From NCBI RefSeq assembly GCF_009914755.1, contig NC_060925.1: a stretch of 64,000 nucleotides of DNA; one strand, written 5' to 3'. Positions 1 to 64,000 of the stretch are shown in pieces. The number at the start of each line of letters is the position of its first letter. Position 1 is the stretch's first letter. This DNA comes from the human T2T-CHM13v2.0 reference genome, Homo sapiens. The notes beneath the pieces were generated by a model, which was not told the origin of the DNA, did not search any database, and saw only the letters and a program-made list of their open reading frames with translations. Both the position numbers and the translations under genes were made by a program.

Positions 1-160
1 CTTCCCAGCCAACTCCCCAGGAGAAAATACGCTTTTGTTCCTGTTCCAGTACTAATTTATTTGCACGTATGTTACAGACTGTTGTTTGTGGTTCAGCTCT
101 AAAAGTTCTTTGAGGTCAGAAACCATGTTTTGGTCATCTTTGTATTTCCGTGGCCTATAG

Positions 161-216
161 CAACCACCAGCCCCACCACCACCACCACCACCACTACCAC
201 CACCATTGCTACCACT
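161..216. repeat. (CAC)n imperfect trinucleotide repeat
   Basis: ccaccaccaccaccaccactaccaccacc. Confidence 0.9.
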
Positions 217-244
217 CCTAACCTATGAAAATAACAAACAGCTT

Positions 245-445
245 TGTTTAATGATTATGATATGCCAGGGATTGTGATATATGTAAAATTTAATTATCAA
301 AGTAATTCTATGAGGTAGGAATCATTTCCCCCATTTTACAGATTTAAAAAATGGAGACCCCTTGAGGTCAGTGTTAGCTAATAATGGCAGAGCTGAGATT
401 TGAAGCTAAATTTGTCTTAACTCAGAAGCCTGTGCTCTTAATTAT
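245..445 (-). mobile_element. MIR SINE
   Basis: ccccattttacagat...ggcagagctgagatttgaa...gcctgtgctcttaa is the reverse complement of the MIR core. Confidence 0.75.
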
Positions 446-534
446 TGTGCTTTTTAGGAATATATCCAATCCAAATTGGCATATATATCTCTTAGGTTCT
501 TTTTGGTGAGTAATTATAGCCAAATACTTTTTAA

Positions 535-1815
<1,281 letters not shown>

Positions 1816-3132
1816 ATTTTTAATTAAAATTTTTATTTTGAAATAATTGTGGATTTGCATGCAGTTGCAAGAAATAATACAGAGAAATTTTGTGTACTCT
1901 TTACCTAGTTTCCTCCAATGGGGAAAACCATAGTATAATATCATAACTGAGATATTAACACTGACACTGCTAAGACACAAAACATTTCCATCACCACAAG
2001 GATCCTTCATGTTGGCCTTTTAGAGCCACACCCACTTTCCTCCCATCCCTTACCCTTTTCTTAATCGCTAGTAACCACTGATCTGCCTTCTTATACTATG
2101 AGTCTTTCATTTTAAGGATGTTGTAAAAATGGAATCATATTGTAGAAGCCTTTTGAGATTGGCTTTTTTTATTCAGCATAATTATCTGCAGATTCATCTA
2201 GGCTTAGTTTTATTACTGTAGTTATATAAGCAGATTTGGAATGGGATAGATTGCTGCTTTATTCTTTTTCAAAAGTATTTTAGCTATTTCAGTTCCTTTG
2301 CCTTTCCATATAAGTTTTAGAATAATTTTGTATATATCTACCGAAAAATATTTATGAGATTTTGATAGAAGTTGTGTTAAACCTGCATATCAATTTGGGG
2401 AGAATCAACGTCTTTACTATGCTGAGTCTTCCAATACATCAACACTATGTGTTATTTTGAGTGTCTTTGATTTCTTTCATCAATGTTTCATATCTTTACT
2501 ATGCAAACCCTGAACATGTTTTTAGATTCATTAGGTTTTAGATTCATTCATTAGATTCACATCTAAATATTTCTTTTTCTTTTTTTTTTTTGAGGGATTA
2601 TAAATGGTACTGTATTTTAAATTTCTGTTTCTACATGTTTATTGCTAGTATAGATAAATATTGTACAATTCATTTTTATATGTTAATCTTGTATTATTTC
2701 TTTTGGGAAATTTTAAAATTATGAATTTAATTTCTTTAATAGTTATAGCGTGATTCAAATGATATATTTTGTATTGTATGAGTTGTGTAGCTTGTGCTTT
2801 TCAAGGAGTTAGTCCATTTCATCTAAGTTGTCCCTTATTAATTCTAGGTGCTTTTTGACGATTCTTTGGGATTTTCTTGACAGTCATATAAAAAGTAAGG
2901 ACAGTTTTTTTTTTTCCATTTCCAATCTGTATGCCTTTTGTTTTACCTTATTCCTCTGGCTAGAATGTCTAGCACTGTGCTGAATAAAATGGTAAGAGTG
3001 GACATCCTTGCCTTGATTCTGATCTTAGAAGGGATACACTCCGTCTTTCACCATTAAGTGCAGTTTTAGCTATAGGTTTTTATAGATACTCTTTATCAAA
3101 TCGAGGAAGCCTCCCATAATTCCAACATTTTT
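1816..3132 (-). mobile_element. L1MC/L1MD-type element, 3' UTR and part of ORF2 (continues 10346-11207)
   Basis: T-rich tail followed by ttttgaaataattgtggatttgcatgcagttg; decayed antisense ORF2; 16 bp TSD at 1800-1815 and 11208-11223. Confidence 0.75.
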
Positions 3133-3207
3133 TATGCCAATACCATGCTGCTTTGGTTACTATAGCTCTGTAGCATAATTTGAAGTCAAATAATGTGATT
3201 GCTCCAG

Positions 3208-3233
3208 TTTTGTTGTTGTTGTTGTTGTTGTTG
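3208..3233. repeat. (GTT)n microsatellite inside L1 ORF2
   Basis: ttgttgttgttgttgttgttgttg. Confidence 0.9.
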
Positions 3234-5322
3234 CTCAGGATGGCTTTGGCTATTCTGGGTCTTTGGTGGTTCCATATAAATTTTAGAATGATTTTTTTCT
3301 GTTTCTGTGAAGGTGTCATCAGTATTTTGATAGAGATAGCATTGAATCTGTAGATTGCTTTGGGTAGAATGGACATTTTAACAATATTGATTCTTCCAAT
3401 CCATTAACATGAAATATCTTGCCATTTTTTTGTGTCCTTTTCAATTTCTTGCATCAATATTTTATAGCTTTCACTTTGGAGATCTTTCACTTCTTTAGCG
3501 AGGTTTATTTTTTAGTATTTTATTTTATTTGTAGCTTTTGTAAATGGGATTACTTTCTTGATTTCTCTTTCAGATTGTTCACTATTAGCATATAGAAATG
3601 CCCCTGATTTTATATGTTCATTTTGTATCCTGCAAGTTTACTGAATTTGTTTCTATTCTAATAATTTTTTGATGGAGTCTTTAGTTTTTTTTCAGATCAT
3701 ATCATCTGCAAACAAGGGTAATTTGACTTCTTCCTTTCCAATTTGGATACTCTTTATTTCTTTCTCTTGTCTGATTGCTGTAGCTAGGACTAACAGTACT
3801 AAGTTGAAAAATGGGGTGAAAATAGACATCCTTGTCTTGTTCTAGATCTTAGAGGAAAGACTTTGTTTTCTGTGTCCAGTATGATACTAGCTGTGAGTCT
3901 GTCATATATGGCTTTTATTATGTTGAGGCATGTTCCTTCTATACCCAGTTTTTTGCAGATTTTTATGAAGGATGTTGAATTTTATCAAATGCTTTTTCAG
4001 CATGAATTGAAATGATTGTATGGTTTTTGTTCTTCATTCTGTTGATATGATGTATCACATCAATTTACATATGTTGAACCATCCTTGCATTCCTGGGATG
4101 AATCCCACTTGCTCATGATGGATGACCTTTTAATATATTGTTGAATTTGGTTTGCTAGTATTTTGTTGAGAATTTTTGCATCAATATTCATCAGATGTAT
4201 TGGCCTCTAGGTTTTCTTTTTTTTGGTGTGTCTTTGTCTGGTTTTGGTGTCAGGGTAATACTGGCCTCGAAGGATCATTTTGGAAGTAGAATCAGCTCTC
4301 TTCCTCTATTTTTTGGAGTACTTTGAGTAGGATTGGTATTAGTTCTTCTTTAAATGTTTGGTAGAATTCAGCAGTAAAGCCAATGGGTCTCTGGCATTTC
4401 TTTTCTGGGAGACTTTTTATTATGTCTTTGATCTGGTTACTTGTTATTGATCTATTTAGGCTTTGGAGTTCTTCATGGCTCAATCTTGGAAAGTTGTATG
4501 TGTCTAGGAATTTATGCATTTCTTCTAGGTTTTCCAACTTATTGGCATATAGTTGCTCATAGTAGCCTGTAATGATCCTTTGAATTTCTGTTGTGTCAGT
4601 TTTAATGTCCCCTTTTTCATCTCTGATTTTATTTATTTGGGTCTTCTCTCTTTTTTTCTTAGTTTAGCTAAAGGTTTATTGGTTTTATCTTTTCAAAAAA
4701 ACAACTTTTCATTTTGTTGATCTTGTGTACTTTTTTAAAATTTCAATTTCATTTATTTCTTCTCTCATCTTTATTATTTCTTTTCTTCTACTAATTTTGG
4801 GTTTGGTTTGCTCTTGCTTTCTAATTCTTTAATCTGCATCATTAGGTTATTTATTTGAAGTTTTTCTACTGTTTTGATGTAGATGCTTATTGCAGTAAAC
4901 TCTCCTCTTATTACTGCTGTATTCCATGGATTTTGGTATATTGTATTTCTATTTTCATTTGTTTCAAGGAATTTTTAAATTTTCTTCTTAATTTCTTCTT
5001 TGACCCACTGGTCATTCAGAAGCATATTGTTTCATTTCCTTGTGTTTGTATCGTTTTCAAAGTTCCACTAGTTACTGATTTCTAGTTTTGTTCCATTGTG
5101 ATTGGAGAAGATATTTGAAATGATTTTAATATTTTTGAAATTTTTAAGACTTGTTTTGTGGCTAACATGTGGTCTATCTTTCAGCATGATCCATTTGCTG
5201 AGGAGAAGAATGGAAGAATGCATATTCTGCAGCTATTGGATGAAATGTTTTGTAAATATTTATTTGATCTATAATGCAGGTCCATTTGGTCTATAGTGAA
5301 GATTAAGTCTAATGTTTGTTGA

Positions 5323-5803
<481 letters not shown>

Positions 5804-6557
5804 TGAATTGACCCCTTTATTATTATATAATTATCTTGTCTCTTTTTAAAATTTTTGTCTTGAAATCTATTTTGTCTGATATACATATAGCTATTCCTGC
5901 CCTTTTTTGGTTTCCGTTGGCATGGAATATCTTTTTCCATCCCTTTATTTTCAGTCTATGTGTATCTTTATAGGTGAAGTGTGTTTCTTATAGGCAACAG
6001 ATCATTGGGTCTTGGTTTTTTTATCCATTCAGCCATTCTGTATCTTTCGATTGGAGTTTAGTCCATTTACATTCAATGTTATTGTTGATAATTAAGGACT
6101 TACTACTGCCCTTTTGTTATTTGTTTTCTGGTTGTTTTGTGGTTTTCTCTTCCTTTTTTCTTTTTTGTGAAAATGATTTTCTCTGGTGGTATATTTTAAT
6201 TTCTTGCTGAAATTTTTCGTGTATCTGTTGTAGGTTTTGTTATTTTATGTTACCATGAAGCTTACAAATGACATCTTATAACCCATTATTCTAAACTGAT
6301 GACAATTTAACTCTGCAAAAACAAGCAAACAAAGAGAAAACTAATAAAAAGTCTACACTTTAGCTTCATCCCCTTGCTTTTTAACTTTTTGTTGTTTCTA
6401 TTTATAACTTCTTATACTGTCTATTTCTTACAAAGTTGTTCTAATTATTATTTTTGATTGGTTCGTCTCTTAGTCTTCCTATTCAAGATATGCATAGTTT
6501 ATACACGACAATTACAATGTTATAATATTCTGTATTTGTCTGTGTACTTAACTATAA

Positions 6558-6896
<339 letters not shown>

Positions 6897-9791
6897 GACC
6901 TTCATGTAATTTCTTATTGCTCATTAATGTCCTTTTTTTTCAGATTGAAGAACTCTCTTTAGCATTTCTTGTAGGACAGGTCTGGTGTTGACAAAATCCC
7001 TCAGCTTTTGTCTGAGAATGTCTTTATTTCTCTTTTATGTTTCAAGGATACTTTTACTGGATATACTAGTCTAGGATAAAAGTCTTTTTCCTTCAGTAGT
7101 TTAAATATATCATATCTTTCTCTCCTGATCTGTTAGGTTTCCACTGAGAAATTTGCTATCAGACATATTGGAGCTCCTTTATATGTAATTTTTTTTTCTT
7201 TTCTCTTGCTGCTTTTAGAACCATTTCTTTATCCTTGACCTTTGAGAGTTTGATTATTAAATGTCTTGAAGTAGTCTTATTTGAGTTAAATGTGCTTGGT
7301 GTTCTATAACCTTCTTGTACTTTACTATTGATATCTTTCTCTCTAGGTATGGAAAGTTCTGTTATTATCTCTTTGAATAAACTTTCTGTCCTGATGTCTT
7401 TCTCTTCTTCCTCTTTAAGGGAAATAACTCTGTATTTGCTCTTTTGAAACTGTTTTCTAGATCCTGTAGGCATGCTTTATTATTTTTTATTCTTTTTTCT
7501 TTTGATTCCTCTGTGTATTTTCAATAGCCTGTCTTTAAGCGCTCATTAATTCTTTCTTCTGCTTGATCAGTTCTGCTCTTGAGAGATTCTGGTGCGTTCT
7601 TCATTTTGTCAGTCAAATTTTTCAGCTCCAGAATTTCTGCTTGATTCCTTTTATTTCAATCTCCTTGTTAAATTTATCTGACAGGATTCTGAATTCCTTC
7701 TCTGAGTTATCTTGGATTTCACTGAGCTTTCTCAAAACATCTATTTTGAATTCTCTCTGAAAGGTCACATATCTCTGTCACTCCAGAATTGGTCACTGGT
7801 GCCTTATTTAGTTTGTTTGATGAGATCATGTCTTCCTGAATGGTCTCGATGCCTGTGGATGTTCGTCAATGCCTGAACATTGAAGAGTTAGGTACTTATT
7901 CTAATCTTTGCAGTCTGGGCTTGTTTGTACTTGTCTTTCTTGAGAAGGCTTTCAAAATATTCAAAACTAATTGAGTGTTATGATCTAAGTTTTTGGTCAC
8001 TGCAGCCATAAGTGCATGAGATAGCACCTCAAGCCTAGTAGCACTGTGACTCTTACAAACTCGTAGAGATACAATGGTGGTCTTGGTTAAGATCTGGGAG
8101 AATTTCCTGGATTACCAGGCAGAGCCTCTTGTTCTCTTCCCTTACTGTTTTCCAAACAAACAGCATCTCTCTCCATGCTGAGCTCCCTGGAGTTAGGGGA
8201 AGGATGACATAAGCACTCTTTTGGTCACTACCACTGGGACTGTACTGGGTCACACATGAAGTTGGCATAGTACCAGGTCCTGCCCAAGGCCTGTGACAAC
8301 TATTTCCTGGCTATTGCTGATGTTTATTCAAGGCCCAAAGGCTCTTTAGTCAGTGGGTGATTACTCCTACTAGGACTTGATCTTTTCCCATAAGAGCAGC
8401 AGGTTCCCTTCTGGACCAGGGTGGGTCTGGAAATGCCATCCAGGCAGTAGGGCCTGAGATCAGGGGCTTTAAAAATCTGCTTCATGCTTTATTTTACTGG
8501 GGCTGAGCTGGTACCGAGATTGCAAGACAAAGTCCCCTTTACTTTTCCCTCTCCTTTCCTCAAGCAGAAGGAGCCTTTGCCCATGGCCAACACTGCCCCA
8601 GGCCTGTGGTAACTATTGCCTGGCTACCACTGATGTTTATTCAAGGCCCAGGAGCTCTTTACTTAGCAAGTGGTGAGCTGACAGGCATGGGTCTTTTCTT
8701 TCAGGGGAATGGGTTCCCTTCTGTCCCAGGATGGGTTTAGAAATTCCATGTAGGAGCCAAGGCCTGTAATCAGGGACTTTAAGAGTTGGCTTGGTTCTTT
8801 ATTTTACTGTGGCTGAGCTGGTACCCAAGTTATAAAGTCCTTTTTACTCTTCCCTCTCCTTTCTTCTAGCGAAGGAGTCTCTCCCCATGGCAACCACAGC
8901 TGGGAATGTGCTGGATCACACCTGAAGCCAACATAAAACTGGGTCTTGTCCAAGGCTTATGGTGACTGCTGCCTGGCTACCACTGGTATTTATTCTATTC
9001 AAGGTCTAAGGGCTGTTTAACCAGCAGGTGGTAAATTCTGGCAGGATTGGGTCCTTCCTTTCAGGGCAGCAGGTTCCCTTCTGGCCCAGGGTTGGTCTAG
9101 AAATGTCATCCAGGAGTTATGGCCTAGAATGGGTGCATTAGGACTCTGCTTGGTGCTTTATTTTACTGTGGCTGAGCTGGTATGCAAATTGCAAGACAAA
9201 GCCCTCTTTATTCACTCTTCCCTCTTTTCCTGGAGCTGTGAGCTGTGCTGCCTGGGATTGCAGAAGGGGCAGTACAAGCACTCCCTTGGCTACCCAAGCT
9301 GGTGTCCCACTGGATCATGTGCATCCCAAGTCCACTGACTCTGAGCCCAGCCCAGCACCAGGACTTGCCCAGTAATTGCAGTCTAGGCCACAAGAACTAG
9401 TTTATTGAAGACCCTAGAGCTCTTTAGCTTGCAGTGGTGGGACTAGCCAGAACTCAGGTTCTGACCACTGGGATGGGCGATTCCTCTCTGGCTAGGGCTC
9501 ATCTAAATGCTCCTTCTGTGGGCACCAGCTGAATTCTGCCCTGTGTTGCTTGTGGTGTGAAGGGACTCACTGAGTTCCAATGCAAAGTTCCATTATCACT
9601 GTGCTCTCTGCTTCCCAAGCACACAGATTCTCTCTTCCTGTGCCGTGTGGTATTTCTGTGGGTTGGGGGAAGGGTAGTGTCAGCAATTCAAGACTGTCTT
9701 TCCTACCCTCTTAGGTGCCTCTTTCCTTGATGTGATGTTAAAACTAGGTACTGTGATCAGTCCTGATTTGTGGTTCTTAAGAAGGTCCTTT

Positions 9792-10251
9792 TGAAACTCA
9801 CCCAATTGTCCCAAAGAGCTGATGTTTATGGTTTCTTTTGAATAAACATAGAAATTGACCCTTCTATTCTTAAAACTAGAGAAAGTTATATTTGTCTTAT
9901 TGGAGTTCCTTCCTCAGGAAACTGAACCTTAGGCCTCCCAGATATTATCAAGGAACTGAAACTCAGCAGATCACTGCATCCAGACAGTGAAAGGCCAGAC
10001 CCCTCATTTATCATGACTGCTTCCTTACCTCTCTTTAATTCCTGTTTTCCTGCATGTAGCTTATTACTTCCTTGTTATATAAGTCCTCAGTTTTAGTTGG
10101 TCAGAGAGACAGATTTGAGACTGATCTCCCATCTCTTTGGCTGCAGCACCCAATAAAGCCTTCTTCCCTGGCAATACGTGTTGTCTCAGTGATTGGTTTT
10201 CTGTGTGGCAAGCAGCAGGACCTAGAGCAAGCCCCTGGTGTTTTGGTAATA
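9792..10251 (+). mobile_element. Solo ERV LTR (LTR47-like) inserted in the L1 5' UTR
   Basis: TG start (tgaaactcacccaattgtccc), TATA-like tatataag near 10076, AATAAA near 10152, end ggtaata; cttt on both sides; L1 5' UTR resumes afterwards. Confidence 0.75.
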
Positions 10252-10345
10252 CTTTCTTTTGTGGATAGTTGTTCAATTTGGTGTTCCTGTGGGGAGGATG
10301 ACTGCTGGAGTGTTCTAGTCGGCCATCTTGCTCTTTCTCCTCCCC

Positions 10346-11207
10346 ATTCCAATATTTTTGAGAATTTTTATTATGAATGTATATTGAATTTTGTCAAATA
10401 CTTTTTCTACATCAATTGCAATGACTGTGTAATTTTTCTTCTTTATCTTGTAATATGATGGATTACAGAGATTGTTTTTCAAATATTGAACCAGCCTTGC
10501 ATCTTTGGGTACATGCTTCTTTTTATATATTACTGATTTCTATTTGCTAACATTTTGATAAGGATTAATGCCTCTATATTTGTGAGGAGTATTGCTCTGT
10601 AGTTTTCTTTTTTGATACTATCTTTGGTTTTGGTATCGAAGTAGTACTAGCTTTATAAAATGAATTGGAAAGTGTTCCCTTCTTTTATATTTTATGGAAG
10701 AGATTGTGTAGAGTTGGTATTAATTCCTTAAGCCTTTGATAGAATTCTCCAGTGAAATTATCTGTACCTGTAGATTTCCTTTTGGGGAGTTTTAAAATTA
10801 TGAATTCAATTTTCTGGGGCTATTTTGTCAAATGATCTATTTTGTATTGGATGAGTTGTGGTTGTTTGTACTTTTCCAGGAATTGGTCCATTTTATCTAA
10901 GTTGTCAAATCTATGTGTGTAGAATTGTTCATAGTATTACCTTATCATTGTTTTGATATTTTCAGGGTCTGAAATGATTTCCCTTCTTTTATTACCTGGT
11001 ATTGGGCATTTGTGTCTTTTTTTCTTATTTAATTACTTCTCAGTCATTATAGAGATTTGTCAATATTACTGATCTTTTTAAAGAATGAGCATTTTGTTTG
11101 ATTGATTTTTCTCTATCGTTTTTCTGTTTTGAATTTTATTGGTTTCTGTTCTTTAGTGGAAGGAATAAGGAAAAGCATGCCTACTTAGTCTTCTTGGAAG
11201 TGGGATC
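10346..11207 (-). mobile_element. Continuation of the L1MC/MD element (ORF2, then a probable 5' tip)
   Basis: gagaatttttattatgaatg...ttgaattttgtcaaat continues directly from the L1 sequence interrupted at 3132. Confidence 0.75.
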
Positions 11208-11350
11208 CCTCTTGTGTCCTTTTGACATGCCTATCATTTCTGATATGGCTATCAGAAATTTTTGGCATAACAAGATATTCCAAGTTCATCTTGTACCTCT
11301 CACCCCTGAAGCATGAAATTAGTCATTTCTCCAAAAAGCCCTGGTTTTAC
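11208..11350 (-). mobile_element. Continuation of the L1MC4-like element
   Basis: tgtccttttgacatg...acaagatattccaagttcatcttgtac...catttctccaaaaagccctgg. Confidence 0.6.
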
Positions 11351-12569
11351 TTAGGATTGATCTCCATAGGATTTTGAAATGGGTGAGAACTATAGGTCTG
11401 CTCTCCAATAAATCTATTACTACATTATAATGAAAGCAAATCCCAGACCAAATTCTGCCACATATACAGTATATACATTTATTAACTAAATTCTTGTAAT
11501 CAAAGTAGCACATAAAAAACTGTCTTGCAGGCTTGAGAAGTCCTAGCTCTTTAGTCTCCTAGATGTTTTGAACACTGATTCCATGGTAGGTCACTATAGG
11601 TAAACTCCAATTTTCCATAGGCAGGGTACTGATACCACCACTCCTACTCCCAACCTCCACTCCTCAGCCAGCATCAGGGAGAAAGAAGCTTCCAGAGTCC
11701 ATGTTGGCTCAGGACCAAGGAGGAGTTTTAGCTGAGAGCATAACCCTGTAGGTAGAGTACCTACACATTGGATTATCTCACAAATTCCTGCAAGGGTGGG
11801 GAGTACCCCTAATATATTGACATAATCCATGTATCTTGAATGCCTTCAATTTCACAGTGTTAGACCACTTTTGGTATTCATTATTACTAGTCAATAGGCT
11901 GCTATTTTAATCAAGAATAAGCAAAGCACTCATTTCTGACAACCCCTTATAGTAGCTCCTGCTGGCGAATGGGCTCTCTGAAGAGAAGGACAGCTGACCA
12001 CCACTGGACAATGCAATCTTGATTAGAATGCTTGTGGTACCAGGGTGACAGCTTGACCTAAGCAACATTTATGTAGAATATCCCACTGTATGTATCCTAA
12101 TCTATAATTAGGAGCCCTTTTAGATATTTCCAGAGGGATACCATTATTAACAAGTGTTCACTGAGCAATTGTTACCTGCCTTATGTTAGAGAAGGCTTGC
12201 TATAAAGAGAGAGCTCTTAGATCCTGCACTCCAGGACAACAGGGATGAGGCACCCTGGTCCCCACTGTATCTCCTATGCTGACTTCTAGGATCTCACAAT
12301 AAACAGTGCCCGACTGAAGGTGGAAGACAGAAGGAAGGGTGAATTAGTTAAAGGGAACCCAGGGAACTACTACTCTCAAGATAAAGAGTGTTAGAAACAG
12401 GAGAAATTGAATGAAATGGCTTCCTTGGCAAGTGCTGAAGATCTTTAAAGCAGCTCTGAGAGGAAAAGAATTAAGGGCTGAGACAGCCTTCACCTTGCCA
12501 CCTGTGATAGTAGCTACGTCTTTTCCTTCCTGTTACCTAAATCTTAGCCCACTGGGGTGCATCTAAGAA

Positions 12570-12935
12570 TCGCTGTCTCCCTTGCCACCTGTCTTTGTCA
12601 ATCTGTATCTCTGTGTCCCCTCCCTCCCTCCTTTCCTTCTCTTCTCCCCACCTTCTGTCCTTATTGCTCTTTCTTGTCTCTGTCATTTTGTTTGTGTCTG
12701 TTTCTGCTTGTTCCCATGTCTCTTCATCTCAGTCTGTCTGTATTTACCTCTCTGTTTCTGTTTCTCTTTCTCTTTCTGTATCCATTGCATTCACTCTCTG
12801 TCTTGCCTTTCCCTCTGTCTGTCTTTATCATTTCTGCCTCTGTGTGCCTTTCTGTTTCTGTTTCTCACCCTCGCTTCCTCACCCTGTCTCCCTCCCTCTT
12901 CCTGTGTTATTCATCTGTCCTCTTTCTCATTCCCA
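12570..12935. repeat. CT/TG-rich low-complexity polypyrimidine tract
   Basis: ~360 nt degenerate (tctg/tctc)n; source of the spurious L/S/F/C-rich ORFs. Confidence 0.85.
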
Positions 12936-13619
12936 TCATGTGTAGCCACTGAGATGCGTAGACTGGGATGTATATGTTATTATCCACCTTGATTATAGTT
13001 ATTGATAATTATACGTTTCTAAATACTTGGTACTTTCTTCCCATGATATAGAGGTACACATTATATTCCTCATCCCACCAGGGTGTCAAAAAATTATCCA
13101 CCCTCAGAGGTTTATTTCAAGGTACAAATTACCTGTGCAAATAGTGACCCTCAGTCTCCAGCAGGTGCTCCAAGATGTATCCAGAACAACATGGGGAGCA
13201 GGGCATGGACTGTCCCTGCTGCACAGTTAGATGAGATCCCCATACTGCCACCCCGTGGCACCTCCACCCTCCCTCAGGGCTCTTTGGGAACTCTGGGGTC
13301 ATGATTTGGGATCAATTATCTTTTAAGCATTCCAGATGCTGAACTGGCTGCTTCAGCCTGAGTGGGTTCATGATGCTTTGCAAGGGTGGCTGTGGCCTGC
13401 CTACTTGTTGGAGGAGTACAGTTGGCATCGCTGACCCACACAACAGGACAGAACTCCACAACCTCCATGGGATCCTCAGCTGTGACAAGATCATTCCATA
13501 CTTTGCACTGAGTTTGTGGGTAAGAAGATAAGTTTATATAAGGTCTGGTAGGTATAGGAGAGAGGGAAGAGGCAGCTAACCACTTTTTAAAAATGCACTC
13601 TGGGATGGGAGTCTCTCTG

Positions 13620-13775
13620 CCAGAGGCCTTCCATAGATGCTATGTATTTAGTCCTACCAACAACCCCACTCTATTAGTGAAATAACAGATGAAGAGAATT
13701 TAAAGAATTTTCCCTAAATCATACACCTAATAAGCTGCTAGTCTGGGATTCAATGAGCTCATATTCTTTCCACTT
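13620..13775 (-). mobile_element. MIR fragment
   Basis: caacaaccccact...acagatgaaga...atacacctaataagc...tctgggattcaa. Confidence 0.5.
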
Positions 13776-14113
13776 CACTAGTGATTTTCAAGCTTTTTTA
13801 AAAAACAAAAAAGAATAGAAGCCTTTAGTTTTAAATGGTATCTTAGTTGGCATTTCAGTATTTAGAAGAGCTAGATACTTTGCTGTTGTCATTGCAGAGG
13901 AGTAGGGTCCAGGGCCTCAGCACCTCTGCCACCGCCAGCCATTTGTGGCAGCCCCAGAAACATGTCCATGAGAACAGGGTGAAGATCGACTCTGCCTGGG
14001 CCCCTTGGCTCACTGGCAGTGAAGGGACAGGAAGAGCCAATGGGAGTATGCCTTGGCGGATTTGAGAACAGTTAGCACAGTGACCGTGGGGAGATAGTGT
14101 ATGGGGCATGAAA

Positions 14114-14589
14114 TATCAACCTAAAGGAAGAAACTGAGGCACAAAATATAATTTTAAAGAGTTTCTTTGAGCCAGGGTGAGCACAGCTGCCCAGGAAACA
14201 CTTCCCGGTTACTGTAGGAAGCGCTCTTTTCAATCTTTGTGGCAAGTAATCTTTTAAAGGCAAAAAGAGGAACAAGGAGTGGGTGGATACAAGATTGTTT
14301 GTTAGGAGTTTTCATTAGTTTACATAAATAACATTGATCAGTAATTGGCTTTATATTGTTGAACTATAGAGTAGGGGTTATGGTGTCCAGTGTGTAGCAT
14401 TGTTAGGTTAATGTATAGCTACCAGTGGCATCAATCTAGAGTCCACATAGCAAGCAGCTTCAAGAGATGATACTTGGCTCAAGGGGAGATGGGGACATGA
14501 CTGCTGCTTCATTCCAGTGCCTCTCTGGGCCCAATAATTTAGGCAGAGCTCACATTCCTCATATAAAAAGTTTCATTTCTTCCCCAACA
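14114..14589 (-). mobile_element. Solo ERV1-class LTR (MER4/MER34-group-like; subfamily uncertain)
   Basis: The minus strand begins tgttggggaagaaatgaaactttttatatgaggaatg and ends tgcctcagtttcttcctttaggttgata. Confidence 0.7.
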
Positions 14590-17500
14590 CATTAGGCTGA
14601 AAGCTAAATAAGATGCTCGCAGTCACCTGCTTGAGAGTGCTTTGGGCAGAGTGAATTCTAGGGGAGAAGGGAAAGCAATAATACTAGTCTGCTAATTAAA
14701 AAGGGAAGAAGACATGGGCTCAGAGTAGCTGGGTGACCTCCTCAGTGCCCCACAGTTAGTAAACAAGCCTGGCCACTGTGGCATGGGCCCAGCAGAAAGA
14801 AGGAGGCCAGGCAGGCAGCCCATCTGTGAGTGGTGTCAGCGTCTGCCTTCTACAAGGTGATGTGACCTGGGGCATGTGTGTCAGACTCATGAGGAGCCTG
14901 GCCAGTGTTCCACCCCCACAAAACCCACTCAAGTACGGTGGAAGTAGTAATGATTACATTAAGCTTTATTGCTGGTCAAGCTCAAATAAATGTACATGTT
15001 TCCTAACAGAACAAAAAATAACAAAGGAGAATTAAATAGAATGAACAATAGTTAAGTCTCATACTCTCAGCAGTTCACTGTATTCTCAGAGCCCCGCAAC
15101 CACCTGCCCCAGTGACAACATTCACTATGTCTCTCCTCTCTGAATAGATTCAGGGAGACCTAACAAAGGCCTCCTCTGTTTCACATGTTTAACACAGAAT
15201 CTCTTGTTTTTCCTGAAGTCCTTTATATTGAGGTACCAATGAAGTGTCTGTGCTGTGTGCTCCCGTCCCACCGTTCAGAGTGTGAATTATATGTTAGTTC
15301 ACGCACTGTACTTCTGCTTTGTACTTTAGAGGCCTGTCTGGGTGCTGTTCCAAGTGCTGGTGTGGTATAGGTAGCTTGAAAGTTTCCTGCTGCTGCTAAC
15401 AAAATGATAAGAATCAAGGAGAGACAGCAGCAGAATGGAGAATAATGTGAATGGTGATCAAGGGGCAGCCAAGGCCAGCAGCACCAGGCAGCATGTTGGC
15501 ATCAGTTACACTTTAGCCGGTGTTCTTGAGGAACCACTAGTCTCTGCACTGTGTTGAGTTCATCCTTATTACAATGAAGTGCAGTGCCAAACTAAAACCT
15601 CCACTTAATTTCTTAGCATTAAGTCAATTTCAATGACTTCACTAGACTCTCACTTGCTCCTGCAAATCTCTAAAGGAGTATTGAAATTGGTACCTAAACA
15701 TGTCACTAAGTTGGTGAATATCCTTAATATATAATCTGTGGTATATAGGTAATGTTTGGTTCATATTGAAATAATCTTGTTTGAAATCAAAGTTAAAAAA
15801 CAAATATGAAGCCCTGTTGACCCGTCACATAAAATTTTGGAAGATAAATATTAAGAGAGATTCTACGAAACTCTATAGTTTAAAGATACTGTGTTAAAAA
15901 CACACATTTTTAACGTCTACCCTGCACCTTATTACACTTGGGTCAGGCCTTGCAGAAGTTTCTTTAGAAGAGTTTTTGGGAAGGGCAAATAAAAGGTTAG
16001 GTGGATGTGATTAACTTGGTATTTAATGCAAAACTCTAATCTAGGAGTCTTGACTATTCTAAAATGAGCTAATAGCTATTGGAGCGAATTTATGTAGCAA
16101 ATTGCTGTCTGCTGTATTCAGATTATTCCCTGAGCTCTGACTCATTCAGAAAGCACCAAATATCACGGAGACACACAATTATCATGCTTAATTAATGTTT
16201 GCAACCAAAAAGTGTAAGGTTGGAATTCTTAATATCACTGTGGATATTGAAGAGCTGAAATTGACTGACTGTTATCTTGAGATTAATATATTTTCCCCAA
16301 GCCATACCCTGGGGTCAAAAGACAGAGTATTAAAACTATTTGAAAAATTCACTGCAATTAATTGCTTTAGGGGCTAATTTTTTTTAATGTCTTGCTTCCT
16401 TACGCCTGTACTACTGACTGTTATAGCCTGCAGACTTCACCCATTAAGTGGTAATTCAGAGTGACAACTACATTGAAATGAAGCAAGTTAGTTAATCACC
16501 ATGAAACTGTTCCTGAAATACCCTGTCCAAGTACTCCCTAGTCACAGGAGTCCTCTGATTACCTGATTTTCTCCTGAAGTTAGATTTTCATGTACAAAGT
16601 TGTAATTATTTTTATTTTAAATACAGGCCAGGGGAGGGCTGAAGTTTGGTTGGAATTGTTATCAGAGCCATTCAGAATTTTTCACAGGAGACCATAGCGA
16701 CTCTCTGATTGCGTAGAGCCCTCATGGATGTGCTGCAGGGATCCTAGGAAGCTGCTATTGGCTTCATCCCCGCAGCCTTGAAATACTGACAAGCTAGGAG
16801 TCTGGGTAGGGCTGTGGCAGTTATAATATGACTTGGTTTTCATCAAAGCATGACCTCCAGCAACAAGAGGCTCGATCAATAGGCACGGGCCCAGTCTTGT
16901 TTGCCCATTTTGGTTGACCTGCTTGGACAACCAGGGTGACCTGCCCTTTGTCTTCCTTTCCTTTATGATTAGGTGGGCTATGCCCTGAACAGTCATGTGG
17001 TGCGTCCTCCTTTCAGAGAAGGCTGTGTTGGGACTAGTGAACTATGTGGGTCCCTGAAAAAGTCTGCCTTTTAGAAGGGATACAGCAGCCAGCTGAGGGG
17101 CTAGGTACTACTGTCTAAACTGCCACAGCCCCTGCCTGGCTTGCAGGTTCCTTGATATACTGTGAATCATCCATGGCACATTTCTTATCCCTGCATGATT
17201 GTATATCCTTCTCTCAGTGGGGATATTTGTGGACCAGCTAAAGTGCTTTCAGGGGCTAAAGATAAAATCAAGTATTCTAGCTGTCAGATTGGCTATAGGA
17301 AGAAGGAAACCCCCTCAAATTCTAAATCTGTCTACACTCCTTTTCAAGAGAATGGCATTCGGTGGCTCCAAGGAAATGGTGACCAATTAGGTAGTTCCCT
17401 GTATGCCCGTAAACCCACAACCTGATGCTTGAAGTCATGACCTGGAGATATTGTGTGTGAAGATGCCTATAAGACGATGGCACTTGCTCTTCTTACATAA

Positions 17501-18337
17501 ATAATTCAGCAAATAATTAATTAGTGCTGACAGACACTGTAAGTTTAGCATGGGGGATACAAATATGCCCTTAAGAATCTCACAGCATCATAGGGGAGAG
17601 ACAAATGGACACACTTCACCATGCATCATTGTAAAGCAAAAATAGGGTGATGTGGCAGAAAGGAGAGAGTGGTAAGCTCTGCTGGGGTAAGTCAGACGAG
17701 ACTTAAGGTGTGTCATGGAGAATGAATAGTTCACGGGGGAGGAGGTGGGGATGCAAGTGGGGAGTGGGGAGAGGAGGGCACAGTGCATACTGAGAGTGGT
17801 CTTTTTGGCAGGTGTCATGCTTCATGGCAAAAGTGGAATGAGAAATCTGTTTGCCTTTCTTTGGGTAACCATACCCTTACCTAGACTTCTGCACGACAGT
17901 GGTCCTACATTATTCATCTGTGGGAGATGCAGAGTCAGTCACCTGCCCTGAGCCAAAACAGGGAGGGCAAGAAAGGGCAAAGCCCACTTGTGGGAGGGAA
18001 ATGACCCACTGCTTGTAAAAGCTTGGAGTAAATGATTTTTTTCTTTACCATTCACTTCTCCCTTCATTAGAGTGGTTTGTGATTATAGCATGTTTTTCAA
18101 CTATTATTCCATGAAATGTCACTATAAATTAGAAGAAGAAATAAAAAACCTACAATGGGTTGTTTAGGTCACAGGAAAAAACGGAAGCAGACAAATTTAT
18201 CACATTTGCAGAGCCAAGGAGAAGTTGCTCAGAGTAGAGGCTGGATATGTGTCTCAGTTCTCGGAGTCAGTATGACAGAGGTCCTTCTTGCTCTTTGGTC
18301 TTCCTAATATTCATGATCAACTTAAGAAATATCTCCT

Positions 18338-18392
18338 AGTTCATGGATTAGCCTGGGCAACAAAATAAGACCCTGTCCCTTAAAAAGAAAAA
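18338..18392 (+). mobile_element. 5'-truncated FLAM/Alu-monomer 3' end with perfect TSD
   Basis: agttcatggattagcctgggcaacaaaataagaccctgtc plus A-tail; TSD aagaaatatctcct at 18324-18337 and 18393-18406. Confidence 0.85.
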
Positions 18393-18690
18393 AAGAAATA
18401 TCTCCTGATCCCTGTGCTCTAATACAGTAGGGAAGGATAATAATAACAGCACAGGGCTATTCGGTGGAGGAAGGAAAAGAAAGAAACCTGGAGATGGCTT
18501 GTTTGTGTCATATGGGTACACTAGGATGTCAGATAGACAGTAAGTGTAAATGATACAAGTCAATTAAAAAATGGAAATTTATTAGGTATTTGTATTTAAA
18601 ACACACACTGTGGAGTAAGATACACGCTGAAACAAAAGATCAGCCAAATATGAAAATAACCACTTTGGAAGTTGATTTTAAAACACATTA

Positions 18691-19156
18691 TAGGTGGTCC
18701 TCAACTTAGGATGGCTTGACATATGATTTGTTGACTTTATGATGGTGCAAAAGTGAAAAGTATTCAGTGGAAACTGTACTTCCAATTTTGAATTTTGATC
18801 ATTTCCTGGGCTAGTAGTAAGTGTGGAAGGATCCTCTTTCATGATGCTGGGCAGCTCCCCATCAGCAGCAGCTCCCAGTCAGCCATGTGACCTTGAGGGC
18901 AAACAAGTGATATTATTCTCTACAGTGCTCTCCTGTATTCAGTAAATTACATGAGGTAGTCCGCACTTTATTATAAAGTCAGCTTTGTGTTAGATGACTT
19001 GGTCCAACTGTAGGATAATGTGTTTGGAGCACATTTAATGTAGGCTATGAGGTATGATGTTCGGTAGGTTAGGTGCATTAAATGCATTTTCAACTTACCA
19101 TATTTTCAGCTTACCATGGGTTGGGGGCAGCCCAGTCGTAAGTCGAGGGGCATCTA
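18691..19156 (-). mobile_element. MER47/Tigger5-family non-autonomous DNA transposon (TcMar-Tigger)
   Basis: Terminal inverted repeats taggtggtcctcaacttaggatgg and agtcgtaagtcgaggggcatcta, flanked by TA; internal gttcggtaggttaggtgcattaaatgcattttcaacttac. Confidence 0.85.
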
Positions 19157-19754
19157 TATTCTCTTCTCCCTCATCCCCAGCCTTCTCCCTGTTGTTCCCC
19201 AAGCACACAGGCCATAACCCTCACTTCATGCTTGACATGCAACCTTCCTTTTCTTCCTTCCCGCTCCTTTTTAGTGACATCTGATTCTGTTACCCTGTCT
19301 AAGTCAAAAGGACCCCTTATTTCTAGTATTCCCTCTAGTACTCAGTTGACTTTTTCCATAGCTTCCTGAATGGAACACATGCTGAGGGTGAAAAAATAGA
19401 AAGTCTTAGCCAATATATTGTAATTTACATACCAAAGGCTGGCTCTTGGGGATGAGGGGAGAGTATTACGTGAAAGTTCGTTGGTTATTATCTGGTTATA
19501 AGATATGGCAGCGTTCCTCTTTGACATATCTTTGATATACATTGTTTCATTACTCAGATGTTAATTTTGTTTTGGGGATTACATAAGCATGTGGTCCATT
19601 TTAAAGCAATATTTTGTTTTTTCAGATTATATTTGTATTTCAGGAAAATGATTTATTTGATTTGTGACATGTCCATAAAGCTTAAGGTTTTATGATTTTA
19701 AGAGAGATGCTAAAGATACATTTGGTTGCTTCCTTTAAAATTTATCTTCAAGCT

Positions 19755-19995
19755 CCACTCAGTCTGTGGTTGGCCTAATCCATCCTGGTGGCTTCAAATA
19801 ATACCTGTTCATGGATGACTCGCCCCAGATCTCACCTCTGAACTCCAGGCATCTATATCCAGCATGAATCCTTTCTCTTCTGGAAGTCTCCAGTTCTGGC
19901 CTGCACGGTTGTAATGGCCTTTGATGGATCTTCCCGCTCACATGCTTGCTACCTCCATTCTGTTCTCTGTATTGCAGCTAAAGCAGCTTTTCTTG
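19755..19995 (+). mobile_element. L2 LINE fragments
   Basis: ctggtggcttcaaataatacc...ctctgaactccaggcatctatatccagc. Confidence 0.5.
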
Positions 19996-22023
19996 ATGTA
20001 CGCCAGTACTTTATCCCTTATCAGGACATGCCATTTATTCTCAGCATCTAAGCAGTAAGAATATAAATATCAAAAAAAGAAACCTCCAAATGTTTCATTA
20101 GTACCCAGCCAAGAGTGTCTCTGTCTCAACCCCCTTCACTTCTGTTCACCTAGCTTTTTTCCTCTTTAGGAACTGGAAGGCACTGCATAGCCCTGGCTCT
20201 GTGCTCACACCTGTATTTGCCATATTTATGTTCCTTTCATCTTTTATGTTAGAGGCACCTGCTATTGGTTCTGCCCCCAGTTGTGCCTGATTTTCTCTCA
20301 GGTCCACTTTCTTTAGATCAGTGAATGATTATACGAGTGCTTTTAGTGCTGTGCCCCTCAAATCCTTTTTGAAAATAGAGTATATTGAATGCTCAACTCA
20401 ATTTAGTGTATAAGAACAAAAATACAGATGCTGGTTATAAAACAGATGTAAGTCAGCCTGAGAGACTGAAAATATTTTGTCTTTATAGTCCTCCTTTTCT
20501 ATTAATATATGGGAAAAGAAAAGTAGATTTCCTGCTTTTTCAATTTGCAAATGATTTTTCAATTTGAAGTACCTTAACATAAAAAGAACATTCATTCTGT
20601 GGCTTTAGAATTTGGCCTATTATTAACAAAAGATAATACGAAATTCATCACCTTAATAATCTCTACTCAACAGCATTTGAATGACTTATAAATTAGTGAT
20701 TTTTAAAATCTAAAGACTCATAAAAAACACATTTCTTGAGAGCCACACTTATCATATTTAGGTTTATTATAGTTTAACTTAAAATGACCTGGTAATATCC
20801 TGGTTTGGGTTTTATCCTAGTACTAAGTATTGACCAAAGGGGGAAGAAAATGAGCTAGCAATTGAGTCTAGTCTGCTGAGTGAGCTCCTTCCAAAACTTT
20901 AAGTATAGATTACGCCAGTACATTTTCTCAAATACTATAGGGATCAATATCCTAGTGTATCTTCTCTGGGCTTTGACAAAATAAAACTCCTTAGATCACA
21001 TAGTAGGTATGTGATACGTATATCAACAATACTTGAAAAGTTTTTAAAATTGGGCAAAACAAAACATTTAAACCAATATCTCACATGTTGGGAGATGAAG
21101 GATGCAGAGGGCTGGTTGTCAACCCATTGTTCTGAATCTGTGAGTTGGCATCCCTGTGTCAACCATCCCCAGTTCACTAGGATCTGTCAGGGAGATCTGG
21201 GTTCCAGCTTCACATTCTCTAATTTGCTTTTGAAAAATCTGTCTTTCCATTTTTCTGTCAGTTCCTGCATGTATTCCAAGAGTAATAGAGAGACACATGA
21301 GCTCAACTAGCATTGACATGAAGAAAAATTACTAGCAGTTACTTTGACACTTGGAAATGGCAACCTGAGAATCAGAATTTGGAATTTGCTGCTCAAACAT
21401 CCCTTGGGCTACTTCTTCCTAAAATTGCCACAAAAGTTGACAGCTATCCACTTAAAAGGATAGTATTGTAGCCTTTTCCATGGATCTGAGAAGTTCAGCA
21501 AATGAGGCAACAGAATAGTTGATTATGGAGTTTTCAAATTAGCCATTTTTTAATGATTAAGCACAAAACAGATCAGTTTCGTGTTTAATCAATAAAACAG
21601 GCCAAGATCAGTATCTTGGCCGTGTAAACAGACTAGCAAAACTTGAGGTGCAGGTTAATGAAGACTAAAGTTGCAGGCCAGATTTTGAAAGCATGAAGAG
21701 ACTAAAACAAACACTAAGAACATAAATTTTAAAAAAAGCAAGTGTTTGAATTTCAAGGTATTAAGAACAAGTACAATTAAGCTGTGTACATTGGCCACTG
21801 TAAAAGAAGGGATCTCCCTGTGACAGATACAGTCCTGTCTTTTCTAGGACAACCTGATATCTCATATTGATTTATTTTTAGACCTGGTAAAATGTTACCG
21901 TAAGCATTCCTCATGAGTCAAAAATCCTACCACAGAACTATCCATGTTTCAAAATAAATTAATTTTTTACAAAACAAAATTTTTTCTTCAAATGCTGCAG
22001 CTCTTTTAATCTCTTTTATATGA

Positions 22024-22180
22024 AACTTTCTTTCTCTTTCTTTTTCTTTTCTTTTCTTTCTCTCTTTCTCTCCTTCTTTCTCTCTTTTCTTCTCTCCTTC
22101 TCTCCTCTTCTCTTCTATCCCTCTCTTCTCTCTGTTCCCCTCCCCTCCTTTCCCCTCCCCTCCCCTCTTCTCACCTCTCT
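22024..22180. repeat. CT-rich simple repeat, expanded tail of the adjacent AluJ
   Basis: (tttc/tctc/ccctc)n directly abutting the Alu 3' end. Confidence 0.85.
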
Positions 22181-22488
22181 TTTGACAGGGTCTCACTCTG
22201 TTGTCCAGGCTGGAGTGCAATGGCACTCTGTAGCCCCAACCTCCCAGGCTCACTGTAATGGCTCACTGTAGCCCCAACCTCCCAGGCTCAATCAGTTCTG
22301 CCACCTCAGCCTCCAGAGTAGCTGGGACTACAGGTGTGCACCACCACACCCAGCTAATTTTTGTGTGTTTTGTATAGACATGTTTTCGCCATGTTGCCCA
22401 GGCTGCTCTTGAACTCCTGGGCTCAAGCAATCCACCGGCCTCAGCTTCCCAAAGTGCTGGGATACAGGCGTAGCCACTGCACCCAGCC
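22181..22488 (-). mobile_element. AluJ with internal duplication
   Basis: gacagggtctcactctgttgtccaggctgg...ctcctgggctcaagcaatcc...cccagcc. Confidence 0.92.
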
Positions 22489-22489
22489 T

Positions 22490-23205
22490 GTATCTGTAGT
22501 TTCATAAACCTTCATAACCTCTCCCATGAGCTTGACTCCCAGCCAAATGCCTGCTTGACTTCTCTACTTAGATGTTTTATATGCGTGCTCTGTCTGAGCT
22601 TCTTCACACAGAACTCTTGAATTCCCACCATGTACCTAACACCCCTTGCAGCCTTCTCTGTCTTGATAAATGTCACAACCACCCAGGGAGTGGCTAAAAT
22701 GAACAATTTAGGTGACTCTTCCATTCGTTCCTACTCCTACTGCATCTCCATCACAACATCTGACAGTCCTGCCTTCAAAATACATCCCAAGTCCATTCAG
22801 TTCTCTCCATCACCACTGTTTCCACCTTCATCCAAGCCATCATTATCTCCTAAATGATTACTGTAACTCCCCTGCTTCCACTCTTTGCTATCATATTGCA
22901 TTCTCATAAAGTGGCCAGAGTGATCTTTAGAAACATAAACCTAGTAATTCAATATTCGTTCTTTGCACTAGAATAAAATCTCTCAGCTCCTTACTGTGGC
23001 CTAACCTTGCATGATCTGATGCCCACCTGCTTCACTGGCCTAATTTCATACCACCTCCACTAGAGATACACTGGTGTGTTTTCACCTGGGGCCATTGCAA
23101 TTATTTTCCCCGAAGAGTTTTTTTGTGGTTGGTTACTTGTCATCATCCAGGTCACAAATGTCACCTCCGCCCAGAATCCTCCCCTGAACCACGTATTTAA
23201 AGTGG
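22490..23205 (+). mobile_element. L2 LINE fragment
   Basis: aatgcctgcttgacttctctacttagatg...ccttcaaaatacatcccaa...gccagagtgatcttt...aataaaatc...ctccttac. Confidence 0.7.
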
Positions 23206-23212
23206 CTCCCTC

Positions 23213-23378
23213 CAGTCCCAGCTACTTGGGAGGCTGAGGCAAGAAGATTGTTTGAGGCTGGGGAGTCAAGGCTACAATGAGCTGTGATGGCACCACAGCA
23301 CTCCAGCCTGAGCAACAGAGTGAAACCCTGCCAAAAAAAAAAAAAAAAGAAAAGAAAAAAAAGGAAAGAAAGAAATAG
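23213..23378 (+). mobile_element. AluJ right-arm/FRAM fragment with A-rich tail
   Basis: agtcccagctacttgggaggctgagg...ctccagcctgagcaacagagtgaaaccctg followed by poly-A. Confidence 0.9.
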
Positions 23379-23959
23379 TAAATCCAAGAATGGCTAGGAA
23401 AACCAGCTAATTTACCTTGTTAAGAATTGCATGTGAAGAATGGAATTCAGAAGTAAAGCATACATTAGTAAGGGGACATTATTCTCATCTGTTTTTCCCA
23501 ATTCCTGAGCCTTTTGGTGGGTGGTTTTGCATAGAGATGTCCAGAAGCTGTCTTGTCAAGACCTTTATCAATCCAGTCTTACAAGACTAGGAGGGAAGGA
23601 GAGAAGTTAGATGTACTTTGAGCCATGATGACTGGTTGTGGAAGCATCAGAAGGGAGTGATCTGAAAAGTGGAGAGAGCAACTGAAGATTCTTTATTGCA
23701 AGTTCTCGAGGAGGAGGAGCCCTTCACACACCTGTCAGCACTGATTCTAGCGAAGGGGACCAGGAAGAGGAAGGATGAGTGGTCTCTTGGTTCTCTGAGG
23801 TTATTCTGTGACATGGGTTCACTTTTATTCTTATAACCAAATATCATCTTTAACACATCACTAGACAAGACTTGAGATAGTGGTGTTTTAACCAGAGAAT
23901 GGTTGCTTTCTCTTTAAGTTCCTAAGTTTCCCTAAAGTAGAAGATACTAAAGGAGTTTC

Positions 23960-25105
<1,146 letters not shown>

Positions 25106-25545
25106 AATACTCAAGAGATTTTAAACCCATAAGCCAATTGGACAAAAAGTTCATGTATTTATTGCTTCATATATGTCATATAGTGTATTAGGCATCAGAG
25201 AATGGAAATAAATGGGACAAGGCTCCTCTCAAGAAACACAGAGCCTTAGGATGTGGGACATAGTCAATAGATGCATAAGTAATTAGCTATTATACATTGT
25301 GTTCAATTCTGTAATAAGATATGTATAGAGTACTGTGGGAGTGCATCATAATAATAGTGATTTCTAGTGTTTCTGAAGATAAAATCTGATTGGACGTTGT
25401 CTGAGATAGACAAATTCTACTGAATTCTGGTTAATAGTGGATCATGCAGTATAGAAATTCTGGTGTACAAGTTTTTGTTGCACATTTGGTTTTTTAATAG
25501 CTAACTGAATCCTACATGTCTCTCTTTTGTTTTATCTTCCTCTAG

Positions 25546-25698
<153 letters not shown>

Positions 25699-26234
25699 TA
25701 AACTGGATGAGAGGGCTTATTTCTCTAAGATTCTTAGGGAAATAATAAGGGGACTATTTCCTTAAGGTTCTCCGGGAATTGGCATATGGACACAGAACTG
25801 ATCTTTATTATCCTGGCAAGAGGCCAAACTGCAGCTTGAGTGCTTCTGGCCAGGCACCTTTAAGTTACTAGCCCACCTAGTTAAAGTCAGATATTTGTGT
25901 TCTAAACCGTTCATAGGTGATGGTGCTTTCTGCAACCCCCAAATTTTAGTTTATGCCATGTTGCTAAGGAGAGAAGTAAAAGACTGTGACAGTGTACTAG
26001 GCCCATTTCCTTATATCTCTCTGTGTTGATTCATTTCAAATGAGCTCTACAGGACTTGGCATAGTGCTCTTGACAAGCTGAGTATGAGCAAGGGTTTTTC
26101 ATTTTCCAGCATTATTGTGAATAATTGAAAACTGTCTGTGATTGACAGAAATCATGTAATAAAGTAAACCTTATGGTTTTTTAAAAAAATAGTTTCCAAG
26201 AGAAGCTGTTAAAAAAAAAAAAAAACACACAGCT

Positions 26235-26857
<623 letters not shown>

Positions 26858-27654
26858 TAAATCATGCAGCTCTGGACTGGGTGAGCAGCTCCAGAAAATT
26901 TTATAGGGACCCAGTTTAATCCTAGAGTCTGGAAATGCATTTGGACTTGAGGTACTTTATCCAACTATTAGATTTGCTTTTCTGATTTGGTTCTGTATGA
27001 CCCTGAACAAGTCATTTTATTAATATTCCTCTGTAGACAGTCTTCCTGGGGGCCTGCCTCACATGTGAGCTTGCCATCCGCCTCATGGACTGCCTACAGA
27101 TTACTGTGGAGACTATTGATTTCCTCGGAAGGACACTAGCAAATTTTTACAACTTAAACTGAAAAATAGTGCAGACATAGGAAATATTAGAAACTCCTTT
27201 CTTACAGCCTTTTTATTCTAGTTTATTAAATTTTTGTTTCACAGCCCTTTTTTGTTTTTACTGCTCTCAAGTCAACATAGTACTATTGTAGCATTTCTTT
27301 ATTGATATTTAATTTCCAAAATTGAGACTGTATTCTGAATTATTTTTGACTATCCCATTATTTTCTCAAGAACTACATAGATAGTAAAATAAATGATTTT
27401 AAAAGGTTATTTAATTTCAAATATTGTCATAAGAGAAGTAACTGTGTCTAAGACTTTATAGACTTAGGTTTGCAATGATAACTTTTTGTTTCTTTTACTT
27501 TCATTCACTTGACAATGGTTGAATGTTTCCCATGGATGTTCTTATATGGATATGGGAAACAGGTTGACCGTGTGACTGATGGAAATGTGTCTTTGGGAGG
27601 ATCTATATGAGAAGGCCATTTCTTAGAACCTGATACACAGTGCCAGCCATCTCT

Positions 27655-27860
27655 TATGTACCAGCTACCATGCTAGGCATTTGACATCCATCTGTAATAT
27701 TCCCGGAGCTTACAAGTTAAGGATTCCTACCTTCATTTTATGGATGATGAAATTGAGCCTTTGAGAGATGAGGTGACATGCCTGTTTTCAGCAGCTGATA
27801 ACTGACAGGGCCAGAACTGCAACCTGGGTCTTGATGACACCCAGGTCATCTTCCACTGTT
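27655..27860 (-). mobile_element. MIR
   Basis: ttcattttatggatgatgaaattgag...aggtgacatgcc...cagctgataactgacagggccagaactgcaacc. Confidence 0.65.
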
Positions 27861-29497
27861 CCCCAAAGACTCTCCTCTTGGAACTTCAGCATGTCACCTC
27901 ATGTGAGTGCTGGCCTGGTCAACCTGTTATTTCTAACTGGTGTTGTTTTTGAAGTGTATGGGCTATTGTATCGAGCTGGAAGACACAAGGCTAAATAAAG
28001 TAGACTTGTGGTCTGTTTGCATCTCCACTAAACAGCTGTCGAGTGGAAGGATCCATAGGGTTGGACCAGTTAGAACTAGGCTGGAGAGGAAGAGACACCA
28101 GCTCCATCCTCTCCAGACAGGCTTCCTGCTGGTCTCAAACAGTGTTGCCTTAGGATTCACCTTGTCTGTAGCAACTTCGAAAGCCTTTTTGGAACTGGTC
28201 CTAAGCTGGGATGAGTGAAAAAGCTTCCTCTGAGTCTTCAATTTGCATTGAGACTTTAGGGTCATTTTTCTGAATAGTATGGCCAATTTCCTGGGACTTT
28301 CTAAGAAGTTGGTAATGATGGTGATCATGCCTGCTCCCTGTATCCAGGGAAGGGAAAAAGGCACTCTCTCCTTGATTTCAGTTTTCCTGAGGTCCAAAAT
28401 TGTGCTCATGTAGAGCACCATGAATACATATTTTTCTTGTACCTCTTAACATTTCTCCATTATAGTATTTATATTTGATTTTAGTCGTTGCATGAAGATG
28501 CTGTTTTATAAAAAACGTATACCACTCCCACCCTGCCAGATTATCTAAGTATTTTTCCTGTCATATTGCATGTGTTAGGGGAAAGGACCAACCCTGGTCT
28601 CTTGCTCTCTTGCTAGTTGCCTAAAGCCAGTGAAAAGAGTCCCCTTGGAGTGTTTTGACCTCTCATTCTTATCCTTGATGCTGGGTTAAGATGAGACTAT
28701 CAAAATTTCTGTAGCAAAGTGAAAAGGGAGAGAGGAAGAAAAACTGTAACAGTGAAACCACATGGTTGCCAAATTCAATGTGAAATTGAGAGCATGTATG
28801 AGAGTTCCCTGAAGACCAGTACACAGCCCTGCACCCAGGACAAAGTAAGGCTCTGATAGCACCTGGAACTTTTTTTGAGTAGCTTCCTTCCCTCTCTCAT
28901 GAACCGAGGTCTTCCCCAGGGTTTTGTCCTTGGTCTTTCTTTTCAAGCTGATTTCTTTCCAGAATGATTTTATCTACACCTGTGGCTTCAAATATGCTTA
29001 TGAATTGCAAGAAGTCAGAGAAAACCCTAAATGTTCAGCAATAGGGGATTTGCTGGAAATAGCCTGATTATTTGGCAATGAAAATTAGTTTGAAAAATTA
29101 TGCTTATTACAAAATAATATTTGCAATATGTAAAAAACAATATGTAAACATATACCAAAAAACACAAGTACGAACTGCAAGCATCCATTTTTGACCAGTT
29201 TGCATTGTAGTACTTAACAAAAAGGATTTCTGGCTAATTGACTGAAAATTATTAAGAAGTGAAAAACAAAAAATACTGAAGCTGTGAAAAATTCCATATT
29301 AATATATTTATTATTTGTTTTCTTATATTAATGTCTTCATATAACAATTCATGTTCATTGTAGAAAATAATTAAGAAATATATGCACACGTCATCAAACT
29401 AAAGAATACATGTAGTCCTATTCCCCTAGAGACGACCATGGTTAACATATTGCTATGTATGCTTCCAGAGCTTTTCCTTTGCATGTCTATTCCACAG

Positions 29498-30305
29498 CAT
29501 TCATTTATTAAACGGATTCTGCCATGTACCAGACACTGCTTTTTTTAGATAAAAAGGTGGAAAAGACAGGGATGATTTGGGGGAGGTTCTTGCTCTCATG
29601 GAACTGATGCTTTACTTAGGAAAAGTGGAACAAATTGATAATTTCTGAAAATTAGAAGTACAATGAAGAAAATGAAGCAGGGTAATGGGCTAGATAGTAA
29701 TTGTGGGGAGTAACTATATTAAATAGGATAGTTAGAGAAAACCTCGATGTGGGTGTTTGATCTAAGACATGAATGATTAGGAAGACCCAGGCCTGTGAAA
29801 TTCTGGGAGAAGTATATTCTAGCTAGATGGAATGGCAAAGACCCAGGCCTTGAAGCAGGAAGGAACTTCTTTGAAAAGTTTTGAAAACGTTCTCATGACT
29901 ACAGGGTAGAGAGTTAAGGAAAGAGTGAAGTAACTGAGAGGGACCAGATGATACAGGGCCTGTGATGGGCCAAATGAGGAATTTGTTTTTTACTTGAAGT
30001 ACAGTGGGAAGCCAGTGGGACATATTAAATACAGGAGTGATAGGGTCTCATATACAGAAAGATTACTCTGGTAGGTACAGAAATTGAGGGATCATTTAGT
30101 AGGCTGCTATAGTTGGCCACATGAAACCAGTGGTGGGTTAGACAGGATGGAAGCAGTGGAGAAGAAAGAGGATGTGTCTGAGCTGGATTTTGGTGGGAAA
30201 GTGACTTGCTAAAGGACCAGTAGAGATGGGGAGAGCAAAATAACTCAAGGAGACTTCATGGTCTGTATTTGAAGATGGATTACTGGTACCGTTTACAAAA
30301 ATGAA
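29498..30305 (-). mobile_element. L2 3' end
   Basis: cattcatttatta...tgccatgtaccagacactg...ctcatggaactga...gattactctgg...aggctgctatag. Confidence 0.65.
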
Positions 30306-31029
30306 GTCATAACTATATACTCTTTTCTAACCTGCTGAAGTTTAGCTTTTACTAGTGCAAACTGAGCAGGAATAGCGAAGTTGAAATTAATTAAAAATAA
30401 GCAGAGAATAAATTTTAAAATAGGCATAGTACTTAAAGGCATATACATGGTTATAAAGCCACCTATGATACTCCAGAAAAGATGACTTGAAATGTTTATT
30501 TTTTATTAATTTTTTAAACCAAGTAACATAGAGCCTTATTATATTCATCTCTACGCCTTCTCCCTGTTGTCATTCTAATGAGCTCATATATAAGGGAAAA
30601 TCATTTGGTTAGGATAACTAGACCATGAAGAACCAGGCGTTGAAGATGCCCAGAACCAGAAGTCAGATGCTTCTCATTTCAGCTCCCCATCCTCTCTGAG
30701 AAGCTTCCTCTGCATAGTCACAGACAGGGCCCAGCAGCTCCAAGTCTAGTATTTAAAGTCTTGGGTAAGGCCTCTGATCGGCTCAGCTGATTGGGGTCAC
30801 CCTGCAGTTAGAGGAACTATACTTGGCAGGCCCCATTTGAACCACAGAGATGAAGTCAGGGAAGTCAGTTCTCCAACAGTGGGTGGGACATTCTTGGAAT
30901 TAGGAAGGAGAACCAGGTAGCAAATATTCTGTGATAGATTCAACAGGAGGCTTTCAGATGGCTTTTTTTTTTGAGGTTAATAAATAGAAGGGCTAAATCC
31001 AGATTACATTAGGACAATATCGAACATTT

Positions 31030-31160
31030 GTATAACATGAGGTAGGCACTGTTATTTCTGTTTCACCAATAAGAAAACTGAGGCTCGGGGATATTTAGTG
31101 ATTTGCCTAAGGTCAGAGTAGTATGTAACAGAACTAGGATCTGAACTTGGTTCCTCTGAA
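31030..31160 (-). mobile_element. MIR fragment
   Basis: aagaaaactgaggctcgg...gtgatttgcctaaggtca. Confidence 0.65.
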
Positions 31161-31604
31161 ACCATCCCTCCTCTGGGCTTTCTTGGTTTTGCCTACATTG
31201 TTGTCAAGGGATACTGAGTGCTCAGGACTATTCTGAGCAATGATAGACAAGAAGTCTTATTCTTGGAAGCCAGGTGCTGTTTGATCTACAGCAGTGAACC
31301 AGTAGTAGCTATTGACTGTCTTAAATTTCCAGGAAACTCACACTGTCCTCATCCCACTACTCATTGGACCACATATTCTGAACATGCTGTCACATCAGCT
31401 TTCCTTTCTAGCTCTCCCTTTCCTCACTAGGTCAAACAGTATACAAGCCATCACTTATTTGTTATAAAGTAATAAGCAATGGATAGGAATCAAAGAAAAC
31501 ACATGTGTTACAAGATTATTATTTTTGTAACAAGATCAACAAAGTTTTGTCACTGTGGAATGCCCACAGAAATTGCCTTTCCATAGAGGGGAGATAGAAG
31601 AGAG

Positions 31605-31785
31605 GAATGGTACAGAACCTGGGCACAAGTCCTGGCCCTGCTACTTACAGCTCTGTGTCCTTAGGCAGCTTCATTTAACCGCTCTGAGCTATTTTCCACT
31701 TCAGTATATGGTTGATAATGGTACTTACTTCATAGGACAATGTATGTGAAACCATTATGCTTAATAAATAATAGCTATTACTACC
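31605..31785 (+). mobile_element. MIR
   Basis: cctgggcacaagtcctggccctgctacttacagctctgtgtccttaggcag...tacttacttcatagga. Confidence 0.65.
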
Positions 31786-32094
31786 ACTAATAGCAGTAGT
31801 GGCACTTATAGAAAGTGTGTCAGAGGTATAGAATTTGCAAGAATATTGGGCAAGCCTGTGGGTTTAATACCCATCTCAATATTTATTTCAAAAAGCGTAA
31901 GGTTCTTTACAATTCCATGGTTGATATTTTTCCATCATTGTGCTGACAAAAATCCATGCTTAAGGGAGCTTATTTTCTACTTGGGAAAGACAGGAAACAA
32001 ATAAATACAAAATGTCATGTATCCTATAGTAATACATTAAGTAGAGAAGGCAGTAGGGAGAATTGGGAGAGTGAGTTGTGATTTAAGAAACTTC

Positions 32095-32424
32095 GGCTGG
32101 GCAAGGTGGCTCACGCCTGTAATCCCAGCACTTTGGGAGGCTGAGGCAGGTGGGTCACAAGGTCAGGAGTTAAAGGCTAGCCTGGCCAAGATGGCGAAAC
32201 CCCATCTCTAATAAAAATACAAAAAAAAAAAATTAGCCAGGCATGGTGGCGGGCGCCTGTAATCCCAGCTACTTGGGAGGCTGAGGCAGAGAATTGCTTG
32301 AACCCGGGAGCCTGGGAGGTGGAGGTTGTAATGAGCCAAGATCTTGCCACTGCACTCCAGCCTGGGCGACAGAGCGAGATTCTGTCTCAAAAAAAAAAGG
32401 GAAGGAAGGAAAGAAAAGAAAAGA
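32095..32424 (+). mobile_element. AluS (Sg-like), full length, with TSD
   Basis: TSD aagaaacttc at 32085-32094 and 32425-32434. Confidence 0.95.
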
Positions 32425-32788
32425 AAGAAACTTCAAGGGCAGCCTGTGTGATAAAGATTAAGTTTCTGGTATTGCAATAACCTCATGACCTGAAAAGCGT
32501 ATTACCCATATGGCAAAAATATTTCCAAGCCTCAGCCAGAGGTTCAGGCAAATGTTAGTACAACAGGCAATGCAGAAAGCATTTAGACAAATTCTTAAAA
32601 TTTATATATCCCCATATAGTTTGTATTTTTTGTCTATCTTCCCTTTATTTCCACTAATTTTCTGGCCTCTATGATACTTTCATTCTCTGATGTTCAACTT
32701 AGTGTAGATTTTTTTTTCTTTTCTGGTGTGCCTCTTATAGTTGCCAGCATAGGGCTGACATCTCACCAGGAAGAAATTGGCTCTGTAA

Positions 32789-32986
<198 letters not shown>

Positions 32987-33592
32987 TAAGTAGTTTTTCC
33001 TCTTAGAGTTTTAATTTAAAAAGCCAAAGCAATGTCTTAAGAGGATGTGGGTCAATGAGCAGCATTATTCCCTTTCAGGAGCTTGCCTGCACTGACTTTG
33101 GTGAAGAACTAAATTCTGCAAGTGCTCCAATTCTTGGCAGCTCCTGGGAAGAGAGATGCTTAATTAATTCAGAATGCAGGTATCCCTTGTTTAAAGTAAC
33201 CTCTCAATACACTGCATTGTAACCTTCACATTGTTGGCATAGGCAACCAATTGCTTTTTTAACCTAATACCTCAACCTTAAAGGTCTTCAGACTGGATCA
33301 CATTATGTGCTAGGTGTGTGACTGAGGTATGATTTTGTAGAACAGTGTATTCATATTGGATATGTAGTGACAACTGTTCATCCTACAGATTAGTGTCATT
33401 TCAGGGCCTCTAAACATTGACTCTGGAAGAGTCTTAGATATAGGAGAAATCCTTAGGGTGCACGGCCTCATAGCAGTGGCAGGATGATTCCCTGGTCAGG
33501 GAAGGACTCTATAAATGACTGCCCAAGGGTGTCATACCATGGCCCTCTAAGACACATAGATGTTACAAGGCAGGCCACCATTTCCCCAGAAG

Positions 33593-33886
<294 letters not shown>

Positions 33887-34486
33887 AGAATTTTTTAAGT
33901 GGTATATGAAAGGCTTTTCTTCCCTGAGATATCAGATCTCTGATGGTAATCATCAAAATCTTTGACATAAACAAAATTTTCAGCCAGTATTTCCTGCCTT
34001 CATCTATGCCATAAAGTGAAGGAGACCTGTAGTAGTGTTTTAATTCTGACAGCTCTTTAATTTATTTACTCTTTATCCGGGGTCTAAATTGAGATTTGGT
34101 GGGGACTAAACTGAAATTTTTCATACATTTTTGAAAGCAAGAGAATGTTAAGTGCAAAAATGAATAGAGTAGAAGTGGCCTATATTTTAAAAATAAAATT
34201 TATTAAATGTATTTTTAGTTATATGAATTTGAGTGAGATAATTTTATTAGAAGAGGAAACTAATATGATTTTATTAACTTGTATATTGTCAATTTTTGAA
34301 AGTAATAAATGGGTGCCTACTATAGTACTTAGAATTAATAAACATTTATGTAAATATTGATGAATAAATAAATTTTCTTTTAAAATGTTTCGTAAATTTC
34401 CTACTTCTCCATCTTATCTGGCTTTCATCTCCCCGTTAATAGTATAATAGTAGCACCACTTCACTGGATGATCTGAGCTGTTCTGC

Positions 34487-34511
34487 TTTTTTTTTTTTTT
34501 TTTTTTTTTTT
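34487..34511. repeat. Poly-T tract (~25 nt)
   Basis: Uninterrupted T run. Confidence 0.9.
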
Positions 34512-37259
34512 AAATATATAGTCTGAACTAGTTACTGTTTAGTGCTAGGTGGAAACATCTCCTCACTGGGAGGTGAGTTCAGGTCGTGAAAAATAGAAAG
34601 CAGAGAGAAAAGAACTCATGAGATTTAAATATTTACTTATTCCACTAAGCCTGGAATGTAAGGCTTCCCACAGTCAGCCTCCATTTATCTTTCCTAATTT
34701 CCCATCCTATGTTCAGGCACACTGCACTACTTGTTCCTTATGCTTTTCTGCTCCATGCTGCTACTCAGTGCTGTGTCTGCTTTTTCAACAATCTTCTGCC
34801 CAGATCTTCTTATTTGATAAGTACACCACTGTCCTGATTTTCTCAAATGCCGTCCACCCCATCTTTTCCTGATCATAGCTTCAGCTACAAGTCATTGTCT
34901 TTCTTTTTTGAATTCCACGGCATTCACCCATACCCTTTGAGTGGCCCTTATGTTTCTGCCTCATAATGGAGCCATGTTCTCTCTTTCTAAACTGAGAGCT
35001 CTCCAACAGTAGCAGGCTCTTTGCTCCATGATAACATTTTCCCCAGTACCAAAGCCAGGGGTTTCCACACAGTAGATCCTTGGACATTGCACAAATGTTG
35101 GCACAAAAACATTTGGAATCACCTTTAGAATTTGTAATCAGCAACATAAGAAGCCACATTATATACCTTATTTGTTTACCAGAAACATTTTTACCTAGCT
35201 TAAAAATTCCTTATTTTCACAATACTTCAATTTCAGTAGATTTACTTTTTTTCTGAAAACCAGGGTCCCCTTAATTTACAAAGATTTGCCACCTTTAATG
35301 ATATTCATGGAGCGGTTTTGAGTTGGGCAACATTGTTAAATTAGCATTTTAGCTTTCAAAGGAGCCCACGGCACAGATGACCCTGCTGCTATGTAGAGGA
35401 CGGCATGTTCAAAGGCCTGCTCTTTCTTTTAAAAACGTGTCTTACTGTTTTGTACGTATAATCTGCGTGTGTTGGAACTCTGTTTCCAAATCTGTCCACT
35501 GGCAACTAGGTGACCCTCTTTAGAAGCAAGCTTATTGGCCTCTCAAAATGCAAAGAAATATAAGACCGTAAGTTTTCATGATCAAGATAAACCCTTTGCC
35601 AGGTAGAAATAGTTTTATTAACTCAGAGCCGAATTTCTAAAGCCTTCGTGTCTCTCAAATACCAGCTTTAAAATGATTTATAAAGTTTTAAAAGTAATTT
35701 TTATTGCTTATAAACAATTTTGAAAACACAGAGAGGCTAAGGGTAGGAGAAAATGACATATAACCCAAAGATAATGACTGTGAATATTTTGGCGTATTTT
35801 CTGTTGTTTCTTTTTTATTCCTCCCAATCCTCCCCAAAATAATTTTTATTATCATATATTTTCTCTCAATATTTATCACAGTAGTCCTCTTTCATTTAGA
35901 CATAATCAAGTGGTTTTACGTAATAGCTCCTATATGCCCCTATGGATAGGGCCAATAAATCCTACTCATAACCTGCAGACCTAACTTCAACAGAACAATG
36001 TTTTACTTGATTATTTATTTGTTTGTCCGTAATAATAATCAAATGGCAATGAAGAAGTAAATGGAAGGATTTTTCAGGATGTTATAGATGGCCTTTGTTC
36101 CTGCTTTTGCTGACAGTCAAATATTGTGCGTGAATATTCCTTTCCTCAGTAGCAAAGCTCCTGGGAAAACTCCTGCCTTTTGGTTTCCAGCATCTTTCCT
36201 TTCAGCACCATTACATTACTCTGTACAAAATTGAAATGCTCAATAAATGGCTGTTGACAGACTGGCTGTCCATTAAGTTTCCAAATCCTGTAGTGTTTGT
36301 TCCTAATTCACTATCCTTATTAGAAGGCACAGTGAATTCTATAAAGCACCGTAAATAGCCAGTTTTATTCATCTAAGTTTCATTTTAGGCAGATAATGTC
36401 AAATTAGATTTAAAAAAAAAACAACCTTGATTTGTGTCTTGTAAACAAGGCTTCCATATTCCTGCCTTGGTTTTGTCTTTGGAAAGTCCTCTGAAAGTGT
36501 AGGTAAAATGGGGAAGAGGCAAAAAGATACATAATATTTAAGTTTTGAAACTCTTTGAATATATCAATGGCAATATAATTATCCAACACTTTGTAGTTAC
36601 ATTAGAAAATAACTGTTGTTTTGTAACTAGAAGTTGGTCAGGAAATAACTTCTATTCTTTAAGGTCTTGGGGGATCAGGAAATATCCTCAGGACATATTA
36701 AAGCCAGTGTGTCAGGTGATTTGAGTATTTTGAAGCAGTAAACACTCAAAAGTAGCTTTGGTAAACTTGGTTTCATCTTTATGTGTAGTCTTAAGATAAT
36801 CTCTACCTCCTACATGTCACTATGTTAAAAATATTTCAGTTTAAATTTTTTTTTCCTGATGAGATAATAAAGATTTCTATCTTGTCAGGCTTTTTTAGAA
36901 CTTAAAAAAACCCATTGTCTCTACAGTATTTTCAAACAACACTTGGCTAGGATTTAGAGCCATATCTTTGACCTGTGCTTTATGAAGAATTTTCATTATT
37001 CAGTCCTATAGACTGAATAATATGTTAATATTTAACATATTAAAATTCACATATTAAAATTTATTTAAAAATAAATGCATACTGTTTGCTTTTTAAACTG
37101 CAATTGTAAAGCATGTTCTTGGTTTTCAGTGATAAAGTAGACTACCATTTAATGTTAGCATGCTGTTGAAAGTAGCCCTTTCATATGTTATTGGGAGAGT
37201 CAAACTTTAAGTCTAACATGGAATCCCATTTGTGGTGCAGGAATCCACGTACTGAGTAG

Positions 37260-37544
<285 letters not shown>

Positions 37545-39512
37545 TAATTATACTAAGGCGTGTTCTGTTGCTCTTTAACTAAGGTTGCTCGAGCTTCTCT
37601 TGATATCCTGCTCCTTCTTCAGGGTACAGGGAATTTTACCTCTTTTATTAGCTTGAGGTTGTTTTCTCAACAGCAAGTCTCCTGATCCTTAGCGCCTGGT
37701 TTTCTGCTTGCGCAGCCCCGTCTTTCTCAAGTAGCAGATGATAGTGCCTGATGGGCAGGTCCACTGAGCTTGAGTAAGTAGACATCAGAAGCACATCTTT
37801 GCTTTTGAGGTATTTATCATAAATATTTAAGCCTTCCTGCCCCTTCCCCTGCAAAAAAGGAAAGAAAGCAAATAAGCATGGTAGAAATAGATGAGTTTTT
37901 AAATAGGACTTTAAAAATACTTACCTTTGGCACTGGCATCAAGCAGTTTGCTAGCACATTCTGATTGCGGTGCTCCATGCTGCATTTTCTGTGGCACTCC
38001 CACTCACTAACTCACTGAGGTGGGCTAAATATGATCCCTTGTACAGATGGGACCCCAGGAGTTTGAAGTGATGAACCCTAAGCCACATATGTAAATCAGT
38101 GATTGAACTGATGAGCACTTTCTGAACCTGATTTTTCTGGTTGTTTAGCTTATTCCCACCTACCTTTCAAAATGCTCTCAGCGTGAGTGTAAGTTGCATT
38201 CAGCGGTTCAAGATGGTTTCATTTAAAGAATGAAGTTGTAGAAAGAGGAGAAATGGATGGGTGCATACAATTTGTGGATTGCACATGTGTTTTGATATTG
38301 TACATACTGCTAATGTGCCATAAGTGTTATCTGGGCAAAATCATACCTACTAGCCTAAAGGACAGTTGTGCTGTGGCTTATATGTATTTGCCATGAAGCC
38401 TGCATGGAGCCCTACATTTCATGCAGGGATAAAGGAAAGTGATTTTATATGAAAGTGATCTTATGTATAAAGCTACAAAGAATAGTAGCTTTAGAATAAG
38501 AAGCTGCAAAGATATTTTTCTATATCATATACTCTTTTTCTACCCAAGCAGTGGCTGCCACCTGTATGGTTGGGGGCCATGTTAACCAACTGCTGCTTTC
38601 CCCCACAGAACCATCACAGCACTAGGAATATCACAGATGCATAATAAATGTTGAGGCTTGGAGGCATGGAGATTAAGAAAACCGTTGAAAGCCAAACCTG
38701 ACAACACAACATAGGAGCTGCTAATTTGAGGTTCTACCCATTCAAAAGCAAATACTTACAAAGTATGTTCAGGTACTTAGGGCTCCATAAAACTTTACAT
38801 TTGTGTATCACATAGACAGTCAGTCAACCTCTGCCTTGGAGGAACCACCTACTTGTTGCAGATTATTCACTATTTTTATTTTTTCCCCCATGTATATTAA
38901 CTTCTGGGTTCTGGCCTTCAATGGATAAACAAACAAACAAACCCTAGACTTAGGGCCAGGGAAACTGTCCCTGTTCATTTTATTTCTTACACAGCCAAAT
39001 AAACTTCTTCCCTGAGGCTGAGAATGTTAAAACATGTGATAATAGAGACAGTCACTCCACATATTGCCGTTCTTTTTGAAGATGCTATAAAATTCTAAAA
39101 TCTTCTCTGTGGATCTGTCATTCAAGAAAGCCTTAACTGGGGATTCAAATTATACCTCTGTGTTAAACATCTGTTCCTTTAGTTATTTTCCACAATAGTG
39201 CCTTTTTAAATAATTATTTGATGCTCTAAATATACTGTTAAATATTATGCAAGCATTTTAGATTTTGTTTGGGGGACATAAAGAGGATTGAAATGATTTT
39301 AATAGCTGTAATTATGGATCCCAATGACCAACTCTATGACGAAGGCAACTTGCAGAGCAGAGGCCCAGCCCTGGGGACAATGGGCCTTCCATGCTTCATG
39401 CTCTCCCCGTTCTCTCTCACCACCAGCTGGGAACTAAATTCCACTATTGTCCTGAACTGGCTTGTCTATTCTTGCCCTGACTTGATACTGTCACAGCTTG
39501 ATTTAAATAGGG

Positions 39513-39517
<5 letters not shown>

Positions 39518-39562
<45 letters not shown>

Positions 39563-39571
39563 GTGTGTGTG
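39518..39571. repeat. (TG)n microsatellite
   Basis: tgtgtg... with two ta interruptions. Confidence 0.95.
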
Positions 39572-41154
39572 GCTGGAATTTCTATTGTAAATGCAGAACA
39601 GACACAGAAAACCAACTGGGAAACAGCATTATGTAAATGCTGTTTCTGCAGGTGTAAGGGATTTTAAAAACGTTTTAGAAAACTGCATGGATTTAAATTT
39701 ATTTTGCCTTCTGCTTTCATGCAAGATACCTGGGAGACAGTGAGAACAGACAATGCAGTGTCACCTTGCATCCTTACATGTGATGTCCTGGCTACAATCC
39801 TGCCCGTTGTCCTTGGTATATGAATAACACTTCATCTCAGTAAGAAATCATGCATAATACTTCTGGCTCATTTGCTAGGGAGGGCTGGACTACTAACCAC
39901 TCCAGCTTGAGGGTCCCTTCTCTTTACATCTCTCTCTTCTTACATTACTACGGCCTGGGGTACTTGGCCCACTTCTGAGATTAAGCAGAGATGGAAATAA
40001 AACTTTCCCTTTCCTGACTGATCTCATTATAGCCACAGCTCATTAGAGTTTCTCTAAGGAAAACTAAAGGGAAGCAAATGAGAATGTCCCCTTAATAAAC
40101 ACTGATCAAACTGTGTTGCAAAAGCATAAAACCTGATGAACTTAACAAAGCTTCGGTGTTTTACTGCTTGTATAGAAATTTGTGGTTTACCAAACATATT
40201 CATATTTTTGTAAAGCCCAGTTTCAGGGTTTTATTTTTGTTCATTCTATTCTATTTTGTTTTGTTTTATTTTAATAATGCAGTTTCCTAGGCATAGAAGT
40301 TCCTACTACCACCATTACTGTGTTTGAGGAAGCCCTGATTTGGATCTTTAGGTTGGCACTTGGCTTCCTCAGCTCTTTAGTTCTTGGATTGTAGGAGAGA
40401 GGCTTGGTGCCTAGCACTATGCCTGCCACCCAAGAGGAGCTCCCTGTTTGTTTCAGGAACGGTGTACATAAATAAATTAATGGCTTTTTAAGTGACCCTT
40501 CCTCGGTTGTTCCTCCTAGAAGATCCTGCCTTTGCTGTGACCTTTAATTTTTCTTTCCTGTTCTGGGAGTCTGTATCATGTGCACCTGCTGAATGCAGGA
40601 TGGGGTTAAAACCTGCAATGGGAAGTGTCTGGATCATTGGGGATTGGAGTGCCAGTCATTTTGGGCCTGCAGGTGACCCACTGAAGATCCAGTCACTTCT
40701 CAGCTCATGTTCTTAAGGCCATCTTCTGTTGGCTTTCTCCATGGGAGTTCTTTTCTAGAATCATTTCAATAATATTACAACTATCTATAACAAGTGTTCC
40801 ATAAATTGTTGCCTTAAATAAAGAATAGGGTCATTGTGTTCTATTAATTGCAGAAATGCTTGCTGAAAGCACATGCAATGTCTTTCCTCTTTAAGGGGCT
40901 GGCCATCCATTTGATTTATATAACATATAGACATAGCTCAAATTATTTCCAAACCCCCATAATTTTTTTGTTTTTTCCTAGTGTTGAAATTTAGATTAAA
41001 ATAGAAAAATTAGTAGGAGAGACAAGCTTATTGCTTACAGCAGATCAAGCAATTATATTGAACCAATATTTGAATCTCCTCTGGCAAATTCTTATGTACT
41101 TTTCTGTTGTCCTTCTTGTCTTTTACCTCCTGGTCCTTTGACTCCCAATTGCAG

Positions 41155-41295
41155 GTTTGTGTGCAGCTTGGTGTATTATGGCCTAACTCTGAGTGCGGGT
41201 GATCTAGGTGGAAGTATTTATGCCAACCTGGCCCTGTCTGGCCTCATAGAGATTCCATCTTACCCTCTCTGTATCTACTTGATTAACCAAAAATG
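41155..41295 (+). CDS. SLC22A15: SLC22A15 coding exon (141 nt, phase 2->2): [46 protein letters not shown](W)
   Basis: Long pyrimidine tract ending ttgcag; donor TG|gtgagt; SLC22 'YYGL' and 'EIP' motifs. Confidence 0.95.
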
Positions 41296-42464
41296 GTGAG
41301 TAAGTGTGGATGAATATGAAGTGCACCATAGAGAATGCACACATACACATATGCCCTCTGATACACATGCATATCTATATGGTGTTGTCTTTGTATGCAG
41401 TATCAGCTGATTGCTCTGTGGTGATTAGAGTTTCTTTCCATCTAAAAACAGTTAGAATTCATTTCTTAGTGCAGGATTTCTTGAGTTTCATGTTTACGAG
41501 TTTTTATATAGATTTCAATTCAATATTGAATATCGAAATCCAAGATAGTATTGAATATTACCATCAGAGGGTTTATGAGTAGTCTGTATGTAATTTGTTA
41601 GTCTCCAGAGATGAGATTATTAGTTCTGTGTAGATGAAACTCTATAAACCCAATTAGCAATAAATATTTAGAAGTTCTTACAAGAAGACAAATAATTGAA
41701 GGAACTAGAAAGACTTTTCTTATCTTCTGTGGCCCATCTTACTTTGTTGAGGAGGCAGAAGATAAAACCTTCTTTTGCTACTCATTGTCAGTGGGCACAG
41801 TTTTGAGATAGATTTTAAACGTTATTTTATAGAGCACCCTTTCCTCAGTTTTTGAGATTGCTTCTGTTACTTAGTGCCTGACCAGGCCACTTAAAAATCC
41901 CATTCTGTATGAGCTGGGAATCAGTTGGATTATGCCATTTCTTTTTCTCCAAAAATCATCATTCCAGCCAAACTCAGAATTTCTTTGGTGTTGTGCTTAA
42001 TGCCCTTGTCATGAGGTTTTAGTCTAGAGTGTTTTGAAGGGCAGGTTTGGATTCTGTTAAATTGAAGGCTTGTCTCCCAGGGAGTGTTCCCAGTTGCCTC
42101 TGCTGATCCCTGTGATAGAGGCTACAGCTTACTCTCATCATGATCCAAGAGCTGGATCAGGTATTGTATTCAGAAATCTTTCCCAGCACCCCCAGTTGTG
42201 CCAGATGCCTTTCCTCTGTGCTGCTCTAGCACCCTGTGCATACCTCTGGGGCCACTTAAAAGTGTTATAAGGAAGCCGTCCATGGGGGTATCTTATGTGT
42301 CTTTGTATCCCTGGTGCTTGCCTAGCATGGTGTGTGTTACTTGAAAGGCCTTCCATATTGACTGTTAAATTAAGCAAAATGACCTGGAAAAGAACACTCA
42401 AGACCTTCTTAGCGCCCCCCAGAGTTAGGATTGAAATCTGAAGCAGAGGGAAGGAATGCTACCT

Positions 42465-42640
42465 TTGTGACCAGGCAGACCTGAATTCAGATCTAGTCTT
42501 TGCCATGTGTTCGTTTTATGACTTTGACAAGTTTCTTCACTAAGCCTCCCTTCGTACTTATCCCCAAACCAGGGATTGTAAAATTCACTGGCAAAATTAT
42601 CAAAATTATTGAGGTTCCTAGTAAAAGTACCTAGCATGTT
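42465..42640 (+). mobile_element. MIR
   Basis: ccaggcagacctgaattcagatc...tgactttgacaagtttcttcac...gtaaaagtacctagca. Confidence 0.6.
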
Positions 42641-43199
42641 GTAAGCCCCTAGAAAAGGGAGACTTTCTAATGTTAATATCTTTCTTCCAAGTCTAAGGCT
42701 TTTATTTGAAAATTGCTTCTTTCAACAAAGTATGAAATAGCATTTCACTTATTTCTAACCCACTGACAAATTTTTTTCTGTGTGTATTTTTAAGAGAGAG
42801 AGACTTAAGAAAAATGCCAAAACTTTAAACTGCATAAAACCAGAAAAGGTAACCAGAAAATAAAGGGAGCTGTTAGAATATTCTCCTTGTTTCAGTTTCA
42901 TTCTCTAAAAGATGGAGAATATAATAGTACATGCCTACAGGAATTTTATTAGGATTAAATAAGATAATAGATGGTAAACATTTAAAACAGTGTCTGAAAC
43001 TTAGGATTTATGGAAATAGATAGAATGATACTATGCCCTTTTCTCACACAAATCACTTAATCCTGCCATCCAGCAACTTTCCCTTTGTTTTATAGTGGTT
43101 ATTTATTTTGAGTCCTAGTCAGTTTCCTATCAGTCACATTTGCCACTTAGCCTTAAGAGGAGATGAACATATATAATGAAACTGAAGATTTTTAAATAA

Positions 43200-43385
<186 letters not shown>

Positions 43386-45219
43386 TGAACAGTACTTTCA
43401 TTACAATGAATCATAATATAGTGGAGAGATGACCATATGGCATGCTTCATTTCTGTGATTGCATATTGTTTAGCAATTGTGTGGGATATAATGGGCCAGA
43501 TTCTTTCCTTTGCTTCAGCTATTCTCTGGGTGAATAATGTGTGTAGAGGTGCACTATTAATTCTTTCAGGCTATTAAGCTACCATCTGGGGTGACTGAGA
43601 TGTAGTATTGGTGATGTTAGAGTTGTTTATTTGATGATGAGGAGGACTGATTAGTTCTTCACAGAAAGAAACTTCATCCAAGGTTGCAAATTGCACTCGT
43701 CATTACAGCCAACCACAAGATTGCAGAGCAGAGCCACTGGTTCTCAAAGGTGGCTTTGGTACCCCTCAAATCTCCACCATGACTCTCAAGGAACTCCGAC
43801 AACAAGAATAATGGGGATGGTATTCACTGTTGGTGACAATGGATAGTCTCTTAGTCTTATATAAATGTGAAAACACCTAGTTAGGAAACTGATATTTTTA
43901 TATATGTGTAGCTTTTCTATGCAAACACAGCTTCAAGAAGGATCCCTTTAGCATTCTAATATAACCTGATTACTGCCCCTGTGTAGACATTCTGTAGCTA
44001 TTGCTGGTTTTCAATCTCTTTTTTCACTAGCACACCTGAGGTATGACAGTGATTGCCTTGGGAACTGTGTTTTTGGCCGTGATTTTCTAGAAGGAGGAGT
44101 GAGTCACAACAACTCTCTCATGCTGGAGCATGTGATATAACAAGAGCCCTGTCTTAGGGGCTTTTGGATTTTGATAGGGTTCTGTTATGGAGCTTGCACT
44201 CCAGTAGGCAATCATTGTGAGACGATTTGACGTAAAGTTTTGATAACTACTGGAAATGCATGAAGAATTCATTTTTTGTCAGAGTATATCAGGTATTAAA
44301 TACTCCTTTTGTAAATTGCTTCTTGTGGTTCATTTCTGCGTGTCTCATTAAAGACCCCAAGGCCATGTGTTCTCCCTGTTTTATAACCCTCCAGTATATC
44401 TACTCTGCTGTTGATTGCCCCCTGAGTTCTATACCTTGAGCCTCGAGTGTAATTTGCTCACTACTTAGAGTTTACCCAATACTTAGAACAGCTTTAAAAT
44501 GATTTTCATAGAATCATGGAAACTAGAGAATTGAATAAATTTGCCCATTTTTTATTCTCTGAGCAAATGGGTGCTCCTGCTAATGCTAAGTAGAGGAGGA
44601 ACTCCCCAGCTATTGCCCTGCCATAGACTTGTAGAACTAGGTGCTCAGTTTTGTTTGTCTTCTGGTAAGACTGTGATGGACTTCAAATCGTTGTAGTTTT
44701 ATATTCAGCAGATTTTGTTTTGCACAGGTACCTTGAGAATTCAGTTTCATTTTTTTTTTAAGCTGCAATAATAGTCCAGCTTTCTGTTTATTGCCTCATA
44801 GAGAAAAACTTGTCACTAGTCCTATGTACACACCTGTAACCTATCACACCTTCATAAGCCAGGCCAATTAATATCTTTCCTTCCCTCCCACTTATTTGCA
44901 CACTCCAGGTAACCTATCCCCTAGGACTCTACATGTGGCCCTTTCTTGAAATGATCTCTCCTTATAAATAACAAGACAAAAATCCATGGTGAAGGCAGAT
45001 GTATGGTCTCCCCTCCAGACCAGCAAGTACCACTCTATTTAATTACAATCTGTTTTAAGAGAGCAGCTTGGACCTTTGTTGATTGTGCCCCTTTATGGAC
45101 ACTGAATAAGAAACAGCGTAGCAGAGTATCTTTGGCACTCCACAAATGTGCCTCAGGAGCATGTTGCCTCTGTTATACTTAGAAAACGTGGATGTATTGT
45201 CTATTTTTAACGATTTCTT

Positions 45220-45515
45220 AGCTGGGCATGGTGGCTCACACCTGTAATCCCAGCACTTTGGAGGCTGAGGTGGGTGGATCACCTAAGGTCAGGAGTTCGA
45301 GACCAGCCTGGCCAACATGGTGAAACCCCATCTCTACTAAAAATACAAAAATTAGTTGGGCATGGTGGCGGGTGCCTGTAATCCTAGCTACTAGGGAGGC
45401 TGAGGCAGGAGAATTGCTTGAACCCAGGAGCTGGAGGTTGCAGTGAGCCTAGATGGTGCCATTGTATTCCAGTCTGGGTGACAAGAGCAAAATTCTGTCT
45501 CAATTTAAAAAAAAA
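45220..45515 (+). mobile_element. AluSx/Sq-like, full length
   Basis: gctgggcatggtggctcacacctgtaatccc...gagcaaaattctgtctc followed by A-tail. Confidence 0.95.
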
Positions 45516-46359
45516 GATTTCCAGGGAAATTATTTCTATTTTTAATATTTCTACTATTTAATTTTAATAAATAATTTCTATAATTAATAACCATTACTAT
45601 TAAAATTATCCTCTTCCACTACCATTGAGCCATTGTCTTTCATTTAATTCATCACTAGAGAGAGAATATATGGTCACCTTTTTTGTATAATCCTTTCTAT
45701 GCTTGCAAAGTCTTCCAGCTATGCCTGAATTTTCTCTTCTTTCAGATAAATAGTAATTGTTCTTTAAACTTTCTTTAAACCTTTTGTATTTACTCTTTAA
45801 AATATTTTGTTGACTTTTTTTAATCTCAAGTTTTTCAAAGCTTTAGGCTACATTTATAAAAGTTCTAATAAGTACATATAAAGAAAATGACCTAGCTGTT
45901 TGAAAAATTCTGTAGCATCTTGTGTTAGTTTGGAGATTACTCATTTTCTGTTTGCATTTTGTGTTCCTTTGCCCTCACTTTTCCTTACCAAACATGCCTT
46001 CAGTCTTGCCTTTCTGCCAACTCAGGTGACCCTCTACCCACCATTATTTTTTAGCACCTGTATTTGATTGTGGTTTTCTGTGTCAGAAGCATTCGTGGAG
46101 ACTGTGACAATGTATCTCTAGAAGAGATAGCCAGTAAGCCAGAAAATAGATTGTTTGGCATTCCTCAGCCTTTGGTTTATAATTGTTAGACAGAAGTGTC
46201 CTGCCCAGTATATATTTGCATGCTGGTTGGCATTGAAGTAAATGTTCTCCTCTGGGAGTAATATTAGCAGGTGGCCACTAATGTTTTTCCCAGATTAGTA
46301 ATCAGACATTTTACCTGAACTCTGTGCTTGCCTGGAGGATTCTAATTAACCTTAGAACA

Positions 46360-46548
46360 CTTGCTACCATTTATTAAGTGTTAATCAAGTGCTGGATTCT
46401 CTTTATATGCAGAAGGTATTATATATTATCCCCATTTTATAAGGAAGCAAAATCTCAGATTGGTCAAGCAACACGTCCAAGGTTGCATAGCAAGTAAGTA
46501 GCACATCCGGGATTCAGATTCTTTCCAACTCTAAAGTCAGTCCTCTTT
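46360..46548 (-). mobile_element. MIR
   Basis: attatccccattttataagga...ccaaggttgcatagcaagtaagtagc...gggattc. Confidence 0.65.
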
Positions 46549-46584
46549 TGGGTATGCTGTTTTCTCAAACTCTTAGAGAGATTT

Positions 46585-46872
46585 TTTTGTATGGTTTGTT
46601 TTGAGACAGGGTCTCACTCTGTTTCCCAGGCTGGACTGCAATGGTGTGGTCATAGCTCACTGCAGCCTTGACCTCTTGGGCTCAAGCAGTCTTACCACCT
46701 CAGTCTCCTGAGTAGCTGGGACTACAGGCATGTGCCAGCCATGCCAGGCTAATTTTTAAATTAAAAAGAAAATTATTTTTGTAGGGTGGTCGGGAGCTCC
46801 TGGTCTCAAGTGATTCTCCTGCCTTGGCCTCCCAAAGTGCTGGGATTATAGGCATGACCATCATGCCTGGCC
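46585..46872 (-). mobile_element. AluJ with small internal deletion
   Basis: gagacagggtctcactctg...catagctcactgcagccttgacctcttgggctcaagc. Confidence 0.92.
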
Positions 46873-47906
46873 AGATAAGAGTTTTAGAACCAAAGTATTC
46901 GTTGTAAATAATGAAGCTGAAGTCAGAGGATTAATGCTGCCTGATTAAACCCAGTTCTTAACTCTTTAGTGTGCAGGCCTGATAGGACTTGGCCAGTGTT
47001 GAAGAACCTGGGTTATCAGAGTGGCATTGGGCTCTCATTGATGAGGATTATGGCAGTTGTGGTCCTGCCAGAGAATCTGAACAGTAGGAGATCATGGCAT
47101 GATAAACACGGTTCTTAGTGAAGGAGTGTCCTTAGACTCAGCCCTAGTGGAACCTTCATATCTCATTTCTTTTCCTAATGTTGGTCTGCACATTTCTTTA
47201 TTTGACTTCTCTAGTGTCTATGATACAAAAGATACTATTCATAAACAAAATCTAGTTCCTGGTCTCAAAGAATTTACAATCTAATGAGAGTAATTAGGGA
47301 TTCAAAAATAATAATAAAAATCAGTACTATATGAGAATTGACAACAAAATGCTATGGGAACTTTAAGCTCAGGCCATGATAGTGATGAAGACCAGCTGAC
47401 TTGCTTTAAACAACAATAGAACCAGACAAAATATATACATATAAGAAATATTGATTTTCAGACATTGGACAACAGACTGCATAGGACAGGCAATGATCCC
47501 TGAGAGGAGAAAATAAACAAAGTAGGCTCTGAAAATGCCCTAGCACATGGTTGCCAAACCACAGTGCAGGGAAGGGAAGCCCAACAAATCATAGCATTCT
47601 TACTAAATTGAAGAAACAGAAATTGAAGCTTGGGGAAGCCAAGATGTCTGGAATTTGTTGAGCAAAATACTGGAGAGTAGTAAGATACACAGAGGGAGAA
47701 CTCCAGAGGTCTGCAGAAGAAACCTCCTAGTCTTTGATTTGAGCATGCATTTGAAGAAACTACTGAGGCCAGGGGGAGACCACCAGAAAGTGGCAGGCAG
47801 AACAATCCTTGGATTGTTGAATCCATGAATGGTTTGTGTTCTCTTCAGCCAGTTGCAGAGCATTGGATAGAGACATCCTAGGTCAAAGTCATTTTAGGAA
47901 AACCCT

Positions 47907-47936
47907 GGTTTGTTTGTTTGTTTGTTTGTTTGTTTT
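47907..47936. repeat. (TTTG)n tetranucleotide repeat
   Basis: gtttgtttgtttgtttgtttgtttgtttt. Confidence 0.9.
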
Positions 47937-49083
47937 GCCATAAAAGTGCTTAAAAACAAAACTCAGAAAGATCAGTTGATTCCAAGTAACTTAACTGCAT
48001 CACGGAACAAAGACCAACAAGACTTAAAGGAACAATAAAGTCCAGCACCCCAAAAAATAACATTAACAAAAAAAAAAACATTGAGTGTGTAGCCTCCACT
48101 CAAAATCACCAGGCATGCAAATAAGCAGGAAAATACCTCCCACAAGTAGAAGAAAAATCAATAGAAACAAAACCAAAAATGCACAGACGATAGAATTAAG
48201 AGACAAGAATATTAAAACAGCTATTATAAATGTACTCCATGTGCTTAAGAATACAAGCAGAATACAAGCAGAGAGGCCAAAAGAAAGAAAAAGACACTTT
48301 CATCTAGAGATGAAACATATAATATATGAAAAAAATACAGTAGATGAGATTAGCAACAGGTTAAACACTAAACAGAAGAAAAGATCAGTTAAAGACATAA
48401 AAAAACTATACAACATGAAACAAAAAAATTGAATAAAAAACTAACAAAACATCAGTGAATTGTGGGACAATATTAAGTGACCTACATAAGTGTAATATTA
48501 GTCTTAGAAGGAGGGGATAAAGAAAAAGTATTTGCAGAAATGCTCAAATGCTTTGCAAATTTGATAAAAACTATAAACACATAATAAGAAAGTGGTCAGT
48601 TCATCAAGAGGATAGAGCAGTCCTAACTGTGTTTGTGTATACTTGTAATAAATTTATAGTACACAAAGCAAAAACATACAGAATTGAAAGGCGAAATAGA
48701 CAAATCCAAGAAACACAATACTTCACTATCACTTTCTCAATGATTGATAAAAAGGTAAACAGAAAATATAGACTTGAACAACCAATAGGACCTGATTTAT
48801 AGGTCACTTTACCCTAAACCAATAGAATATGTATTCCATTTGAAGTGCACACAGAACATTTGCCAAGAGAGACCATATTCTAGGCCATAAAACAAGTTTC
48901 AATAAGTTTAGAAGAATTGAAAATTTACAAAAACAAGTTAGTTGACCAGACTAGAATTAAACTAAAAATCACCAACAGAAAGATATCTGGAAGATCCTCA
49001 AATATATGGATATGGAACAACATCCTTCTAAAAACATGTGGATTGAAGAAAAAAATCACAAGGAAAACTGGAAAATATTTTCA

Positions 49084-49422
<339 letters not shown>

Positions 49423-50283
49423 TTATGGGAGGCAAATAAAGTAATGCTTAGAGGGAAATTTATATAATTCTTTTAAGTATCAGAAAAAAAGAAAGTTTTC
49501 AAATTAATGATCTAAGCTTCCAACTTAAGAAAGTAGATAACAAATTTTAAAAAAGAAGAGCTAATTAAGCACAATGCAAGCACAGGAAGAAAATAATAAA
49601 TATAAAAGCAAAAAAATCAATGGAATGAAAACAAACAATGGAGAAAAATCCTTAAGACCAATACAATTATTAAACCTCTAACCAAGATAATAAAGAGAAA
49701 AGGAAGAAGACACACATTACCAATATGTGGAATGAAAGAGGGGACATCACTATAGAACCTATAGGCATTTAATAAGGGAATATTATGAACATTTTTATGT
49801 CAATAAATTCAACTTAGGTAAAATGGGCAAATTTCTTGAAAGATTATAAACTACCAAAGCTTACTTAAAAACATATAGATAACCTGAATAGCACCATATC
49901 TACTAAAAAATTTGAATTTGTAGTTAAAAACATTCCCACAAAAAGAATTCTAGGCCCAGATGGCTTTACTGGTAAATTCTATGAAACGCAAAAGAAATAG
50001 CATCAATTGTACACACTTTTCCAGAAAATAAAGAGGAGAGAATAACTCTCCCGGCTTAGCCTCTAAGGGCCTGCAATTACTTTGGTACCTAAACCAAACA
50101 AAATAAAGGCATTATAAGAAGAGAAAACTACAGATCAATCTCTCTTATTAATATGGATGTAAAAATCTTAAACAAAATATTAGCAAATTGAGTCCAGCAC
50201 TGCATAAAAAAGGCAATACATAATGACTAAGCAAGTTTTATCCCACAAATGCAAGGTTGGTTTAACATTTAAAAGCCAATTAG

Positions 50284-50349
50284 TGGCCAGGCGCTTTGGC
50301 TTACGCCTGTAATCCTAGCACTTTGGGAGGCCGAGGCAGGCGGTCAGGA
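50284..50349 (+). mobile_element. Alu 5' fragment (~65 nt)
   Basis: ggccaggcgctttggcttacgcctgtaatcctagcactttgggaggccgaggcaggcgg. Confidence 0.88.
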
Positions 50350-51011
50350 ATTTTCTTAACTTGATAAAGAGTATTAAGGGAAAACCTACAGTAAACATCA
50401 CATTTACTGGTGAAAGACTGAATACTTATATTCTAAGGTCAGGAGAAAGGCCAGGATGTCCATTCTTACCATTTCTATGGAACATTGTACAAAAAGTACT
50501 AGTGAATATAATAAAGCAATAAAAAGAAATTAAAGGGATTTAAATTGGAACAGAAGTAAAACTGTCTTTATTCACCAGACTACATTATGATCACCTTCAT
50601 AGAAAGTCCTAAGGAATATACAAAAAAGAAATCTGTAAGAATTAATAGATGAGCTTAGCAGAGTCATGTATAAACAATTTTCTTTCTACATATTAGCAAC
50701 AAACAGTTAAAACTGAAATAAACCAATGCCATTTATAATAAAATAAAAAATATGAAAAATTTAGGGATAAATTTTATGAAATATGTATATGACTACAAAA
50801 AACTTTAAAATGCTGATGAGAAAAATTAAAGAAGATGAACTAAGTGAATTGGTAATAGCAATAATAATAAATAAATAGATTACCATGCTTATGGACCAGA
50901 AGATATTAAGATATCAGCACTCCCCAAACTGATTTATCTTCATTCAGTGTGATATCAGTAAAATTTCCATCAGTCTTCTTTTGGTGATAGAAATTGACAA
51001 GTTAATACTAA

Positions 51012-51726
<715 letters not shown>

Positions 51727-52489
51727 GACTTATAATGAAGTTACATTAATCAAGACAGTACAGTATTGGCATAGGAATGTCTCTATAGATAATGGAACAG
51801 AATTGAGTATGAAATAGAACCACATATATGGTCAATTGATTTTTTTTTTGACAGAGCTGAGGTTTCATTCACCTTTTAAAAATATTTTACTCAGTCATAA
51901 TATACATACAGAAAAATGCTCATGGTCAATTAATTTTTGATGAAAATGACATGTTAATTCAATGAGGAAAACATAACCTTTTTAAAAAACGGTGCTGAAA
52001 TAACTGGATCTCCATATACAAAAAATATAACTTCAACCTGTAAATCACATTATATGCAGTAATAAACTTGAAATGGTTGTTTAACTGAAATGTAAATGCT
52101 AAAACTGTGTTGTACAACTACTAGAAGAGAACATAGGAGAAAAATCTTAGTGACTTTGAGTTAGGCAAATATTTCTTAACTAGGACACCAAAAGCACAAA
52201 AAGAAAAAAAATTCATGACCTAGACTTCATAAAGTTAAAAACTTTTGCTTTTTAAAAGACTCTATTACAGAAATGAAAAGTAAGACACAAACTGGGAGAA
52301 AATATCTGTAAAACATGTATCTGATAAAAGACTTGTATCCAGAATATAGAAAGGACTCTAATAATAAGGAAAAAATAGGCAAAAGATTTGAATGGATGCT
52401 TCTCCAAAAAGATATAAAAATGGCAAATAAATATGGGGAAAGTTGTTCAACATCATCAGACATTAGGGAAATGGAAATTGAAACCACAA

Positions 52490-57687
<5,198 letters not shown>

Positions 57688-57688
57688 G

Positions 57689-57753
57689 ACTGTACAACTG
57701 TATCAGCTGCTCGTAGGACATGTCCAGCAGCTGCTCGAGGTCCACGCCGCGGT
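57689..57753 (-). pseudogene. RPS15: 65 nt fragment of RPS15 (uS19) coding sequence, processed-mRNA-like
   Basis: The minus strand translates to [21 protein letters not shown], against RPS15 [21 protein letters not shown] as recalled; GC-rich with five intact CpGs in an AT-rich context. Confidence 0.88.
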
Positions 57754-57839
57754 GATACATCCTCTTCACAGACTGCAGAAAAACAGCAGATTTGTGATTT
57801 AACTGGGAGTTTTCTGGGATCAAACAGTAGCTTTGTTTA

Positions 57840-57882
57840 CAGTCCTGGGTATGTCTTTATCAGCGGCATGAAAACAGACTAA
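57840..57882 (+). mobile_element. 3' tip of a THE1/MST (MaLR) LTR
   Basis: cagtcctgggtatgtctttatcagcggcatgaaaacagactaa resembles the THE1 end (...gggtatgtctttatcagcagcgtgaaaacggactaataca). Confidence 0.8.
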
Positions 57883-57884
57883 GA

Positions 57885-58918
57885 AGGAGGAGCCAAGATG
57901 GCCGAATAGGAACAGCTCTGGTCTACAGCTCCCAGCGTGAGCGACGCAGAAGATGGGTGATTTCTGCATTTCCATCTGAGGTACTGGGTTTATCTCACTA
58001 GGGAGTGCCAGACAGTGGGCGCAGGACAGTGGGTGCAGTGCACCGTGCGCGAGCCGAAGCATGGCTAGGCATTGCCTCACTCGGGAAGTGCAAGGGGTCA
58101 GGGAGTTCCCTTTCCTGGTCAAGGAAAGGGGTGACAGATGGCACCTGGAAAATCGGGTCACTCCCACCCGAATACTGTGCTTTTCTGACGGGCTTAGGAA
58201 ACCAGGAGATTATATCCCGCACCTGGCTCGGAGGGTCCTACGCCCACGGAGTCTCACTGATTGCTAGCACAGCAGTCTGAGATCCAACTGCAAGGTGGCA
58301 GCGAGGCTGGGGGAGGGGCGCCCGCCATTGCCCAGGCTTGCTTAGGTAAACAAAGCAGCCGGGAAGCTCGAACTGGGTGGAGCCCACCACAGCTCAAGGA
58401 GGCCTGCCTCCTTCTGTAGGCTCCACCTCTGGGGGCAGGGCACAGACAAACAAAAAGACAGCAGCAACCTCTGCAAACTTAAATGTCCCTGTCATTTTGA
58501 AGAGAGCTTTGAGGAGAGCAGTGGTTCTCCCAGCACGCAGCTGGAGATCTGAGAACAGGCAGACTGCCTCTTCAAGTGGGTCCCTGACCCCTGACCCCCG
58601 AGCAGCCTAACTGGGAGGCACCTCCCAGTGGGGGCAGACTGACACCTCACACGGCGGGCTACTCCTCTGAGACAAAACTTCCAGAGGAATGATCAGACAG
58701 CAGCATTCGCGGTTCACGAAAATCTACTGTTCTGCAGACACCACTGCTGATACCCAGGCAAACAGGGTCTGGAGTGGACCTCTAGCAAACTCCAACAGAC
58801 CTGCAGCTGAGGGTCCTGTCTGTTAGAAGGAAAACTAACAAACAGAAAGGACATCCACACCAAAAACCCATCTGTACATCACCATCATCAAAGACCAAAA
58901 GTAGATAAAACCACAAAG
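57885..58918 (+). promoter_or_regulatory. L1 5' UTR: internal sense promoter (YY1 site CAAGATGGCCG at ~57894-57904) and antisense promoter
   Basis: Intact YY1 motif and CpG-containing 5' UTR; promoter function is established for this L1 lineage but not shown for this copy. Confidence 0.7.
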
Positions 58919-59932
58919 ATGGGGAAAAAACAGAGCAGAAAAACTGGAAACTCTAAAAAGCAGAGTGCCTCTCCTCCTCCAAAGGAACGCAGTTCCTCAC
59001 CAGCAACAGAACAAAGCTGGACAGAGAATGACTTTGATGAGTTGAGAGAAGGCTTCAGACGATCAAACTACTCTGAGCTACAGGAGGAAATTCAAACCAA
59101 AGGCAAAGAAGTTGAAAACTTTGAAAAAAATTTAGACGAATTTATAACTAGAATAACCAATACAGAGAAGTGCTTAAAGGAGCTGATGGAGCTGAAGGCC
59201 AAGGCTCGAGAACCACATGAAGAATGCAGAAGCCTCAGGAGCTGATGTGATCAACTGGAAGAAAGGGTATCAGTGATGGAAGATGAAATGAATGAAATGA
59301 AGTGAGAAGGGAAGTTTAGAGAAAAAAGAATAAAAAGAAACGAACAAAGCCTCCAAGAAATATGGGACTATGTGAAAAAACCAAATCTATGTCCGATTGG
59401 TGTACCTGAAAGTGACGGGGAGAATGGAACCAAGTTGGAAAACACTCTGCAGGATATTATCCAGGAGAACTTCCCCAATCTAGCAAGGCAGGCCAACATT
59501 CAGATTCAGGAAATACAGAGAACGCCACTAAAATACTCCTCGAGAAGAGCAACTCCAAGACACGTAATTGTCAGATTCACCAAAGTTGAAATGAAGGAAA
59601 AAATGTTAAGGGCAGCCAGAGAGAAAGGTTGGGTTACCCACAAAGGGAAGCCCATCAGACTAACAGCGGATCTCTTGGCAGAAACTCTACAAGCCAGAAG
59701 AGAGTGGGGGCGAATATTCAACATTCTTAAAGAAAAGAATTTTCAACCCAGAATTTCATATCCAGCCAAACTAAGCTTCATAAGTGAAGGAGAAATAAAA
59801 TACTTTACAGACAAGCAAATGCTGAGAGATTTTGTCACCACCAGGCCTGCCCTAAAAGAGCTCCTGAAGGAAGCACTAAACATGGAAAGGAACAACCGGT
59901 ACCAGCCGCTGCAAAATCATGCCAAAATGTAA
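58919..59932 (+). pseudogene. L1 ORF1p, disrupted
   Basis: MGKKQSRKTGNSKKQS...QNHAKM with in-frame TGA stops at 59243-59245 and 59303-59305, likely CGA>TGA. Confidence 0.93.
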
Positions 59933-59995
59933 AGACCATCGAGACTAGGAAGAAACTGAATCAACTAATGAGCAAAATAACCAGCTAACATCATA

Positions 59996-63822
<3,827 letters not shown>

Positions 63823-64000
63823 ACAATGAGAACACATGGACACAGGAAGGGGAACATCACACTCTGGGGACTGTTGTTGGGTGGGGAGAGGGGAGAAGGA
63901 TAGCATTAGGAGATATACCTAATGCTAAATGACGAGTTAATGGGTGCAGCACACCAACATGGCACATGTATACATATGTAACTAACCTGCACATTGTGCA

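What the first reader, a model, noticed from the sequence alone, without database searches (positions are those of the whole stretch)
57688..57884. Three-part captured patchwork (antisense RPS15 mRNA fragment, unassigned DNA, THE1 LTR tip) at the 5' junction of a full-length L1PA
Seen in sequence: L1PB ORF2 stops abruptly at ...aaatagttgggact (57687). It is followed by 65 nt of RPS15 coding sequence on the minus strand, ~85 nt that I cannot assign (57754-57839), ~43 nt of a THE1/MST LTR 3' end lacking its last bases, and then the first base of an L1PA3/4. The RPS15 piece has no poly-A or TSD of its own and keeps five CpGs, so it looks young. From recall, an RPS15 intron falls within the 'MSY' codons, so the fragment appears to be spliced. 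Established: L1 RT can template-switch to cellular RNAs (U6-L1 chimeras) and L1 can carry 5' transductions, but such additions are normally co-oriented with the L1. Inference: this is either a multi-template switch or RNA-templated patch made during the L1PA integration, or a 5' transduction from a donor L1 sitting in a THE1.
Basis: partly seen in the sequence, partly recalled or inferred. Interest (0 to 1): 0.8.

Follow-up and report, generated by a model that had tools for sequence, protein, structure and literature searches.

The report
Spliced lncRNA exons fused to L1
The odd DNA in front of this full-length L1 is two spliced exons of a transcript from 2.85 Mb away plus the tip of a THE1 LTR, most likely carried in together with the L1 as one hybrid RNA, a rare but already described kind of event.

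Summary
Window 57689-57751 (antisense RPS15) and 57752-57842 (the "unassigned" piece) are two exons of one minus-strand transcript at chr1:113.21 Mb. There they lie 185 nt apart, bounded by GT-AG. Exon A lies in an RPS15 processed pseudogene transcribed antisense, so the RNA runs the same way as the L1.

Exon B ends at its splice donor. It joins a THE1-type LTR directly after that LTR's polypyrimidine-CAG acceptor.

Past the window end there are nested duplications. After the L1 tail comes gaaaacagactaa (a repeat of 57870-57882), then tacat, A8 and aaatagttgggact (a repeat of 57674-57687). L1PB ORF2 then resumes.

Two histories fit:
- One event (about 0.6): a donor L1 sat in a THE1 tip and was spliced onto the two exons. 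The RNA ended 18 nt past the L1 tail.
- Two events (about 0.3): a small retrocopy was later hit by the L1PA.

Template switching is rejected. No donor locus was found, and only ape and monkey orthologous sites can decide. If it was one event, this is a new member of the mRNA/lncRNA-L1 chimeras of Law and Burns (2026). It is absent from their readable tables.

The parts
57674..57687 (+). Outer target-site duplication, left copy (aaatagttgggact, 14 nt; at least 11 nt). It is the end of the left half of the older L1 ORF2. The right copy lies at window-equivalent 64082-64095 (L009 82-95), outside the window.
   Evidence: ORF2p residues W1011-D1012 (8sxt numbering) are present on both sides and the ORF continues.
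57688..57688 (+). One extra G between the outer duplication and exon A. The source has C here, followed by A.
   Evidence: That it is a cap-derived G marking the RNA 5' end is inference from recalled literature.
57689..57751 (+). Exon A, 63 nt. It is the antisense strand of an RPS15 processed pseudogene and a copy of G000:C1:113210839-113210773 (minus strand). It ends at the ancestral donor gcg|gtaggt.
57752..57842 (+). It is a copy of G000:C1:113210587-113210497 (minus strand). In the source it is preceded by ...tttttcgcttcag and followed by gtgggt.
   Evidence: 84 of 91 identical. No other genomic match among the 40 of 136 candidates scored.
57843..57882 (+). THE1-type LTR tip, 40 nt. It starts directly after the LTR's polypyrimidine-CAG (an acceptor-like site). 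Its last 4 bases (taca), then t and A8, lie after the L1 at L009 72-84.
57870..57882 (+). Inner target-site duplication, left copy (gaaaacagactaa, 13 nt). The right copy is at L009 59-71 (window-equivalent 64059-64071).
57883..64000 (+). Full-length L1PA-type element. It continues to window-equivalent 64058 (about 6.18 kb with its 34-nt A-rich tail, (aat)7 actg a9). Both ORFs are now broken into pieces.

Best explanation
One retrotransposition event of a hybrid RNA: a spliced 5' transduction plus a very short 3' transduction.

Proposed steps:
1. A donor L1PA had inserted into the last 17 bases of a THE1-type LTR, making the 13-nt duplication gaaaacagactaa at the donor site.
2. A transcript began in the antisense strand of an RPS15 processed pseudogene at chr1:113.21 Mb (exon A) and was spliced to a 91-nt exon B.
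3. From exon B's donor it was spliced, in cis or in trans, to the CAG acceptor of the THE1 LTR, 40 nt upstream of the donor L1.
4. The RNA ran through the whole L1. It was cleaved and polyadenylated at a CA 17 nt past the L1's A-rich tail, about 32-35 nt after the last AATAAT/AATACT of that tail.
5. L1 proteins copied this RNA into an older L1 ORF2 in an SLC22A15 intron, making the outer 14-nt duplication aaatagttgggact.

Shown: the exon-exon structure, both nested duplications, both A tails, the source of exons A and B, and the splice-site positions.

Inferred: that the inner duplication was made at a lost donor locus rather than here, that the 5' G marks a cap, and whether splicing was cis or trans.
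For: Source of the two exons:
- Exons A and B map to one locus and one strand, 185 nt apart. The missing 185 nt is bounded by (ancestral) GT and AG.
- Exon B stops exactly at its donor (acag|gtgggt).
- The THE1 piece starts exactly after cctctttcttttgtaaattgcccag|, as seen in a full copy.

Layout:
- The outer duplication encloses exons, THE1 tip, L1, 18 nt and A8.
- L1, A-rich tail, donor duplication, short flank, second poly(A) is the classical signature of a 3' transduction.

Why the two-step reading is awkward:
- It needs an RNA whose last exon is only 45 nt.
- That exon has no AATAAA or ATTAAA.
- Its 3' end would fall 18 nt beyond an L1 tail by coincidence.
- The one-event reading explains that 3' end by the L1's own 3'-end signals.

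The kind is documented (Law and Burns, Cell Genomics 2026):
- 17 mRNA/lncRNA-L1 5' chimeras, 15 starting at the first exon and in sense with the L1.
- Mostly near-full-length L1, with 6 ending at splice donors.
- 15 parental loci lack an intronic L1.
- In the RAP1GDS1 case a source L1PA2 is spliced through a cryptic acceptor 15 bp upstream of the L1.

Other points that fit:
- Ages are compatible. Exons differ from the source at 9 of 154 positions. The L1 5' UTR is 93-94% identical to its best relatives.
Against: - No donor was found. The THE1-tip/L1-5' junction (45 nt) and the L1-tail/THE1 junction (34 nt) are unique in this genome at up to 3 mismatches.
- No THE1-type tip lies in the 210 kb downstream of exon B (positive control). 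The two MaLR LTRs there in the right orientation have unlike tips. Simple cis-splicing therefore needs a longer intron, a later deletion or trans-splicing.
- No sibling insertion carries the same 3' tag.
- Nested duplications are by default read as nested insertions.
- The outer poly(A) is short (5-8 A) while the inner tail is 34 nt. That order is slightly more natural if the outer event is older.
- 5' transductions are reported as extremely rare (PMC4862182, passages).
- The locus is not in the four readable supplementary tables of Law and Burns.
- My preference rests on rough base-rate reasoning, not on a direct test.
Confidence: 0.6

Rival explanations
1. Two nested events. First, L1 proteins copied in trans a small spliced, polyadenylated RNA into the older L1 ORF2. 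That RNA was G + exon A + exon B + a 45-nt THE1-tip exon, about 200 nt, and the insertion made the outer duplication aaatagttgggact. Later an unrelated full-length L1PA inserted into that retrocopy 5 nt before its poly(A), making the inner duplication gaaaacagactaa on the spot.
For: - Each element has its own perfect duplication and its own A tail. This is the standard reading of nested repeats.
- It needs no unobserved donor L1, which fits the unique junctions.
- The L1PA target gaaaac is one of only two or three A-rich sites in the 200-nt retrocopy, so its position near the 3' end is not a strong coincidence.
- The outer tail (5-8 A) is shorter than the inner one (34 nt), as expected if it is older.
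- 5' transductions are rare.
Against: - It requires a 45-nt terminal exon with no canonical poly(A) signal. AATACA ends at the cleavage site, and there is no AATAAA or ATTAAA.
- The alternative is internal priming on an A-run right after a THE1 end. Only 4 such THE1/MST ends were found genome-wide at up to 2 mismatches.
- It requires trans-mobilisation of an obscure antisense-pseudogene transcript.
- Like the other reading, it still needs a THE1 exon that is absent from the 210 kb downstream.
- The divergence of the exons from their source (5.8%) is not visibly greater than that of the L1PA from its relatives (6-7%). With 9 substitutions this is weak evidence.
Confidence: 0.3
2. Template switching or patch repair during L1PA integration. 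The reverse transcriptase jumped from the L1 RNA to a THE1-containing RNA, then to another RNA, then to RPS15 mRNA. Alternatively, cDNA fragments were captured at the 5' junction.
For: Chimeric retrocopies made by template switching exist (U6/L1 and others; search listing, passages). The 3-nt overlap 'cag' at the exon B/THE1 joint could be read as microhomology.
Against: - Both internal joints coincide with canonical splice sites in the source DNA. These are GT after exon A (ancestral), AG before exon B, GT after exon B and AG before the THE1 tip. By simple counting, four dinucleotides give about 1 in 65,000 for arbitrary breakpoints.
- Exons A and B are neighbours on one strand of one locus.
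- The RPS15 piece carries the source pseudogene's private changes.
- The THE1 tip continues after the L1 with a duplicated 13-mer. A switch at the L1 5' end cannot produce that.
Confidence: 0.03
3. DNA-level origin: a segmental copy of the chr1:113.21 Mb region that later lost 185 nt, or a direct RPS15 processed pseudogene fragment next to unrelated DNA.
For: 92-94% identity to the source locus.
Against: - The missing 185 nt has exact GT-AG ends.
- Homology stops at exon ends on both sides.
- The unit ends in a poly(A) and has an L1-type duplication.
- There is no RPS15 3' end or poly(A) on the minus strand here.
Confidence: 0.02

Closest known systems
mRNA/lncRNA-LINE-1 5' chimeric insertions (spliced 5' transductions), Law and Burns, Cell Genomics 2026 (PMC13174262; preprint section 24 read in full, published version read as passages)
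   Same: - First exons of a host transcript, in sense with a near-full-length L1.
- The last exon ends at its splice donor.
- One duplication encloses the whole.
- There is no L1 left at the parental locus.
- Their RAP1GDS1 case uses a cryptic acceptor in the 5' flank of the source L1 (15 bp upstream; here 40 nt).
   Different: - Here the donor's own 13-nt duplication would be kept on both sides of the L1, with an 18-nt 3' flank.
- The acceptor lies in a THE1 LTR.
- The first exon is the antisense strand of a ribosomal-protein pseudogene.
- Contemporaneous arrival, their defining test, could not be run here.
- The locus is not in their four readable tables.
Classical L1 3' and 5' transduction (read-through or upstream-initiated donor transcripts); reviews and surveys PMC6035798 and PMC4862182 (passages)
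   Same: On the 3' side: L1, A-rich tail, donor flank, second poly(A), duplication. Donor flank also lies directly upstream of the L1 5' end.
   Different: The 3' flank is only 18 nt. The 5' part is spliced. No donor locus can be named.
Processed retrocopy of a spliced RNA with a younger L1 nested in it
   Same: Intron loss, poly(A), a 14-nt duplication and an L1-endonuclease-like target. The inner element has its own duplication.
   Different: The would-be retrocopy has a 45-nt last exon without a poly(A) signal, and its 3' end sits 18 nt past the nested L1's tail.
SVA 5' transductions with spliced host exons (MAST2-SVA and others; PMC6139936, search listing only)
   Same: Host first exon(s) spliced onto a retrotransposon RNA and copied as one unit.
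   Different: The passenger there is a non-autonomous SVA spliced at acceptors inside the element. Here it is an autonomous full-length L1 with the acceptor in flanking LTR DNA.
U6/L1 and other template-switch chimeras (PMC4476161 and others, search listing)
   Same: Foreign RNA sequence lies 5' of an L1 within one duplication.
   Different: Those joints are not at splice sites and the partner is usually a complete small RNA. Here every joint is a splice junction.

Membership tests
mRNA/lncRNA-L1 5' chimeric insertion (spliced 5' transduction) | One target-site duplication and one terminal poly(A) enclose the host exons plus the L1 | tested here: met
   aaatagttgggact at 57674-57687 and at L009 82-95; A5-8 before the right copy. 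ORF2p residues 1011-1012 are duplicated.
mRNA/lncRNA-L1 5' chimeric insertion (spliced 5' transduction) | The upstream segment is spliced exons of a transcript in sense with the L1, ending at a splice donor | tested here: met
   Exons A and B lie 185 nt apart in the source with GT-AG ends. Exon B is followed by gtgggt.
mRNA/lncRNA-L1 5' chimeric insertion (spliced 5' transduction) | A splice acceptor on the L1 side of the joint | tested here: met
   The THE1 tip begins right after ...ctctttcttttgtaaattgcccag in a full LTR copy. The acceptor is in the flank, as in the RAP1GDS1 case.
mRNA/lncRNA-L1 5' chimeric insertion (spliced 5' transduction) | Exons and L1 arrive at the same time (present or absent together across species) | not testable with these tools
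   No primate genomes or multi-species alignments are held.
mRNA/lncRNA-L1 5' chimeric insertion (spliced 5' transduction) | A donor L1 with the same flanks exists (supporting, not required: 15 of 17 published cases lack one) | tested here: not met
   Both junction patterns are unique at up to 3 mismatches. There is no THE1 tip in the 210 kb downstream of exon B.
Processed retrocopy with a nested younger L1 | Intron loss, poly(A) and a duplication around the retrocopy; a separate duplication around the nested element | tested here: met
Processed retrocopy with a nested younger L1 | The retrocopy's 3' end is a normal mRNA 3' end (poly(A) signal 10-35 nt upstream of the tail) | tested here: not met
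   There is no AATAAA or ATTAAA in the 45-nt last exon. AATACA abuts the tail.
Processed retrocopy with a nested younger L1 | The retrocopy is present without the L1 in lineages older than the L1 | not testable with these tools
   No primate genomes are held.
Template-switch chimera (U6/L1 type) | Joints unrelated to splice sites, and a partner RNA copied from its 3' end | tested here: not met
   All joints are at splice sites. The THE1 continues after the L1.
Direct RPS15 mRNA-derived fragment | The sequence derives from RPS15 mRNA itself | tested here: not met
   It shares 2 changes with the chr1:113.21 Mb pseudogene. Neither is seen in the gene exon where that exon covers the position, nor in the 4 other pseudogenes aligned. 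It is spliced to the neighbouring non-RPS15 exon of that locus.

The most novel reading that the evidence does not exclude
This would be a fossil of a hybrid lncRNA-L1 transcript that still carries the donor L1's own target-site duplication on both sides. That would show the L1 half was not an L1-promoter transcript but a pre-mRNA that included the donor's flanks. [quoted passage not shown] No THE1 tip lies within 210 kb downstream of those exons and no donor junction survives in the genome, so the joint may have been made by trans-splicing. That is the mechanism Law and Burns propose but could not anchor to flanking DNA.
Probability: 0.3. Interest if true: 0.6.

Novelty: new member of a known kind. 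Interest (0 to 1): 0.42.

Why it matters
If it was one event, the locus adds an unusually legible example to the small set of L1 copies that picked up host first exons (17 in the published catalogue). The acceptor, the donor's duplication and the 3' read-through are all preserved. It therefore shows how the hybrid RNA was built: host exons spliced onto a pre-mRNA that entered the L1 from its flank.

That bears on how L1 can acquire new 5' regulatory sequence, and on the open question of cis- versus trans-splicing.

Under either reading the piece is a roughly 15-30 Myr-old record of a spliced transcript. That transcript started on the antisense strand of a ribosomal-protein pseudogene and used a THE1 acceptor.

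If it was two events, it is an ordinary nested insertion.

Tried and rejected
- **Exon C near the source.** I scanned C1:113000001-113216000 for the THE1 tip and found no hit above 13 nt. The same query finds L007. Two MaLR LTR fragments in the right orientation, at C1:113146799 and C1:113168010, have unlike tips: local score 14 and 13 of 43.
- **Extending the scan.** Anything beyond 210 kb downstream, or more than 5 kb upstream, is unseen.
- **Donor L1.** Both junction patterns are unique. An L1 at C1:113650463 (minus strand) whose alignment began 13 nt early turned out to follow an Alu tail, not a THE1.
- **Siblings with the same 3' tag.** The 5 other genomic matches to the tag plus A-run are four ordinary THE1/MST LTR ends and one unrelated site.
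- **Best THE1 tip match** (C8:132715537, 1 mismatch at a CpG). About one such match is expected by chance among about 450 near copies, and its flank base differs. It is not claimed as the donor.
- **Dating.** There are 9 substitutions in 154 nt between the exons and their source. The L1 5' UTR differs from its relatives by 6-7%. This is too imprecise to order the events.
- **Published catalogue.** There is no row for this locus in the 4 spreadsheets. Three PDF supplements could not be read and may bear on this.

Full report
**What is in the sequence**

Reading left to right on the + strand:

| Position | Feature |
|---|---|
| up to 57687 | older L1 ORF2, ending ...aaatagttgggact |
| 57688 | one G |
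| 57689-57751 | 63 nt that read as RPS15 on the minus strand |
| 57843-57882 | 40 nt of a THE1-type LTR end |
| 57883 to window-equivalent 64058 | full-length L1PA-type element |

I fetched the next 2 kb of the same contig (L009). After the L1's A-rich tail ((aat)7 actg a9, L009 25-58) it reads:
- gaaaacagactaa (L009 59-71);
- tacat (72-76);
- eight A (77-84);
- tagttgggact, followed by the rest of the older L1 ORF2.

- The minus-strand translation of 57689-57754 matches 40S ribosomal protein S15/uS19 residues 17-38, 19 of 22 identical, E about 2e-7 to 5e-7.
- The real RPS15 gene on contig 19 matches only from window 57714 onward, and its exon ends TCCTA|gtaag.
- The 43-mer at 57840-57882 occurs at 452 genomic sites with at most 3 mismatches, against 0 for the reversed control.
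- In a full copy (L007) this 43-mer is the 3' end of a roughly 340-bp LTR that ends ...actaataca. The name THE1 is recalled, not tested.
- Of the 39 other L1 5' ends scored, 23 align from window 57885-57887 and 32 from 57885-57892. The L1 is therefore complete at its 5' end to within a few bases.
- Its reading frames are broken into at least five pieces.

**Where parts 1 and 2 come from**

A search of the window's own genome with 57688-57884 found one locus that holds both parts, 2.85 Mb away on the same chromosome, on the minus strand:

| Source (G000:C1, minus strand) | Matches | Identity (BLAST) |
|---|---|---|
| 113210839-113210774 | RPS15-like part | 92% |
| 113210588-113210497 | 'unassigned' part | 92% |

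In the source the two parts lie 185 nt apart. Read on its minus strand, the locus is a complete RPS15 processed pseudogene lying antisense, running from a poly-T through the whole coding region to the start codon, followed by unique DNA.

The window sequence leaves the pseudogene at ...cacgccgcg. The RPS15 gene and 3 of 4 other pseudogenes read gtaggtgaac at that point, a good splice donor. The source itself now reads gcaggtgaac. The window sequence resumes directly after ...ttccaatttttcgcttcag and runs 91 nt to ...gtttacag. In the source that is followed by gtgggt.

So 57689-57842 is two exons of one spliced minus-strand transcript with the 185-nt intron removed. Excluding a 4-nt insertion in the source, 145 of 154 positions are identical.

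The window piece and the source pseudogene share two changes, ctgTat and gctgCtcgagg. Neither is seen in the 4 other RPS15 pseudogenes aligned. The second is also absent from the gene's exon; the first lies beyond the gene exon that I fetched.

The RPS15 piece therefore came from that pseudogene's antisense transcript, not from RPS15 mRNA.

**The third part**

Exon B ends exactly at its donor. The THE1 piece begins exactly after the LTR's polypyrimidine tract and CAG. This joint too looks like a splice junction. All four boundary dinucleotides fit GT...AG, which arbitrary breakpoints would do about once in 65,000 by simple counting. This argues strongly against template switching or patch repair.

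**The nested duplications**

- gaaaacagactaa (13 nt) flanks the L1PA: 57870-57882 and L009 59-71.
- aaatagttgggact (14 nt, at least 11) flanks everything: 57674-57687 and L009 82-95.
- The two halves of the older ORF2 abut. The left half ends at ORF2p residue 1012 and the right half starts at 1011, in the numbering of 8sxt_A.
- After the inner right copy the THE1 continues for its last four bases (taca), then t and A8.

**Two histories fit**

*H1, two events.* A roughly 200-nt polyadenylated spliced RNA (exon A, exon B, a 45-nt THE1 exon) was retrocopied into the older L1. A later L1PA landed in it.

*H2, one event.* A donor L1PA sat in a THE1 LTR tip elsewhere, and the inner duplication was made there. 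A hybrid RNA was retrotransposed once. It consisted of exon A, exon B, the THE1 acceptor, 40 nt of flank, the whole L1 and 18 nt of 3' flank.

**Tests for H2**

- I looked for the donor. The two junction patterns are unique in this genome at up to 3 mismatches.
- No THE1 tip lies in the 210 kb downstream of exon B (with a positive control).
- Two MaLR LTRs there have unlike tips.
- An L1 at C1:113.65 Mb that looked promising follows an Alu tail.
- The 5 other matches to the 3' tag are four ordinary LTR ends and one unrelated site.
- Ages do not separate the readings. The exons differ from their source by 5.8%, and the L1 5' UTR differs from its best relatives by 6-7%.

**Why I put H2 first, at about 0.6 against 0.3**

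1. H1 needs an RNA with a 45-nt last exon that has no AATAAA or ATTAAA, and whose end falls 18 nt beyond an L1 tail by chance. The alternative is internal priming on an A-run right after a THE1 end, which is rare. H2 explains the 3' end by the L1's own A/T-rich 3' signals. The cleavage CA lies 32-35 nt after the last AATAAT/AATACT, and the layout is the classical signature of a 3' transduction.
2. The H2 architecture is documented. Law and Burns (preprint section 24 read in full; Cell Genomics 2026 version read as passages) report 17 L1 insertions with mRNA or lncRNA exons at the 5' end.
   - 15 start at the first exon and are in sense with the L1.
   - Most have a near-full-length L1.
   - 6 end at splice donors.
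   - 15 parental loci lack an intronic L1.
   - In the RAP1GDS1 family the acceptor is a cryptic site 15 bp upstream of the source L1.
3. The extra G before an A that follows C in the source fits a capped first exon. This interpretation is recalled.

**What counts against H2**

- No donor was found.
- The outer tail is shorter than the inner one.
- 5' transductions are reported as generally rare (Tica et al. 2016, passages).
- Nested duplications are by default read as nested insertions.
- My weighting uses rough base rates and is inference, not measurement.

**Comparison with what is known**

Under H2 this is a new member of the mRNA/lncRNA-L1 chimeras. It has two particular features: the donor's duplication is kept on both sides, and the acceptor is in a THE1 LTR. 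Because no THE1 lies within 210 kb of exon B, trans-splicing stays open.

Searches for SLC22A15, RPS15, THE1 and coordinates beginning 1159, 1160 or 1161 found no row for this locus in the authors' four spreadsheets. Three PDF supplements could not be read.

Under H1 it is an ordinary nested insertion. It would still preserve an old spliced antisense-pseudogene transcript.

**Verdict**

- The 'three-part captured patchwork' reading is rejected.
- Interest is moderate.
- The orthologous site in apes and monkeys would decide.

Noticed in passing
L011 about 720-1190 (G000:C1:113210720-113211190): A complete RPS15 processed pseudogene on the + strand of chr1, with its poly(A) next to a long (AT)n/(TA)n microsatellite. 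Its antisense strand offers a consensus-like splice donor (gcg|gtaggt in the parent gene). That donor has since changed to gca|gcaggt in the human source.
   Followed up: partly
L003-L006, L008, L032: Four other RPS15 pseudogenes read tccagg where the present RPS15 gene, the source pseudogene and the window read tcgagg (Leu codon CTG against CTC). This may be an old synonymous difference in the parent gene or parallel change.
   Followed up: no
window 58811-63822: The full-length L1PA is coding-dead. The ORF1 region is split into at least two open pieces (58811-59245, 59306-59932). ORF2 is split into at least three (59981-60523, 60667-61644, 61645-63822).
   Followed up: partly
G000:C1:113146799-113146864 and 113168010-113168075 (minus strand): Two older MaLR-type LTR ends (about 78-81% to the THE1 LTR of L007) lie 42 and 64 kb downstream of exon B in the transcript's orientation. 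Each has an intact ...aaattaccYag acceptor-like motif. Their tips do not match the window's.
   Followed up: yes
G000:C8:132715537-132715579 (L007): This is the single best genomic match to the window's THE1 tip: 1 mismatch at a CpG, and it shares the rarer CAGTCC variant. It is an intact LTR end with no L1. About one such match is expected by chance, so it is only a candidate for the empty donor site.
   Followed up: partly
L038 (G000:C16:90612630-90612795): A 22-nt stretch, caaaacagactaatacatgaaaaaaaaa, resembles the THE1 end plus an A-run but has no THE1 sequence upstream. It is unexplained and probably chance.
   Followed up: no
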